Program-made: the position numbers and the translations under genes
Shown: positions 1-64,000 of the stretch, piece after piece
How positions within the stretch are numbered: the first letter of the stretch is position 1
Layout: each line of letters begins with the position of its first letter
Notes under the pieces: model-generated
The model's database searches: none
What the model saw: the letters and a program-made list of their open reading frames with translations, nothing else
Told to the model about the DNA's origin: nothing
Origin: Sarea resinae
Lineage: Eukaryota
DNA length: 64,000 nt
Reading direction: 5' to 3'
NCBI GenBank assembly: GCA_026026165.1
Contig: JAPEUD010000104.1
Coordinates: forward strand, 1-64,000

Positions 1-127
1 CCTAACCCTAACCCTAACCCTAACCCTAACCCTAACCCTAACCCTAACCCTAACCCTAACCCTAACCCTAACCCTAACCCTAACCCTAACCCTAACCCTA
101 ACCCTAACCCTAACCCTAACCCTAACC
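1..127. repeat. Telomeric repeat array (CCCTAA)n, left chromosome end
   Basis: About 21 perfect CCCTAA units from base 1, ending ...cctaacc|gttccc. This is the canonical TTAGGG telomere of filamentous ascomycetes. Confidence 0.99.
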
Positions 128-1466
128 GTTCCCAAGTCGCATCGTGAATTGCCCATCCGCGCCACTTCGCAAGATACTGTTCATGGCGATTGTTGCCACG
201 TCCCACCATTTTGCTGCGGATGATCCGCTCGACTTCCCATTCCTGGTAGTCGATATCTTGTCCGATGCCTTCGTTGTGCTCTTTCTCTTTCTCGTTCTCG
301 TTCTCGTTCTCATCATCATCATCATCCTTATCGTCGTCGTCATCGTCATCGACCCTGAGGGGAGAGAGAGAAGCCGAGCGGGAGGGGGTGGGGCTGGGCA
401 GGGGAGGGGTTTCTTCTTCGTGGCGGTGGGATGCGAGGTAATTAAACATCTTGTCCTGCATACCCTCTGACATCTCGCTGTCGTCGTGTGTCAAGTAGTA
501 GGACAAGTCCTTGGGCTCGGCCTCGTCGGTTCCGGCCCCAGTCCCATCTTCTGCCGTTTCCATTTCGGTGTCCACGTCCGAAATTTGGGTCGTATCGCCT
601 TTAAGCTCCGATCTTGCATCATTCATTTCCATTTCGTCTCCATGGGAGCTCTCCTCCACGAACGAGCTGCTTCGATCCTCGTCGACGATACGGTCCTGAG
701 CTGCCGCGGCCGCCACCGCCGCTTCTTGATCCTCCCGGAGCTTTCTCGCGGTCCTGTCTTGTTCCTCCAATTGAGCCAGCCAGAGATGACTTGGGAACAT
801 GGGAGTCTCGTCCGCCATTGTCAGTCTCTCCCGTACCAACGTCAATCCTCGGTGGCATTCCTCGAGAGTGATCCGCGGGTCTGAACCCTGAGCTACAGGC
901 TTGATGGCACCGAGTACGATCCTCAAAGCCTCCCAATTTCTCCGTGCTCTCTTCAGAAACTCCAGGCTATGGACATGTGGTATCTTGCCACGTGACTCTT
1001 CGGTTTCTTGGATCGTCTCGATGGCATCGCGGCAAAGCTGTGTGGCGACGTACAATCCACTGGGATCGTCATAGTGATTCAGGTGATTTCTGATCCGGCC
1101 GTCGTTCTGGACCTGTTCTCAGGTCAGCTCGAACAAGGATTCTCGGGAACTCTGACATACCTCTAGCTGACGCGTTTCTACCATGGTAATGATCTTTTTC
1201 AATTCGTCCTTTTCTTGTCCGTCTGGTAGAGAAACCCAGATGTCTGGTGTCATCAGTGAAAGAGCGTCCAGTGACATCTTCAACAAGCCACAATTTCGAA
1301 CCACTGCGTATCTTCGCTGTTTCCGAGTGGTTGCTTGCTCCCGCTCTCGATACAATTCGTTGACAACGGTGCAAAGGTGTAGCACGTCTGCCATATCCTG
1401 CGCCAGCTTAGGGTGATCGACTTTTCGAAAAGGTCCGTCGAATTTTTCAGGAAGGGAGGCTGCCAT
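128..1466 (-). CDS. Chromodomain-containing protein, 3'-truncated by the telomere (no stop codon)
   Basis: Exon 1 is 1466-1161. A 48-nt phase-0 intron at 1160-1113 (GTATGT...GCTGAC...ACAG) removes the TGA that ends the listed ORF. Exon 2 is open from 1112 to base 1. The ~430-aa product has an acidic D/E tract, then YQEWEVERIIRSKMVGRGNNRHEQYLAKWRGWAIHDATWE (chromodomain, ~248-129), then R and (LG)n from the telomere. Confidence 0.85.
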
Positions 1467-1787
1467 AGTGCCGAGATTCGTACTTGATCGAAAAGTTGGT
1501 GATCGCGCTGACGAGCAGGTTGACGAGGATGATCAGAGAACTACACGATGTCAAACATCGGTAGGAATGAGAGCATCAATCAAAATCAATGGTAGTCGTC
1601 AGAAGTGATGCAATGTGTGCGGGTTTTCCGGATGCAAGACCACCTTTAGGGTTTCAAACCCCGAGACACACAGGTCACTCTGAGTGAATATCCGTCGAAC
1701 GTCTCATTTGGGTGTTGTCCGGTATTCGACTATACTTCCGGTAGTTTTGACAAGATTCGTTGAACGTCTCATCTACTTGGGTCATCT

Positions 1788-1978
1788 GACGTTTGACTTC
1801 GACTTCTCTGACGTTTGATATCAACTTCCTCCGACGTTTGACATCAACTTCATCAGACGTTTGACTTCGACTTTGACTTCGACTTCGACTTTGACTTCGA
1901 CTTTGACTTTACCAGACGTTTGACTTCGACTGCATCTCACGTTTGACGTTCGACCTCATCAGGCGTTTGCCTTTCGAC
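1788..1978. repeat. Degenerate tandem repeat, ~22-24-nt unit GACGTTTGACTTCGACTT.. with an internal (GACTTY)n expansion
   Basis: Several copies of gacgtttga(c/t)(t/a)tc(g/a)actt, with a run of gacttc/gacttt hexamers at 1863-1910. It lies in the divergent intergenic region between two subtelomeric genes. Confidence 0.85.
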
Positions 1979-2516
1979 TATCCGCTCAGCGTACCATCCA
2001 TCATCACCCGTACGAGTTGTTCAGTCAAGGCTCACTGCTCCTCTCATACTCGACCTGATCATCTACGTCACGATTGCCGTTGATCTTGATTCCCCTCCAT
2101 CCTACCGATGTTTGACATCGTGTAGTTCTCTTATCATCCTCCCCAACCTGCTTGTCAGCCCGATCACCAACTTTACGAGCAAGTACGAGTCTTCCGTGCG
2201 ACGAGTCCACGAGCTTCAGTCGGCGAAGTCTAGCCCACGATTCCCGGTCCACGGATTCACAGCCTTCTAAATCCTCTTGTAAGTCTTCCATGATCAAGTG
2301 TCATTTTTCGTCTTTCCTTTTACCTGACATGTTCCGTGTCTTCCATAGTCATAATCGTGATGGCCACGCAAAAGGCAGCAACGACCAAGCGGGTTACAAG
2401 CTCAGAACAAGAGTTAATAAGGTTCCAAAATTATTGTTAAGTGAAATAAAGGAAGTTATTATCGTGAGGAGCGAGACGATCATCACGTCGGTATCTCGAA
2501 GATCTTTTTCCGTCCG

Positions 2517-3228
2517 ATGAAAGAGTACCAGTCCAAGGGCCTCCAATTGATATACGACCAGAGTCTTCATGCGGATTTCACCGTGTCAGCAACCATCCAC
2601 CGCAGCCCCGAGACCAGCAATTTTGCCGTTGCACTCGATTGTCTTCAAATCACCCCGACAGTCCCCACCGAAAAGTCGGTTGCGCAATTCCTCTATCCAT
2701 CCACGAATTTCATCATGGGATTCAGGATGCTCAGCAATAGTCGAAGCCTCGAGGTCTGGAGGACCGCAAGGGTTCCGAATACGGCCGAGGTAGATCCATG
2801 ACAAATCAAGGCAATGATCTTTACTGACAAGATAACAGGTCGAGTCCGACATATGGTCCCTGCAATTCTGCAGAACGACGAGGCCGGCGGCCGAACAGGC
2901 CGTGGCAATGTGGTATCGGCTCGAGTCAATCCTGAGAAAGACGACCAATAGCCAGCTCGAGTACGTCAACGTCACCCGCGCCAGCATCAACAACAAGGAC
3001 ATCGCAGCAGACCGCTATAATCTGCGGGGTCAGAAGACACGAACGCCTCAAGAAACTTCAGGAGGATCAATGACGTGGGTGGTTCACAACAAGGAGGGCC
3101 CGCCAAAGGGTTACGAGTTCACGAATAGGCTCGCAAATCCCAAGCTCGTGGCAATGATGGAAAAGCTAGACTTGAACGACGACGACGTGGATCCGGATAT
3201 TGAAGGTAGCGAAAGAGAAGACGAATGA
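2517..3228 (+). CDS. Hypothetical protein (~220 aa; possible PH/EVH1-like fold)
   Basis: ORF 2517-2789 joins ORF 2902-3228 in frame through a 49-nt intron at 2790-2838 (GTAGAT...TACTGAC...AACAG). The true 5' end may lie further upstream (the frame is open back to ~2445). Confidence 0.65.
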
Positions 3229-4014
3229 GTTGGAAATAGCGACAGAGAGTTTCTGCGGGATGTGAGGTCATCATAAGAATGCCTGGGAACGTTTTGCTAC
3301 GGAGAGGCTTTTGAGGGCGAGCATGGCGGTGTGCATAGACAAGCTGTCGTTGAGAGTCGCTTCTTTTCTCGATGAGATTTCGTTTGCGAGCCAGATTCGA
3401 GAAGCCCATATGGCACGATGACGAACGAATCAATTTGATGCTTTCCGATATCTTGCCTTGAACATATTGAGATGATCTAGCTAATGAGGTGTGCGTTGAC
3501 TAATCAAGCACGTGACTAGTCTCAGGCAGTCATCAATTACCGTGTGTGTAGTAGTGACAATCAGCTAACCCTGTACTGCGAGACTAGAAAGAGTAGATCA
3601 CAACTTGCAACAGGAATGTTATTCTCTCGACCCACGCCAGCCCTTCTTGCAAAACGCCGCACCAGATCCCGCACACTAAGGTAGGTATCCTCCTGGCTTC
3701 ATCATTATTTGCAACACAGTTAGCGCGCTTCCTTGCCTCCCTCGATGGCCCTTCCACTAACCCAAGCCCTTAATCTGTCCTTGACGCTCTCTAGATCTGT
3801 AGCAAGAAGCAGAGCGGAGTCCTGATACATATCAGCAATCATAAATCCTATCACACTAGGCAGGCAAAAATCCGACTAAGCAACAATCCTATCAATCAAC
3901 AACAGAAATCCCACCTCTTAAACGCACAAAGTTTAGCTCCGCTGCAAATTCTATCCTTTCTCTGTTAAATACTGCTACGAAAGTCACAATGCCACTGGTG
4001 GCACTTTTACAATA

Positions 4015-6680
4015 TCAAGCGGATCTTGCCTAATCGGTTGCCTGCTTAGCGGCTTTATCACTAGGTATCGTGCTGCTTGCTTGACGATACTCTAGTCGCG
4101 CCTGTTTGAAAAGTCGTTCCCTGTGTGAAAGCTGTTCAATCGTCGGTCCAGAGGATAGAGCTAACTCGACAAGGCTTTGTGCAGCAACTCTGGCATTTTC
4201 TGGAATAGCCACTGATGTAGCTTTTTCGCTGACCCACAGTTCTATCCCCTGTGCTCAGAAGGAAGTCAACAGCGCGAGTGAAAACTTCTGTATCCAATGT
4301 CAGCATTAATACGTATTGGTATGACTTACTTCGCCTGTGGCTGTCATCTTCTCTAATTCTTGCCTGACTAGAGGCTTGAGATTTAAGACCCCTGATCGCT
4401 CAAACCCCTTCGCTAGGTTACAGTCCACTTGATTAATAGCGTATTTTGATTTTCGTGCAAGCTTCGCTGTCTCTCTTGCCTTCTATTGCCCTAAGCCCTT
4501 TTTAATCTGATCTTCTCTCTATAAGGGGTGTAATTCTCGAAGGCGCTCAAGGTAGACTAGGCTGTAATCAGTCAAGGCATTAAAGACATCTAGCAGCGTT
4601 AGGCCAATCCATTCCAAACCCTGCACGTCTGTATCCTCGAGACCTACAGTGTCATCAGAGACCTATACTTGAGGTTGGAAAACAGTTGGAAACCCTGGTA
4701 GTCGTGGTCTGAAAAGAACAGAAAGGGCAACAAGAGGTTTATGTCATCCTTTTGCAGCAAGCACAGAAACTCTCGCGTTGCGCAGTCGGCGAATCCAGGC
4801 GTCTGCCAGGATCGTTAGAATCCCTGCTTCAACCTAGAAAACCAAGAGGCACTTACTATGACTATGATCATTCCTTGGAGTTCCTTCCGATGCTCTTGAA
4901 ACGACGTTCTAATATTTCCATGCTCGGTCACGATTATCCCTCTCAACTGCCGGTCGACATCTCTTGTCGCTAGCTTCTCGACTATGTCAGGGATCAGGCA
5001 CCGTCCGCGAAGCTTTGTCTTGGTTGTCTTTTTGCTGCCCTTGCCTCGAAAGATAAAGATGTCGTCAACAACGTCTGCTATGATGCTGACTCTCTCAGGA
5101 AGATAAATCTCTCCGGTCGATTGTGCTAAAAACCCAAAGGCTTTTGAGTGCACCCTAACTGTAACAGCCTAATTATCGATGCGTTGCCGGATTTAGACTT
5201 AGGTGAAGTGTTTCTCTAGGCGGAGGAAGTATCTAGCTTTTCGAAACTTCACTGCTTCTTAGGCTCCTAGCATGGCTATGATCTGTTTTCCAACCGCCAG
5301 AAATTGGAAGAGCTATAGCAAGTTGGCTTCAGTGGTCCGCAAGGTTATTTCCCCTCTATGAAGCGGTTGCCCGCAGCTCTCGCTGTGGCCTCTGCGGCTA
5401 GCCTTCCTCTATTGCCAAAGTTCCCTGAATGCCTCTGTATGACAACGATGAATTGCAGGAAATTAGGAGGTTGCAGAGGTTCAGAGGCAGCGGCTGTTGG
5501 CTTTTCGTCCCCTTCCTCTTCTTTGGCCTTGATGGCTACGCCGTTATCATTCGGATTGTTCTCCACGAATTGGCAGAGCGAATCGACGAATTGCCTAATA
5601 CAATCGTCTTCTGGAGGGGGGATTAGGAGCGGGAGGCGGTGGACTGTGTGACTGTGGCGGCGCAGACTAGGGGGTGTATGCCTGTAGAGAGGGCGAATGT
5701 GCTGGTTCTACTGCTTCTGCTGTCGCTGCCGCTTCTGCTGCTCGTCTCCTCACCTGTCTTCCGCTGTTTCTAAAATTGCCAGAGTGCCTCTGTATAACCA
5801 CAATAAACCGTAGGACGTCTCGGTTCCTCTGTCAAGGCTAAGGCCTTATCAGTAGCCAAGTGCATGTGCTAGGGTGCTAGCACTTAGAGCTCTCTCGCTC
5901 CCACTACAGCCCTTTGCTGTCTCGATATACAACGCCCTTGCTGCCCTCGCTGTCGCCTCTGCATGCGGCCTACCGCCTTCGCTAAAACCACCTAAGTGTC
6001 TCTGTACTACCACGATAAACCGTGGGACGTCTTCTGTCCTCTCAGTCCTAGGTTAAGGCGTCCTAGTTTAAGGCGCAGGAACTATCGTCGCTAACACTTC
6101 TGCTGCCTTCTGCTCTTCTTCTTCCTTGTCCTTGATTGCCCTATCCTTACCTCCAGTGTAGCCATCTTCTTTTTCTGCCTTGATAGGGCTGTCTTAGAGG
6201 TGTCTGGCAGGGGAGGGTAGTCTGGTGACAGCAGCAGTGGACTGGGTGATAGTGGCGGCCGAGATTTGCCCTTCCGCCCTCCTAAAAGCTCCTAGAATGT
6301 CGCTGCTAGCGTCATCTCAGTAGAAGGTTGCGACGCGGGAACTATTAATTTTAGAACCCCTCTCGCTGTCTTGACATCGTTGTCCTCAGCCTTTATAGCC
6401 ACTGCTCAGTCAGGTCAGGCACTAGGCTGTGCCAAAGTTAGCGGGGGTTTTGTGCCACTAGAGCCGACAGAAACAGCGACTAAGGATAGGAACAGGAGTG
6501 GCATGAACAGGCGGATGCTAAGAGGTTATTCACTACATCTTTGTCTTTCGGGTTGTTCTTAAGTCCTTGGTCTTAGTAGCCCTATGCTCTTCTTTTGCCT
6601 TTATTGCGAAATATTTGGCTGTGATAGCTACGTCCTTGGCCGGCTTAGGAAGGATAGAAGGATAGAAGGGGATGTGGCAT
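4015..6680 (-). pseudogene. RIP-inactivated, divergent Spo11/DNA topoisomerase VI subunit A-like gene with a repeat-rich N-terminal extension
   Basis: Reconstructed minus-strand reading: LFQFLAVGKQIIAMLGA*EAVKFRKARY (Tyr at 5229-5231) ...HFT*V*IRQRIDN*AVTVRVHSKAFGFLAQSTGEIY ...GRCLIPD ...RGIIVTEHGNI ...MIIVI|TPGFADCATREFL ...LPFLFFSDHDYQGFQLFSNLKYRS ...LEWIG ...PLVRQELEKMTATGE|KFSLALL. Introns are at 4856-4803 and 4329-4288. Most stops are TAG/TAA derivable from CAG/CAA/TGG. Frameshifts occur near 4620, 5350 and 5670. Start and end are approximate. Confidence 0.8.
5370..6050 (-). repeat. Three dispersed copies of a ~35-codon repeat within the Spo11-like pseudogene
   Basis: ~5370-5460 NFLQFIVVIQRHSGNFGNRGRLAAEATARAA; ~5720-5830 DVLRFIVVIQRHSGNFRNSGRQVRRRAAEAAATA; ~5925-6045 DVPRFIVVVQRHLGGFSEGGRPHAEATARAA. 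Confidence 0.8.
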
Positions 6681-7180
6681 CGGTAGGCTAGGTGTGTCGC
6701 AGGGCATAACTAGCCGTGAGAAAGGAAACAAAAGTGGCATCGACAGGCAGATGCTGAGACGTAATTAGCCACATGTTTAATTTAGGGGTTGCTCTCTACT
6801 AACTCGATTCCTCGGCATATACAGCCACATCCTCACCGCCGATATTATCATCTTCAGACCAGGACCAGACAATTTAAACCATTTGGACCACTAGACCAGT
6901 AAACGATCAACAGCGCTGCTCTCAAAGACCAGGACTTCCAAGTTGGCCTTTTCCGCTTCTCTTCTCGCAGTCGCCTATCAGAGCAGTGTCTCGTAGGTTT
7001 GATTTGGCAGAAGCTAAAGAATCACCTTTTTTTCTCTCGCATCTTCTCTTTAGTAGTCGAGTAGGTTTGGTCATGTCCAGAAGTATCAGAGTGGTTGTTG
7101 CTTTAGACGCTGCAATCGTTGTCGATTCTGTCGCGGCGCAAATGTCGATCAAGACCCTCTGGATAGAGATAAGGGTACAG

Positions 7181-7303
7181 ATTGACGGTGAATTGACGGT
7201 GAATTGACGGGTGAATTGACGGGTGAATTGAAGATGTGACTGGAATGCTACTTGCGACTTCCGACTTCCGACTTCCGTCCGGCTCTACCACGGCTCTACC
7301 ACG
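7181..7303. repeat. Cluster of short tandem duplications at the subtelomere/core boundary
   Basis: (ATTGACGG[G]TGA)x4 at 7181-7230, (CGACTTC)x3 at 7255-7275 and (CGGCTCTACCA)x2 at 7280-7301. Confidence 0.85.
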
Positions 7304-7408
7304 AGCGCCAAGGATTCTAGATCAGAAATACCACGAGCTTTGCAAATAATCACCGTCGTATGGTGTACTCCGGAGTACTGTTACTGCAAGCAAATCTCTG
7401 CCATCAAG

Positions 7409-8485
7409 ATGCCTCAAATACTCAAATTAGGCGTTGCGCAGGCGCGCACGCGTTCGACGAGGTCGGAAACGCTGCAGGCCCTTGCAGTGACAACGCAGAA
7501 AGCGGCATCGCGGGGAATAAAACTGCTGCTGTTCCCCGAGGCGTATCTGGGTGGGTATCCCAGGACGTGTACTTTTGGGGCGGCAGTGGGTGCGCGTGCG
7601 CCAGAGGGTCGGGATCAATTCTTGCACTATTTCAGAGACGCGGTGGACCTGGGTGACACGCCGTCGGGCGCGGGTGATGCGTGGGTAGAGAGAAGACTGC
7701 CGCTACCAAAGGACGGTGGGATGAGGGGAGATGGGACGCGAGAAGAGCTCGAGCGCATCGCCAAAGCGACGGGTGTGTTCATCATCGTGGGCCTTGTAGA
7801 GCGTGCGGCCGGCTCTCTGTATTGCGGCGCCGTGTACGTGTGTCCGAGAGAGGGTATCATCGGGAAGCGGCGCAAGGTGATGCCTGTACGTAGTTTGATT
7901 CGATTTTTTTCCATGTGCTGACAGATCCAGACTGGCAGCGAACGCCTCGTCTGGGCACAGGGCTCGCCGTCGACGTTAAAGGCCGTCACGACAACAATCT
8001 CTGGCGTGAAATTGACTCTGGCTGCGGCAATCTGCTGGGAGAACTTCATGCCCCTGCTGCGTCACTCGCTGTATTCTCAAAATGTCAACCTCTACCTGGC
8101 GCCAACAGCGGACGCGCGAGAGACGTGGTTGTCCTTGATGCGGACGGTGGCGGGTGAGGGACGGTGCTTCGTGTTGAGTGCCAACCAATGCGTGAAGAAG
8201 AAGCATCTTCCGCCGTGGGTAATCAGTGAGGCTTCGACCGCGGTTCAGGCCTCGTCGCCCGAGGACGAGGATTTTGTCTGCCGCGGAGGGTCGTGCATCA
8301 TCGGTCCTCTTGGCGAGGTGCTTGTTGATCCTGTGTGGGAGGCTGAGGATGAGCTAATAGCGGTGGAAGTTGATTTTGACGAGTGCGAAAAGGGACGGCT
8401 GGATATGGATGTGGCGGGAAGTTATTCCAGGAATGATTCTTTCAAGTTGACGGTGGAAGGATTAGATCTAAACCCTCCTCCTTGA
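7409..8485 (+). CDS. Nitrilase (carbon-nitrogen hydrolase family)
   Basis: Catalytic triad motifs [11 protein letters not shown] (E), [17 protein letters not shown] (K) and [11 protein letters not shown] (C), plus the C-terminal [10 protein letters not shown]. Intron at 7886-7930 (GTACGT...GCTGAC...CCAG). Confidence 0.95.
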
Positions 8486-10204
8486 TGCAAATTGTTGTCA
8501 ATAGTCGGGCCGTGCATCAGGGCCACTCAAGAAAAGTCCACTCTAACATGCTTCTGAATGAATTGATATTTGTGACTCTCGTGACATTCTTATACTCGGC
8601 CGGTCTTTTTTGCTTGGACTTAGTGGATAGGCGTTTAGGCGCTTGTTTATCTGTCAGCTATTTTCTCTCATTCGCTAGCTTTCATTTGTAGTAATCAGGA
8701 TTTGTCTGTCTGGCGAGGTTTTGGTCCTTCGGGCGAAAATTATGAAAAAAAACCATTGCTTCAGTTCAGGACGGAAAGTGTGGCTAGCCAAATATTATAT
8801 CATTCTAAGCTAGAGCAAAGATAATGCCTTTCTTTTGGTCTATTCGGTTATATTCCACAATAATGTCGAGCAAAATGCAAAGATCCATGTCACAATTACT
8901 TGGGGACGACGGTGAAAAAGGGTTTTCGACAGATCCTACTTTATGAGGTATCGGCGGCGACCAAGGATGGCTGCATTTGTAAGCGGCAGAGGTCGAGACT
9001 GAGATCTAGCCGTTGGGCTCGAGTGGAACTCTGCTGGAGCTGCAGGACATAATGTCGAGAAGCAAGCCAAGAGGGGAGCATCCTCGCGAAAGAGCTTGCT
9101 CTTGTTTCACAAAGGAACCTGGTATAACTCGCACGAGAAGCACGCGAGCGGTACTACATCCAGAAATGATTCTGGCGCGGTCTTCTTATGCAAAAACCGG
9201 GTTCTGGACGAGTCCCTGCAAACCGGCGAAAAGGAAGATGACCGAAGATGGGTTCAATACATCACCGCGATTGTGTGCGGGAGGATATTTCGACGGGATG
9301 GATGGAGACGAAAATTATGCGGAACAGATGGAATCACTCGCAGGGCTAGAGCAAGGTGAAGATGTGTCGATCTTAGCAGCAGGATGCGTGGACCGAGAGC
9401 GGGAGAGTAAAAAAGTAATGGCGGATGTGGAGAGATAGTGGAGAAGTTTTGCTGGGAATTTTGGGTATCGTGATGGAAGAGATGGGTTTGGACGACCGTC
9501 GCCTCTCCAGAAAGTAGCGGGACCATGAAGGGAGACGATCAGGAAGGCTCCAGAGGCAATTGAACGGCTGCAGTTGCAGCTCCAAGCTTGACGCGAGAAA
9601 AGTATACGAGAATGAGGATGACATTGATGAAGACTAGAGTAATGAACTGCATAGGAGATTGAGCAAGGTAATTGAAAAGGAGATGGCAGCGGAAAGTACA
9701 AAATGTGCGATGAAAAGTCAAAAGCCGCGACTAGTGGGACGGAGATCAATAGCATGCCTTGCATCTAGATCTTGAATAGCGACACTCGGACGAAGACTCG
9801 AATAAATTGTGATGCAGAGTGGTGCGACGTTCCCATACTCCAGAAGATAGATCCTAGGCACTGAAGAGATATCGGCCTCTTATCTCAGTGTTGGCGTTCG
9901 GCGGTGCAAAGCGAATGCGAGCAGCGGTTCGTGCCGCAGTTGAAGCCTGATTGAGAGAGTCATTCCAAGATTGGATTGGGTCAGGGCTTGATCGGTGATT
10001 TTGGCCTGTGCTGTTGGAATTTGGTGCCTTCGGATCGCTCCACCCCAGATTGTATGAATAAAAGGATCGATAACCCTGCAATATGTGACTCAATTGTAAC
10101 CCTAACACATCAGTCCACTGCAAATGTAGTCTTCCCTCACCAGACTTCATGAACCTCGACACCGCGACAACTGGCGGGCTGATCAAAGGTCGTCATTATC
10201 GAGA

Positions 10205-12100
10205 ATGGCAATCCTCCACATAGGTCAACTATCTGAATGGCTCCGTTCCGTGCCCTCGAGACAAAAGCAAAATGCCTGGTTCATCTTGGCAACCGTGTAA
10301 GCCCGACTGAGAAAATTGCGGCAACTCCGTGCTTCATGCGGTATGTGCTCATGCAAATTCGAGTCAACCAGGTGCTCCGCAATGTTTCTTGATCTCGCCA
10401 ACCTCAGTGCGATCACGATTGCTTTGCCGACCATTCAAAAGGAACTCCATGTCAGCATTAGCAACTTGCAATGGATGATCTCAGCTTACGCCTTGACTGT
10501 TCGTGCCCCTTCCCTCCCCTTTGAGCAGCTTAGAGTTAAAATGTACAGTTTGGAGGCTTCTTGATGCTTGGCGGACGTGGAGGAGATATATTCGGGTTTG
10601 TCGATAAGATCCGTTAATTGTCAACATCTCATCGTGTTGTAGACATCGTCCAGTTCTCCTTTTCGGCATGAGTTTCTTCGCGTTATTCACCCTTGTTTGT
10701 GCTATGGCGCCGACATTCATTGGCCTCGTCATTGCGAGAGCGTTTCAAGGTATTTTACTCTATCGATATTATTCCCTTTTCTGACAGCGGGCAGGAATTG
10801 GAGCAGCTTTCACGATTCCTTCGGCGCAAGCCCATATTGCACTCCACTTTCCGGTCCCCGCGAAAAAGGCCACGGCACTGGGTTTCTGGGGGGCGTCAGG
10901 CTCTCTTGGTTTCATGTTAGTACTTTTCAAACGTCGATGCTTGCCCATCTGATCAACAGCCTCGGACTTATCCTAGGTGGAGTCCTCACGGATCTTCTTG
11001 GATGGCGCTGGATCTTCTGGGTCTCATTGATCTTCTCCGGCGTCGTGATTCCAGCGGCATTCTTCACTCTGCCGTACGCTGATCGTACTCACGGCCGTAC
11101 GACAGCCCCACCAGAAGATGCCGAAGCGGACGAGGGCCATCCTGTCCACTCGAGAACGCTGCTCCAGTCGATCAAAGAACGGCTGATCCGCTTCGACGCC
11201 ATCGGGATCGTCCTCGGCCTCCCCGGCATTCTCGTTCTGACCTACGCTCTCACGTCATCCAACACGAATGGCTGGGGATCTCCTCAGATCATTGCTACTC
11301 TGGTGGTTTCGGTCTTTCTCCTGGCATTGTTCGCGCTGCATGAACGTCGAGCAACCTCGGGAATCTTGGCGCCCCACTTGTTCCGCTCTATGAGCTTCAA
11401 CTTGACCTTGGTCTTGGCCGTCATCACGTATGCTGTTCGTCAGTCGTGCACGTATTTCCTCACCGTCCAGCTGCAGTCTTTCGGGAACAGCCCTATCCAC
11501 ACGTCGGTACTCTTTCTGCCTCTTGGAATCAGCGCCTTGATCTCCAATAGCATAGCCGGACGTCTGGTGCCACTCTTTGGAGCCCGGGCCATGTTCATAT
11601 GGGGCTGGGCTCTCTCGATGCCTGGCGTGCTTCTGTTTGCATTCATCGAGGATGATTCATCGTATTGGCGATTTACCTTCCCGGCCATGATACTTTACAT
11701 TGCGGGGATTGGTGCCGTCTATATCACCGCAAACTTTGTCGTGGTATCATCGGCATCAAAGTCGGACCAAGGTGCTGCCGCGGGCGTGTTTAACGTGGCT
11801 CTCCAGGTCGGCGGTTCCGTTCTTGGCCTTGCCATCTTGACTGCAATTGCGCAGGGCATGGAGAAACGCTATGGCCCGCCGCATAGAGCAGCCGGTGAGC
11901 TGACTCATGTGGGCTATAAAAGTGTGTATTACTCATGTGTGGTCCTCTGCGGTCTTGGATTAGTACTGAGCGCATTCGCCATCAACGTACCGGAAAACAT
12001 GAGGGGAAGTATTTGGAGAAAGCCTGTTCCTGCGGTGGAGGCCACAATCGAGCGACGGGAGGTTGATGCAAGATCGAATGAGATCGAGCTGAGTGGATGA
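10205..12100 (+). CDS. MFS drug:H+ antiporter, DHA2/Atr1-like (about 14 TM)
   Basis: Spliced N-terminus ...AMFLDLANLSAITIALPTIQKEL..LQWMISAYALT|FGGFLMLGGRGGDIFG|HRPV...ARAFQ|GIGAA; GLILGGVLTDLLGWRWIFW; DQGAAAGVFNVALQVGG. About five introns between 10297 and 10960. Confidence 0.92.
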
Positions 12101-12518
12101 AGAGAGCCGGTACCCAAACAAATTCAAGATATTAGGATCAACAATGCGGCTTGCCTTGAATTTAGGCTGTATTTATCTCTACCACTTGATCGCAAGCGTT
12201 AGAAATCAAACAATCATCTTGCCGCAGTCTACATTTAGTCATCAACCTGCATTGAATAGACTATTCACATCGGGTCAGTGCAATTGTTCTGGCTATTCTA
12301 AGAAAAATGGTAGCAAGAGGGTCATCTTTGCCAGACTTGGCTGTATCACCGAGGTAGATCGTATTACAGGATTGAATAAATTACTGGTCTCTAGAATAAA
12401 CAAGTGACCCGTTCCTTTTGACCCTTATCCTCAAAGCAAAAACGTCCTGAATAGCCACTTATCTCCACTTATCTGACAACACATGTACAGTATTACGAGA
12501 CCCAACCTGCCTGTATGC

Positions 12519-14360
12519 CTACATCACCCGAACCTGCGGAGACGGTATATCTTTAAACTGCGGGATGACACCCATCTTCTGCACAAACTCATCCATGGAT
12601 GGTTTAAAGGGCCACCCCTCCCACGCGACCGCAATCTCTTCAAACATCTCCGGGGTCAACATGCGCACCCTCATATCATCGAGGTCGAGCCGGCCGCCTT
12701 TGAACGGATTGCGAATACTCAAACAGCGAGGGAGGATATAGGCGGACGCGCCAGGCGCGAGAGCTTCCAGTCCTTCGCGGACGGTTTGCTTGGGCTGGAG
12801 GAACAAGAGGGATATGATATACGTATAATAATCGTAGACGTCAGAGGAATCGCGGAGACGTGGTGGCAGAGGTTTGGGCTGAATGTCCAGAAGAGCGAGA
12901 GGGACTTCCGGGAGAAATTCGTCAGGCTCTACGTTGAGAGGCTCCTGTGTCCGGCGGTCCCACATCAGGGTTGGGACGTCGGCCTCGAGGGCGCGCTTAT
13001 CGTCCGAGTAGAGCAGGATTCGGTCACGATCATTGGTATTCAAATTCTGTAACTTGGCATCCACATTCTTTTTGAGGTCTTCCCAAGGCTTTCGGATGGC
13101 CTCCGCGTCAGAAGATGGCCTCCCTTGTGCAACGGCCCGTTCAAGCCGATATAGATGATCTTGGTCCTGTCGTGACTGATCAAGCCTAGCTTGTCCTTGC
13201 AACTCTCGCCGCACATCACGCTCGAGCTGAAGGAGTCGGGCGTATTCAGGAGTAGCAGTACGATAGACACCCTTCTTTTTGCCTAACCGTCCGGCGATCT
13301 TGCTCTTTTTACCAGTGTCCAGTTGAGAGCTAGATAGAGTCGGCGGTGGATCCGTCTTGTATTTGGCCAGCTTGTTCTCCATAAATAATTGTCGGAGAGC
13401 GTCCATCTCTCGCTGTGCTTCTGATTGCTTGGTACCAGTGCCCCAAGACGATTGGCTGTGGACCGGCCTTTGGAGTTCTCTTTGCCGGTGAGATGAACAT
13501 GTCTTCGTGGACTTCAAAACTCTGGCCATGCTCTCCATCTCAAAGTCTGGATGTCTCGAGATGCTCCTCTTTGAGCTTGACGCGCATTTCTCCTGCATTC
13601 CGGCTATTTCAAAGATACGAGATGATGTCTCCGCAGTAACGGCGACTTTCCGCCGATCCGCTACTGCTTTTGGCAGGGTGAGCTTTTTATCTTGATCCGG
13701 TATCCATATCAGCATTCGCACCAGACCATACGCTTGAAAGATTGCATGCAGAGGTATAGCCGACAGAAGCTGGCTGACCAACAGATGCGACTCCGAGCCA
13801 AAGGTTCCATATTTCTTGGGTGGATGGCTGGCGAGAGTCGCCAAGAAAAGCAGAGAATTATTTGGCTGATCCAATCTGGCATCTCCAGCGGGCAGAACGT
13901 TTTGGTGCGGGAGTAGGCCTTCGTCCATCAGGCGACGATAGGATGCCCATTCGAAGCCAGAGTATGGAGCCAATCGGTACCGTGAATCGGGACGATCAAG
14001 CAGAGGCTTGAGGAAAGGCTCGTAGAGTGTAGCATCCGGCTCCAGCAGTATATGACTTCGAGGCTTGACGTGATCATGGAATTTAGAGGACCACAGGCCG
14101 GGGCCGGGATTGACCTCGATGATGTCGCAGTTTTCGTGGCGCTCCAGCGAAGGGGCAAGGTGGTCTAGAACATCATCTAGCGCAAAGTGTGAGCACCAGC
14201 ACATATGAGAAGGCATAGGGTGCATGTTCCCTTCAAACTTACCACATAAGCTAGAACTCACAATGTTGACTCTCTTCCTGTCGCCTGGGACCTTCCTCGG
14301 TCTACAAGCTCGTCTTGCGGCGAGAGTTGCGGCCAGAGGAAAGCGCGTCGTCATGGACAT
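12519..14360 (-). CDS. MTF1: Mitochondrial transcription factor Mtf1 (rRNA adenine dimethylase-like fold)
   Basis: RVNIVS..LC|DDVL...CDIIEVNPGPGLWSSKFHDHVKPRSHILLEPD and C-terminal MRVRMLT...WEGWPFKP; Arg-rich presequence-like N-terminus. Probable in-frame 66-nt intron at 14242-14177. Confidence 0.85.
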   Translation of the reverse strand: MSMTTRFPLAATLAARRACRPRKVPGDRKRVNIVSSSLCGKFEGNMHPMPSHMCWCSHFALDDVLDHLAPSLERHENCDIIEVNPGPGLWSSKFHDHVKPRSHILLEPDATLYEPFLKPLLDRPDSRYRLAPYSGFEWASYRRLMDEGLLPHQNVLPAGDARLDQPNNSLLFLATLASHPPKKYGTFGSESHLLVSQLLSAIPLHAIFQAYGLVRMLIWIPDQDKKLTLPKAVADRRKVAVTAETSSRIFEIAGMQEKCASSSKRSISRHPDFEMESMARVLKSTKTCSSHRQRELQRPVHSQSSWGTGTKQSEAQREMDALRQLFMENKLAKYKTDPPPTLSSSQLDTGKKSKIAGRLGKKKGVYRTATPEYARLLQLERDVRRELQGQARLDQSRQDQDHLYRLERAVAQGRPSSDAEAIRKPWEDLKKNVDAKLQNLNTNDRDRILLYSDDKRALEADVPTLMWDRRTQEPLNVEPDEFLPEVPLALLDIQPKPLPPRLRDSSDVYDYYTYIISLLFLQPKQTVREGLEALAPGASAYILPRCLSIRNPFKGGRLDLDDMRVRMLTPEMFEEIAVAWEGWPFKPSMDEFVQKMGVIPQFKDIPSPQVRVM

Positions 14361-14776
14361 TCGGTGCTTGAATGCATCGAGGCAACAGGTCGTTGACTGC
14401 ACAGATTTGTAGATGCAGGATCCTTGGAGGGTTAGGGTAATACGAAGAGTTGGCTGTGCAAGATGATGGGGAAGGTGATGGGTAGTGGGCGACAGGCGAT
14501 GTTGCGAAACAAAGATGTTGAAGCTTTGGATTTCGAGATACGATTAGATACGATTAGATACAGTGTGATAAGATAAGATGAGATATCCTCGCCCCACCCA
14601 ACCGACTCCTCCACGTCTCTCAGTCCGTGGGCGATCCTCGACCATCTTCGATGTTGTTTGGCTGACGCGTCCCATAGGACAATGGACGACGCCCTCGAAC
14701 TTCCTCTCCCTCCTCTTCTTTATCCTCAACAACCTTATTGATAGATTGCGAAACCGTGGCATCCGTCTCGGCCACC

Positions 14777-16468
14777 ATGTATACCATGGCAGAGGCTGGC
14801 GCGTCTCATGCCGTGTCGCGGCCGCTGAATGTCCATCAGATTGTCGAACGGGCTCAGAACTTCGACTACAATCCTTTGATCCCACTCAAGTACTGGCTTC
14901 GGACGGCAGACACATTACTCAAGGAGGTGGGTGCTCCCACATTCGACAGCCTATGGCCCATCTAATGTGGTGCAGGCAAGAATCTACGAGCGAGAAGGCA
15001 ACGACCAACAGGCATATCTCCTCCTCTTCAGGCACGCCCAGCTGGTACTCGGCAACCTTACGGGCCACCCCGATGCACGGAGCCCTGAGAATCGAATAGC
15101 ACTGGCCGAAGCCAACTACGCCGTCAACAAGAATCTCGCCAAGCTCGAAGTTCTCAAGCCAAGGATCAACAAGCGCTACGAGCGGTACGAGCAACTCCTT
15201 CGGGAGCGAGAAGAGCAGAGGGCAGCTTTAGCCAACCAAAAAGGCGATCCGTACGATGGCTGTAACGTATCGATACCCCACAGGCGCGAACCGTCTGATT
15301 CCGCGCTCGCCACCCGCGCCAGGCCGGTTGCGGCAGAGGACAATCGAGACTTGGCTGTGGACCTTGCGCACAGGGAGATTCGCAGACGGCAGACGGTTCG
15401 AGAAGCCGTGCGCCGTTCGGAGATAGAGCCAGAGGACTATACCCTATCGCAAGGATTGCAAGAAGCCAGAAGGCGCATTGACAGCTCACAGAAGGAAAAG
15501 GCTGCATTTGAAGGTCGAAGAACCTCGTCACCAAAGATACCCAGCCCCTCGATACGATCGTCGTACCGGTATCCCTCCGTCCCAACAAAGAGCTCCTATC
15601 CTTCTCTATTGCCTTCCTCGGCCGACAGGCATCCCCCGTCCTTTGCAGGTGAACTCAAGCCTCCCGTTATACCACCAAAACAACACTCCGTAGACCCCCC
15701 CGGAATTCCACCTCTAGTACCCGGAAAATTACCTCTTTCTTCTCCATCCCCTCCTTCGGAGCCCATATCCCGCTCCTCGACCAGCACACCGGACCCCACA
15801 CAACCAGCATCCTTCACCTTCCAGCCCTCGGCCTACCTCGAGAACGGCACTCCCCTGCGTACGATCTTCCTGCCCCCAACCCTGCGGACATCGTTCCTCG
15901 ACATCGCTCGGCCAAACACCATGGCCAACCTCGAAACGTGCGGGATCCTCTGCGGCACACTCATCTCCAACGCGTTGTTCATCTCGAAGCTCGTGATCCC
16001 GGAGCAGGAGAGCACGCCGGACACGTGCGAGACGATCAACGAGAGCGCGCTCTTCGACTACTGCGACTCCGAGGATCTCATGGTGCTGGGCTGGATCCAC
16101 ACGCATCCGAGCCAGACGTGTTTCATGAGCAGCCGCGACCTGCATACGCATTGTGGGTATCAGGTCATGATGCCCGAAAGCATTGCCATTGTGTGTGCTC
16201 CGAGCAAGGAACCTTCGTGAGTTCCTCCCTTCCTATCGTCATACGTCTGCATACCCAGCCACTAATGCATGAGGATTCCACCAACAGATGGGGCATCTTC
16301 CGTCTTACCGACCCGCCGGGCATGAAAACGATTCTGAATTGCACAATGACAGGCCTCTTCCATCCCCACAGCGAGACGAACACTTATACTGATGCTTTAC
16401 GACCTGGCCACGTGTTCGAAGCAAAGGGTCTCGAGTTTGAGGTCGTAGACCTTCGGCCTGGTCACTGA
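14777..16468 (+). CDS. AMSH/STAMBP-like JAMM metallo-deubiquitinase
   Basis: N-terminal USP8-dimer/MIT-like region (YWLRTADTLLKE|ARIYEREGNDQQAYLLLFRHA) and MPN+ motif ETCGILCG...LGWIHTHPSQTCFMSSRDLHTH...FHPH. Introns at 14927-14975 and 16217-16287. The start could be 14777 or 14786. Confidence 0.95.
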
Positions 16469-16773
16469 CCACCTAGGTCGGATTGCAATATCATATTGCT
16501 AAATCTTATCTGGATATCACGAAAGCATAGCGGCGGCGTTAAAATTTCCTTGCTTTCTTTTGCTTTTCACATTGTCGGGCATACTCTCGTAGCTAGCTAT
16601 TTTACAAGCCAATACTCATACAGCAAGAAACAATGGCCTCCTTCCCTTCTTTGCCTTGATCGTTCATCACTGAAAAACCCTCTGAGCCATGAACCCCCTT
16701 AAACAGCAACGCCGATACATACAACTCCATCATACCGCCCAGAACCGCACCTTATCCCTTCAACTGAACACTC

Positions 16774-19700
16774 CTACTGCACGTCCCTACTAGCCATCCA
16801 AACGGCAGCCCTGAGCCCTTCTACAACCTCAGTGCCCAACCATTTTATTCTTTCCCCACGAGCCTGCACCTCTTCAGCCCAACGGAACAAGACCCTCAGA
16901 TTCCACAGTCGATCTCTCTCCCCACTGCCCAAGCAAGCCTTTTCCAGTACAAGGCGATCATCAACAACGGTGCCCTCCGTGCCAGCATGAACCGGGCTAC
17001 CGGCATCAGGCGGCAGGACGAGCGCTCGCTCTGCCTGGTCCAGTCCAGCAAACGCAGGCAGGGTGAAGATCCACTGGAAGATCTGCCGGCCAACCTGTGA
17101 GGTTTGGGATGCGTTGAGCGCCTGCAGCGTAGCGCTGAAGACGGAGGCATGAGTATTGTGTGCGGGACGCTGGCGGACGTAGATGGTCTGGTAGCGTCGG
17201 ATGGCGGCCACGTGAGAAGGGTTGTTGGCAAAGTCGAGTGTGACGCTCCAGTGTTCGGGACTAGTTGTTTGAATGGTGGCAATGTCGTCCAACTCCGGAA
17301 GAAGACAAGGTGCATTAAGCATGTGCTTTGTGCCATTGCGGAGAGTGACTGTAACAGATACCAAAGTTGGGCGATGAGTCTCAACATCTCGCGCAATCAG
17401 ACACCTTGCTTCCGTGGCAAGGACCCAGAAATGTCGAAAGGCCTGGAGATGAGATTTGTTATCCATGATAGAGGTGGGAAAGAGCGGGTAGAATGCGCAG
17501 ACAAGAGAGGCAATGGCGAGATTGGACGTTCCAAAGGTATAACTTCCACCACCCAGGAAAAGAACTCCAATGGCAACGTGAGCGGCTAGATGAGAGCCAT
17601 AAGAGGTATCAGGATCCACGCGACCGTGGAGAGAGCGTAAGCGGCGAAAAAGGTGAAGATCGCCAGTGCCGGCCATCACACTCGCCGCGGACAACGCAAC
17701 AATATCCTGGCAATTCCGAACGGTGCTACGGGTGAGCTTTGCATCATAGTTGAGAGCAGGCAATCTGCAGAGGCGGGTGAACTGATCGAGATAGTGTACC
17801 AAAAGCTTCCGCACTTCAAGAGATCTCGAACCAGCAAACCGAAGGCCAATACTAAAGCAGAGTCCGGCGAGAATATTGAAAAAGGGCATATCTTCACTGC
17901 TCAACGTCTGCTTGGACTTGAGCCGCGACTTATCACGATATGGCACGGGCAGACACTTTCGAATCCAGGAATGGGTAGCCTCGATGTCATTCCACATGAT
18001 CAAATGCCTCGCCAAGGTTCGCAGAAGAAAGATGTCCGGTCGGACATAGTCGAACTGGAGGATTGTGTCCGGAATGTCAATCTTGCGCGCCAATGCTTCA
18101 TCCTGAGTCTTCATGAAGATCAGCGCAATAGCTATGGTAGCAGCTGCGGTAGCTTTGTCAAGAACGTGAACAAGGCTGACTTTCCTATTCCCAACAGCAA
18201 GAGAGAGTAATCGCTTAACGATGTGCATATCGTGCAACCCTTTCAGATCCTTTCCCTTTCCAAGATTAATAAACCCAAGGGCAAAGCCGGCTGCGAGTCG
18301 GTAGCCCTCGTCTCGAAGACCATCTGGGTTTAGGGTCTCATCAATATGCTCGATTTCGGAAAGCATCACCTCGCTCATCCGGCGATGCTGGGTGTTGCAG
18401 TAGAGCAATCCGATGCCCATGATTCCCGTAGTCTGAGTCAAAGGAGAGAGATTCAGCTCTGCGGCGCCAGGTGGAAGCATACGAGTGACATGGACCGAGA
18501 GAAGACGAGTCACCAAGGTGTCCATAGTTCCAAGGTAAGACGCGGAAAGCCCCAGCAATAAGCCGATAGAAGTCATGGTATGCTTCGGAGTGAGATACTT
18601 AAAGGCAACCCATTTGGCAATAGACTTGAGATGGCCATTCAGACCCAAGGCCAAGAGAAATCCCGCATGGCGATTGCTCAGCTCGCTTGGCTTGTTGAAA
18701 ACAATCCACGATGTGTCTATCCCTTTTGCCTCTCTCGAGATGCTCAAGCCAGCAGCGACCCCAGAATGGAAGAAAGCCCAGCCAATCTTTTCTTCAGAGT
18801 AGGCATTCTTATCCGCAGTCACCGTATTGTTTGAAGGCTTCATTACGCAACTCAAGTTGAAGCCGCTGACTGGGACTCGCTCAGTCAACAAGGGGACACG
18901 AGCACTATAGTAGAGCAAAGCGCGCCCAGAGGAAACAGCCAAAGTCCGGATAGCAACAACCTGAGCAAGCTCCTTTTGGGCCTCGAGGAGATCTGATTCC
19001 GACCATTCCGGTTCGGGGGCGCAGCGGGCCACGGTAGGCTTCATCTGATTCAGGAGTTTGGAGGCCTCGGCAAAACGACGATCTTCGCGGAATATTAATC
19101 TTGTGACAGCGACTCGGTCAAGTTCCGCGGATCCGTCAAATGAGCCAATGTTTTCGATTTCGCTCGTGCTATTGCACACGCTGTGAATATCCCGAGTAGC
19201 TTCGTGGGTAGGCGCCTGCGCGAATGTCAGGACTCGCAGAAAGTCAATAGCGAAAAACTTACCATTGTTGATCCAGACGGAACTTTGGGTTCTTCCTCCT
19301 GAAGAAGCATCCTCAAGTCGACCCTACCGATGATATCAAGTACTCCTGCATTCCAGGTTGTTGGAGGTCGGGCTTGGGAGCTGATGATTGCATCCCGTAA
19401 CGGGGCAACTAGTCCTTCAGGGAGATACTCCAACATTCGGATGCTGATACCAGCTTTCACCATTGCCTGCACTCGCTCGCTGGACGTTTGGCCGGATTCG
19501 TTCGCCCGAGAGAAGATCTCAGCAAGAACGGCAGTTTGCGGAGTCATCTTTGAAGAGGCAAGAGAGCTTTCGCGGGACAAACTTGGAGAAACAATATCTA
19601 AAAGGGAAAGGAATGGTTTGGGCTTTTGGTCGCCGAAGCATCCCTCAGACCACTCGTAGATGGACGGTGGCAGAAACGGTTGAGGCGGCACAGCTAGGCC

Positions 19701-22700
19701 ATTGATGCTCGCTGAGGCGGTCAGAAACAAACACTCCACAGAACTTGATCACTTACTATCTTCAAAGAACCACTGATCAATGTCCTCATCTTCATTGCCA
19801 TAGTACCCCTCGTGTCCCCAGCTCCATGATTCCCACCCAAGCCAGCCCCCAAGTTGGGCGAGCACAGGAAGGAGTTCATTCTTTCTGGAGGTAGAGGAGT
19901 TGAGTTTTTGATTTTCGTAAACGAGATGCAAGGCGACGAGGGTCGTGGCAAGTGCGGTGCGTTGTATGTCGGGATGTCGGGATGCTGCAGTGGGCGTATA
20001 TCCTTGCTGGTCAAAAGCTCTCTTCCCAGAGGGTGTTTTGAGAAACTCTCGGGCAAAAGCCGAACAGGTTAAGAGGAATGGATTTTTCCCCGCCGGAGGA
20101 TAATTATTGGACGCGTCAGCCGGTAGCTCGTCGTCTATTCCATCGAGCCACTTCCATGCAGGACTCTTCAGCCACTTGGGACCGCATCCGAGTCCACTCT
20201 CTTGATTGAGCATTGCTTCGCAGTTTGCGTCCGAGTGCGCCGCTGTTCTCGCTGTAGAGACGCGGTTCTGCTTCCGCTGCTGGACTGACAATTTCGAATT
20301 GCCATTGTCAATAAAAGCCACTGCCATGGTGAATAGCACAACCACAAGAGAAGTCCACTCGTCATTAAGAAAACAGTCTTTCTGGCCTTGGAGCCACTTC
20401 CAGACTTCCCACCAAGCAACAAGGATTCCTTCTCCCGCTCGATCGTGTCCAGGAAGAACGAATCGACACACGTCCAGTATTAGCCGAACCTGTTCATTCC
20501 GTGGCTGTAGCTGAACCTGTAGCCTATGTCGTCTTCCTCTATCATCCAGCACGTCTACTTTACCATTTGTCGAGGTGTGCAGAAGTCGTAAAAGAGCCCG
20601 CGGTTCATCTCCCAAGACCTCTTCTACATCGCCATAGTAAAAAGAAAGTCCAAGTCGATACGGATCTTGGGCCCGCAGTGTTGATGGCAATTCGACTTTC
20701 ATTAGGGCACTCCATGGTGCTTGCAGTGTTAGCTCACCGTGTCCATCGTTCGTTTCACTCAAAACCAAGATACGCGAGATAGCTCCATCTGTAAGCTTGA
20801 CGGCATCCAAGACGCCAGTACCGCATTTGACATCAACAACTGCGGCCAAAGGGCGAACATTCTGTAGAGATGATTTGCGGTTTGATTGCCTCCGGATCTC
20901 AATCGTTAGCACTAGGAGCTTCCTCTCCTTCGCATCATGTATACACATAAATGTATACTCGGGACTAGTCCCTCGACTTCCTTGCGGAGCAGCAAGAGTA
21001 AAGACTTTGGTGTTCTGATAGCCCTGAAGTGGAAATGAACTCGCTGGTTGGGGTTGATCTATCCCAAAATCTTGGATTTTGGTCATCAAGACTTCTTTCT
21101 TTAATCCCGAGAGTGAGTCCTCAAAACCCAGAATATCCGATTCTTCAGAGTCGCTAAAGCCATCCAGACCCTCAAGCAGTTCATCTGATGGAATCTCGTC
21201 TCTTTCGATGTTTGGGTATATCTTATTGCCAGGCACAGATACTCTCCGTGAAGGATCAGCAATTCCACCAAAGCTACCACGGCTGCTGTATCCCCCAAAA
21301 GATTCTCCTCGTCTGCTGGCCCCAGCAAAACTGGTGTTGCCGGCATGGCTACTTGCCAAGTCGGAGAATGCCATCTTATCGTAGCTTGATGATAGATCGG
21401 CGCGAGCAAGCAAGGAACTCACTCTCCGGGATTGCTCGGCAGGAGCATTAGGATAGTTGAAATCAGGGTCCAGTTGGGAGGCCAGCTCATCCTTGTCGTC
21501 AAGCTTGCTTTCTTTTCGTTTGTCAAAGGGAATGTTTGCATGTGTCGATGCCAATGGATTCTGCGCTCGCAGCGATCCGCCAAAACTATCTCGTACGTTA
21601 GGGGTAGTGGCCCCTGTTCCAGGCGCGTAGGAGCTTCTGCGGCGCGATTGGCTACCGCTGGGAGCGAGCGTGCGCCTCCTAGAAGGTGCCGCGATTGTTT
21701 CCGGTTCTGCATAATTGACGCTCCAGACAGTGTACATTCGCGTCTCCCGATTGATCGTAAGAGCAAGAGTCAACGGCGATTCTTCGTCTCTAGCAGAAGT
21801 CAAATCATTCGTAGAGATATAGAGCATTTCTTCGGAAGTGTTTACTGGCTCATTGGCGGTGCGATCCCAAGCGTTGCCAGAAGCACGCGATTGCTTTGAT
21901 GTTTCTGCAACAACTAGACCCATCTCGGACAAAGGATCGACAAGGGAAAATAGCCTTGGAAGGCCTTTATCATCACCTTGACGTGCCGAGATTACATCAT
22001 CCAACAGAGACGTAGTCGGCACCGGTAACCGGGGAGGTGGGGCAAGACCAGCAATAAATCCAGCCTGTTGAGAGCTTGGTGCCGACCACGGCTGGGCCTG
22101 GGAGGACACGAACGAGTTTGGCGGGGCCGGTGGAGCACTCTGAGATGCAGATTGAAGGGTTGAAGCCGATATCCTCCGCTGTATAATCACTCCATGAGGA
22201 GCTGGGAGTACTGAGTCAACTTCAAACGGGAGATGAACCACATGACTGGTACCGGAAAGGTAATAGACATGAGCTTGGGTCTTGAGGAAGACAACCAACG
22301 CCCGTTGACGATCTTCGACCGGTTTGCTCGAAGGGCTGCCTTCCTTCGGGTTCGAATTCCCGTTTGTACCGTTTGCCCCCAACTGGGCGTTATATGACTG
22401 AGCCTTCGAGGACCAGCCGGCCGTGGGCGGCGTAGCAGAACCGTTACGAATCCCTTTCCCAGGCCCATTGGCATTAGCCCTCCGCAAAGATTCATCCGCT
22501 GGAAACCAGGTGAAGACTGCTTGTACAATCCTCTCGCCTTCGACGTCGAACCGAAATAGCCTTCGCACGACGCCGCTTTGAGACCAGGCCACGCAATTCT
22601 CCGTCAAAAGCAGCTCCTCCTCTCCACAAAGGTCCAGGTCCTCTCCACAGTCCAGCCCATCTGGAGTGACTGATTGCCAGGTATAGAGATTGTCTGCGGG

Positions 22701-22781
22701 GTTAGAGGGCAGAATACCCTCTGCGACGAGGTAAGGCAGGGCCGAAGGTGTATGGACGCCGAGAGACGTTACGGATGCCAT
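16774..22781 (-). CDS. APC1: Anaphase-promoting complex subunit 1 (BimE)
   Basis: Three ORFs joined by introns at 19756-19712 and 19262-19216. PC-repeat motifs WAFFHSGVAAGL, HAGFLLALGLNGHL, EGYRLAAGFALGFINLG and DNKSHLQAFRHFWVLA. Confidence 0.95.
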
Positions 22782-23162
22782 GATTCATGCTGAAATCAAT
22801 TTGGTCGTAGCCAAGTTCATCACTGTCGTGTTCCGTCAATGGGGAATTGCATAATCATCACCGCGGGGTCTGTTCGTAGCGGTCATTTCGTGGTGGTGGT
22901 GGTCGTGTATCTGCTGCGTGTTGTGTGTAGAGAGAGGAAATCCGGGGAGACGTGTTGAAGGAGCTAGGCGACGCATATCGACGCGCTACCTTCCAAGTTG
23001 ACTTCACTGCCATGTACTGCTCCCAGTCTTCATCTCATCGACCAAGTCTGATCACCTTTGTGCTGCATCAATTCTACACCTCGGCCGCAAGTCTCCTCCC
23101 TTTCCCTCGCCGTCATCAGCCTCGCATTGGCATGTTGAAGCTCTTCGTCGCCTCTTCTCTCC

Positions 23163-25472
23163 ATGTCGGCATCCGGCCACTTCAGTAGCAGATTAGATCT
23201 CGAAACCGACAATGCCAGCCCACCATCTGAAACCGCAGGTCCTACGGACGGACAAAACGACCCAGCTAAGGTCTTCTTGGTCGTCCTTGCGTATCAAAGA
23301 GCGAACTCTGACTTCTTCCGCAGCTACGAGCTTCCTCATCGCATCTACACCGCAAAAGTCTACCCAACACCCTCCCCCAATGGTTCAACCATCATCGTCT
23401 ACGGCCATGAGCACGGCCTGCGAATCCTCTGGCGGGGCGGCCGCCCTCTCAAAGTCACAGCGCCTCCGAAGGAAAAGGTCCAAGTCAATGGCGCCGGCGG
23501 CAACAGCGACGCGATTATGATCATCGATTCCGATGAAGACGAAGCTCCCCCGCCTGCGCCAAAGCTACCACTTCTCGACGAGCCCGAGTTCGAAGATGAG
23601 GAGGAAGAATTTGATCCGTCAGAACCCTATCTACCCATCATCCAGGAGCTAGATCTTATACTGGGCACCGACGTGATGGAAATCTCGTTTCCATCAATCT
23701 CCCCCAGAACGCACGCCAAATACTCGTCTCAGCCTGCACTGTTTTCGCAGAGCCTAGTCATTGCGGCCGCCTGCGCTGACCGATCCGTCCGAGTCATCAC
23801 TCTACCCCTTCTGCCACCCTCGCGCGCCAGCAAAGAACGCACAGAATTAAAGGACAACGTCACGCTGGGAAACTGTGGAAACGGTGCCTGGGGAGAACGC
23901 ATGGTCACTATTGGCGGCAATTCAGGCCATCAAGACGTTCCCACAAGCATCTCTATAAGCTTCACTTCACAGGTTACTCCATCTTCAAGAGAAGACACGG
24001 ACATGGATGAAGGCGATGGTCTCTCGCGAAATCCCCGGTCCACAAGCAAACGACGGTCTACGTCACGAAGCCAATCGCGATCGGGCAGCCGTGGCAGGGA
24101 ATGGGACCTCCTGGTAGCATCTTACTCTGACGAAATATCTGGTCTTCTCCTTATCTCCCGACTTCCCCTTGCTTCGACGGATAAATCAAGCCAGAACATC
24201 TCTACGGGCCATATCATCCCAAGTCAGACACAGTACCTGTCAGCCCCCGCAAAATCCATCCACTTCAACCCGTCGCTCTACCCTTCAAAACGCCACTCTC
24301 AACTCCTCATCTCCGACACCCGCGGCGCCATACGCATCTACGATTGTCTATCGCATCCCTCGCGTCATCGAAGTTCCAGCTACGGCTTCTCCTCGTCATC
24401 CCAAGGCTCCTGGCTCATCTCTCTCTACGCGCCCTTTGCGAGCCCGCCAAAAGACGCCCCTACCACCTCCGCAAGAAAACAAATCATCTCTGCTACATGG
24501 ATCGTTGGCGGCCGAGCTGTTGCGGTTCTTCTAGCAGACGGCGAATGGGGTATTTGGGATATCGAAGGTGTGGGTCCCACGGCGCCAAAGTCACTTCTTG
24601 GGGCGGCAGGGACAGGAACAGTAGGGATATCAGGCGGTGCTACAACTTCATTCAGTCTGCGTGGTTGGGTCGATGGGTCCTCTGCGTCTTCTACGGCTTC
24701 CCGCCGCGACGTCTCTGCCCGGACCGGTGGTGGTGGTAGCAACAGCAGTGGCAGGTCGGGCAAATTGGCGCCCATGACACCTTCGACCCGTCGTGTGCGA
24801 GAAGAAGCGCTCTTTAGTGGGCCCGCCGGCACAACATCCTCGGGAGGCATTCCGCACGGCAGTCTGTCGGTTTCCAGCCGGCAATCCACGACCAATGATG
24901 ATGACGACCACGACCACGACGAGACGGTTCTCATTTACTATGGCGCAAACCTGTTCGCCATCCCGAGCCTCCTTTCCTACTGGCGTCGACAATCCCAATC
25001 CTCGTCAAGCGGCGGCTCCTTATTCAACACGTCGCCCGACCGAATCCTCAAGATCCAAGGCCTAGACCTCAAGGGCGAACTCATCTCAAATGGCATCGAG
25101 CAAATCCCCTCCACCTCCGCTCCTCCCAGCATGCGCGAAATTCTCATCCCCACCAACACGCGCATTCTCATCCTCTCCACTCCGTCCGGCGAACCCACCG
25201 TAAACCCAGACATTTTCGCCCCGACACGGCCCCAAATCCAAGGCTCTTCACGTCTTGGATTAGCGCCGCCGCCGTCGCAGCTGCTGCGCGCAAATGCAAA
25301 TGCAAGTGATAACGGAACGGCCGACCAGCAACTCCTCGCACGGGGCGAGCTCGACATTGGCGGCGTCGACAGGCTACTAACCAGCATGGCGGGTCCGTTC
25401 GCGGGGAGTCGACCGCAGACACGGGCGCCTATCCGGAATAAGAGCGGACGGCGAGTGGGATTCGCGAGATAG
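23163..25472 (+). CDS. NUP37: Nucleoporin Nup37 (fungal WD40-like beta-propeller)
   Basis: SYELPHRIYTAKVYP..SPNGSTIIVYGHEHGLRILWRGGRPLK...DAIMIIDSD and VLLADGEWGIWDIEG match my recollection of Pezizomycotina Nup37. A short in-frame intron is possible near 23270-23323. Confidence 0.8.
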   Translation: MSASGHFSSRLDLETDNASPPSETAGPTDGQNDPAKVFLVVLAYQRANSDFFRSYELPHRIYTAKVYPTPSPNGSTIIVYGHEHGLRILWRGGRPLKVTAPPKEKVQVNGAGGNSDAIMIIDSDEDEAPPPAPKLPLLDEPEFEDEEEEFDPSEPYLPIIQELDLILGTDVMEISFPSISPRTHAKYSSQPALFSQSLVIAAACADRSVRVITLPLLPPSRASKERTELKDNVTLGNCGNGAWGERMVTIGGNSGHQDVPTSISISFTSQVTPSSREDTDMDEGDGLSRNPRSTSKRRSTSRSQSRSGSRGREWDLLVASYSDEISGLLLISRLPLASTDKSSQNISTGHIIPSQTQYLSAPAKSIHFNPSLYPSKRHSQLLISDTRGAIRIYDCLSHPSRHRSSSYGFSSSSQGSWLISLYAPFASPPKDAPTTSARKQIISATWIVGGRAVAVLLADGEWGIWDIEGVGPTAPKSLLGAAGTGTVGISGGATTSFSLRGWVDGSSASSTASRRDVSARTGGGGSNSSGRSGKLAPMTPSTRRVREEALFSGPAGTTSSGGIPHGSLSVSSRQSTTNDDDDHDHDETVLIYYGANLFAIPSLLSYWRRQSQSSSSGGSLFNTSPDRILKIQGLDLKGELISNGIEQIPSTSAPPSMREILIPTNTRILILSTPSGEPTVNPDIFAPTRPQIQGSSRLGLAPPPSQLLRANANASDNGTADQQLLARGELDIGGVDRLLTSMAGPFAGSRPQTRAPIRNKSGRRVGFAR

Positions 25473-27302
25473 GATTTGTCCTTGTCCACTGATTGATTCG
25501 TTGTCTCGTCCCCTGACCTCTACCTCTCTTCTCTTCACTTCTAAGAAGTATCCTACGTTGAATCCTTCCGCCAGTCACTTGACTTCCTTCCGAATGATCG
25601 ATCGCATGGTCATCTGTGTATACTAGCATAAATCCAGGTCGGAGCCGAATACCAATATAAGCCACAACTTTCGCCTGGCAGGTAGGTAGGTCCCTCTGTT
25701 CCGCTTGCCTCGCACCGTGTTCATCCCTCTCTCGCCCTCTCTGTCTCCCTATCTCTCCCTCTTCTCTCCCCTTCCTGCTCTTCCCTCCTCTCACGAGCGA
25801 CAGGGGCAGAAAGAAAAAGAATCCGAAATTCGCAAACCAAGGTGGAGCACAGCCGCGAGACCCATGCCTGCAGCTCTGTATGCTTGCGATAGATCAAACC
25901 ACCCGACAAGATCCATCGAATCCATTCTATTCATTCACGCCCTCTACGCGAGGGTGTGATGTGTAGGGGACGGTGGTCTCTGTCGTTGTCTCCGTCTCTG
26001 TCTTTTTCTTCTTGTCTGCTTCTCTTCTTTTTAGGGAGGGCAGACGGAAGTCGATCTGTCTGTTGGCTCTTGCTCTGGTCGGCTCTCCGCTCCTTTCTCG
26101 AGGCTTTCTCGTCTTGCTCTCGTGGTGAGGGGAGGGGCTAAGGGGGAGGGGAATGGGTTGGCTGGTTGGTTGAGAGATAGATAGACGGACGGATTAGTAG
26201 ACAGAGAGACATACATGCACTTTTCCTTTGCTATCCTATTCTCACTACGCTACACCTTACTTCATTGTCCTCTTGTAATAAATGATAACAACAACAATAA
26301 CAAAAACGCCCTGCTTAGCCCTTTGAATGCTATAAACTCTCTACTAGTAAACGTAAAGACCTCGATCAAACTATTTTGTAAAATGTATCACTCTGTGAAG
26401 TGCGCTTCTATACAGTAGGCAAATAGGCATAGCCCCGATGAGCCGGGTTATAGTAGTCTTTTTGGCGCACGGAGGAACAGGTTTGCCTATTTTACCAGAC
26501 CTTACACCTTCACTCACGAATATACGAGATAATCTCTAGATCTGACTGTTCTTTGGTTACCAGCTTACTTGCTTGCTTATTTACTAGTCACGGAATAAGT
26601 CGGTCAGAAACTCATGATTATTATTTTTGGAAATAGTTCAGATTAATAGAATAATTATTGATTGATCGATTGATTGATCGAATGATTTCATGTCATATTA
26701 TACCATCACGATGCACAAGGATATTTCACCATATCGATGAAGAGCCAACGCAGGCCGGCAGCAATTACTAGCCTACCAGCCAGCAACATCCTATCAAGAT
26801 GTTCTTCTGCCTTCACTTGATATTGGTCCTCACTTTATTTTGGTCTTCAGTTCACTTCATTTCCCGTCTTCGCTCTATTCCAGTCTTCACTTCCATTTTG
26901 AATGGTTATTTTCATTCTCATTCTCATTCGCATCTCCATCTTCATCTTCATCATCATTCTCATTTTCATTTCTCTCATGCCGTCATACTCTGTCTGCTCA
27001 TACGATACTGGCCAGCCACCCTCCCACCGACCCACCCACATTCTCACTCACTCACTCACACAGGAAACGGACCAAGCATGCATGCTTCCATAGTATTGAC
27101 TAGGATAGGAGCCGCTGGAAGGGTTGCCTCGTGCGTTTCTTGTCCGTCGGTCGTCCAGCCGGTCAGTCGGGCGATCCGAACGAAATTTCTGGACCCTGGG
27201 GTGCCACGACCGAGAGTACATCGCGAGTCCCCTCGGACTGTGTACCGTCCCACCCAAGCGTCACATCATGCCTCTCTGATGGCGCGCTTCGTTCAAACCC
27301 CG

Positions 27303-29750
27303 CTAACCGGTCCACCCAAACTTCTCCAATTCTCCCCTGACCTCCTTCTCCGTCCCCATCTTCTTGACCTGCGTGTCCTCCAGTTTCTCTCCACCCGCGA
27401 ACCGCATCTTCAAGTCGTCAATCGCGCGCAATTTCTTCAGCAGCCCTCGAATCTTCTTCTCGTGCGGGCTTCCACTGCCATCGGGAGAGGCGATCGACGT
27501 GGCAGAGGCCGGCTGCGGTGCTTGCGGGCTCTCTGCTGCGGGTCGGATGGCGAGGTTGGCGACGGGCGTGGTCGTGCCCTCTGCTGTCCCGTTGCGCCCT
27601 TGTCCTTGGCCATTACGTTGGTTCCTGTTCTGCTGCGGGCCTCGATCGGCTTTGGATCGGCTTCGTTCGTGACTTTTGCGGTCGGTGTTTGGAGCTGGGG
27701 TGTTGACGACTTCACCGTCGACGGCACCCTCTCCCTGGTTCAACTTCCTGGCCTTTCGCTTCTTGTTCTTCAAGGCAGCCTTGGACAGGTTTGCGTCGGA
27801 GGCGGCAAGACTGACTCCGCCGTCTGGCGCCGCTCCGGGAACGGTCTCGGCCACAGGTTCCGCGCCCGGTACTTCTCGCCTTCTCGGTTTGCCAAATCCA
27901 TTCACGCCTCCACTGGTCGAAGAGATGCCGTTGTTGATGTGAGCGGCACCACCCTCGTCCTCTCTCTTAAAGTGTAACGGCGTAAGCTGTCCCCGAGCGC
28001 CAGGTGGCCGGTACGCGCCTGCGGGCTTGGAGGGCGTCTTGACCGTGCCAAGATAGGCGAGAGCAGAGACGTGCGGCGTGGGCAAAGGATGAAATGGATT
28101 CTCGATAGGATGCTGTAAAGTTGATTGTGGGCGCCAGCAGACCTACGTCGTTTGTTAGTGACCGGAAAAGGACAACCATGACGACCACATACATCGTACA
28201 ACTCCGTCAGTTCTTCGTTATACTGAATAGCACCTCCTACATGCCAGATCCGAACACCGTTGTCGACGCGCAGCCGTGGACTTGTGGTGGCTGTCAAGAT
28301 ATGTTTCCCGTCCGGACTCCATTCGCACACACTGGCGTTGCTAGCTTCGATGGTGCAAATCTTTTTGTAATCTTTTTCGAGATCGTAAATGTCCATCTGG
28401 CCAGCAAGGTTTCCAAATCCAGCGACGAGGACGAATCGGCCATGGGGCGAGAAGAGGATGGTATTTCGGGGTGCTAGAGCAAAGTTGTGCGTCACAACGG
28501 CGCGAGCATTGAAGATGGTCGCTTTCGCAGGCATGTATCCGTACACGACACCAAACTCCTTCGAGTTTGGCGACCATGTTACATCATGGATAGGGCCCTC
28601 TTTATCTGTTGAGTCTTAGCAAGTAGTCATCCAATAGTCATAGACTGCCCTACCAAGCTGGATGCGCGAGTCGAATCCACCATTGGCACTGAGTAAATAT
28701 AAATTCGTCTCTCCATAATAACTCTTCCCTGTCTTGTCGACTTCAGTCTGAGCAAGAACGATCAGGCTAGTCCCGAGGTCATTCCATTTCAATTGCACCT
28801 TGTCTCCCTTGAAGAAAGTCTTCTGAGAGGCTGGCGTAGTGAACTGGGGCACGTTGAAGACTTTGACGGCGGCAGGTTGGCCCTGAGATGGTTAGTAGGA
28901 AAGCAAACGGCCGAGAAAGTGAAATACCTTGCGCTCTGGAACAAAAACAGCAACTGAATGGTTCTTGCCAGGCGAAAGGGCAAAATCTGCCACCCCCTCC
29001 ACACGCAACTTGTTCCAAACCGTTCCAAGGTCGCCGCTGCGGTAGAATTGCACTTCATTCGTGACCACACGCGCGCAGAATTCCTCGTCGTACGTATACT
29101 GCAGGTTCCATCCAGTCTGCGACTTTTGCACGAATCGGCCCACCACACGGTGCTCCTCGTCCGGGACACCCTCTTCGATGACTCTCCAGACCTTCAGATT
29201 CTTGACCGCATTGCCCTCTTCGTCTTTCGACGACCTCTGCCAGGTAATGATGAAGGTACCCAGAGGAGAGAAGCCGAGCTCGAAGACATTCTCGGCTGGC
29301 AGTGTAGTAATCACATGGCCGACGGAGGCATCGATCACAGTGACCCTGGAAAATGATCAGTCCGGGGTCAGTCCACGGCATGTCCACGAGAGAACTTACT
29401 TTTCGGGCGAAGCCCAGGCGAAGTAACGGCCGCAGGGCGAGTAAACACAACAGCGCAAATTACCTTCAGGCCTATTCGAAAAGTCAGCTACACAGGACAA
29501 TCCAGACGCTGTCCAAAGGCGCAAAGTCTGCTCTTCTCTCTTGCCCTCACAAAGGAAGATCGAGTCATACCTCTCGAAGCCAGGTAATGGCTCATAGACA
29601 GGGGCAGCATCCACAACTCCAATGCCCTTCAACGTTCGGTCTGGTCAAGCGCATCGCTGTCAGTATGCAGACCTCATCTCCGGAAGCCTCAATGGACGCA
29701 AGGAGAGCATCGATGGGGCACTCACAAGCAAACTGCGTCGGAGCTGCCAT
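27303..29750 (-). CDS. eIF2A: Eukaryotic translation initiation factor 2A
   Basis: Multi-exon: MAAPTQFA|YRT..., FSPLGTFIITWQR, QTEVDKTGKSYYGETNLYLL, GFGNLAGQMDIYD, TATTSPRLRVDNG, AYRPPGARG and KKIRGLLKKLRAIDDLK. Confidence 0.95.
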
Positions 29751-30861
29751 GACTAGCTAAAGCCACGAACTTGACGAAGCGGTGAATGCGAGAGAAAGGT
29801 CGAAGCCCAGTCGGTGCCGGTATGCACAGCTCTGTCGGGAATGCGAAGACGGGATAGATGGCAAAAGCGAGGTCTTTGCGGACTTGAGCCTTGGAAGTGG
29901 CAGAGCTCGTTGACAGATCTCGGGGACCGTCAAGGCAGAGGGGCAGGTTGGTGGAGAATGGAAGGAGAAGACGACTTCGTCTCGAGGTGAGGGCGCACAA
30001 AGAAGGGCGGGCCAAGCAGGCAGGGCAGGCAGTGCAGGCAGGTGTAGACAGGCCAGTGAATGGAGGTGAGACGGCGACCTGGGACACAAGGGGACCAACC
30101 TGTACCGGCTAGGAGGAGAAGAAGCGGACGGGGGAGAAGGGGGGGGGGGAGGGGGGGAGGGAGAAGAAGAGAGTGGAGGCAGTAGAAGTGGAAGCGTACA
30201 GCAGTCGACTATCGTCTTTCTCTTCGTCTTTCTTCCCTCGCCGTTCCAGAAGTTCCTCTTTCACAACTGGCCATGGTCAGGTCTCGTTTACCGCCCTGGC
30301 GGTGGGGAGGTCGAGGTACTGCCGATCACCGCACCGCGATCGTGGCGATGCAAGTAGAGATACCATCCCGTTTCACAGTCACATCTATCCGTTCTCGGTC
30401 TAGTCGGTTCGAGTTGATGCATTGGCCGTGGATGCACAATTTCACCAGCCCGCGCGGTATTACGGGGGGATCATTCACCTCACTACACCTTGACCGCCGA
30501 TGCACCACGGTAGATCACCGATCATCGATCACGACTCAGTTTGCATCGTGATATGAATATCGCTTTGCTTTGCTTTTTTCCGAGTGAGCTACACGGATGT
30601 CGTTGCCATATGGGCACAACGCTTCAGAGCAAGACACGAGAGCATCGGCAGCAGGCAGCCAGAGCAATCAACGCAGCAGAGCAAAGAAACAAAGGGGAAG
30701 CCATGGATATCATTGACAGAGATTCGAAGCCCCGCAGACAATCAACTCGCATCTCTCCACCCACACAGAGCGAGCGTAACCCTTGCAAATACGTGCAGAA
30801 GGAACGGAAAGCAATGAGCAAGGCATGACGGTTCATACGTTCGTAACGGCTGCAATGCCCT

Positions 30862-31910
30862 CTACTTTTCCTCAAAGTAGAACTTGCCGAGCCCCTTCCC
30901 ACTCTCCTTCTGCTCGTCGGGGCTGCCCATGGCCCTCTGCGTCGACTCGCCTTGCTCCAGTCTCTCCCGTAGGATTCTTTCGGCAGTCTCCGTGCCAGTC
31001 GCGCTAGCGTTTCTTCCGTGTGCGGGTGGCGGGGTGCGAGCGGCCGTATCGACCACCCCAGCGTCATACGTCAAGCCATCGAGCATCCTCGCATCCTTTC
31101 TCTGCTCAGCAGCGCTGGCGGTGGTATTGGTGGTATTGGTCGTGGTGGACGATGCAGGAGACGCAACGCCAGCCATCGGACTTCCCTGCTGTAGGTAGCC
31201 GGGCACTGCACTTGCTTTGCCGATCGTGGGACTGGCCACACCACTCTGTCGTCCAGGGTTCCTTCCAACGGCGCTAGAGGTGGGCCCGCTGATGGTACTG
31301 CTCGCTCCCTCTCCGAAACCTACGAGACTGGCGTTGCCCTCATCGGAAAACCCGCCGGTGCTTGAGCTGCCATCATCTTGGTCTTCACTCATCTTGTCTG
31401 GATCGTAGGTGTCGCTCCCACTGGCCCATGTAGTTCGACCGCCAACACTACCCGTGGCACTAGCACTCCCGACCGTGCTGCGCTCTTTGAGGTGCGCATT
31501 CGCATTGTCAAAATAGCCAGGAGATGGGCCAGTGCCGGCACCAGGAACTAGTGAGCTCGCGCCGGGTTGTCGGACGGTCGCAAGGCGCTCAAGGCCGGCG
31601 AGACGGGAGATGCGATCCGCGCGTTCGGCATCTAGAGTCGTGGTTGATGTGTTTGAGGCTGACGAGGAAGTGTGTTGGTGGCCATGAGACGGATGGTGAC
31701 CCTGATGACCATCTTTGATCGCAGTGGTCGACAGTGCGGAGAGAGAGGTAGTAGTGGAGCCGGGGGTGCCCCTAGTAGCCCAGTCAGAATCATTTGGGAT
31801 CTTGTCATCGCAAAGCTGAAAGACATTCAGGCAACTTACGGTCCCATGTCTGATGGAGTAACCGGGTCCGATGGGGGAGGAGGGAGATTGATCAAAGTCG
31901 GGGCCGACAT
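30862..31910 (-). CDS. Ser/Thr/Gly-rich low-complexity protein, probably a conserved fungal family (possibly RfeF-like)
   Basis: MSAPTLINLPPPPSDPVTPSDMGP|GTPGS...SALSTTAIKDGH...DAERADRISRLAGLER...GKFYFEEK. Intron at 31839-31772 (GTAAGT...TCTGAC...CTAG). The family name is from memory only. Confidence 0.75.
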
Positions 31911-32784
31911 GGTGATGAGAGGTTATATGAACAAAAGGTAGATAGGCTTCCGCCCTTTCGATCAGCGTAGGGGCGAGTGGTACGGTGATGATGATGATGA
32001 TGGGAGGTGCTGGTGGGATTGGGATCGAACGGGATCTCTCCTTGGTGGCCAAGTTGGTCCTTCCTGCCCGACGAGTCGGCTGTTGCCGAGATAGAGCAAT
32101 GGCCGATATGAAGACAGGCGTACGACCAAGTCAAGAGTACTCAAGGAGGGATGCGAATGTGTATTCAGGATGGTGACACTTCTTGTAATTGAGGATGAGG
32201 ATGATCATATGGGCATGGTAGGGAGGTAGGTGGGTAAGTAAGTCGTGGTCAGGCTGGGAAGGGCCATGGAGGAAGGTAAGGTAGGTACCTGGTAAGGCAG
32301 TCCCGTCAGTAGGACGAGCTGAAGCATGACGTGCCTTACAGCTGCTCCTGTCGCACCAAAACACTGCGCTCGGAGGGAGCCGTCGTCGGTACTTGAGAGA
32401 TCCCGTCGGAACTCACCTGAGTGTGGGTACCGGGTACTTTCCCCCCTCTCCCGATCAAACGTGGGGTTGATCGGGCGAGTAACACGCTACGCCTGATCCG
32501 TCGCGTCTGGATTCCACGAAGCCATCTGGGCCATCTCCTTACTTCCTCGGCGGCAATAACAATAAACATCAATCAACCATGATATTGATTACGCTCTATA
32601 TAGATCGCCCCACGGACAGGCTCTAGATTGTATTGCATGGAATTGAATTAAGGAATTGTATTGAGATGTCGGATTATTCAGATAACGTAGGGGATGTGGT
32701 CGAAATCAACTAAGAGATAGAAGAGATAGAAGAACAGAAGAACAGAAGAAGTGACATGAAGTCCATATCACCGGGCTCCACCAC

Positions 32785-35700
32785 CTAGAGCGTGAGTACA
32801 CCTCGGCTTTGATACGCCTTCCTTTCGTCCTCGATCATCTGAATTGCCTCCTCCACATTACCGTCCACGGCTTGCGCGTAAACAAACAATCTGTCTTCGT
32901 TTGACTTATATCCCATGAGTAACAGTTGCTGCACGCAGTAGTCTATGTCTGCTTCTCGCGTTCTACGGCGCGATGAAGGCTTGGCTGGGGGATGCTCGAC
33001 AGTCCGGACAAATGAGTCGTAGAGACTCTCCTCTTGTTCCAAACGAGATTCGGCATCAGCCAAAGGATCAAAAGGGCCCGCAAGCCTGGACCCCGGCAGA
33101 GGTGAGCCGATCCGAGCAGAGAACGGATGGGCTACGCGTTGACGCGGAGTAGAGAACGGATTTCTGGAAGGTACTGATTCTTGAACATTCTGAGGAGTGA
33201 GCGGCTCCATGGAGGGCAGGGCAGGAAATGGTTTCGAATCGTTGAATGACCCATTCTCAAATTGCGAGAGAGATGGGAAGCGAGACATCTCAGAGATTGG
33301 AGAGTCATTATCACGAAACGCCTTGGCCTTGCCTGCGGCCCGTGACGCTCTCGGGATGTCTTCGAAAAAAGTAGATGACCCTAATCCGGTGGAAGAAACT
33401 TTGCGAGCATCGATACCATGACGATGGTCCCCGTCCCCTTTATCGGGATTGCTAATGCTCTCTGTGTGGGATGGCTCAATACCTTCCTCCAGTCGTTCAT
33501 AACCCCAAGGCGGCTTAATGTGTGTGGCTTCAGCATCTTCAGTATCCGTGTCATCGGCTGGGTAGTCGCTTCCATTCTCACAGATCAATGACCGACTGTC
33601 CTTTGACTCAGCCGTGTTCGAAAACGAGGCAGGTCGAGGACCTAGCTGGTCATCCCATATAGCGTCCGAGCGAGGGGGTAGTGGGTTTGTGGACAGCTTG
33701 CGGCGAGGGTTTGGGTCCTCGCTCTTGAACGGACGTGACAAATCCAGCGCTTCGGAACGCCGCATCAAGGGATCGACAGTCGAACGATGATGCCGCAATC
33801 GCGAAGGCTTGATAGGCTCTGCTTGTGGTCTTTGTGGTCTTGACGTCTCCTTCTCAACCAAAGATGCAAAAGGCTGCGGAGAAAATGACCTTGGAGTCCA
33901 TTGATTTTGCGAGGCCGGATGCCAAGATTGTCTATGGTGTAGTGGCCTTGACAAGCCCCTTGTGAATGAAGGTGACTCCGTTGGAGGTGCTGGGAAGTCA
34001 ACGTGATGTGGCCTTGCAAACGGTGGAAGAGCTGCATGGAAATGCCCCTCGCGTTTCGAATTGGTCGGAACCGGAGGCGGCCGCCAGAAAGAGGAGAGAT
34101 AATCATCCCTAGACCCAATCCGAAAGGGTGCCGACTCCTCAGATAGATGAATTGGTCCATGCTTTGGCAGCCGAGGCCATGCTGGAGGCTGCCGACCATC
34201 CACTAGAGGACTTGCCGAACGTCGTCGAAATGACTCTTCCCTGGGACCAACTGGATTTGATTGAGATTTCAGGTCATCATATAGGCTGTCGCTGACGAAA
34301 TTGCGAGGATCTACGTACTCGTAAGCCAGACGTGGTGATGGCTCTGGCGATGATTTCTTATTGTAATGGCGATCTGATGGGACCCTATGTGGATCACGGT
34401 TGAAGTCTCCTGAGTGTCGAGGAGAAAAGCCAAGATCATGTTCGAAACGGCGATCGTGATTCTCCCTATCCAGTCTCGAGGGGTCACTGGCATGGTCCTC
34501 TTTATGAGCCCTTTTCGTATCCGGAACGACCACATTATCGTCCACGTTAGATGCGGGCTTAATTGAACCCATCTGACCATCTTTCGCGTTCTTCGCCGGC
34601 GTGGTACTATGTCTTTCGGGCTTTCCCATTGCTGGCGGGAATTTGTCTTCCCTCAAACCATTTGCAAAACAAGGCGCAGATGCAAGACGAACTGAAGCAG
34701 GATTCGCGAGGCGTTCCGAGCGGTTTGCTGCAGATTCTACAGGCGGCTTAACCTTATCTTGCACGGACTGCTCCAAGGGTCGCGAGCAGGCTTCTTTCTT
34801 GGGTGTCGCAGCCGAAGTGTTCGGCTCACTCCGAGCCACTGGTTCTCGCTGGGCAGGTTCAGGCAGATTCGTAGCTGCAGAACTGCGCGCGTTACTCTCT
34901 GAACCTTGTGGCTCAGAAGCGGATGCTAAAAAGTTCATGAACGCATCGTGCAAAGAAGCATCCGACGAACCAACGGCAGCATCTTGCCGTCTTCCAGGAG
35001 ACTGCTGAGTGGGAGCGCTAAATGAAGATAGTACGCTTTTTCCAAACTCCGCGGCTTCAAGGGCGGCACCTTTAAAACCACCGATAGCACCATCGATGAA
35101 TTGTCGTTCAGCTCGGCCGATTTGATCAGCGGCAGCATCTGGCGTCATTGTTGAGGACTGTATCGTGCTCGCTGCTTGCTGAATATGTGAACCAACTTCT
35201 TCTATGGTACCACGAACAACTTGCTCGAGCGTATCTGGAAGTTCCCGCTGCATTTGGAATATACGTTGTTGAGTTTCGGGCAGGTTAGCTTGAACCTGGG
35301 ATGCCAGAAGTCCCAAGCCATCCATCATTGACTTGAGGCCAGAAGCGAACAATTCTGCAGGGGTTGCGTCGTGCTGCTGGGGAGTGGGAGCAGCTGGAAC
35401 TGGAGATGGCGCTGACGCTGGTTCCGTGAACCCGCGTTCAGGAGCCAAAGGCATACTAGCCCCTCGAACTTGCTGCTCGTGAGATGCTGAAACAGGAGCA
35501 CTGGAGCGAGGAGGCGTCGGTTCCACCAGCTTTGCCAGCTCAGCCTCAAAGATCTCGAGAAGAGGTCTACGCGATGGCCCATCAGAGTTGCTTTTCGGCG
35601 AGATTATCTCACAATCTTCGGTTTTCTTGACGCATGGCTCAGGGGACTTCTTTGCGGAAGAGGTCGAAATATGCTCCACTTCGATGTCTGGGTTCGTACT

Positions 35701-37182
35701 CTCCGAGAACGGATTTTCTCTCTCGGAAATGTTGTTGTGCTCCATCACATCTTCTGTAGTAGCAGCCTAAAATACCTATTAGATTCTAGAGCGGAAGACT
35801 CTGAGTAGGGTAGCCTCACATTCGTCTTAACTGCTGACGCTACGTTCTTGGACAGCTCACTGATAAATTCAGTTGGATCACCGCCAAACGGAGATTCAGT
35901 TCGACCATAAGAAGCCCACCGACTTTGGTGTTCTTCCGTCTCAATCTTTCCATCGGCAGTAGCCCTAGTGGTAAATGGAGGACTTCTGCTGGAGCGGATC
36001 CTCGCACCTGCCTCTCTTGCCTGCTCTAGTCAGTTACTTTTCATTCCAGAAGATTCAGAAAAGCGTACCTGTCTAATTCCCTCAGCAGTCAGACTTGTTG
36101 ACAGCGCGCTCGTATAATTTGCCGAGTCGCCGGAGAACGGAGACTTCGTTCGGCCATAGGAAGCCCATCGATTCTGGTGTTCCTTTCTGTCGGGCTTTGC
36201 AGTGGCCGAACCTTGACAGGGATGTGTGGGGCGCATGTTAGACCGGATTTTGAAGCCTGCTTCTTTTGCCTGTACACAACTTAGACTCAGATGTATGTCG
36301 GTGGTTGCAGCGTAACGGACCTGTCTGATACCCTCGGAAGTGAGACTTGTTGAACAGCTGAGGCTGGACCGTGCAGGAAATGCATCAATCTTGAGTAACG
36401 GAGTCGTTTCTCGTGCCAGCTCATCTAGCTCGGGTTCAGACCGATTTTCGTCCTTGTGGGAGTGCGAAGCTTCGCTGGTGTGAGAACCTGCCCAACCGAG
36501 GTCGTGAGGTGGGTCGGAAGCTTTAAACTGCCGCGTCTTTTCGTTCTGGAATGCAGCCTGCGAGCTACTCTCTGGATCCAAGGAGAAGAGGGACCTGTCT
36601 CCGAGGAATTGCGAGCTTTCTTCGGAAGGCACATCTTGGCCTTGAGCGCCCTGTCTCGGTGGCCAAGTGCGACCAGGTTCGGCATAGCCGTCTTCCCGTT
36701 CTGTATACCAATCTTGAAACTTGGACGAATTAGATCCAGGGGCGCTTCCGCGCTTCGTCGACCAAGGAGACGCCTCAGAGCGCCACTTCTGGAGAATATC
36801 TGGTGCTTGATCAACCTCGAAAGTATGAAGGGCTATCGAATCTTCCGAGCTTGGCGGATTGGAGATCATGGGGATACGTGGAGCGGGTTCTGCCAGGCGT
36901 TGAGACAACTCGAGAGCTGTTCCGACCTGTCTCCTGTCAGTTTAATCGTCTCTCATCTGTAAGTAGGAGACATACCGTCACAATCTCTCCGTCGTCGTCG
37001 TCCATGTACTTCAACGCAGCCGATGGGTTAGCTGAGACGATGTCATCATAATGAGTCTCCTCTAAGTGGACCACAATCCCGTCTTCCATTCGCTCGTCGG
37101 GTGAGATGCGTTCATTGCTGCAATCCGAGGCCTTCGAATCGTCGGCCGCCCAAAGAAGACGGATTCGAAATGGGGGGAGCAT
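32785..37182 (-). CDS. Large disordered protein with N-terminal PB1-like and C-terminal UBA-like domains
   Basis: ALKYMDDDDGEIVT|VGTALELSQRL (acidic PB1/OPCA-like motif) and DYCVQQLLLMGYK...AQAVDGNVEEAIQMIE (UBA-like). Introns at 36975-36927, 36320-36270, 36068-36021 and 35819-35767 link the listed ORFs in frame. Confidence 0.8.
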
Positions 37183-40100
37183 ACTGGCGGTCGGACGGTC
37201 GAGCGTCGCTCTCCGGGGTTTAATCGGAGGACGATAGAAAGAAAACATCGAGCGACAGGGCCGTAAAGATGTGTACTGTTCTGCAGGGAGAAGAAACCCA
37301 AAGTCGTCGTCGGTTGCGGGGGGGATAGAGAGTCGGTCCGGTGGGTGTGATTGTTGGTTGTCTGACCACTGGAGATGCCAAGGTTCCTAGGAGGGGAGAT
37401 GGTTACGAGTCGAGTCGATGATGCAATGGGAAGCTTCCGATCAGATTCGCTGTCGAACCAACAACACAAGAAGAACGAAAAAAAGAAAGAAAGAGAATAG
37501 TACGAGATGGTATTCGTAGATGCAGCAAGACAGAGCAATGGATATGAATAGTACGGAGTAGGAGCTGGAGATCTGGGGAAATGGAATGTGGCAGAAGAAG
37601 ACGCAGCGGGCTGGGCAGGCAGGCAGGCAGGCAGACAGGCAGCAGCAGTCAGTCACCTGGCAGTCAGCTGGCTGGGTGTGATCGATCCATCCATCCATTG
37701 AGGTGACGCGGTACCGCGGTACACTACCGTAGTACAGGTTCACGGCACCAGAGTGACTTGTGGAATGCTGGGGGCTACTTCGACAGATGTCTCTCCCTGG
37801 TAGGCCACTGCCGAGACAACGGTGCAGACGGTGCCAAAAGACCGCAGACAAGGTCTCTCGGAGGGCCCGTCGAGGTTCCTTTCCATGACGAGTAGTAGTG
37901 CCCCTTCCTTGCCTCGCGGAGGAAAGTGGTAAAAGTGACGCGGACATCGATAAGCCTTATCGGTCGTCTCAGCCAATAAACATCAACAAAGCACAACACC
38001 AAGGCAGCCGTGGACCACGACGCATTTTCTCACACAATCTGATGCTATATCACGCTTTGTCTTCGTACGCGTCCGCAGGCACGCTCTAACTATCACGCTG
38101 GATCAACTATGTTCTTGACTCATTTAGCTCAACATATCCCGTCAATCTAAGCACCGCCTGCATACTCTGTTCTAGATACACACGAGGGTAGGACTGCGAA
38201 AACCGGGCGCGGCCGCGAGAACAATGTCGAACCTCACAGCGATACCGAGCAAAACGTCCGAAGCCGCCTCCCAGCAAGCCAAGGAAAAGAGGGAGGGCGA
38301 AGAAGACCAATCTCAGTGGTCTTGCCCAAGATGCAGAACAGGAGCCGACGTATACAGGGCATCCCTGATCACCCCTAAATATCGGCGCACCGAATGCCAA
38401 GTTGTCTGACGATGGCACGAGTCGAGTTGTTCTCAATGGCACACCCATCAACAGTCCCAATGGACGAACTTTGTCCAGCGCGAATGCGGTCAAATTCACG
38501 ACAAAAAACCGATGTAGTTTTATCAATTGCTTTGGTATAGACGAGCCATTTCCATCATACTCGCCCACTTGTCCTGGCGCGCACCACACGGCGAGGGGCC
38601 ACAGCAAAAGCAACGAGCAGCAATGGTGCCAAGTGGAGTTCCCCAAGGAGGCATGCTGTGGATCGGTTGATGGGTTAGGGTTCCTCCAGCATTTCTTGCC
38701 AGTGCCATCGATTCAAGGGCCCGAACTAGGTCGGCTCGGGTCGCTTTCGCTGCGCATTCAATTCGGAATGGACATCATCACCACATCTTTTCAATAGATG
38801 CACATCAGATTCCACTGTCATTCTTCTACTTTCTCATCGAAATTGTACCTCGACAGCGCAACAAGAACCATTGATGATGTTACGATGACTCGCAAGATGA
38901 CTCAGCTGTAGGTTCCATTGATGAAGAGTCGAGTGCCCTGGACAAATGGCAGACTCATCGCTGAACCCGGCCGGGTGGTGGTCGAGATCAGAAGCTGAAT
39001 TGACTACCTTCACTCAATCGGCATTCGAATTTGACAGATATCACTTCCGGGTCTACAACCCCATACAAAGTTCCATCAATCGCGACTGTACACCCTGACT
39101 TCACTCAAGTCTTAATATCCTTTGATGAACAAGCCAAGTCCTCATTTGTCTTGCCAAGGATCCCGTTCTTCTTTATCTCAACCTTTGACCTCCCCACACT
39201 CTCATCTTCAGCTCAATTTACTCTCAATCTGGTCTCGGCTTATTATAGGCAAACCTGTTCCTACGTGCGCCAGAAAGACCACTTTAGCCCAGCTCGTCCG
39301 GATTATGCCTATTTGCCTATTGTATAGCGCAGCGCTCCTCGCATCTTATCAGTTCACTCTCATTACGCCTTTCACTATGGCGGCTCCGAACAGAAAGGTT
39401 GTCTCTGGCGATGTCGCCAGTTCCTTCGGACGACGAAATCTCATGTCTCCAATCTTCGGTCAAATACGCAAAATATTGCCAGCCACGTTGACTCCGCCAT
39501 CAACACCGATAAAGAAACCCAGAAGCTATACGTATGGGCGATTGCTATAGCACCCGGCGACTTTAGTGGAAGCAAGTTGCTCGGATCTTTTAGTTGTCAA
39601 AAGGGAAACCGCCAATAGATACGCGACGTGGGATAATCACACACATCCCATTGCAGATCTGAGGATCGTACAGATAGCATACCGGAGAAATCCATCAGGA
39701 CATTATCGATCAGGCATCTTTGGTCTCGAACAGCAGCACTATCACCGAACAGTGAATGGGAAAAGCTGGTCTGATTCTGTAGGAGGGGCGCCTTTATTCC
39801 GGAGGAGCTTGAGCAATGTAAGAAATGTGACCTTTTGAGTGGGCATCTGGCTTGTGGGAAAATCGTCAAATTTGAGAAGAACGTCAAGCTTGATATGCTC
39901 ACGGAGCTTTCTGCTATTGGTGACAAAAAGGTCTTGGAGGTCATCCTTGATGGAGAGGAAAGGAAGCCAATCCAATGGGCATTGATCCGAAAAAGGTCGG
40001 AGAAGGTTTTCCGAAGCGGCGCAGGGACAAGTTTGAACTCATCGAGTTGGGGAGGCATCGAAAGTCGAGGGCCAGTCGAGATAGCTACGAGCTTGGATAG

Positions 40101-41660
40101 CCCAATTCGGTTATGTTGAGTGCGACATGGATGAAGTGTGAGCATTCGATGGATTGTATGTGCAAGGTCGCTTGCAGGTCTTTCTAGCAACCTTATAGCC
40201 TAATCACTGAACAATGCTCGACGTCGGCGTATATACTGTAAATCGGTGCTTCAAATGACTGCCCATGGGTACTGACTTGGCTGTTACATGACAATCTGGT
40301 TTCTAGTAAGCCAGGCCACGATATGATGGATCCTACTTCGCCTGCAGCAAGCAGGCGAGTTCACCGCATTGAGTAGAATGTAAACACCCAATGCGTAAAT
40401 CGACGAGCAGTGAGATCGGATATCGAAATAGGTATTCCCAACCAGGGAAATCAAAGATGGAATGTACTCCGGAGTACTTCGTACGTGCTAGAGATACATC
40501 ATCTCAAGTGAAGCTGTGAAGCTGGTATGAAAAGCGAAGCCTTTGTCTTCCGCCCTGGTCTTTTTGTCGGGAAATGCAGACACAGCCGGTCAGACAGGGC
40601 TACGGAGAGACTGTCCCGTCTTCCGAGCACGAAACAGGCCAGTTTGGGGCGTCGGGCGAGGGCCCGGGTCGTTAGTGATTTCGGTGGTTGGTCCCGAATG
40701 CGTCCAAATGGAAGTGTCAGTGTCAGCCAGGCCAAGGGAAAGGGGAAAGGGATTTCGGAATGGGGTCGTCTTATCTTAGCGTGTGGGCTAGTTGAGTAGT
40801 AGTGGAAAGTGCAAAATTCCTGAGGGGAAAAGTAAACAAACGCCATCTCGACCGGTAGTCTCTCCTCACGGAAAAGAGAAAAAGAGAGAATGAATTTTAG
40901 CATTTGCATTCGGAGGAGAGAAGACTTCGGCGCCGAGATGAGGGAGCTAATGTATGGCAATGGTGATCTCGATGGGGCTGATGGGGTCGACGGGGTTGAT
41001 GGGGTCGCGAAACTTGAATTACGTCGTGGTTCGCCCTGCCACCGACATTATCGCGGCCACCAGCCTCCCACAAAACACCACGAACGAAAAAGACCATAAC
41101 CACGCAGACGATCATCAATCCTGCGTCTGCACCTTGCAAACTCTTTCCCACTCGCATCCACACCCTCTGAGAAAGATCCTCACCACCACGAAGCCTTCCT
41201 CTCCTCTCCAAACATCTTCCTCTTCGTCTCTCTTCTCCGTTCTCCGGTCGCCATCTCTCGTTCGTCGTCATCTCGCCGTCTCTCCATCACTCGCTTAGTT
41301 CCAGGCATCATTGGGCTCCTACACCTACAACCTGTCGTCGCGGCATTGGACGCTTGCATTTTTCGAACTTTTTTCCGCCGAGAGAGCGTGGCCTTCCATC
41401 TGTTCACGGCGCAATAGAGCGACGCAACGAAGAAGTTTCCGAAGAAAACCCAAAATCCAGCGCATAGTCGATTTTCGGGTTCAACGCCCTTGGCCTCGTC
41501 ATCTGAGACAGTCAACCCGGCCATCGTATCACTCAACTTTTAATCAGAGTCTTCAATACACTGCCCGCCGTTCTGGACGAACACTACACCGCGAGAGATC
41601 CGCCGTCTTCATATTCCCTCTAAGACCTTGCTCGGAGCAGCCTGCTCGGACCACAGAGCA

Positions 41661-42334
41661 ATGGCAGAACTCGTCAGAGTCACCCGCCGGTATCACTGGC
41701 CCTCGGCCCAACTGAACATTTGGTTCATCATCATGATGGCCGCAGCCGGAACCACCCTCGGCGTCTTCGCCGACTTCATCACCATCCAAAACGCCATGAA
41801 GCTCGGCATACCTTGGTAGATACACCCCTTCGCCCTACACACTATAAAAGCAAAAAGCCATACTGATATATTGATCTCCCATCAGGATCATCCCCTATGA
41901 AGTGACCGTCTCGAGCTTGACCATCTTCTTCATGCTCCTCATGCTGGTCCTCATCACCCGCCGCATGCTCCTTCCCAACGTCGTCATGATCGGAACCTTC
42001 ATACTCTTCGTTCTCTGGTTGACGGGGCTCATCGAGACGGGCATCCAGTTATTCGGGTCCGCGGCCGACGTCAACTCAAACTGCAATCGGTATATCGAGG
42101 ACCACAAGGTCACGGGTCAGAGCATCGACACGCTGGCTTGGTTGCAGCAGGATGCCATCTGTAAGTTGACTCTTTACGCATCGTCCCATCTCAGGCCTAC
42201 AGCTGACGGCAACGAAATTAATAGGTTCTGATTGGCTCGCCGCCTTTTCATTCGAGGTGATCGGTACGATATTTCTGCTGTGGATGATGATCATGGCGTC
42301 GCAAGTCAGTCGCGACGAAGGCGATCAGCCCTAG
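41661..42334 (+). CDS. Four-TM MARVEL-like membrane protein
   Basis: RRYHWPSAQLNIW...LGIPW|IIPY...LFVLWLTGLIETGIQLFG...CNRY...LAWLQQDAI|CSDWLAAFSF. Introns at 41816-41885 and 42161-42224. Four hydrophobic segments. Confidence 0.8.
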
Positions 42335-43161
42335 ATTATTTTCTTTTTTTTTTCGTTGTTCGGCGCATACCCCCACCATTCTACCGGCCTTGCTTGACAC
42401 CGCGCACGGCGCATACTTTGTCGCCCTCTGTCTGTCTGCTATCTTTTGCACATATTGATGTATTGCGTGCTTTTTATTTTCTTCGTTCTTCTTCTTTACA
42501 TGTGAATATGTTGCCCTATTCTGATTTTGGTCTTCTCTTTCCTCTCTCGAAAATCACGAGATCCAGATGGATGCCAGCTATGGATGACAAGATCCGGGAC
42601 TCATCACGGAGATGCCTTTTTGCGAAACCTCTTCCTCTTTTGTCAGAAGTTTCTACGAATAGCTTAGTATGATTGGATGGGTGGATGGATGGATGGATCG
42701 GTAGGGCGCGAGAGATCAATGGCGTTTTTGTTTTGTGTTGTATACAGCATGGTGGGCATGATCTGATGGGTTTAAGTCGGGCGACGAGATCTTCAGGACG
42801 AAGGTTTACGGCAAGTTGGATGGAGCATGTTCCAAAGGTGGCATGGCTATGTGACAAGTCGAATTAAACGAAAATCAATATCAAAGTCAAAGTCAAGTGG
42901 AATTGAAATGCATATCTTCAGTTATGATATAGTTCTAGCGAAGGGAAGGGATGAGAGAGCAATTCAATATTTCGTTGGTCTCATTGAGCTAGCTGACAGA
43001 TGTAAGAGTAACACAGAGCCATTTGGCTGGACAGAATTGAATGTTCCAAGCAAACGCAATCCCCGTTAGAGCCCTCCATCATGGTGCAAAGGTGGATCGA
43101 AAGAATGGCGAAGGACAAGGTGGGTATGAGGAAGACATGAGATGGACGTCTCGTTTGAGAT

Positions 43162-43490
43162 CTAGTTTGAGAGCTTGGAGGGCACGTCCTTGCTATGTGG
43201 TATGTCAGGAGAAATTCACGTCTCTCATCTTCACGGAGAGAAAGAGAGCGACTTACCCCGTGGCCTTCTCAAACAGACCGCGTGCCTTGTCGGTCACCTT
43301 CTCGTTCGTCTGGCGGTTGTCTGGGAGTCCTTCCTTCTTCTCGAAGGCGTCGACGCCTGGTTGCGAGTGTCAGAAACGGGTATAAAGGAATGAGATGAGG
43401 AATAGAAGCAGCAGATGACATACCCTTGTCGACATAGTCTTCTTGTCCGCCTTGGGCGGCGTTGCCTTGTTGTCCCTGGTTGGAATTCAT
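43162..43490 (-). CDS. Small (65 aa) hydrophilic protein, three exons
   Basis: MNSNQGQQGNAAQGGQEDYVDK|GVDAFEKKEGLPDNRQTNEKVTDKARGLFEKATG|KDVPSKLSN*. Canonical introns at 43423-43357 and 43256-43193. A CATAAATA TATA-like box lies about 100 nt upstream. Confidence 0.8.
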
Positions 43491-44849
43491 TGTTTGAAGG
43501 TGAAGATGTAGCAGTTTACTAGGTCTTTAGGTGGTGATTGTGGCAGGTGTTGTCGTTGTTGCAGGAAGTGGAGGAACGGGAGAGGTATTTATGTGCGTGT
43601 GTTCAAGGATGGATGGATGGATGGAAGAGGATGATGATGATGATGGTGGTGACGATGATGTAGCCCAACGGTAGCAGATGAACTAGCAGGTTGTGTTTAC
43701 GAGTCCAGAGGTGCCGGTGCCTTGTTTTTCAGCTCCCTCTCCCCGATCGAGTCCTGGATCGATTGGGTCGAGGTGGATCAGCCCTGGAGATGGGACGGAC
43801 ACCGTAGAACAGTCGCGTTCTCAATGCACGTCCGCCGTCAGTGCGAGGGGGCTCTCTGATTGATGGCGGGGTGGTGGGCAACGTCATCGCATCCACCTCG
43901 TGCTTATCGGGATGGTGGATACGAGTGCTGCCGTACCTACAGTACCTGCGGCCAGCAGGAACGACCAGCCTTCCTGCGCAGGACCACTTACTGCGTACTG
44001 CGTACTGCCGAGTACGCCATGTTCTGTCCTGCCCGGTTGCGTTCGACGGGGGCGTCTCTCACCTTGAGCGCACCTCGCCTTCAAGAGACGTCGATTCGAT
44101 GAAAGACGAATGCGAGCTCGATGGGAGATTAGGTGAGAAGTTCATCATCCATCCCATCATGATTCTCGTCGGACGTCTCCAGCCTGCCCGCCTTCTCGAC
44201 CATTGCATGGTTGGATGCCACCTCCAGCGCTCCAGCGCTCCAGCGTCGACCTCGTTCGCTTATTCCCTGATCGATCTCGTCACGAGCGAGAGCATTGCGG
44301 CGTTACCCGCCTGGACAAGCGCGCCAAGTCAGTCCCTGAGTGCTCGGCTCTCACTCGTGCCTGCCGTCGACCCCTGGATCAATCGAGAACGCGCGCCGTG
44401 TCGCTCACTAACACTAGTGCCCTGATCAAGCAGTCGGCCGGGCAGAGTAGTAGCTGCCACAACACCAGAAAAACACTCGCCGTCAGATCATCGCGATCGA
44501 GACTCATCTCTCATTCACCACTCCCACCATTCATCTCTTCGTCGCTCGCCATCCTACCCTCCGTCGCTTTGCCCTCTGAAGATCTAGAACGAGAACGATC
44601 GATCATGAGACACCCGAGGCACGACGCGATTGATGGTTGAGGACGACTCAGCTGCGGCAGGTTACACCATTTTTCTCACGACGGACGCTCGCGCGCGTTC
44701 CAATCGGGCGTTGTCTTCGCTTCTCGAGCTCATCGAGAGGATTCTTCTGATCGACCTCAGTCCGTGGTAATACGATATAATATATTACGACTGGACGGAA
44801 GAGCAAGTTTGAATCCTGACATCAATCCTCGCCCGCCAAGTCATCTACG

Positions 44850-47800
44850 ATGCCGGGAATACCTTCATCTCCCCCCGAGCCCACCCCGCGGCGATCCGAG
44901 TCTCATGGAAAGGTCCCCGGTGGATTCGACGACGACGAGCACGACTTTACGGCTCAGCAAAGCTACCGAGGGCAACATGCAAGCCTCGAGCGTGAGCCGT
45001 CTGGAGCGGGAGATTCGTCCATTTTGCCTCCTCTCCCCGAGGGCGACAGCAGCCTCCATGCGGCAACCGATGATGGCGGAAGCCGAATCGAGCACGATGA
45101 CATGAGTGCGATGAACGAAAGGGAGATGCAGCGGAAGCTGATGGAAGTCGAATCTAGCTTCTTGCCGGCCTTGTCGCCCGTGGTCACCCATGAAGGAGGA
45201 GGAGCCGATGATACCTTTTTGGTAGGGGCGCCAAGGGGTCCAGATGTGCATAGAGACGGTGCACGGAAGGAGAATGATCCATCTCGAGACGATGTCGACC
45301 CCGGGGACGCCAGCATACTGACGCAGTCCCCGCCCACTCCACCCGAATCGTACAAGACTCCGTATCCACAGAACGACGAAACTCCTACGAGGAGGAAAGG
45401 AGAAGGTGCCGGAGATGAGGAAGTCGGAGAAACAACTTCGTCACTTGAGACGATGTCTTCATCGCCAACGGCAGCAGCAGCGGCGCGCACCGTATCCCGA
45501 GCCGTGTCCATGGCCACGATAGCTGGCTACGAGACGGGTGGTTATGAAACGGCTGGCTACGAAACGGCGGGCTACGAGACGGCTGATGACCGCGAGCGAT
45601 CTGCGAGGACCGACGATGAAGAGGAAACGCCTCGCAAGCCGAGGAGGACCGTATCTTCTCAGAGTATGGGCCCTGGAGGCGAGCCGCCAAAGTTACAGTA
45701 CGCAAAGCCTTCGACGCGGACCGGTGACAAAGAAAAAGACGCTGAGCCTCACACGCATCTCACCTCCTCTCGAAGAAGACCAAAATACCTGCAGAGCCGT
45801 CACGCCAGTCAACGCTCGTCTACGTCATCTTACACGACCAGGTCCGATATCTCGACGGATGCTCCCAGCGATGCCACCCTTGGCGCGGATTTTGCACTCC
45901 AATCGGGAGGGGCGGCCCCTGCCAACAGCTCCATCGTCCGGCCGCGCCAGGAGCTTTCGAGGTCCATCAGTCTGGGCAGCATTGCCTCTGGTGTCTCCGC
46001 CTTTAGCGATTCGGTCGGCAGATGGAATCCGACGAGAACGATGAGTGGGACGTCGGCCATCGCCAGTCTACCTGTGGAGGGGAATCTCGAGCCCCTCGAT
46101 GAAGAGAGAGGCTCACCGAGTCAGAGTTCTAGTCGCGAAAAACCAAATCATACCGATGATGACCACAGCCCATCACCTCCGGCTACCCCAAAGGCTCGCG
46201 GTCGAACATTGACGGCTCCTACAGATACCGCCATGGCAGACCATATCCGAAGGATACACGTCCCGCCATCGGTCCGTCGTGAGTACAGCGAGAAGAATCG
46301 GCTTTCCTCGCCAGATAAAAAGTCCAGCACCTTGAGTTCTGCCCCGGGAAGAGCAAATAAAAATATGACGCTCAAAGAACAAAGCAGTACCATTGACCGC
46401 CTAACAAAGGAGAACTTCGACCTTAAGCTCAAGATCCACTATCTCAACTCCGCTCTCAATGAACGGTCCGAGGAAGGAGTCAAGCAGATGATTTCGGAAA
46501 ACGTCGAACTCAAAGCGGGGTTGGTCACTGTTCAGAGAGAAGCGCGAAATCTGCGGCGAACGATACGGGATCTCGAGCGGAAGCTACAAGAGAGGGAGGA
46601 AGGCCTAGCTGCGGCCGCGGCGACGTCCGGAGAGTCGGATGAAGAGAAGAGCGAGCAATCCTTTCGTCAAGCTGAGCTCGAAGAGGAGGTTGTCTATCTC
46701 AAGGATCGAGTGGAGACTTATGAGCTGGAGATCGAGAAGCTAAGAAGTGAGAGTGTTGGTCGGGAAAATGAGAAGAGGCGGTTGGCCGAGGTCGTTCGGT
46801 CGATGGGTGAGAGAACTTCTCGAGGGGTAGATGCCGATATTGGTGCGCGTGAAGAAATGGTTTGTATACCCGTGGATTTTGTTGGATTTGTGGACTGACG
46901 TGAATCTCTCGCAGGACATGTGGAAAGACATGTACGAGACCGAAAATGCGCGGCGAGAGCAGGCGGATGAAGATAATCGCAAACTTCGCGAGGAGATCTG
47001 GCGCCTGAAGAACGATGGCTCCTCGACCACGACGAACAACTTCGCCAGTAACATGTATCACGTCAGCAAGCAACAGCGCGCATCATTCTCCCAGGCTCGG
47101 TCGAGTAGCTCCGAAAATGCCGAGAAGAATGCGTCCCTGAGCAGCGCCAGCACCCTCGTCGAACAGCTTCGCCATGAAAATGCCGAGCTGCGCCGAGAGG
47201 TCGGCGCGCAGACGTCGATGCTGACTTCTCGTAACAAGGAACGGGAGCGACTGTATCAGGAGATTGAAGATCTCAAGTTGAAAGAGCGAAGAGGTGACGC
47301 GGCCCGTTCGGTCGCAGGGGATAGCATCTTGGAGCGCTCTGCTTCTCGTGCTCTTCAGCGGCCTGGATCTCGGATGAGCAACATGACGAAGACGACACAG
47401 ATGAGCGACGCCGAGCGTGAAGACCTGGAGAACAAGAACGATGCATTGAGAGACCAGATCTCCGGACTCAAGCTGAAGAACCAGCAGCTCGATCGCAACC
47501 TGGAGGACTGTCTCGATCAGTTGGATCAGGCCGACGCTCTCAAGGCTGACCTTACCAAGACGATCGAAGCCTATGAAGAGGAAATGAATCTGGCCACGCA
47601 GGACTTGCAAGCAATCCAAGCCGAACGGGATGAAGCCCTCGCTCAGCGAGAGGAAAAGGAAGCCGACTATGAGGGGCTCAAGGCGGAGGCGCAGCAGACC
47701 ATTGACGGTCTCGAAGAGGAGTTGGAGCATAAAGATGCCGACCTAGCACATCTTGAAGTCGAGCTGGAGAATCGGATCGAAAATTTCAGAGCGCTTCAAG

Positions 47801-49743
47801 GTGAGATGCGATTGATGAGTGAGAGTCTGCTTCGTCTGGAAGACGACCAGCAAGCGAATACAAGAAAAATACAGAGTCTGGAGCAGGAGCTCGGCGATGC
47901 AAATGTCGAGCTCGAGAGCTTGGAGAAGAGCCTTGTGGAAGCCAATACCAAGGTCGAGAGGCTTACCGTCCAGCAGGAATCCAGCCAGAGTGAGATTTCT
48001 TTCTTGCGGGAAGAACAGGAGGGCGATAAGATCAAGATCGGCGATCTCGAGACGGTCATCAAGACTACGGAGATCAATCTCCGAGAAGAAAGGGGCAAGG
48101 CGAAAGAGCTTGAAGAGCGACTGGCAGAAGAGAGACACCAGCACGAAGTCCTGGTCAGTCAAGAGAAGCAAGAAGTGCAAAGGATGATTGACGACCTCAA
48201 TCGCGAGGCGACCGCCGCCAAAGACGAATCGAGGAGATTGCGCAAGAGCCTGTCGTCTCGCGAGGTGGAGGCTACAACCTGGAAGGAGAGACTGATGGAA
48301 CTGGAAAACAACCTTCGAGAAGCGCTCGGAGACCTTAACGGGACGAGGTCTAGTCTTCTCAGCGTGCGTTCCCCAAGCTCTCAGAGCATCACTCAACTCG
48401 CTGATATTGTATGCAAGTCCATCACAAGACTCCAAAAAGAGCTAGATACGACAGTCTCCGAGCTCGACATTACGAAGAACAATCTGGCGGATAAGGAACG
48501 GCTCCTGAAGAATCGCGATAGTCTGCTGGAGAGTTCCGGTCTCGAATCCCGCAAGCTCTCGGAACTGTTGGAGAAGGAACGGCAAGCTCGCCGAGCGGAG
48601 AGACATCAGTATGACTCCGTGCAAAGAGCGCACCAGCAGAGCATCATGACGAACTCGAGGCACGAGACTCGACTGATGGAATTGGAGACTGCGCGACAAC
48701 ATGACCGGAAGAAATGGGTCGGTACGGAGCAGCAGTACAAAGAGCAGCTCTCGGAACGGAACAATCTGCTTCTGTCGCTCTGGAACCGGCTCTCGGCTCT
48801 CTGCGGCACCGACTGGGCTCACAAGTACAGCCTCGTCAACGGTAAGCTCCCGAGTCTCGAAGTCGTCGCGACCGCGCTGCCGGGCTTCAGTAAGAACTTG
48901 GTGCTCGCGGTCAAGACGATCGAAGGTTTGTTGGGCGGCTTCAAGACACGCATCCGCAATGTCGAGACACAATTGTGGAAGGAATACCAGACGCTCGAGC
49001 ACGCGCTCGATGTACGGTCGAAGAAGCTCGATTCGCTGGAGAGTACGGTGCAGCTCGGCGCCCTGGGTTCGGCGCCGTCGCCCGAGCTGGCCAAACTGAG
49101 AGCGGAGAACAAGACGCTCAAAGCGGAGCTGAAATACTTTCAAAAACAGCCCATCTTGCGCAGCAGCAGCGGCGGCGGCGGCGGCGGCGGCCACAAGGAC
49201 CACGGGCGCGAGTCCAATAGCAAGCCTAGCAGCAGCAGCAGCAGCCACAGCCACAGCCGCGAGCTCCTCAGCCGCGGAACTAGTAGTAGAGGTGATGGCA
49301 TCAAAGACAGCAAGCTCCCGGGTCCGATCCCGTCTGATCGTCGGTCGTCGCTCACGGCGGCGTTTTCGCGCCACCATTCCGCCAGCGCGGTCGAGCAGCT
49401 GGAGCGCAACATCTCTTCGACGATCACGCATCACACGCCCGTGCAGTCGCAGCCGATCGAGCCGAGTCATCAGCGCTGGATCTATCGGCTCAAGGAGCTC
49501 GAGCGACGACTCAAGGCCGAGCGCGAGGGCCGACTTCTAGACCGGACGGGGGCGAGGAAGCGGCTCGAGGAGGAGCGGGTCGAGTATGAGCTTTTGAGGC
49601 GCGAGCTGGAGCGGGAGAGGGACAAGAGGATCAGTGAGGGTGGAGCTGGGACGGATGATGGTGGTGAGGGAGAGGGAGAGGGCGAGGGCGACGGGGAAGA
49701 AAGGGAGGGCAGTCTGGGCACGTCGGCTGAGCTGGATCGATGA
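44850..49743 (+). CDS. apsB: MTOC/spindle-pole-body protein ApsB (Mto1/centrosomin family)
   Basis: CM1 motif MTLKEQSSTIDRLTKENFDLKLKIHYL, a long coiled coil, and C-terminal WIYRLKELERRLKAEREGRLLDRTGARKRL. Intron at 46860-46914 and a probable in-frame intron at 48364-48417. A 15-nt (xGYET)x4 repeat lies near 45522-45582. Confidence 0.92.
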
Positions 49744-50018
49744 TTGGTGCTTCCTGCTGCGTATGGATCGACGATGGTGTGGTGTTGAGCGGGGAGTTTT
49801 GTTTCTAGCTCGTATTGGAGTCGGTGTTGAAGGAAAGGGGATATGAATAGGGAGTCGGGGTGATGGATCGATAAGAAAGGATCAAGTCAAGCCACTCGGT
49901 TTTTTGTGTGTGTAGGCTTGTCTCGATAGCAATAGCGTTTAGCGGACAGCTGAGAGCCGGTGATGATAATAGCAACAGTGACAGTGAGAGCAGCGTCGAT
50001 AAGGACAGGGACAGCAAG

Positions 50019-50095
50019 GGTGATGGTGATGGTAAGGCTCTGGTGATGGTGATGGTAAGGCTCTGGTGATGGTGATGGTAAGGCTCTGGTGATGG
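50019..50095. repeat. 23-nt tandem repeat (GGTGATGGTGATGGTAAGGCTCT) x3.3
   Basis: Three perfect copies plus a partial copy, in an intergenic region. Confidence 0.9.
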
Positions 50096-50160
50096 CCATG
50101 GCAATCGCATGAATGGCAATGATAACTACGACGACGATGGCAATAACAAATTCTAATAGA

Positions 50161-50236
50161 TTGTCTTTCTCTTTCTCTTTTTCGTTTCTCCTTCCCTTCT
50201 CTTCTCCTCCCCTGTTTTTCTCTTCTCCTCTCTCCT
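50161..50236 (+). promoter_or_regulatory. Long CT-rich tract (CT-box promoter element or polypyrimidine tract)
   Basis: About 75 nt of almost pure pyrimidines directly before the GC-rich structured block. It is preceded by TTCTAAT and ends at CCTAG. Confidence 0.45.
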
Positions 50237-50238
50237 AG

Positions 50239-50706
50239 GTGCTTGAGGGGGGCGAGGGGCAGCCGTCCGGGAGCCTTGGTGCCCCTGTGGCCGCGTCCCG
50301 CCAGGTCTGCCGGGGAACCACGCGGGGTGCAGGGCCTTTGGCGCGGCCGAGTGCGCGGCGCCGGGGGGAGGTCGCCGGGTAAGTGACGTCTGCCAGGCGT
50401 AGGACGTAGGACGTCTGGACCCGGCGAGGGGCCGTCGAGGTGGTGGGGGGCGGAGAGAGTTACCCGGCGTGAGCCTTCCCCAGGAATCCGTCCTACTCCT
50501 TGCCGGAGGTGGCAGCCTCGCCCCGGGCGACGGGCGCGGCTATTCTCCAGGCCTACGGCCAGGCACTCTGCTTCGCTTCTGCTCTCTCCTAATCTGTCGG
50601 GTTGCACTTCTAGTTTACCGGTGCGTTCTTTGTTTTCTTCGAGGAGAGCAGTGGTGGCGGCGTGGGGAATTCCGGCGTTCTGGCTCACGTCTTCATTGTT
50701 ACAGTC
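50239..50706 (+). ncRNA. Candidate structured non-coding RNA, family unidentified
   Basis: GC-rich intergenic block with many complementary segments: 50249-57/50516-24, 50291-96/50320-25, 50372-80/50419-27, 50393-400/50411-18, 50466-75/50682-91, 50476-82/50663-69 and 50579-86/50644-51. Stem mismatches are G-U on the + strand. It ends ...GTTACAGTC. Confidence 0.45.
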
Positions 50707-50982
50707 GTCGACAATATCACTACCACAACTTCCTGGGACGTCTTCTGATTGTTGATTCAAATAGCAATTCAGGTCGGGCTCGAAACGCCACCACGCACCT
50801 CTACCACATCAAGCAATTCCCCGTAAGCAAAGCCATCTAAGATATATGACATCAGACGCCCAGACATCCGAAACGATACAATCTCAACACAAAGCAAAGA
50901 GAATATGAAAGCACCTCCATAACCTCAAATGTGGTCATTCGAAAGACATCACACATTTTGCGTCAAGACATTGATCCGGCCT

Positions 50983-53672
50983 TTACAGAAAACAGACGAG
51001 CACAAGCAACCCCAGTGCCAGATTCAGGGATACACCCAGACCGGCACCAGCACCCGTAAATGCCAAAGCCAAGGTCGGAGTTACACTCAAAGTGACATTA
51101 CCTCTGAACGCGGTTGCGAGCGGCGTTGACTTAGAGCCCGAGGTAGAGGGCGAATTCCCGTTGATGCCAGTACCAAGCACAACCAAACTGACGGCGATTA
51201 CTTCTGGTGATCCTATCGTTGCATCAGCATCGACGGACGCAATCGCAACTGTGCCCGACTTACCGGCAGATGACGAGGAAGTTTCGTTTGCAATACTCCT
51301 AGACGTGCTCAGTGGTACGTTGTAGATTGTAGTCGTCAACGAACCCTCCGTCAGGACAGTGTATCCGTAGCCTGGAGGAATGCCCCCGACCACTGATACC
51401 GTTCCAGTTGCGACAGGAGAGACAAACAGACTTGCATTCACTGGGAAACCACCACCATAAGCATTACCAAGTATCTCTGGAGTGTAGACTGGAGTGGCAG
51501 ACAACGCGGATTCTGGAACCGCCACGTATCCTGGCAGAGTCTCCGTTGGCAACGATTGCAACAAAGTACTTGCCGGAAGTGGCAGGACGGTGTAATATTT
51601 CACAGTCACATATGCTGGTGACGTCCCCGTGATCGATGACTGCAGCAAGCTGCTGGCAGGAATTGGAAGGACGGTGTGATATTGTACGGCTGTTGAAGTT
51701 TGTACCGTTACCGTCGGTGTTTCGGCCGAGCCAATCGAGCTGACTTGTGAGATATCCACTCTTGTTGGAATAGAGCCGCTGGATGAGAGTGATGAACCTG
51801 TCTTGACAGAAGCGACTTCGGGCTGGGACGACATCAAAACACCACCGGCTGAGAGAGTATTCAAAGGGAATCCCGCGCCTCCTTGGCCGGAGATGAATGA
51901 AGTAGAGCCAGTATTGATGCCCAGAGCGGATCCTGGAGAGCCATACGCTGGCTTTGAAGAGACCCCAACAGAATTAGCGGACACGGATACGGCGATTCCA
52001 GCTCCACTTGACTTCGAGACTGCGAGACTGCTTGCTACGTCTGCGAGAGATCCGATGATCGTTATCGAGCTTTCAGAGGCCAGAGCGACAGATGATGGAG
52101 TCTCGGAGAGCAAAGATGACTGAACTGGAAGGGTTGAGCCTCGCGAGGACAATACTGGCCCCGTTGCGGTATCCGACGACGCAAATCCAGGTCTGGAAGT
52201 GCCACCGACCGCATAGGGTGCAAGTGTAGAGTTAATTACTGACCCCATGCTTGATGAACTTGAGACAGGCGACAAGAGAGCAGAGGGAATCGGAACGACA
52301 GAAGATACCACAAGCTGAGAAGTCAACACGGAGCTCTTTTCGTTGCCAGTCAAGGGGAAAGTTCCATTCGAAAAAGACGAGACTGAAGATGCGACCGTCG
52401 TTGCTACACGACCTGTGAGAGTGAGAGACGACAAGACAGTCACATCCTCGCGGCTCGAAGAGGACAACGAGGGCCGTTCAGTACTTTGTGTGGACCCTAC
52501 TGGCAATGTTTGGTTGACAGCAACAACGGTCGTTCGGGTCGAAGATCCCTTAAGTAGGACCGTGAGACTGGCCTGGAGAGCACTGGTAGGCGTACCTATT
52601 CTGCTCGAGCTGGAAAGGCCCACTACTTGAGAGAGCATGGACGTGGAACTAGATACACTCGAGACATTGACTTGCGTGAGGGCAGAGGGAATCTCCGTGA
52701 TGCCGGTGGATGTTATCGACGTAACGGGAAACGGAGAGGTTGCCGGCTGCACAGATGAAGCAGAAGAGCCTCCAGTCTGGCTTGAAGCTTGTCCTTGGAC
52801 CGCCGATGCTGATAAAGCCACCGTCACCGGAGAGATAGTGGTTGACACAGCAATGGTCGAGGTGACGACCACAGTCGACTCGGCGGGGCAGTAAGAGACA
52901 GTCGGGGCACAGCTTGTGACGGTATATTCTCGTGTCGAGTAGATGGTAGAGGTAGTCAATTGAGTTGAAGCCTTGATGAATTAGTGCAAGTTCACAGTGC
53001 CGAAGAGCAAACCAACCTGATCGCCGATTGGGGCAGTACCGCCTACGAGAACTACCGCAGTGTATGCGGCACTGGCGGAGATGCCAGCTGCAGAGCCCAT
53101 CGCAGTGGACTGGTCTCCCAGAGTAGAAGGATAGTATGGAGCAACGGTAGAAGAGCTCATATCGTCATTCGATATCAGGCCGGTAAGCAAAGAGGTAGCG
53201 ACTGCCAGAGGGATGGATAGATTTCCGATGTCATTACCATACTGGTCTGAAGAATGTCAGTGAGTGTGAGAGCACGAAATGAGGTGATAGATGATGAGAT
53301 GATATGCAAGAACAATTGCCAGTGGATTGAAAAAGGCGAATGACGAGGGCAAAGACGGACACGCGTCTTTGCATTCAGTATGGGATAATGACACGTCGAG
53401 ACGCTCTGATGATTGCAGGAACACATCAAGAAAGCAAATCTAGCGTCGATGACTGGGCATCATGAAGGCTACTCACCATATGCGCGAACCGAGAGGTCAA
53501 TGTCTGACAGCATCAGGATCAGCACAAGCTCACAAGACGACAGGGTAAGAACGGTAAGGCACGCGGAGCTGAGGGCTTCATCTGGCTCCAACTTACCTTG
53601 TCGTTTCTCTGACGCCAAAGCAGCCGATGTGGCCCAGGCCGTCACGGTGACGAGCTTCCACAGTTGCATCAT
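50983..53672 (-). CDS. Ser/Thr-rich GPI-anchored cell-wall/mucin-like protein
   Basis: Signal peptide MMQLWKLVTVTAWATSAALA, several small 5' exons, the cell-wall repeat TTSTIYSTREYTVTSCAPTVSYCP, and a C-terminal FTGAGAGL + hydrophobic tail. The 5' exon structure is partly uncertain. Confidence 0.8.
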
Positions 53673-54896
53673 GAAGCCGATGACCAGTGATTTTCGAGGC
53701 TCGAGAGCAACGAGGAAAAAGAAGAGAGCACTGGTACAGCTTCGAAGAGATGGGAAGATGATTGAACGAGCGTCAGAAAGAAAGCAACGAGCGTGTAAGA
53801 AGATGGAATGATGAAGAATGAAGAAGTTGAGGAGTGGAGTCAAAAGTGGGAGGACTTCGAGTTGAATGGGTGGGGATCTTAGGGCGAGCCCTCAATGTTG
53901 ACTGACGAATGGCTGCCGAATGGCGGACGCAATGACCAGAATGTGGGAGGAAGACCGATGGAGATAGAGGCAGCAGTGGCTTTGTCGAATTGATGGAGTT
54001 GCCACTTTCTCCCAACGGACCTTCTGTGGACGCCGGCCTATCCTCCACTTCCGCTGAGGGATCGAGGAGACGGAAAGCCACGGCCATGCAACGGCAAGCG
54101 GTGAAGATGATGACGACTACATCCAGCACCGTGTGCCCACTTGCACTCGCGGTCGACCAGATCAATGACAGAATGACAGAATGCATCCAGCAAAGTGACT
54201 GCCCACCTCTGTCGATGCGGCTCATCTACGTATCCGATATGCCTTCTTTCGTGCCCGGGGGAACACGCAAGACACCGATATCGATCTCTACATGCCATGG
54301 CATCCATCTTCTCCGGGGCTTTCTCGCTGCAGCCTCGAAGCCATGCATCAGCGACCGTATTCCTCAACCGCGGACTCGACGCCGTGATATGACGATAGTA
54401 ACCTTGAAGATAGTAGGGTACAGATCATTCACCGGCCCCCTTTTCCTCGAGTTGACTGGTCTCGCACGTGGCATCCCACGTACCTGCAGATTGAGAAGGA
54501 CTACCGCGGTAGTGATACCAATATCGACAAAACAAAACAAACGAGAGCAGTGAATGCAGCTTCCCGTTGTAGATAGAGAATCAACCGCGAGTCCGTGAAT
54601 GAATCCATAGATGAATGAATCATGAATCCAGCCCAACCACCGGCATACCTCTTGCCTATAAAAACACGCGTCCCTGCCATCCGCCTTCCTTCACTCTCCC
54701 CTTTCACTCGCCATCCTCACCCACCACTTACCTCATTGCCTCATACCTTGCCCTCCAGATCCCAATGCCCCGTCTCTCTTCACCTCGCAGAACCGATCAA
54801 TCCTATCAACCTATCGACTTCGACGCCGACTCCGACTCCGACTCTGACTTCGAATTCGACTTGGCACCTACCGTAAGAACAATCAATCGTCGCAAC

Positions 54897-55768
54897 ATGT
54901 ATCGCTTTCGGTTGGCAATCCTCGCTCTCTTGAGCTTGATTTGTACCGTCCTCGCCGGAGCAGGTGGTGAGTTCCCACCGACTTCATGCGAGGTAATCAT
55001 GGCTGACTTCAGTCATCCACAGGCATCGCGGGTCTCCTTGACAGTGGCGCCAAAGGCCTCCAGGGTCGTCGTGGTAAGCCCCATCCTGTTTGATGCTGCG
55101 ATTCCGCAACCTTGACCGGCCGACCGACTGACTTTTCAGATCATCAAGTCATCCCCGGTCATGATACCTTCTTCGAGGGCCGCGACTTGAGCCGCCGCAC
55201 CGGTACAGAAGACCGCTACTCTTCAACTCCTGACTTCATCGCTAACCTGCTCCGTTCAGACGATCAACCATCTACCGTGACCATGACCGTGACCACGACC
55301 CTGAAGACCTGTTCCACTGCAAGCCTTTCCGTCGCGATCTTGCCTTCCTCCATGGTCGCTTCGTCCGGACCGTCAACCAGCCAAGGTCCCACTATGGTTC
55401 CTGTCGTCCCGGTAACTGTCTCAATCACGTCAAGCATGACCAGCACTGCGCCCTGCACCACCACGACCGTCGCAAGCAACAGCACTTCCGAGTCGACCAC
55501 CGCGATGGGAGCCGGATCAAAGCCCTCGTCAATGTCCGCTTCAGCTACCTCTGGCGAGTCTTCCGCTTCCGCCTCAGCCACCTCGGCCTCGTCCTCAAAG
55601 ACTTCAATGTCGGCTTCCACAACAGCCACAGGCAGCGTGACGTCCCCAGGGACAGCCAGCGGCCCCTCGACGACCTACAAGCCCGAGACAAGCACCGGAG
55701 CGGCAGAGAAACTTAGTATCTCCGCCCTCCTAATCCTACTCGGTCTCTTCTCCGCCCTGACGGTTTAG
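54897..55768 (+). CDS. Small secreted Ser/Thr-rich, probably GPI-anchored protein
   Basis: Signal peptide MYRFRLAILALLSLICTVLA, two introns (GTGAGT ~54968, GTAAGC ~55074), an S/T-rich body and the C-terminus STGAAEKLSISALLILLGLFSALTV. Confidence 0.8.
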
Positions 55769-56471
55769 ATGAACTTCTTTTCTCATATGACTGGGAGGGG
55801 AGCTAAGACCCAAGCGCTGGATAAGGGTGGATTTGGTATAGTAGCGACTGGTACGGACGGACTTTCGATAGCGTGTACGAGATTGGCGATAGCAGATTCA
55901 AAGTCAACTGTTCGCTGCGGTGATTTTTGTCATCCGTTTCCTAGCTCCTAGCTACCTCCCGAACGACCTAGACAATATGAGGATATCCTCTAGTAATAGG
56001 CCAGCTCAATCAATGAATCACGGATTAGAAATACAAAACAGATAACTTCCATTCCCAGTCGAATCCACCACGTGCAAGAAAAACACGCACAACCTAGAAT
56101 GAAAAGTAAATATGGGAAGTAAAGCGAGAACACCAGTCAAGCGTCAAGATGCATATGCAAAAGAGCAGGTAAGTGGGTAGGTAGGTAGGTAGGTAAGTAG
56201 GTAATGAACGAACACATCAATATGGCATCAATCCCAGTTCCTCCCCGACATACTTAATTTCCATGCTCGACCCCGATACAGAGCTTCCTATCCATGAAAG
56301 CAAGCAAGCAAGCAAGCATACCTATAATGTAAAAGAAAAAATCGCGAAAACTCCGTCCCCACCTACCTGACGCACATATCTCAGCCAGCCGTCCGTCCAC
56401 TAATATACAACCGGGCCATCGATATCATCATCTTCGCCCCACGATAGGAACAAACCACCACCTCAACCACC

Positions 56472-59400
56472 TCAACCCGCGTTTCCTTCGACTTCGACCC
56501 CAACTCCGACCTTGACACAAACCTTACAGCCGCCCGCGATGCGATCTCTCAGGATGCGCGCATGCGTGACCTTAGCGCCCACGCTACGAGAGGAGTAATT
56601 CCGTCGGCCGCCATCCAGAGGCGCGTCGACATCGCCATCGACATTGGCATTGTCGGCGTTGCGGGTATCGTCCTCGCTGGAGGAGGATGAGGCGGATGAG
56701 GAGGGGCGGGTGAGACATCGGACGTGGAAGACGTGGCCGCAGGTGAAGCCGACGAGTGTTTGTTTCTCTGTGGCCATGGGCTTTAGCTTGGGGGGTACTG
56801 GGATACAAGGATAGAGCTGGAGCATAAGAGAGTAGAACAGCAAGAAAGAGGTATGAGGAGCGAACGTGAGAAGTAAGAGTGAGGGCAGAATAAAGGGGAA
56901 ACCATACCATCTTCGAGAAAGGGCCTATGACAGCGAGCACAGTGGCCGGGCTTGGGTGTCGTCTTCTTCGACAAAATGGCCTTCTCATTCTCGTCGGCTC
57001 CCGCCACGACCGCCGCATCGCCGTCGTTCGTATGGCCATAGCCATCATCACCGCTGACATCGAACCTGACGGCCTTCCTCTGACCCGCCCTCAACGCATC
57101 CATGCCCGCCGCCACCTCGCCCCTCAAGACCCTAGCCGCGCCCTCACTGACGCTCATCTGAATCTCGTAATCCTTGAACATGCGCCTGAGGCCGTCACCC
57201 AGGCCCTCGATCTCCAGGCCTTCCGGGATGCGTCGGACAAGCATGATGGGATCGATACTGGTGCCGACCTCCTCGAGCAAGCCACGAATAAACCGCGGTT
57301 TGTCCATCGAGTAATCCAGCAGGTCATCCCAGAGGTCGGGATCGTCCTGAGCCTTGGCGAATTGAATTGCCTGCGGCACGTCGTGCAGCTTGTCGATGAT
57401 GAGAAAGAGCGCGCGCTTGGTCTGCCCCGTTTTGGATAGCAGGAAGACTAGTTCCGGGATGAAATTGCGCTGGTCGCAGATCCGGCATGCTTCTTCGAAC
57501 GAGTACGACTGCGAAGTCTTGAGTAACGCCATTAGGAGGGGTCGGTCGTAGGTGGCGAAGAGCTGGACGGCCAAGTCGGCGAACCCGCCAATATCGATGA
57601 GCGACTTGCCTTCTTCGGCTGTAGATACGGGTTGGGGAGCTGTTGGATCAGCACCGGCCGCAGACGTGCTGGAGTTGTTGGTGCTGCTACCTTGCCAGAG
57701 GGCACGGAGGTAGAAGAACAGAAAGAGGAGGTAGTTGCGGTCTTGAAGTTGCGAAACAACGGTCTCAGGGCGGACCACACCTTGATGGGCTTCGTCGACA
57801 AGGAGGGCTATCGGCTCGGAAGTGGCGGCTTCAAGTTCAGGGATCGGCGCCTTGGCCATCTGCTGTTTCGAGACGCGTAGCATGATGAGGCCTGGAATAT
57901 CGTCTGCTACGGCGTCGACGAGGCGGTAATCGCGAATGAGACCCATCGCTGTATCCGCGTCTTGCAGGCGGATGTAGCATTTCAAGGCTTCCCGTGGCCG
58001 GCCATCAGCGAGCAACAGCTTCGCCAGGCCCTCCATCAAGATCCGCCAGTCTCGACCCTGTTCGCCATCCTGTACAGAGTCTTCACGAACATCGCCAGAT
58101 TTGAGCTTCCCCTCCAGAGCACCAGTGATACTCTTGATGTCAAAGAGCTCGGGCGGCCACTGTTCCAGTAATTCTTTAAGCCGGAGCCGATCGTGGGAGA
58201 TATAGTGTCCCAACACAACCTCGTAGACCAACGATGGCAGAGGCGGGCGGAGCTGGGTCGTCGGGATAAAAGGCGTCATCTCGTCGAATTTGTTGGCCTG
58301 AGCAAACGTCCAGACCCAATGCTCCCACTGAGAAGATGTACCAAGTACTTTGCCACAGACTTCGCCCGCAGCTGCCCAATCGTCACTCTCTATGAGTTGC
58401 TGGATCCAAAGTTCGCCGATCCGACGCTTCTCCTTTTCCGCCGCAGAATTAATGGCCTTGTTTGCAGACGCCGTGGTTTGAGAGGCATCATCGGCAAGGA
58501 AGTCGGCGAGACTGTTCTGCTGGGGTTTCGATGGTGTGCTCGGCGGAGACTGAGACTCCAATACCTTGTCAGCACTGATAATCTCAGGGTGTTCATTGAC
58601 TAGTTCCCAAGCTTCTTGGTAATTTTGCCGTTCCTCCAACCATGACAGATGGTCGGTCAAGTCTCGTTTAGTGGCCAACACGCAATCATAGGGGCTTTGA
58701 ATATAGATCTTGGAGCCTCTACTAGTGAGAGCTGGATGAGTTGCTCGGTCTCGATCGCCACCAAGACCATCTCTAGCGACGCCTGTAAGGCTTGATCCTT
58801 TAGGGCTGGCACCGTCGCTATTGCCCGAACTTCGTATGCTGGCAGCAGAGCCAAACAATTTGGTGGCATTTACGCTGACATCCCATAGCCCCCCTCCAAT
58901 AGCCTCAAAGGCTCCACGTTGACTGACTTGTGCTGGAAGGGAATCTCCTGTCATCACTACACCAAGATGATAATCAGATGCAGATAAAGATTCGAATCGG
59001 CTGACACTTAGTGTATCGACGGTCACCTCTCTCTCCACGTCCCCAGCGAGATCGATCAGTTTCAGGTCTGGCTGGAGAGCGCTTTGGCGGCCATGAAGTC
59101 TGCGTTTTGGAGCATCCTGAGCAGCAGAAGCAGCGTCGTCGTCATTTGAAGTGCTGTAAGCAAGTACAAGAAGCAATGATGGGGTATATAGCGAAAGGCC
59201 AGAAATGATACAATCCAAAACCCGCAATCTAGATGGGTCAGCCTCTATCGCCAATCCCACATGGTGGAGACAAAGGCTTACTTTTTCACAATGTCAGCAC
59301 TACCCGCGGATCGTTCACCAACCTCCCTTCCAACTCCAGTACCTCCAAGGCGGACGTTTATGATCCAGACCGTGTCGCCCCATCCGACCAGCAGTTTCTC

Positions 59401-60768
59401 TCCCTTCCTATCTTTAAACGGCGTCTTATGTTGGATGCCAGTCGCTTGGCTGGAAGCCTGATCCGTAGTGCTTTGGAATATCTCATCAGACTCCAAACGA
59501 CCCTCATCAATCCACTCAGCACGAGGTTTCCAAACAGCCGCCATTTCCTCCCAGCCTGTGCGGTTAGGACGATCAACATGGGCTATGCGCCTCCATGCAA
59601 AGTCGATATCTGCGCTGTCCATGTGAAGGTTCGTGCGCATGATTTTGATGCCTTGCTCGTTCACCCAGACAACAAAGCTTCCAGATAACGACCACTTGAC
59701 GGTGCTTATGGTGCCTTCTCCCGAATGCAAAACGGTATCCTTGCCGTTGCTCGCACTCAGGCCCAAGGAGCCTAGCCAGCCAGAGGCCGTTGCCGTTGCG
59801 CTTCCAGTAGTGTTCGAGGTGGAGCTCGTACCGGCGCGCGCCCCTACTGTGAGAATCAAATTCCCGGCAAGTCCTCCGGAGAGGTAAGATCGATCGCTTT
59901 TGAAATCGGGCGAAAGCGCAACTGCCTGAACGGGTCTTGCGAAATTTCGAATCGTCACATCTCGAGGGTCGACCAAAGAAAAGACGCAGACATTTCCATC
60001 GATGGATGAGGTAGCTATGTGTATAGAGTTTGATGGGGTTGGCGGGAGAGGGGGGAGCCGGGCATTTCTAGCCGCGGGGGAGCTCGTCGAGGCTGTCGAG
60101 GGTGCTTTTGTAGGCGTGCTTGTGTTGTCGTGAGCCACCTTTCTCGGGGTGCTTGTTTTGCCATTGGATTGCGGAGGAGGGTAGGGCGATATGGAGATGG
60201 AGGTGATCGAGGCCGAATGGGCCTTGTAAAAGCGCAAGGATTGGAACGAAGGCAGGGACAAGACATGCTGGACGCAATTAGCTGTAGTTTGTCTCAAGGT
60301 CTACGCAGGCACTTACCACATTGCCGTTATGGGTACCGATGATCTATGAAGCTTTAGCATGTATGCGGATATATCTCAGCAGTCGCGTGAAGCTGCGTCT
60401 GACGCGAGAAAGGAGCTCGGGCGTACCATCTTGTCCCCAGCGACGAGGAATGCGCTGGTGGCATCGCCGTTTCGATAAATTGGGCCCAGACTGCCTGTCA
60501 ACCTGGTGTATTTGAGTCTTGGCTCATCGTCGTCGTCGTCGTCATCCTCCTCATCTTCATCATCCTCTTCATCCTCGTCCCCTTCATGCTCATCCCCTTC
60601 CTCGTCCTCGCTTTCGTCGCCTTCTACGCTGTCATCTTCATCCTTGCCCTTGACCACGTTTTCGGGGTCATTCGTGGGCTCTGCTTCTTGTTCTGCCTCT
60701 GTCCGTCTCTGTGCAGGATTGGTGTCATGCTCACCACTCCACGCCCTCTCATCGGGTTCTGCAGACAT
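56472..60768 (-). CDS. VPS41: HOPS complex subunit Vps41
   Basis: Acidic N-terminus, EPRLKYTRL...DATSAFLVAGDKM|IIGTHNGNV, WD40 region (FARPVQAVALSPDF), clathrin repeat (QDDPDLWDDLLDYSMDKPRFI) and C-terminal RING-H2 (CARC...CGHVFHVRCL...CKVC). Several introns. Confidence 0.95.
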
Positions 60769-61062
60769 GCCGACGGAAGTGTCGAGTTGAGATCATGCAG
60801 GCCGTCGTCCTCGAGCTGCGAGAGCTTCCATTGCTACATCAATACAAGCCCGAGGGCGACGTCAGGGCGCGTTGTTGCAGCAGATTACCTAAGCAGATCG
60901 GTATCCATCACCTCACAGCATCCTGACATCCGAGGCTCCGATGTCGAATCTCCCAAGCTTGCAAAAGTCCCTTTGTGAGAGATTGCAATTGTCAGGATAG
61001 ATCATCCCAGCGGCCTCGTCCCCTGAGATGTTCGAAATCAACCCCCGACTACCACCACGGTG

Positions 61063-61180
61063 ATGCTGATGACAACGATGATGTCGACCACACGCGAGCT
61101 GCTTTGCCGGACTACTTGCATCCAGAACGCCTCGAGATCTCCGTTGTCCAAGCGTTTATTTAGCTCCGCTGCAGCGGCCC

Positions 61181-61215
<35 letters not shown>

Positions 61216-62703
61216 TGCGGCATCAAGCTCAACAGCAACAAGTCGTCTATCTACCTCAACCGCTCGCCTCGAACGCGATCGCTGCATGCGAGTTGCTCTC
61301 TGAGCAGTCCCCGCAAGCGCGATTTCTTCTCCTCGAACATCAACCGTCAGCAACAGGAGCCATCTCGGCAGAAGCAGCAGCAACAAGAAAGCCGGCCAGG
61401 CCCGCGGCATGAAGCCGAGACGGGAGAAGCACAGTCCTCGCAGAGGTTGAAAAAGCCATCGCGCATCCCGGCCAGCAAGACGTCTCTACGAAGAGTCGCA
61501 GTCGAAGCGCAACGATCTCGTGATGGCATTTCGTCTCGGCGTGGAGTGGGAGTGGGCGGCGCAGAGTCTCGCACCAAGGTACGCCTTCCATGCGATCCTT
61601 TCAGACGAAAAGGGCCTAGCTAATTGGAAACCAAGAGGGTGACGGCCTATTGCGCCGCGGAACAATACAACATTCCCCGTGTGGTCTCGATCCTACAGGC
61701 CAAGGGCTACGAGTGCGATCCCTGTACCACAGGCTTATACCCGCAAGTGGTGCACATCGAGGTGCCATTGCACTCGAACGAGAACCAAGTCGGCACCGAC
61801 ATTGGCTGGACGGAGGGTGTCGGCGACGTCTTCATCTTCCCCTCCGGCACCGTCGTCGCCTGGTCCCTACCGGACGATGTGGCGCTCAGGCTGGTAACCC
61901 AGACCCTGCTCCCCGCAGCCGAGAACCCGCACCTCGACCTGCTCGAAACCGAAGATCTCGAGTATCTCGAGGATCCACAAAGAGAGAACAGTAAGATGGA
62001 CGGCGACACCATCATTCTGGGAACGAAACTCCAAACTGCCGCCTCACCTCCAATCGAGAGCGAGGATGCCAGTACCACCACCACCTTCGCGGCCCCTGCC
62101 AGCACCGATACCGCAAGCGGTCGCGTCGACACGGTGCTGGCCGAAATCGCCTTCTCCTCGGGCCTAGCGCGCAGCACCAAGCTCGCGGTGCTCGAAAGCC
62201 TGCTGAGCAACTACTTCTCGTCGACGCGGTCGATCCCGACAATGCTATCGCGGGGCTCGCGGCTGCCGTTCACGCGGTCCTTTATTCTCATGAAAACGGG
62301 CCAACTGCTCTCGGTGCGCGCGCAGCTGAATCTCTACTCGGAGCTCACGGACTCGCTACCAGACATCTTCTGGGACAGTCGGCACGAGCTGGGGCTCGAG
62401 GGGTATTACGACCAGGTGGGCCGCGCGCTTGACGTCGGCGTGCGCATCAAGGTGCTCAACGAGAAGATGGACTACGCCCAGGAGATTGCGAGCGTGCTGC
62501 GCGAGCGCCTGAGCGAGAAACACGGCCTCGTGCTCGAGTGGATGATCATCGCGCTCATCACCGTCGAGGTCGGCTTTGAGATCATGCGACTCTGGAAGGA
62601 GAGGAAGGAGAGGCTGGAGAAAGAGGCGCGGGCGACGTCGGGGGAGAGCAAAAAGAGCTTGGCTGGTGGTGATGGTGGGAAGTGCTGTTGCCATGAGCAT
62701 TAG
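61063..62703 (+). CDS. DUF155/RMD1-family mitochondrial protein (Mrx10/RMND1-like)
   Basis: S/R-rich presequence-like exon 1 and intron at 61579-61635. Motifs VTAYCAAEQY, DVFIFPSGTVVAW, AFSSGLARSTKLAVLE, LNLYSELTDSLPDIFW and LEWMIIALITVEV. The exact start ATG is uncertain. Confidence 0.9.
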
Positions 62704-64000
62704 TCTCGACCACGGTCATTGACGACTTCCTCTCCGGACCTCGTTCTGGCTCAGCCAAGATATGGTATCAAGTGTGGATCCATACAAACCGCCCTGCCAA
62801 CTCCAGCATAGAAATTGGTTTTACGCCTCCCCTGTTAGGGCGTACGAGATCTTCTATTTCCTGTACACTACAATCCTGTACATTACTCCTAGACATAGAT
62901 CCCTTCTCTCCTGGCGTAATGCGGCGTACGCCCAGGCGCACTGCTCACTCCTGTATAGCCGAGCCAAAAATACCATTCCACTCAGATCTTTTTCGACCCA
63001 CCGATCAGACATGATTGCAGCAGCCATATGACATGCCTGCAAACATGGACGGGCAGGCAGTCTGCACGCGCATTCACATCGATTGCGTTTGGACAATCGC
63101 TTCCAATAATTTGGATCTCAACTAGACGTTCAGCGGGAAAAAAAAGGGGCTCGGGAGTGAGTATTGAAGGGTAAACAGTATTGTCTCCACGAGGCCTAGA
63201 TCCTGTCCAACCCTGCTCGCAAGACGCATCCTCTCGATCAAAAAACAGGCTCCAAATAAATTCAGTCCTGACGAGTTCCCATCATCGCAAGTCTGTCAAA
63301 ATCTCGATCCAGAAAAGTGGCCAACCCCTCCAGCACGAACATAATGTCTACCTTCGATCAGGTCGGTTCCCTTATCGATAGACGAAAGAGGAATCGTCCG
63401 GTCGGGTCAGGTCAGGGGTCGGGTGTCACTTCGATCCACGACAGATCGGCCGTGGTTAATCCAACGTCCAAAACGGGTCTACGCGGTACGACGATGTGCC
63501 TGACGAGCTTGGAGTATGGCGGAGATCGACGATGAGGCTCGACAACGCCACGATGCAGTCACTCCGGAAGGTCTGATATCGCAGATCTGGCGTCGACATT
63601 TCTCGGATCAATGTATCGCGTTTTCCCTTTGGCTGCGCGATGCAACATCACATCACCACATCAGATCCAATCCCTAGATACAAAGTCACGCTCCACCACC
63701 CACTCAGCAACGATCGTCGTGATCACCGAGATGCACCGTCCTCAGCCGAGGAACAATCGCTCGCCGACCCCGCCATCACGTACATCAAATGTTCGTCATC
63801 ATCAGGCCCATGTCATGTCGGGGCTGATCAGCGTCAAGCACGAGATCTCAGCCCCAACCATGTATGCATTCGAGCCTTGGAGCCTCGTGTACTGTGAATG
63901 AAGCTTCAATCTTCCCTTTCCACCATAGAAAAGAATACTGCGCTGTCGTTTTGGTCTGCCCCTTTCCTGGAGACCTCATTTCTCTCGTACTTTCTCGCCG

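Follow-up and report, generated by a model that had tools for sequence, protein, structure and literature searches.

A clipped chromodomain gene fused to telomere repeats at a chromosome end of Sarea resinae, probably by healing of a terminal break

The DNA analysed here (the window) is a stretch of 64,000 nucleotides at the start of contig C7 (JAPEUD010000104.1, 65,774 bases) of the Sarea resinae assembly GCA_026026165.1 (G000; 25.5 Mb, 143 contigs). It opens with a telomere array, into which a minus-strand gene, designated gene A, reads directly. Behind gene A lie an inverted repeat, a divergent gene designated gene B, and decayed DNA. The features are as follows, in window coordinates:

1..127, minus strand: telomere array (TTAGGG)n of 21.2 perfect units, its size presumably capped by the assembly
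127..128, minus strand: junction; the final gene base, C, is codon position 1 after TWE, followed by GG-TTAGGG
129..239, minus strand: truncated chromodomain, residues 394-430, with W394, W419 and W422 present and the C-terminal helix (profile positions 35-53) absent
240..700, minus strand: acidic low-complexity linker (Asp+Glu 34% in residues 240-390); GTATGC at 463 may be a donor that goes unused
701..1112, minus strand: exon 2, remaining part of a predicted all-helical orphan N-terminal region (structure model of low confidence, pLDDT 49.6)
1113..1160, minus strand: intron of 48 nt with canonical donor, branch motif and acceptor
1161..1466, minus strand: exon 1, 102 codons from the ATG at 1466
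1474..2192, no strand: inverted repeat with arms at about 1474-1599 and 2070-2192, 85-90% alike, single copy in the genome
2360..3228, plus strand: divergent gene B, a probable pseudogene with a presumed start codon and gene model
2399..2465, plus strand: mitochondrial-type large-subunit rRNA insert (NUMT) of 67 bases inside gene B
3300..7100, no strand: decayed, repeat-like DNA full of stops, containing direct repeats of 73 bases, with short related stretches on contigs C72, C88, C89 and C95

A reading made earlier from the sequence alone had described gene A as a spliced frame that never meets a stop. This was confirmed: from the ATG at 1466 to base 1, with the intron removed, the frame comprises 472 codons and 0 stops. 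The proposed intron (1160-1113) has a GTATGT donor, a CTGAC branch motif and a CAG acceptor, and is also that of the database gene model P0001, which equals residues 1-318 of the gene A frame with exactly this intron (an annotation, not RNA evidence) and is labelled as a partial hypothetical protein from a Sarea resinae metagenome-assembled genome. Since this model ends at position 463, i.e. before the chromodomain, the domain was missed by annotation. The 330-codon open frame of exon 2 was reached by none of 5000 base shuffles (best 288); the frame could be opened by seven different GT-AG introns. RIP was ruled out as a source of damage to gene A by its TpA/ApT of 0.3-0.5, which shows no RIP-like bias.

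The chromodomain assignment held in a profile test, in which Chromo (PF00385) matched with 34.2-38.4 bits (cut-off 25.1). The match spans only profile positions 1 to 34/35 of 53 and ends exactly at the array, so that the domain stops at TWE and its C-terminal helix is replaced by a Leu-Gly repeat. W394, W419 and W422 align with the Y/W, W and Y/W of other chromodomains, in keeping with the claim of an intact aromatic cage; that these are the cage residues we take from HP1. Four intact chromodomains encoded in G000 reach profile position 52 and run on into the helix, and the nearest solved chains (CDY1, CDYL, CBX6 and LHP1) align up to TWE only, the chains themselves going further. In 3 of 4 aligned chromodomains the codon after TWE is Pro. 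Gene A thus resembles canonical chromodomains (PF00385) in sequence through TWE and in the three cage aromatics, but lacks the last 18-19 profile positions including the helix, and, unlike HP1, carries the domain behind about 390 orphan residues. A chromodomain without the helix probably does not fold; the predicted model of the clipped domain (pLDDT 54.9, from an alignment of 5 rows) was too poor for use on this point.

Homologues of the N-terminal region were sought in several ways. A word-indexed search with 4520 candidates (180-574 aa) left P0001 itself as the sole match, phmmer against 1.84 billion representatives returned only the protein itself, and there were no relatives among 104 metagenome and 10 viral pattern matches. 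An Atlas search gave no usable match and a fold search no match (query model pLDDT 49.6), and residues 1-318 matched no Pfam family. A homologue search with the chromodomain of gene A only also gave no matches, and no uncut allele was found in database, run and metagenome searches. Since neither uncut allele nor homologue was found, the loss is read from the anatomy of the domain alone, and since residues 1-318 have no detectable relative, the original function of gene A can only be deduced: the succession of helical domain, acidic linker and chromodomain suggests that it may be a heterochromatin-binding protein.

Two mobile-element sources of the chromodomain were considered and rejected. A chromovirus (Ty3) integrase chromodomain does not fit, because no reverse transcriptase (RT), RNase H or integrase is present, residues 1-318 lack any Pfam family and the gene has an intron. 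The genome's own chromovirus, on C108, carries RT, RNase H, integrase and chromodomain domains; it is an unbroken 2102-codon Ty3-type retrotransposon frame (L086:371-6676), though many repeats of the genome look RIP-mutated. A Starship captain with a CHROMO domain was likewise rejected, as there is no DUF3435 tyrosine recombinase and P0001 has no Pfam match; captains of this kind have a DUF3435 architecture, and fungal mobile elements do carry heterochromatin-binding proteins (PMC11162782).

Bases 1-127 of the window form a CCCTAA array without any mismatch. The proposed junction T-W-E-R-(LG)n was found in the letters as described: the gene frame is fused directly to telomere repeats, unique mid-domain coding sequence being joined straight to pure canonical units with 0 foreign subtelomeric bases between them. 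A Logan contig of sequencing run X1 spans positions 112-1564 with 0 differing letters and 12 gap letters, the latter probably representing two further repeat units. Its depth is 439, compared with 398-486 in the adjacent long pieces, and it includes 16 aligned telomere letters past the junction, fewer than the tool's 31-letter bridging rule demands. The contig belongs to a second assembly, probably of the same sample, and X1 may be the run from which G000 was built. These data bear on the view that the junction arose during assembly, by attachment of a telomere tip to a dead end, or represents a minority molecule, most nuclei having the gene in full. G000 is, by the P0001 label, a short-read metagenome-type assembly, and contigs lose rare variants. 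However, the second assembly, although probably made from the same reads, shows this junction again, within a single contig that does not branch and is as deep as the pieces beside it. Among the 24 loose ends listed (124 more exist), none lies at 127-128, and searches of G000 at the DNA and protein levels showed gene A to be single copy. An artefact is therefore considered very improbable.

In run X2, from another study, a 264-base contig of depth 2.1 matched positions 410-673 with one difference and ended short of the junction, and the gene body may therefore occur elsewhere. The difference, at window position 514, alters a Pro codon and may be a strain variant or an error. Runs X3 and X4 gave matches to low-complexity stretches and the rRNA piece only.

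Pattern searches of G000 placed all 420 matches of a 24-base telomere pattern in 25 outward-facing end arrays. The arrays are 124-127 bases long at 24 of the 25 ends and none is longer, a uniformity that presumably reflects the word length of the assembler. The sequence-only reading had noted that an identical junction at many ends would indicate the terminus of an element. The C7 junction was found at 1 of the 25 ends, and its phase, GGTTAG, is unique among them. Some sequence in common with another end was present within 1.5 kb at 17 of the 25 ends, C7 being among the 8 without any. Since the gene is single copy and the junction is absent from the other 24 ends, the junction is not an element terminus.

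The same reading had regarded the end as a one-off healed break. The junction is indeed unique, but the event is not singular, as two more ends, those of C78 and C58, start in gene-like frames. At the right end of C78 the array adjoins an ABC nucleotide-binding domain of which the second half remains, the gene having lost its 5' part; the Pfam match covers positions 58-126 of 137 (E 0.006, below the curated cut-off), 21 ABCC-type solved chains match the frame at E up to 0.01, and a longer paralogue (39%) lies on C134. At C58 (C58:128-1500) the array adjoins a 245-codon frame that begins inside a cysteine repeat and is cut on its 5' side; the repeat matches two other places in the genome, and the frame has a weak LysM match below the curated cut-off. 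Both of these frames read away from the telomere, and C7 is alone among the 25 ends (19 selected frames scanned with Pfam) in having a recognised gene directed into the array. Common repeats are capped at unequal points in several sets of ends: C77 is capped inside the sequence present at C68, C97 inside that of C87, C24 inside that of C5, and C30 inside that of C41 and C85, as is predicted by repeated cutting and capping. A RIP-like TpA/ApT of at least 1.6 was found at 14 of the 25 ends.

The ends of C3, C30, C41, C85 and C134 have a common subterminal sequence of 110-590 bases, C30 being capped mid-way through the shared part. The terminal sequence of C41 and C134 is a GC-rich tandem repeat (about 22 bases). 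At C15, C102, C59 and C85 microsatellite-like arrays run directly into the telomere.

Gene A lies inside about 7 kb of accessory DNA, which is followed by a nitrilase-family gene at 7.4 kb and by ordinary long genes further in. Ordinary long genes of core-chromosome type occupy window positions 12500-62700, their identities being presumed from the translations, and begin only about 12 kb from the telomere. The inverted repeat next to gene A (arms of about 125 bases) encloses a degenerate 6/12/23-base tandem array at 1788-1978 and is probably the common upstream region of two divergent orphan genes. Gene B, on its other side, meets a stop 26 codons after the ATG at 2360; two frames further on, 2445-2801 and 2836-3228, correspond to a decayed paralogue on C51 (78% at the DNA level). 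No Pfam family was found for gene B, no longer homologue among 113 candidates, and its Atlas matches were inconsistent. The C51 region (C51:184001-194000) is itself a decayed island, in which the paralogue of gene B is present as two pieces separated by about 6.4 kb, along with a DUF3716 frame.

The 67-base insert in gene B (2399-2465) drew very deep contigs in all four runs. An exact 29-base pattern taken from it occurs in at least 116 metagenome stretches; the 80 listed are rich in AT, with a median GC of 31%, and their identity to the 67-base insert reaches 97%. Two of the stretches, when scanned, proved to be large-subunit rRNA, and one of them adjoins tRNAs; an Rfam scan of window positions 1-8000 gave no direct match. 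By its sequence the insert appears to be a mitochondrial insertion. As gene B is broken by this rRNA piece, the island is decaying, and the NUMT, 2.3 kb inward, points to an earlier break repair in the island. The sequence-only reading had taken gene A to be otherwise undamaged, a description that the broken state of its neighbour makes less secure. Genes A and B may together represent what is left of a mobile or accessory module.

Insertional repair so close by could suggest that the telomere repeats, too, were inserted: at least 127 bases of them would then have entered gene A during the repair of a break, with the rest of the chromodomain on another contig. The assembly caps the array, so that its far side is not visible. 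Such an interstitial array is nevertheless very unlikely. Each of the 25 long arrays sits at a contig end and points outward, and G-strand arrays with other sequence after them occur at one site in G000:

C84, 52578..52612: three telomere units inside an intron of a gene that we take, from its sequence, to be polyketide-synthase-like

This sole flanked array is not followed by a chromodomain remainder, and hence no contig has the missing half behind an interstitial array (small contigs may be missing from the assembly).

A telomere may also be captured from another end through recombination or end-joining, rather than synthesised by telomerase. The unique GGTTAG phase would agree with this, as would a Pro codon after TWE, as in most of the aligned chromodomains: if Pro followed TWE, there was no seed and the end was a bare C. 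On the other hand, no foreign subtelomeric base separates the gene from the array, and seedless MoTeR junctions of Magnaporthe oryzae end mostly in C (5 of 6), as the junction at C7 does (PMC7367193). Capture is accordingly held to be very unlikely, if slightly less so than an interstitial array.

We therefore favour the view that a terminal break was healed by de novo telomere addition, leaving a pseudogene in the making, with a probability of roughly 0.8. As the sequence-only reading had proposed, telomere healing is the mechanism best supported by the truncated chromodomain, the single-copy gene, the unique junction and the direct fusion. On this view gene A, a single-copy orphan in a small accessory island at a core-chromosome tip, would have lost all that lay beyond mid-chromodomain through a double-strand break or through terminal erosion, and telomerase would then have extended the exposed end directly with TTAGGG repeats, on a seed of 0-2 bases. 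Since the frame is still open and lacks a RIP-like signature, the event was presumably recent.

Telomere healing inside genes is an already known kind of repair, of which gene A would be a further case. In Plasmodium falciparum, healing inside the coding sequence of var and rif genes makes pseudogenes; in strain 3D7, 5 of 28 ends are healed, 4 of them inside var genes, and more follow irradiation (PMC5550746). The Sarea ends are similar in that repeats are fused into coding regions and several ends per genome are affected (3 of 25 in gene-like frames). They differ in that i) the gene hit is fungal, a chromodomain orphan present once in the genome rather than part of a multicopy antigen family, ii) the TTAGGG unit keeps the gene A frame open as Leu-Gly, and iii) no uncut reference allele of gene A is known, so that loss is read from the clipped domain. 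In Magnaporthe oryzae, 19 of 24 new telomeres were formed on seeds of 1-4 bases, as simple truncations (PMC7367193). Here the likeness extends to an ascomycete host, the same repeat, and probable terminal truncation with a new telomere, whereas the sequences cut in M. oryzae, in the part of that study considered, are rDNA and MoTeR elements; at C7 a spliced protein-coding gene is cut and the end carries no telomere-targeted retroelement. The accessible literature on Sarea resinae yielded nothing on telomeres, and nothing relevant was found in the literature on helix-truncated chromodomains.

With its stop codon, 3' UTR and closing helix lost, gene A is most likely a non-functional allele. Genes adjacent to telomeres are often silenced, and mRNAs without a stop codon undergo decay through Ski7/Dom34-Hbs1, Ltn1 being required to dispose of the nascent chain. 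The clipped allele would thus either be silent beside the telomere or yield transcripts that fall to non-stop mRNA decay and ribosome quality control. Two of the three phases of TTAGGG are free of stops (Leu-Gly and Val-Arg); stop-free reading is therefore expected in 2/3 of frames, and the open frame is no sign of selection.

It could be argued that the fusion is tolerated or even used, either through transcription into the telomere, giving a variable Leu-Gly tail, or through splicing from the donor at 463, with a telomeric TAG as the stop. The frame, the intron signals and the upstream region are intact and without RIP-like bias, and joining the donor at 463 to an acceptor at 355 would give 395 codons that end at the first telomeric TAG. 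Yet each of the five acceptors beyond 463 lacks a branch motif and would put the chromodomain out of frame, no AATAAA-type signal occurs within 128-1466, the partner gene B is already broken, and the open frame needs no selection. We regard a tolerated fusion as the least probable of the alternatives, and extremely so; a non-functional allele is preferred.

The surprising part, a non-stop mRNA with a Gly-Leu tail, would depend on expression. Were the promoter intact, a spliced, AUG-started mRNA could run into the telomere and yield a protein with a (Gly-Leu)n tail that tracks telomere length, an amyloid-prone repeat replacing the helix; as a statement about gene A this is a long shot, drawn from the DNA frame. 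For mammalian cells a Gly-Leu dipeptide repeat protein has been proposed to arise from TERRA by non-AUG translation, and synthetic GL forms amyloid-like filaments (PMC9992779). The (GL)n product of UUAGGG is the same in both cases, but the gene A tail, as predicted from the DNA frame, would end an AUG-started mRNA. A literature search with strict terms, mostly in non-subscription sources and thus not proof of absence, found no case of transcripts or open frames entering healed telomeres, and the accessible part of PMC3145791 holds no direct case of a frame into a healed telomere.

As a healed break, the C7 end offers a clean, base-resolved example from a fungal lineage that has received little study. 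The survey of 25 ends points to terminal erosion that is still going on and that clips genes, as at 3 of the 25, in a way that annotation pipelines miss. Since C7 is the only end with a recognised gene pointing into the array, it is well placed for testing what cells do with an mRNA that lacks a stop and reads into the telomere, and is suited to asking whether fungi make Gly-Leu repeat tails. If they do so here, the product of gene A would parallel in nature, with ordinary AUG initiation, the dipeptide proteins suggested to come from mammalian TERRA, and the lineage would be one in which chromosome ends are cut and capped again and again through genes.

What the first reader, a model, noticed from the sequence alone, without database searches (positions are those of the whole stretch)
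128..7303. Possible telomere-linked module: chromodomain reader + orphan protein + Spo11-like DNA cutter
Seen in sequence: the whole ~7.2-kb subtelomere consists of three intron-containing, non-housekeeping genes plus repeat arrays at 1788-1978 and 7181-7303. I see no RecQ telomere-linked helicase, reverse transcriptase, DDE transposase or tyrosine recombinase motifs. Inference: a methyl-lysine reader beside a Top6A-type transesterase suggests a unit that targets heterochromatin or chromosome ends and makes DNA breaks. It could be an undescribed mobile element or a subtelomere-remodelling system. The telomere-healed break inside the unit is at least consistent with local breakage. This is a hypothesis from gene adjacency only.
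Basis: inference. Interest (0 to 1): 0.75.

Follow-up and report, generated by a model that had tools for sequence, protein, structure and literature searches.

The report
Dead Spo11-like gene cluster at telomere
A fungal chromosome end carries the decayed remains of three neighbouring genes (a relative of the DNA-cutting enzyme Spo11, an adaptor-like protein and a chromatin reader) that also sit side by side, intact, in related fungi, which hints at an undescribed DNA-breaking system aimed at silent chromatin.

Summary
Telomere repeats (1-127) cap a 7.2-kb block without housekeeping genes. Gene 1 has a C-terminal chromodomain that the telomere cuts off. Gene 2 is not an orphan: it is a remote homolog (hhalign E 3.7e-7, controls clean) of the N-terminal PH-like domain of a small family of chromodomain proteins. 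The "Spo11-like cutter" belongs to a divergent Top6A/Spo11 paralog family (catalytic Tyr, Toprim E and DxD conserved), but here it is a pseudogene with 9 in-frame stops and 1 frameshift, plus decayed duplications of its 5' part.

The adjacency is not chance. In two unrelated metagenome loci, an intact Spo11-like gene lies 0.3 kb and 5.6 kb from a gene that fuses the gene-2-type domain to a chromodomain. The other locus variants lack this partner. The PH-like domain's best structural match is the REC114 PH domain, a Spo11 accessory factor; the model is of low confidence and the match ties with CARM1.

I found no element ends, no known transposase, no telomere link elsewhere and no expression data. 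Verdict: a dead copy of a real, undescribed gene association. Its mechanism (heterochromatin-directed DNA breakage) is inferred, not shown.

The parts
1..127 (.). Telomere repeat (CCCTAA)n, chromosome end
   Evidence: TRF gives period 6, 21.2 copies, 100% matches. Contigs of run X1, the likely source sample, join the repeat to unique DNA at about 137, at the same depth as the neighbouring DNA.
128..1466 (-). Gene 1: exon 1 at 1466-1161, intron 1113-1160, exon 2 at 1112-128. It has a helical N-terminal part, an acidic linker and a C-terminal chromodomain that the telomere cuts off. There is no stop codon; the frame runs into the repeats.
   Evidence: Pfam Chromo E 2.5e-8, covering profile positions 1-34 of 53. 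NCBI's partial protein P0002 uses the same splice. The only database hit is the gene itself. Pfam finds nothing in the N-terminal part. The AF2 model is all-helical with mean pLDDT 49.6.
1474..2192 (.). Inverted repeat (arms 1474-1571 and 2095-2192) around tandem arrays at 1788-1978. It lies between the divergent starts of gene 1 and gene 2.
   Evidence: The arms are 98 nt and 90% complementary, with 523 nt between them. The alignment extends inward to about 125 nt. TRF finds arrays of 23, 12 and 24 nt units.
2517..3228 (+). Gene 2: exon 1 at 2517-2789, GT..AG intron 2790-2838, exon 2 at 2839-3228 (220 aa). It is a remote homolog of the PH-like N-terminal domain of the P0065/P0067 chromodomain family. 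A possible broken N-terminal remnant lies at 2360-2413.
   Evidence: hhalign against A4: exon 2 gives prob 84%, E 7.6e-6. Exon 1 aligns collinearly at E 0.087. The spliced protein gives prob 92.9%, E 3.7e-7 over 124 columns. Controls: 61 shuffled or reversed versions reach at most 28.4 and 50 other window ORFs at most 24.5, against 53.9 for the real protein. phmmer finds only L002 (3.4e-5) and L010 (8.5e-5) besides the gene itself.
4030..5660 (-). Pseudogene of a Top6A/Spo11-like paralog family. The catalytic Tyr, Toprim Glu and DxD codons are still present, but there are 9 in-frame stops and 1 frameshift. One intron position (about 4812-4860) is shared with the L010 gene.
   Evidence: Family profile positions 66-287 match 4620-5345 (182 bits) and positions 288-422 match 4174-4620 in another frame (49 bits). 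The best relative is P0003 from the same species, 51% identical.
5373..6795 (-). Decayed partial duplications of the pseudogene's 5' part
   Evidence: Self-BLAST pairs 5373-5460, 5758-5844 and 5940-6059, and 6491-6559 with 6727-6795, at 69-77% identity. Repeat families D2 and D5. Repeated peptide motifs appear in the minus-strand frames.
7181..7303 (.). Three short tandem arrays at the border with the housekeeping region, just upstream of a nitrilase-type gene
   Evidence: TRF: 12 nt x 4.4, 7 nt x 4.0 and 11 nt x 2.2. Pfam CN_hydrolase matches ORFs 7232-7921 and 7922-8485.

Best explanation
The 7.2-kb subtelomere is the decaying remnant of a lineage-specific gene cluster. The cluster occurs in working form in related ascomycetes, mostly lichen-forming.

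It has three parts:
(i) A divergent Top6A/Spo11 paralog. This is a transesterase that would cut DNA through a tyrosine in a winged-helix domain and a metal-binding Toprim domain.
(ii) A PH-like adaptor domain.
(iii) An HP1-type chromodomain that would read methylated histone H3.

Elsewhere (ii) and (iii) are fused in one protein encoded beside the Spo11-like gene. In this window they are two divergently transcribed genes (gene 2 and gene 1) whose 5' regions mirror each other.

Inferred mechanism for intact copies: the chromodomain docks on heterochromatin, the PH-like domain recruits or controls the Spo11-like dimer, and the dimer breaks DNA.

In this window the system is dead. The cutter is a pseudogene, the chromodomain was truncated when a broken end was healed by telomere addition, and gene 2's N-terminus looks damaged.

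Shown: the homologies, the recurring neighbourhood, and the pseudogene and truncation states. Inferred: any binding, targeting or cutting.
For: The Spo11-like family:
- 61 cluster representatives at E<=1e-3.
- 24 of 24 scanned pass Pfam TOP6A-Spo11_Toprim.
- The family profile hits M. jannaschii Top6A (1d3y) at E 8.9e-15 across both the winged-helix and Toprim domains. The family's near-invariant Tyr aligns to the second Y of REAYY. Yeast Spo11 (8urq) scores 7.8e-5.
- E221, D275 and D277 are invariant and Y113 nearly so.
- There is more than one copy per genome. Sarea has two annotated full-length paralogs besides this pseudogene. Single metagenome assemblies hold loci of two groups.

The window copy is dead: 9 stops and 1 frameshift. 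Three stops align to Trp and one to Gln in relatives. TpA/ApT is 1.11 against 0.57 +/- 0.06 in the rest of the window.

The partner:
- L010:11824-13122 encodes a protein with a C-terminal Chromo domain (E 7e-8), 237 nt downstream of an uninterrupted Spo11-like gene.
- L002:2937-4355 encodes a relative (E 6.6e-40) 5.6 kb upstream of another.
- L002 and L010 share no DNA similarity.
- Gene 2 is homologous to that family's N-terminal domain.
- Searching the window plus 155 kb of loci in six frames, the family profile's best hits outside true members are gene 2 exon 2 and gene 1's chromodomain.

Genes 1 and 2 are head to head, with a 98-nt, 90% complementary inverted repeat in their 5' regions.

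The partner's chromodomain matches CBX5/HP1 (E 1.9e-8).

Its N-terminal domain models as PH-like. The REC114 PH domain is the first hit in Foldseek (E 8e-5), in VIA on Foldseek's list (Z 10.6, 114 of 117 aligned) and in a Foldseek-independent scan of 48,161 chains (Z 10.3, 122 of 125 aligned).
Against: - The partner is missing from the other locus variants examined: L009, L008 and L005/L006. Pfam found no Chromo among 146 ORFs in those loci except the one in L010. hhalign on 131 ORFs of L005, L008 and L009 reached at most 26.3. L009 is the same locus as L002 in another haplotype and lacks the partner.
- Gene 1 shares only the chromodomain with the partner family. Its presence could still be coincidental.
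- A first tblastn with exon pieces found nothing. The gene 2 homology therefore rests on profile methods and phmmer.
- The metagenome loci come from a few related assemblies, so independence is limited.
- The structural model is weak: mean pLDDT 52.8, about 70 in the domain. REC114 ties within 1 Z unit with the CARM1 PH-like domain. No Rec114 Pfam family matches, even at E<=1.
- The word-based search listed no member of the partner family from Sarea.
- The neighbours of the two intact Sarea paralogs could not be read, because no genome is held.
- There are no expression data.
Confidence: 0.6

Rival explanations
1. Mobile element. The Top6A-like transesterase serves as the cut-and-join enzyme of an undescribed transposon or homing element. 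The chromodomain partner steers it into heterochromatin or chromosome ends. The window holds a dead copy.
For: - The family is multi-copy and patchy in distribution.
- The partner and a Ulp1-like gene are present in some haplotypes and absent in others (L002 against L009 and L008).
- Neighbours typical of accessory regions recur: Ulp1-like C48 peptidase, single-domain AAA ATPase, NACHT-ankyrin.
- This copy is pseudogenised and subtelomeric.
- The Capronia coronata member has locus tag A1O1_00005, which suggests it lies near a scaffold end.
- Type IIB topoisomerase relatives on mobile elements are known in prokaryotes and viruses (Topo VIII, Mini-A; passages read in PMC9665070 and PMC11302465).
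Against: - No terminal inverted or long direct repeats bracket the genes in the window, L002 or L010.
- Gene order and orientation differ between loci.
- Paralogs are only 30-50% identical as proteins and share no DNA similarity.
- Depth across the window region is even and single-copy in the source run.
- No relative turned up in viral contigs.
Confidence: 0.15
2. Ordinary subtelomeric debris. Three unrelated lineage-specific gene relics lie side by side by chance. The recurrence elsewhere only reflects that such families gather in the same accessory regions.
For: - All three units here are damaged.
- Gene 1's N-terminal part has no relative anywhere I searched.
- Half of the locus variants lack the partner.
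- No related locus carries telomere repeats.
Against: - The partner family is small: 9 clusters in the word-based search of 5.8 billion proteins.
- Even so, a member or remote homolog lies within 6 kb of a Spo11-like gene in three loci without DNA similarity.
- No further member appears in the rest of the 64-kb window or the 155 kb of flanks.
Confidence: 0.12
3. Defence or allorecognition island. The Spo11-like protein is a nuclease effector of a fungal immune-type locus, working with the neighbouring AAA ATPase or NACHT-ankyrin proteins, and the chromodomain protein is accessory.
For: - NACHT-ankyrin ORFs lie upstream in L008 and L009. A Cdc48/Vps4-class AAA ATPase lies within 1-2 kb in L002, L009 and L008, and 8 kb away in L010.
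- Several family members give weak Pfam matches to JetD_C and DUF2399, which are Toprim modules of bacterial defence systems.
Against: - The window has no AAA, NACHT or Ulp1 remnant in 1-8000.
- The JetD_C and DUF2399 matches lie mostly below Pfam's cut-offs and overlap the stronger Top6A match.
- PF00004-type AAA is a broad family, and adjacency in loci L002, L009 and L008 counts as one event, because these loci are related.
Confidence: 0.1

Closest known systems
Topoisomerase VI subunit A / Spo11 (type IIB topoisomerase A subunit)
   Same: The family has a winged-helix (5Y-CAP) domain followed by a Toprim domain. The Tyr aligns to the catalytic Tyr region of M. jannaschii Top6A, and the Toprim Glu and DxD are conserved. 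24 of 24 members pass Pfam PF21180.
   Different: - Pfam's TP6A_N model fails in 23 of 24 members.
- Motif variants: VEH in place of the usual VEK, and DHD in place of DxDP. The usual forms are recalled, not from a call.
- The family adds an N-terminal region with an LxWR motif and a C-terminal extension.
- Several copies per genome, whereas fungal Spo11 is normally single-copy (established knowledge).
- No B-subunit-like neighbour was seen.
- The window copy is a pseudogene.
REC114 (Rec114/Rec7) N-terminal PH domain, partner of the SPO11-TOPOVIBL complex
   Same: It is the best structural match to the partner family's N-terminal domain in three searches. Like REC114, the protein is linked to a Spo11 homolog, here through gene neighbourhood. 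I saw the title and the start of the abstract of PMC9671922 on the REC114-TOPOVIBL interaction in the listing.
   Different: - No sequence similarity is detectable: Pfam at E<=1 gives only Chromo.
- The model is of low confidence.
- The match ties with the CARM1 PH-like domain.
- The protein is fused to a chromodomain and an RGG-rich tail. I found no report of such a fusion for REC114.
HP1/CBX-type chromodomains, including heterochromatin targeting by chromoviral (Ty3/Gypsy) integrases
   Same: Pfam Chromo matches gene 1 and the partner family. The partner family's best PDB sequence matches are CBX5, CDY and HP1. A chromodomain attached to a DNA-processing enzyme system recalls chromovirus targeting (recalled, not from a call).
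   Different: There is no reverse transcriptase or integrase here. The chromodomain sits on a separate small protein. Gene 1's domain lacks its last ~19 profile positions.
Topo VIII and Mini-A (type IIB relatives on plasmids and viruses)
   Same: These are Top6A-like proteins carried by mobile or accessory DNA (passages read in PMC9665070 and PMC11302465).
   Different: They are prokaryotic or viral. The fungal family has no relative in the viral contig collection, and no mobile-element ends were found.
Subtelomeric gene families such as telomere-linked RecQ helicases
   Same: A lineage-specific, multi-copy, often decayed family found next to a telomere.
   Different: There is no helicase domain. 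A telomere link is shown for this one copy only.

Membership tests
Top6A/Spo11 | Toprim domain with conserved Glu and DxD | tested here: met
   PF21180 is above its cut-off in 24 of 24 relatives. E221, D275 and D277 are invariant in A2. The same residues are still encoded in the window pseudogene. The window piece alone scores 20.1 bits against a cut-off of 24.1.
Top6A/Spo11 | Winged-helix (5Y-CAP) domain with the catalytic tyrosine | tested here: met
   Profile A2 aligns to 1d3y residues 6-269 at E 8.9e-15, and the near-invariant family Tyr pairs with the second Y of REAYY. That this Y is the catalytic Tyr103 is recalled, not from a call. Pfam TP6A_N matches only 1 of 24 members, and weakly.
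Top6A/Spo11 | Uninterrupted reading frame (a working gene) in this window | tested here: not met
   9 in-frame stops and 1 frameshift when aligned to relatives.
Top6A/Spo11 | Orthology to the single meiotic Spo11 of fungi | tested here: inconclusive
   There are several copies per genome and the family is closer to archaeal Top6A than to yeast Spo11 in the PDB search, which argues for paralogs. No fungal genome could be searched for a canonical copy.
Chromodomain (Pfam PF00385) | Match above Pfam's gathering score | tested here: met
   Gene 1 scores 34.1 bits against a cut-off of 25.1. L010 partner: 32.7 bits as the ORF, 32.8 as P0067.
Chromodomain (Pfam PF00385) | Complete domain, including the last strand and C-terminal helix | tested here: not met
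   Gene 1 covers profile positions 1-34/35 of 53 and then runs into telomere repeats. The L010 partner covers positions 1-50.
REC114 PH domain | PH-like fold that matches REC114 better than other PH-like domains | tested here: inconclusive
   REC114 ranks first in three searches: Z 10.6 with rmsd 3.9 and 114 aligned, and Z 10.3 with rmsd 4.3 and 122 aligned. CARM1 scores Z 9.7-10.0, which counts as a tie. The model's pLDDT in the domain is about 70.
REC114 PH domain | Sequence similarity to Rec114 families | tested here: not met
   A Pfam scan of P0067, P0068 and P0074 at E<=1 lists only Chromo. The PDB sequence search with A3 lists chromodomains only, apart from weak matches near E 0.15.
REC114 PH domain | Binding to the Spo11 complex | not testable with these tools
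   This needs a binding assay or a confident complex model of the full-length proteins.
DNA transposon or other mobile element | Defined ends (terminal inverted or direct repeats, target-site duplication) | tested here: not met
   The only long inverted repeat in the window is internal, between genes 1 and 2. None brackets the gene sets in L002 or L010.
DNA transposon or other mobile element | Known transposase, integrase or reverse transcriptase | tested here: not met
   None among 81 ORFs of window 1-7400 or 146 ORFs of four related loci.
DNA transposon or other mobile element | Several near-identical copies | tested here: not met
   Depth is even at about 400-440 across the region in the source run. 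The paralogous loci share no DNA similarity.
Telomere-linked helicase type subtelomeric element | RecQ-type helicase gene | tested here: not met
   No helicase domain among 81 ORFs.

The most novel reading that the evidence does not exclude
Lichen-forming fungi and related ascomycetes carry a second Spo11-based DNA-breaking machine. It is a divergent Spo11 paralog working with a REC114-like PH-domain protein that is fused to, or paired with, an HP1-type chromodomain. Breaks would therefore be directed into H3K9-methylated heterochromatin, such as repeats and chromosome ends, which is the opposite of where meiotic Spo11 normally acts. The window shows a dead, split version of this machine sitting at a healed telomere.
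Probability: 0.3. Interest if true: 0.85.

Novelty: new variant of a known kind. Interest (0 to 1): 0.68.

Why it matters
Spo11 is known as a single-copy meiotic enzyme whose partners, REC114 among them, decide where chromosomes are broken. A multi-copy Spo11 paralog family that repeatedly sits beside a protein combining a REC114-like fold with a heterochromatin reader would be a natural example of break machinery retargeted by a chromatin-reading module.

It could bear on how repeat-rich or subtelomeric DNA is recombined, eliminated or invaded in fungi. It would also give a testable pair of proteins for binding, H3K9me recognition and covalent DNA cleavage.

Eight full-text searches (plus 52 and 100 for background) found no description of such a family or pairing. 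Subscription-only papers and supplements were not covered.

For the window itself the practical message is more modest. The block is a set of broken relics at a healed chromosome end, not an active system.

Tried and rejected
- Whole-genome search of the window's own assembly: no genome is held. The neighbours of the two intact Sarea paralogs stay unknown.
- tblastn of gene 1 and gene 2 exon pieces against the 11 loci: nothing below E 0.28. For gene 2 this was later overturned by profile methods and phmmer.
- The search for homologous proteins with alignment A2 returned only P0003, so it gave no list of locus tags. Locus-tag adjacency could not be tested with the names obtained.
- ESM Atlas: no usable hit for gene 1's N-terminal part; for gene 2 exon 2 only scores of 0.85 or less.
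- AF2 of gene 1 (P0002, single sequence): pLDDT 49.6, unusable, so not searched.
- Complex prediction of the L010 partner's PH-like domain with the C-terminal 170 residues of the L010 Spo11-like protein: no verdict (score 0.00, controls not run).
- Sequencing runs: no RNA holder is listed; the only holder is the likely source sample.
- Earlier findings of this scan: nothing by place, sequence or words.
- Viral contigs: no relative of the family.
- The 10-mer of the 1788-1978 array occurs once in L002. About 0.3 is expected by chance (my estimate), so I dropped it.
- Ulp1-like, AAA or partner-family remnants in window 1-8000: none.
- An hhalign run with a pre-built profile failed to parse and was repeated properly.
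- Considered and rejected: that gene 1 and gene 2 are halves of one ancestral fused gene split by an inversion. Strand and position do not fit, and gene 1's N-terminal 290 residues are unrelated to the partner family.

Full report
**What the window is.** The window starts with 21 perfect CCCTAA repeats (1-127). The only database hit for gene 1 is a protein of a Sarea resinae metagenome-assembled genome, "hypothetical protein M1819_000533, partial", from a 65,774-base contig. So this is one end of a fungal chromosome. From about 7.4 kb onward the window carries ordinary genes: a nitrilase-type hydrolase, an MFS transporter, APC1, eIF2A, Mto1-like, Vps41 and others.

**Gene 1 (128-1466, minus strand).**
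- Exon 1 is 1466-1161, the GT..AG intron is 1113-1160, and exon 2 runs from 1112 into the telomere. NCBI's partial model P0002 uses the same splice.
- The C-terminus matches Pfam Chromo (E 2.5e-8, above the cut-off), but only profile positions 1-34 of 53. The reading frame then continues into the telomere repeats without a stop.
- The chromodomain has thus lost its last strand and helix. This fits a chromosome break healed by telomere addition inside the gene.
- Contigs of the one public run that holds this DNA show the same junction. Their depth (about 440) is like that of the neighbouring single-copy DNA (about 400). That run is probably the source sample, so it is not independent evidence.
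- The N-terminal ~290 residues have no Pfam match, no relative in the word-based search (1 hit, itself, among 4870 candidates) and no Atlas lead. The single-sequence model is helical but of low confidence.

**Between genes 1 and 2.** A 98-nt inverted repeat, 90% complementary, has arms at 1474-1571 and 2095-2192. The alignment extends inward to about 125 nt. It brackets the tandem arrays at 1788-1978. The left arm ends 8 nt upstream of gene 1's ATG. The two genes are therefore head to head with mirrored 5' regions. This suggests a shared, duplicated promoter or leader (inference).

**Gene 2 (2517-2789 and 2839-3228, plus strand; 220 aa).**
- Pfam and the Atlas give nothing. A first tblastn of its exon pieces against related loci also gave nothing.
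- It is nevertheless a remote homolog of the N-terminal domain of a small chromodomain-protein family found later.
- hhalign against a 10-sequence alignment of that family (A4) gives, for exon 2, probability 84% and E 7.6e-6.
- Exon 1 aligns collinearly just upstream, at E 0.087.
- The spliced product gives probability 92.9% and E 3.7e-7 over 124 columns.
- Controls stay far below the real score of 53.9. The maxima are 28.4 for 61 shuffled or reversed versions, 24.5 for 50 other window ORFs and 26.3 for 131 ORFs of three related loci.
- phmmer with the spliced protein against all ORFs of 60 aa or more from the window and six loci finds, besides itself, only the two family members (E 3.4e-5 and 8.5e-5).
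- Upstream, at 2360-2413, a short ORF in another frame resembles the family's conserved N-terminal motif. It is separated from the main ORF by stops and an AT-rich segment. Gene 2's N-terminus may therefore be damaged (read from the sequence; not significant on its own).

**The Spo11-like unit (about 4030-5660, minus strand).**
- A read-through of 4644-5168, with X at one stop, found 61 cluster representatives at E<=1e-3 among 1.84 billion.
- 24 of the 24 that I scanned pass Pfam's TOP6A-Spo11_Toprim model. Only 1 of 24 gives even a weak TP6A_N match.
- Named members come from lichen-forming fungi (Pyrenodesmia, Variospora, Bacidia, Teloschistes, Gyalolechia, Ramalina), from Cirrosporium, Capronia and Phaeomoniella, and twice from Sarea resinae itself (493 and 415 aa, on contigs of 308 and 239 kb).
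- A profile of 25 members matches archaeal Top6A (1d3y) at E 8.9e-15 across both the winged-helix and Toprim domains. The family's nearly invariant Tyr pairs with the second Y of REAYY. Yeast Spo11 scores E 7.8e-5. The Toprim Glu and the two Asp are invariant.
- This is a real, divergent Top6A/Spo11 paralog family that looks catalytically competent.
- The window copy is dead. The family profile aligns to 5345-4620 in one frame (182 bits) and to 4620-4174 in another (49 bits).
- Outside the two likely introns there are 9 in-frame stops and one frameshift. Three stops align to Trp and one to Gln of relatives.
- TpA/ApT in 3500-7100 is 1.11, against 0.57 +/- 0.06 (maximum 0.70) in the rest of the window. 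This fits transition-type decay, although the second RIP index is not shifted.
- Upstream, 5373-6795 holds weak (69-77%) partial repeats of the gene's 5' part.

**Does the adjacency recur?**
- A scan of metagenome contigs with the family alignment gave 11 loci. By DNA similarity they fall into four groups plus two short pieces: {L001, L009, L002}, L008 (about 85% identical to the first group), {L003-L006 plus the short L007 at 84%}, and L010; L011 is the other short piece.
- None has telomere repeats.
- A Pfam scan of 146 ORFs of 110 aa or more from L005, L009, L008 and L010 found one Chromo hit. It lies in a 433-codon ORF that starts 237 nt downstream of the uninterrupted Spo11-like gene of L010.
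- That protein defines a family of 9 clusters, one of them from Mycoblastus sanguinarius.
- A further member lies in L002, 5.6 kb upstream of its Spo11-like gene on the other strand.
- L009 is the same locus in another haplotype. It is collinear with L002 only from L002:4772 onward and lacks this member. L008 and L005/L006 lack it too.
- L002 and L010 share no DNA similarity, and their proteins are 30-45% identical.
- Counting the window, a gene with the gene-2-type domain lies within 6 kb of a Spo11-like gene in three loci that are unrelated at the DNA level, and a chromodomain is present each time.
- In a six-frame search of the window plus all loci (64 kb plus 155 kb), the partner profile's best hits outside true members are gene 2's second exon and gene 1's chromodomain.
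- For so small a family this is very unlikely by chance. My rough estimate is well under 1% per locus for a few copies in a genome of tens of megabases.
- Caveat: the metagenome loci come from a few related assemblies, and half of the locus variants lack the partner.

**What the partner might be.**
- Its chromodomain resembles CBX5, CDY and HP1 chromodomains (E 1.9e-8).
- An AlphaFold2 model from the 9-sequence alignment is weak overall (mean pLDDT 52.8). It gives a beta-rich domain with a C-terminal helix at residues about 57-250, with pLDDT near 70.
- Foldseek's only two hits at E<=1e-3 are both chains of the mouse REC114 PH domain structure (6nxf, E 8e-5). The REC114-TOPOVIBL complex ranks fifth.
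- VIA-align on Foldseek's list puts REC114 first: 7qwv Z 10.6, rmsd 3.9, 114 of 117 aligned; 6nxf Z 10.3. The CARM1 N-terminal domain scores 10.0 and EVH1 domains 8.9.
- A Foldseek-independent scan of 48,161 chains again puts 6nxf first (Z 10.3, 122 of 125 aligned), then CARM1 at 9.7.
- REC114 is an accessory factor of the SPO11-TOPOVIBL break machinery (PMC9671922; title and start of the abstract seen in the listing).
- The PH-like fold is reasonably supported. A specific REC114 relationship is a lead, because it ties with CARM1 and no Rec114 Pfam family matches even at E<=1.

**Other recurring neighbours of Spo11-like genes in the metagenome loci.**
- A Ulp1-like C48 peptidase in L002, L005 and L010.
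- A single-domain AAA ATPase of the Cdc48/Vps4 class in L002, L009, L008 and L010.
- NACHT-ankyrin ORFs in L008 and L009.
- None of these has a remnant in window 1-8000.
- Gene order and orientation differ between loci, and no terminal repeats bracket them.

**Reading.** The most likely account (0.6) is that the subtelomere holds a dead copy of a genuine, undescribed gene association: a Spo11 paralog with a PH-like and chromodomain partner. Here the partner is split into two head-to-head genes. The mechanism of intact copies is inferred from the domain functions alone: the chromodomain docks on methylated H3, the PH-like domain recruits or controls the enzyme, and the Tyr and Toprim sites cleave DNA. 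A preprint abstract, of which I saw only the start in a listing, reports that mouse SPO11 can cut DNA without partners (10.1101/2024.11.20.624454). This makes a stand-alone paralog plausible.

The mobile-element reading (0.15) fits the patchy, multi-copy, polymorphic and often broken nature of the family, but it lacks any element ends. Chance debris (0.12) is hard to square with the recurrence. A defence-island reading (0.1) rests on neighbours that the window lacks. Nothing ties the telomere healing to the unit's own activity. A link to telomeres is seen for this copy only, with a hint from the Capronia locus tag A1O1_00005.

**Literature.** Searches for Spo11-like or Toprim families with chromodomain, Ulp1, NLR or Starship terms in fungi, and for Rec114 with chromodomain, found no description of this family or pairing. 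Passages read in two surveys of the Topo VI/Spo11 family do not mention extra fungal paralogs (PMC11302465: 0 occurrences of 'fungi'; PMC9665070: one unrelated mention). Supplements were not examined and subscription-only papers are not covered.

**Verdict.** The window copy is a relic. The association it points to appears new and is worth testing.

Noticed in passing
window 1474-2192: A 98-nt inverted repeat, 90% complementary and extending to about 125 nt, flanks the 1788-1978 tandem arrays exactly between the divergent starts of genes 1 and 2. It looks like a mirrored promoter or leader, or a small palindromic insertion. No clean target-site duplication is seen at its outer edges.
   Followed up: partly
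window 2399-2465: In the contigs of run X1, an AT-rich ~66-nt segment upstream of gene 2's main ORF has a word depth of about 14,800, against about 450 around it. Loose ends lie at both edges. It could be a short repeat shared with very abundant DNA, such as organellar DNA or another organism's.
   Followed up: no
window 2360-2413: A short ORF in another frame begins with Met and contains a KR-x-TSS stretch that resembles the conserved N-terminal motif of the partner family. Stops separate it from gene 2's main ORF. It may be a broken first exon.
   Followed up: partly
L002:5978-6771, L005:19206-20912, L010:8186-10003: A Ulp1-like C48 peptidase with a long N-terminal region recurs within 0-8 kb of Spo11-like genes in three locus groups. 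In L010 it is head to head with the Spo11-like gene.
   Followed up: partly
L002/L009:12016-13372, L008:11774-13159, L010:19091-19891: A single-domain AAA ATPase recurs next to Spo11-like genes. Its best PDB matches are Cdc48 D2 and Vps4 (E 8e-47). NACHT-ankyrin ORFs lie upstream in L008 and L009.
   Followed up: partly
L002:445-4772 versus L009 and L008: Haplotypes or close relatives of one locus differ by several kilobases that contain the chromodomain partner and the Ulp1-like gene. L002:1-445 is 99% identical to L008:7603-8047, which suggests recent rearrangement.
   Followed up: partly
alignment A5, C-terminal columns (for example the L010 Spo11-like C-terminus, P0014, P0029, P0032): Several Spo11-like family members end in a short acidic and hydrophobic motif (roughly D/E-x-x-x-x-A-L-M/V). 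It could be a docking helix for a partner.
   Followed up: no
protein P0036 (Capronia coronata, locus tag A1O1_00005): One family member is the fifth numbered gene of a 4.6-Mb scaffold, so it is probably close to a scaffold end.
   Followed up: no
window 3500-7100: TpA/ApT is 1.11 here against 0.57 in the rest of the window, while (CpA+TpG)/(ApC+GpT) is unchanged at 1.22. The composition differs from the flanks but is not a classic RIP signature.
   Followed up: partly
window 7181-7303: Three different short tandem arrays (12, 7 and 11 nt units) lie back to back about 100 nt upstream of the nitrilase-type gene's start. They mark the border between the subtelomere and the housekeeping region.
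   Followed up: no

What the first reader, a model, noticed from the sequence alone, without database searches (positions are those of the whole stretch)
4015..5350. Hidden divergent Spo11/Topo VI-A-like nuclease gene in the subtelomere, inactivated by RIP
Seen in sequence: reading the minus strand through stops and removing two canonical introns (4856-4803, 4329-4288) gives the Spo11/Top6A signatures in the correct order. These are a winged-helix segment with R-x-x-x-Y (FRKARY, Tyr 5229-5231), then F-T-[Q]...ID...V[G]VHSKAFGFLAQSTG, a linker GRCLIPD, a TOPRIM strand with the acidic residue (IIVTE), IIVITPGFADCATREFL, the DxD motif (FFSDHDYQG), KY[G]S, LEWIG and PLVRQELEKM..GEK. Established knowledge: Spo11/Top6A proteins have RDIYY/REAYY (catalytic Tyr, Y135 in yeast Spo11), VEK, ITxKGxPDxxTR, DxDPxG, YKYGS, WLG and WRxExxxM...K in that order. 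The damage fits RIP: CAG/CAA to TAG/TAA, TGG to TAG, and KYGS TAT-GGG to TAT-AGG. Inference: the motifs deviate strongly from canonical meiotic Spo11 (TEH for VEK, PGFAD for KGYPD). RIP needs a duplicate, so this looks like a multicopy, non-canonical Spo11 paralog, possibly the nuclease of a mobile or selfish subtelomeric element.
Basis: partly seen in the sequence, partly recalled or inferred. Interest (0 to 1): 0.9.

Follow-up and report, generated by a model that had tools for sequence, protein, structure and literature searches.

The report
Dead Spo11-like gene near a telomere
Close to a fungal chromosome end lies a broken copy of a gene for a Spo11/topoisomerase VI-A-like DNA-cutting enzyme; it belongs to a multi-copy fungal gene family, distinct from typical meiotic SPO11, that I could not find described in any paper.

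Summary
Read through its stops, the minus strand of 4033-5363 matches a family of fungal "hypothetical proteins" (best hit E 6.5e-30, 45% identity; family HMM 184.5 + 62.1 bits). All 12 full-length relatives tested pass Pfam's TOP6A-Spo11_Toprim cut-off. Their profile aligns to archaeal Top6A across both the tyrosine and Toprim domains (E 1.1e-14). A confident model of the closest relative superposes on Top6A (Z 29.1) and yeast Spo11 (Z 22.5) over its whole length.

The window's copy is dead.

It is not a decayed canonical SPO11. It groups with two intact paralogs named from the same organism, and single genera hold members of distant clades.

RIP is only partly supported. TpA is enriched and changes are biased towards GC-to-AT, but CpA/TpG is barely depleted and no close duplicate was seen.

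Nothing shows a mobile element. I could not test for a separate canonical SPO11 in this genome.

The parts
1..127 (.). Telomere repeat (CCTAAC x21): context, places the locus in the subtelomere
4033..5363 (-). Body of the Spo11/Top6A-like pseudogene (family profile positions 59-451 of 462)
   Evidence: Family HMM 184.5 + 62.1 bits in two frames. tblastn of 79 family proteins finds only this one place in the 64 kb window.
5229..5243 (-). R-x-x-x-Y of the 5Y-CAP domain (Arg 5243-5241, putative catalytic Tyr 5231-5229), both codons intact
   Evidence: The family R and Y columns align to R and second Y of REAYY in M. jannaschii Top6A 1d3y. R in 23 and Y in 24 of the 25 rows that cover the columns.
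4920..4931 (-). VTEH: Toprim acidic Glu (4925-4923), intact
   Evidence: Glu invariant in 30 of 30 family rows.
4803..4856 (-). Intron 1, 54 nt, GTAAGT...CTAAC...CAG, in frame
   Evidence: Its removal gives gap-free alignment IIVI|TPGF to relatives.
4701..4709 (-). DHD = Toprim DxD metal-binding motif, intact
   Evidence: Both Asp invariant in 30 of 30 rows.
4659..4670 (-). KYRS: the family's invariant Gly (KYGS) is Arg here (AGG, 4664-4662), a G>A change in TpG context
   Evidence: Gly 30 of 30.
4615..4625 (-). One-base frameshift between profile positions 290 and 291
4288..4329 (-). Intron 2, 42 nt, GTAAGT...CTGAC...CAG
4030..4032 (-). Terminal TAG after ...AAKQATD
5369..6264 (.). Degenerate direct repeats just upstream (units about 5369-5666, 5714-5885, 5934-6264; 68-75% alike). 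Pieces also occur on other contigs of the same run. No family N-terminal domain is detectable here.
3..1532 (-). Downstream, same-strand ORF with a C-terminal chromodomain cut off by the telomere repeat. Context only; not shown to be linked to the pseudogene.
   Evidence: Pfam Chromo E 1.6e-8, profile 1-35 of 53. 100% identical to P0086.

Best explanation
It is a pseudogene: a dead copy of a lineage-specific, multi-copy family of full-length Spo11/topoisomerase VI-A-like proteins found in several classes of filamentous ascomycetes. It does nothing now.

Shown for the intact relatives: they have the Top6A/Spo11 fold and the conserved residues (the R-x-x-x-Y tyrosine, the Toprim Glu, DxD).

Inferred for the intact relatives: they cut DNA as Top6A/Spo11 does. 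The tyrosine attacks the backbone, with Mg2+ held by the Toprim residues, leaving a 5'-phosphotyrosyl link. No activity was measured.

The window's copy was disabled by 9 premature stops, one frameshift, loss or replacement of its 5' part, and a substitution of an invariant Gly. The point mutations are biased from G:C to A:T and create TpA. That fits a mild episode of RIP, possibly spreading from the adjacent repeats, on top of ordinary decay. This last point is inferred and about even odds.
For: Homology
- 75 hits at E<=1e-3, best E 6.5e-30 at 45% identity.
- Family HMM 184.5 + 62.1 bits.

Family is Top6A/Spo11-like
- 12 of 12 full-length members pass PF21180's cut-off, 33-61 bits against 24.1.
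- The 30-sequence profile hits Top6A 1d3y at E 1.1e-14 over profile 74-347 with R and Y aligned. It also hits 2zbk (3.6e-10), M. mazei Top6A (1.6e-8) and yeast Spo11 8urq (3e-5).
- The AlphaFold model of P0005 has pLDDT 90.1 and pTM 0.84.
- Foldseek's top 10 are all Top6A or Spo11 chains.
- VIA-align gives Z 29.1 to M. mazei Top6A (338 residues, rmsd 3.1, model 17-435). It gives Z 22.5 to yeast Spo11, and only Z 11.6-11.8 to JetD/MksG, over the Toprim half alone.
- The ESM Atlas's nearest clusters are all Spo11/Top6A.
- Conserved residues: Glu 30/30, Asp 30/30 twice, Gly 30/30, Tyr 24/25, Arg 23/25.

Pseudogene state
- Stops and frameshift.
- The contig of the run that holds this DNA is identical over the whole stretch.

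Multi-copy family
- P0005 and P0006 are both named from Sarea resinae, as is P0086, which is 100% identical to a window ORF.
- The window's copy groups with these two (SH-aLRT 98).
- Gyalolechia, Pyrenodesmia and Teloschistes members fall in separate clades.
- Single metagenome assemblies hold 2-3 distinct loci.

RIP-like bias
- TA 55.5 per kb against 22-35 in intact genes of the window.
- 16 against 4 directional changes at conserved columns.
- 8 of 9 premature stops are TAA/TAG. Those at 4646 and 4485 lie on columns where most relatives have Trp; those at 5315 and 5171 face Trp in the closest relative.
Against: - The window's own read-through reaches only 18 bits on PF21180, below the 24.1 cut-off. 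The family assignment rests on its relatives.
- TP6A_N (PF04406) is not detected above cut-off in any of the 12 relatives; there is one weak hit at E 0.006.
- I could not show that the genome has a separate canonical SPO11, because no genome is held. So 'paralog of SPO11' is inferred from copy number and divergence.
- Against RIP: the substrate index is 1.22, the same as background. Only 6 of 16 changes are in CpA context. There is a frameshift. Differences between the adjacent repeats are 42 transitions to 48 transversions. Other contigs of the same run match only over 28-83 nt.
- The tree is the quick version (the careful search did not finish), and the pseudogene sits on a long branch of 1.52.
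Confidence: 0.85

Rival explanations
1. Ordinary neutral decay without RIP. After losing function, the copy accumulated mutations under the usual G:C-to-A:T mutational bias, and the TAA/TAG stops are what such a bias produces.
For: - CpA/TpG is not depleted relative to the window (1.22 against 1.22).
- Inferred changes fall in CpA 6, CpC 5, CpT 4 and CpG 1 contexts.
- A frameshift is present.
- GC is only 0.47 against 0.53.
- Neighbouring repeats differ by as many transversions as transitions.
- No duplicate at 80% identity or more over more than 83 nt was seen in the run's contigs.
Against: - TpA density is about 1.8 times that of the rest of the window, and confined to about 4000-7000.
- CA+TG per kb is 122, against 136-154 in the homologous coding regions of six other loci.
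- The 16:4 asymmetry at conserved columns.
- Stops at Trp positions are all TGG>TAG type.
Confidence: 0.4
2. It is the nuclease gene of a mobile or selfish subtelomeric element.
For: - The family is multi-copy, patchy and fast-evolving.
- Loci lie among NACHT/ankyrin, AAA-ATPase, Ulp1-protease and 2EXR genes.
- A chromodomain ORF lies downstream on the same strand both here and in L010.
- Repeat pieces next to the gene recur on other contigs.
- The Capronia coronata member carries locus tag 00005.
Against: - No transposase, integrase or reverse transcriptase, and no terminal repeats, were found around it.
- The independent locus groups share no flanking DNA.
- The two chromodomain ORFs are alike only in the chromodomain (E 0.076).
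- None of the 11 metagenome loci holds telomere repeats.
- The copies in one organism are old (34-45% protein identity), not recent transposition products.
Confidence: 0.12
3. It is simply the genome's canonical meiotic SPO11, decayed.
For: - One family member (P0044, Phaeomoniella) is labelled 'putative meiosis-specific topoisomerase spo11' by its source.
- I could not search this genome for another SPO11.
Against: - Two intact paralogs carry the same organism name.
- Several clades occur per genus.
- PF04406 is absent from 12 of 12 relatives, whereas the Atlas's 641-member ascomycete Spo11 cluster carries it in 95%.
- A survey of lichen fungi reports spo11 among nine meiosis-specific genes identified in its Lepraria reference genome (PMC11515122, passages read).
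Confidence: 0.04
4. It is a JetD/MksG/DUF2399-type Toprim nuclease rather than a Top6A/Spo11 homologue.
For: Weak overlapping Pfam hits to JetD_C and DUF2399. A few are just above cut-off, for example 25.3 against 23.4 bits in P0033.
Against: - PF21180 is always the best hit.
- The fold match to JetD/MksG covers only the Toprim half, at Z 11.6-11.8. The match to Top6A is Z 29.1 over the whole length, including the Tyr domain.
Confidence: 0.02

Closest known systems
Archaeal topoisomerase VI subunit A (Top6A; M. mazei 9o0g, M. jannaschii 1d3y, S. shibatae 2zbk)
   Same: - Whole-chain fold (Z 29.1, 338 residues aligned).
- R-x-x-x-Y, Toprim Glu and DxD all aligned.
- Best sequence-profile match of any solved structure (E 1.1e-14).
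   Different: - 11-16% identity to solved chains.
- PF04406 not detected above cut-off.
- No Top6B-like gene seen beside any of the loci examined.
- A multi-copy fungal family.
Meiotic Spo11 (S. cerevisiae core complex 8urq/8uru; canonical ascomycete Spo11)
   Same: - Fold (Z 22.5, model 18-431).
- Same conserved catalytic-type residues.
- Eukaryotic and fungal.
- Nearest Atlas clusters by features.
   Different: - Weaker profile match than to archaeal Top6A (E 3e-5).
- Several deeply diverged copies per organism, whereas opisthokonts are described as having a single SPO11-1 (PMC9665070, passages read).
- Own N-terminal region (LDWR motif).
- HxG-type DHD and EH(R)N signatures.
Mini-A / Topo VIII type IIB relatives of prokaryotic mobile elements (PMC7671362, search listing and abstract only)
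   Same: Stand-alone or atypical Top6A-like proteins outside the canonical topo VI / Spo11 roles.
   Different: Those are bacterial and archaeal, on plasmids and integrated elements. I made no sequence comparison with them here.
Wadjet JetD / MksG Toprim nucleases
   Same: Toprim half resembles them (Z 11.6-11.8). Weak Pfam overlaps.
   Different: The match to them covers only the Toprim half of the model (residues 147-432), not its Tyr domain. Those proteins are bacterial.

Membership tests
Top6A/Spo11 superfamily (type IIB topoisomerase A-subunit fold) | 5Y-CAP/winged-helix domain with conserved Arg and catalytic Tyr (R-x-x-x-Y) | tested here: met
   Family profile aligns R and Y to REAYY of 1d3y. 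R 23/25 and Y 24/25 of covering rows. The window keeps both codons (5243-5241, 5231-5229).
Top6A/Spo11 superfamily (type IIB topoisomerase A-subunit fold) | Toprim domain with acidic Glu and DxD | tested here: met
   Glu and both Asp are 30/30 in the family. The window keeps VTEH (4931-4920) and DHD (4709-4701).
Top6A/Spo11 superfamily (type IIB topoisomerase A-subunit fold) | Whole-chain structural similarity to solved Top6A/Spo11 | tested here: met
   Tested on the closest intact relative, P0005, not on the broken copy. pLDDT 90.1. Z 29.1 to Top6A and 22.5 to Spo11. Foldseek's top 10 are all Top6A/Spo11.
Top6A/Spo11 superfamily (type IIB topoisomerase A-subunit fold) | Pfam PF21180 TOP6A-Spo11_Toprim above the gathering score | tested here: inconclusive
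   The window's read-through scores 18 bits, below 24.1. Relatives pass in 12 of 12 cases, and so do ORFs in L005, L008, L009 and L010.
Top6A/Spo11 superfamily (type IIB topoisomerase A-subunit fold) | Pfam PF04406 TP6A_N above the gathering score | tested here: not met
   0 of 12 relatives above cut-off; one weak hit at 16.9 bits against 26. The profile-to-structure alignment nevertheless covers this domain.
Top6A/Spo11 superfamily (type IIB topoisomerase A-subunit fold) | Works with a B-type partner (Top6B / TOPOVIBL / Rec102-Rec104) | not testable with these tools
   No genome is held. No GHKL-type gene was seen in the flanks examined.
Canonical fungal meiotic SPO11 orthologue | Single copy per genome | tested here: not met
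   Two intact paralogs plus this pseudogene carry one organism name. Separate clades occur within Gyalolechia, Pyrenodesmia and Teloschistes. Single metagenome assemblies hold 2-3 loci.
Canonical fungal meiotic SPO11 orthologue | Groups with canonical fungal Spo11 in a phylogeny | not tested
   No canonical fungal Spo11 sequences could be obtained.
RIP-mutated DNA | TpA/ApT raised (threshold about 0.89, recalled, from no call) | tested here: met
   1.00 in 4030-5363 and 1.29 in 5364-6900, against 0.56 in 20000-64000.
RIP-mutated DNA | (CpA+TpG)/(ApC+GpT) lowered (threshold about 1.03, recalled, from no call) | tested here: not met
   1.22, the same as background. CA+TG per kb is, however, 122 against 136-154 in homologous genes of other loci.
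RIP-mutated DNA | A duplicated partner sequence in the same genome | tested here: inconclusive
   Contigs of the same run match collinearly at 4532-4614 (83 nt, 14 differences) and 4688-4715. Other contigs match short repeat pieces at 5376-6033. No long, close duplicate was seen.
RIP-mutated DNA | Damage consists of C>T / G>A transitions only | tested here: not met
   A frameshift near 4620. At conserved columns there are 16 C>T/G>A-type changes, but also 4 reverse transitions, 12 transversions and 11 multi-step changes.

The most novel reading that the evidence does not exclude
Filamentous ascomycetes of at least four classes (Lecanoromycetes, Eurotiomycetes, Sareomycetes, Xylobotryomycetes) carry an undescribed second lineage of Spo11/Top6A-type enzymes that keeps the catalytic-type residues. 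It is multi-copy and fast-evolving. On this reading it acts outside canonical meiotic break formation, for example as the DNA-breaking effector of a selfish element, a meiotic driver or an NLR-linked conflict system. Copies that land in repeat-rich chromosome ends are silenced by RIP, as here.
Probability: 0.2. Interest if true: 0.85.

Novelty: new variant of a known kind. Interest (0 to 1): 0.6.

Why it matters
Opisthokonts, the group that includes fungi and animals, are described as having a single SPO11 (PMC9665070, passages read). Spo11 is dangerous because it makes double-strand breaks.

A separate, multi-copy clade of Spo11/Top6A-like proteins with all catalytic-type residues conserved raises two questions: what controlled DNA breakage they perform, and with which partners.

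This window adds three points. Such copies can sit at chromosome ends. They can be inactivated. And one organism holds both intact and dead members. The pseudogene by itself is ordinary; the family it reveals is the interesting part.

Tried and rejected
- **Own genome:** none is held, so there was no copy count, no map of copies and no search for canonical SPO11.
- **Word-index protein searches:**
  - With the read-through ('longer'): nothing.
  - With the family alignment: only P0005 itself among 8000 scored candidates. This says nothing about family size.
- **Direct search of the read-through against PDB sequences:** only a chance-level hit, E 1.1.
- **Family N-terminal domain upstream of 5363:** not found in any frame (best E 0.18 on 6 sequences).
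- **Pfam on 1500-4014, minus strand, three frames read through:** nothing.
- **Homodimer prediction for P0005 residues 1-440:** no verdict.
- **RNA runs:** no RNA holder listed, so expression was not examined.
- **Related-organism runs X2 and X3:** only 36-37-nt pieces laid on the stretch.
- **Prokaryote genomes:**
  - A single-protein query gave one 41-residue match in a Verrucomicrobia MAG, L012, which I did not pursue.
- **Chromodomain partner idea:** the two downstream ORFs share only the chromodomain. The Atlas gave no usable relatives for the L010 ORF.
- **Earlier findings of the scan:** nothing for this place, these sequences or these words. The 'Spo11' hits shown (8 of 152) were all about Asgard Top6A and unrelated.
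- **Literature:** five full-text searches, plus passages of PMC9665070, PMC11302465, PMC6652019 and PMC11515122. None described this fungal family. Supplements were not opened.
Full report
**1. What is in the sequence**

The window opens with 21 copies of CCTAAC, so base 1 is a chromosome end. The finding lies 4-5.4 kb inside it.

FRKARY sits at 5246-5229, with its Tyr at 5231-5229.

Both proposed introns have canonical fungal signals:
- 4856-4803: 54 nt, GTAAGT..CTAAC..CAG
- 4329-4288: 42 nt, GTAAGT..CTGAC..CAG

Removing them gives gap-free alignment to relatives.

- The frame changes by one base near 4620, between KYRS and LEWIG.
- The first ~58 positions of the family profile cannot be found upstream in any frame.

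The reading frame carries 9 premature stops, 8 TAA/TAG and 1 TGA.

**2. Is it more than chance?**

Yes. The 228-residue read-through (P0004, stops as X, in-frame intron included) was scored by HMMER against 1.84 billion proteins. It gave 75 hits at E<=1e-3 and 21 at E<=1e-10. The best was P0005: 493 aa, 45% identity, E 6.5e-30.

An HMM built from 30 of these relatives (alignment A1) was run against the window. I chose the longer sequences for A1 and left out the short fragments among the 75. It matches 5363-4620 at 184.5 bits (profile 59-290) and 4620-4057 at 62.1 bits (profile 291-451).

tblastn of 79 family proteins against the whole window finds this one place only.

**3. What the family is**

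By itself the window's read-through reaches only 18 bits on Pfam TOP6A-Spo11_Toprim, below the 24.1 cut-off. Its relatives settle the question.

- *Pfam.* 12 of 12 full-length members pass that cut-off, at 33-61 bits. Hits to JetD_C and DUF2399 are weaker and overlap the same stretch.
- *Sequence profile.* The A1 profile hits M. jannaschii Top6A at E 1.1e-14 across both domains, with the family's R-x-x-x-Y aligned to REAYY. It then hits S. shibatae and M. mazei Top6A, and yeast Spo11 at E 3e-5.
- *Structure.* AlphaFold2 on P0005 with A1 gave pLDDT 90.1 and pTM 0.84.
  - Foldseek's ten best PDB chains are all Top6A or Spo11.
  - VIA-align gives Z 29.1 to M. mazei Top6A (338 residues, rmsd 3.1, model 17-435) and Z 22.5 to yeast Spo11.
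  - JetD and MksG match only the Toprim half, at Z 11.6-11.8.
- *ESM Atlas.* Its nearest clusters are all Spo11/Top6A.
- *Conserved residues in A1.* Toprim Glu 30/30, both Asp of DxD 30/30, Gly of KYGS 30/30. Tyr is present in 24 and Arg in 23 of the 25 rows that cover those columns.

So intact members are very probably active DNA-cleaving enzymes of the Top6A/Spo11 type. That step is inferred; nothing was assayed.

The window's copy still has R, Y, E and DHD. It has Arg (AGG) in place of the invariant Gly.

**4. Not the canonical SPO11**

- *Names.* 16 of the 30 clusters I looked up carry a source name, and all are Pezizomycotina:
  - Teloschistaceae lichens (Gyalolechia, Variospora, Teloschistes, Caloplaca, Pyrenodesmia)
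  - Bacidia and Ramalina
  - Sarea resinae (two proteins)
  - Cirrosporium
  - Phaeomoniella
  - Lithohypha
  - Capronia

  Nearly all are called 'hypothetical', or are named only by the domain. One is auto-labelled 'putative meiosis-specific topoisomerase spo11'.
- *Same organism.* The telomere-proximal ORF of the window is 100% identical to a protein named from Sarea resinae (P0086). That is the same organism name as for P0005 and P0006. In a quick maximum-likelihood tree, the pseudogene groups with those two (SH-aLRT 98). The tree has 34 rows: A1 plus P0033, P0084, P0085 and the pseudogene. The careful search did not finish.
- *Several clades per genus.* Members from Gyalolechia, Pyrenodesmia and Teloschistes fall into different clades.
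- *Several loci per assembly.* In metagenome contigs, 11 of 139 candidate stretches encode relatives. Single assemblies hold two or three distinct loci.
- *Another contig.* A further contig of the run that holds this DNA matches 4532-4614 (83 nt, 14 differences) and 4688-4715 collinearly. It may be one of the known paralogs.
- *TP6A_N.* Pfam TP6A_N is not detected above cut-off in any of the 12. The Atlas's 641-member ascomycete Spo11 cluster carries it in 95%.

What I could not do is show a separate canonical SPO11 in this genome, or root the clade against canonical Spo11. No genome is held, and no canonical fungal sequence could be brought in.

**5. RIP?**

For:
- TpA/ApT is 1.00 in the pseudogene and 1.29 in the repeats upstream, against 0.56 in the rest of the window.
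- TA per kb is 55.5, against 22-35 in neighbouring genes.
- CA+TG per kb is 122, against 136-154 in six homologous coding regions.
- At family-conserved columns where the window differs, 16 changes can be single C>T/G>A steps against 4 for the reverse.
- The stops at 4646 and 4485 lie on columns where most relatives have Trp. Those at 5315 and 5171 face Trp in the closest relative. All are TGG>TAG.

Against:
- The classical substrate index is 1.22, equal to background.
- Only 6 of the 16 changes are in CpA context.
- There is a frameshift.
- The adjacent degenerate repeats (5369-6264, 68-75% alike) differ by 42 transitions to 48 transversions.
- No long, close duplicate was seen.

My reading is a mild RIP-like episode, perhaps seeded by the adjacent repeats, on top of ordinary decay. 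I put this at about even odds.

**6. Mobile element?**

Nothing shows it.
- The flanks hold no transposase, integrase or terminal repeats.
- The independent locus groups share no flanking DNA.
- None of the loci has telomere repeats.

Two recurrences are worth noting but unproven:
- A chromodomain ORF lies downstream on the same strand both here and in L010. The two are alike only in the chromodomain.
- AAA-ATPase, Ulp1-protease and NACHT/ankyrin genes occur near several loci.

**7. Literature**

I ran five full-text searches and read passages of four papers:
- PMC9665070 states that opisthokonts have a single SPO11-1.
- PMC11302465 has no occurrence of 'fungi', 'fungal', 'Ascomycota' or 'orphan' in its main text.
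- PMC6652019 mentions Spo11 only in its algal meiosis-gene methods and reference list.
- PMC11515122 reports spo11 among nine meiosis-specific genes identified in its Lepraria reference genome.

None described this family. Supplements were not opened.

**8. Verdict**

It is a dead member of an apparently undescribed, multi-copy Spo11/Top6A-like family. RIP is plausible but unproven. Mobility is unsupported.
- The pseudogene itself is ordinary; the family is of real interest.

Noticed in passing
window 3-1532 (-), telomere at 1-127: An ORF with a C-terminal chromodomain runs straight into the telomere repeat. Only profile positions 1-35 of 53 of the chromodomain are present. This looks like a gene cut by a chromosome break that was healed with a new telomere. 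It is 100% identical to P0086, which its source marks 'partial'.
   Followed up: partly
window 5369-6264: Degenerate direct repeats, 3 units at 68-75% identity. The minus-strand peptide FIVV(I/V)QRH.G.F..GR..AEATARAA occurs three times. Short pieces recur on three other contigs of the same run (records 3-5). Nature unknown.
   Followed up: partly
L010 8186-13122 and 19400-19891: Around an apparently intact family member: a Ulp1 (C48) protease ORF upstream on the other strand, a chromodomain ORF 240 nt downstream on the same strand, and an AAA ATPase 8 kb downstream. AAA ATPase genes also lie directly beside the gene in L008 (same strand) and L009/L002 (inverted). A Ulp1 ORF also lies in L005.
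   Followed up: partly
L008 1647-3380; L009 382-1449: NACHT(NPHP3_N)/ankyrin NLR-like genes lie about 7-9 kb upstream of the Spo11-like gene in two related loci.
   Followed up: no
P0046 (Capronia coronata): This member carries locus tag A1O1_00005 on a 4.6 Mb contig. That suggests, but does not show, a position at the very start of a scaffold. It is also the one row with Ser in place of the conserved Tyr.
   Followed up: no
P0033 (815 aa, Teloschistes flavicans): This family member has a ~350-residue C-terminal extension containing a Cys/His-rich stretch and Lys/Glu-rich low-complexity sequence. It may be a fusion or a gene-model artefact.
   Followed up: no
window 1788-1978 and 7181-7303: Short tandem repeats with periods of 23/24, 12 and 6 nt at 1788-1978, and of 12, 7 and 11 nt at 7181-7303. 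They flank the region that has raised TpA.
   Followed up: no
window 7232-8485, 10643-12100, 12519-14543: Ordinary-looking genes follow inward: a carbon-nitrogen hydrolase (nitrilase-type, split by an intron or frame change), an MFS transporter, and a protein with an rRNA adenine dimethylase-like domain.
   Followed up: no
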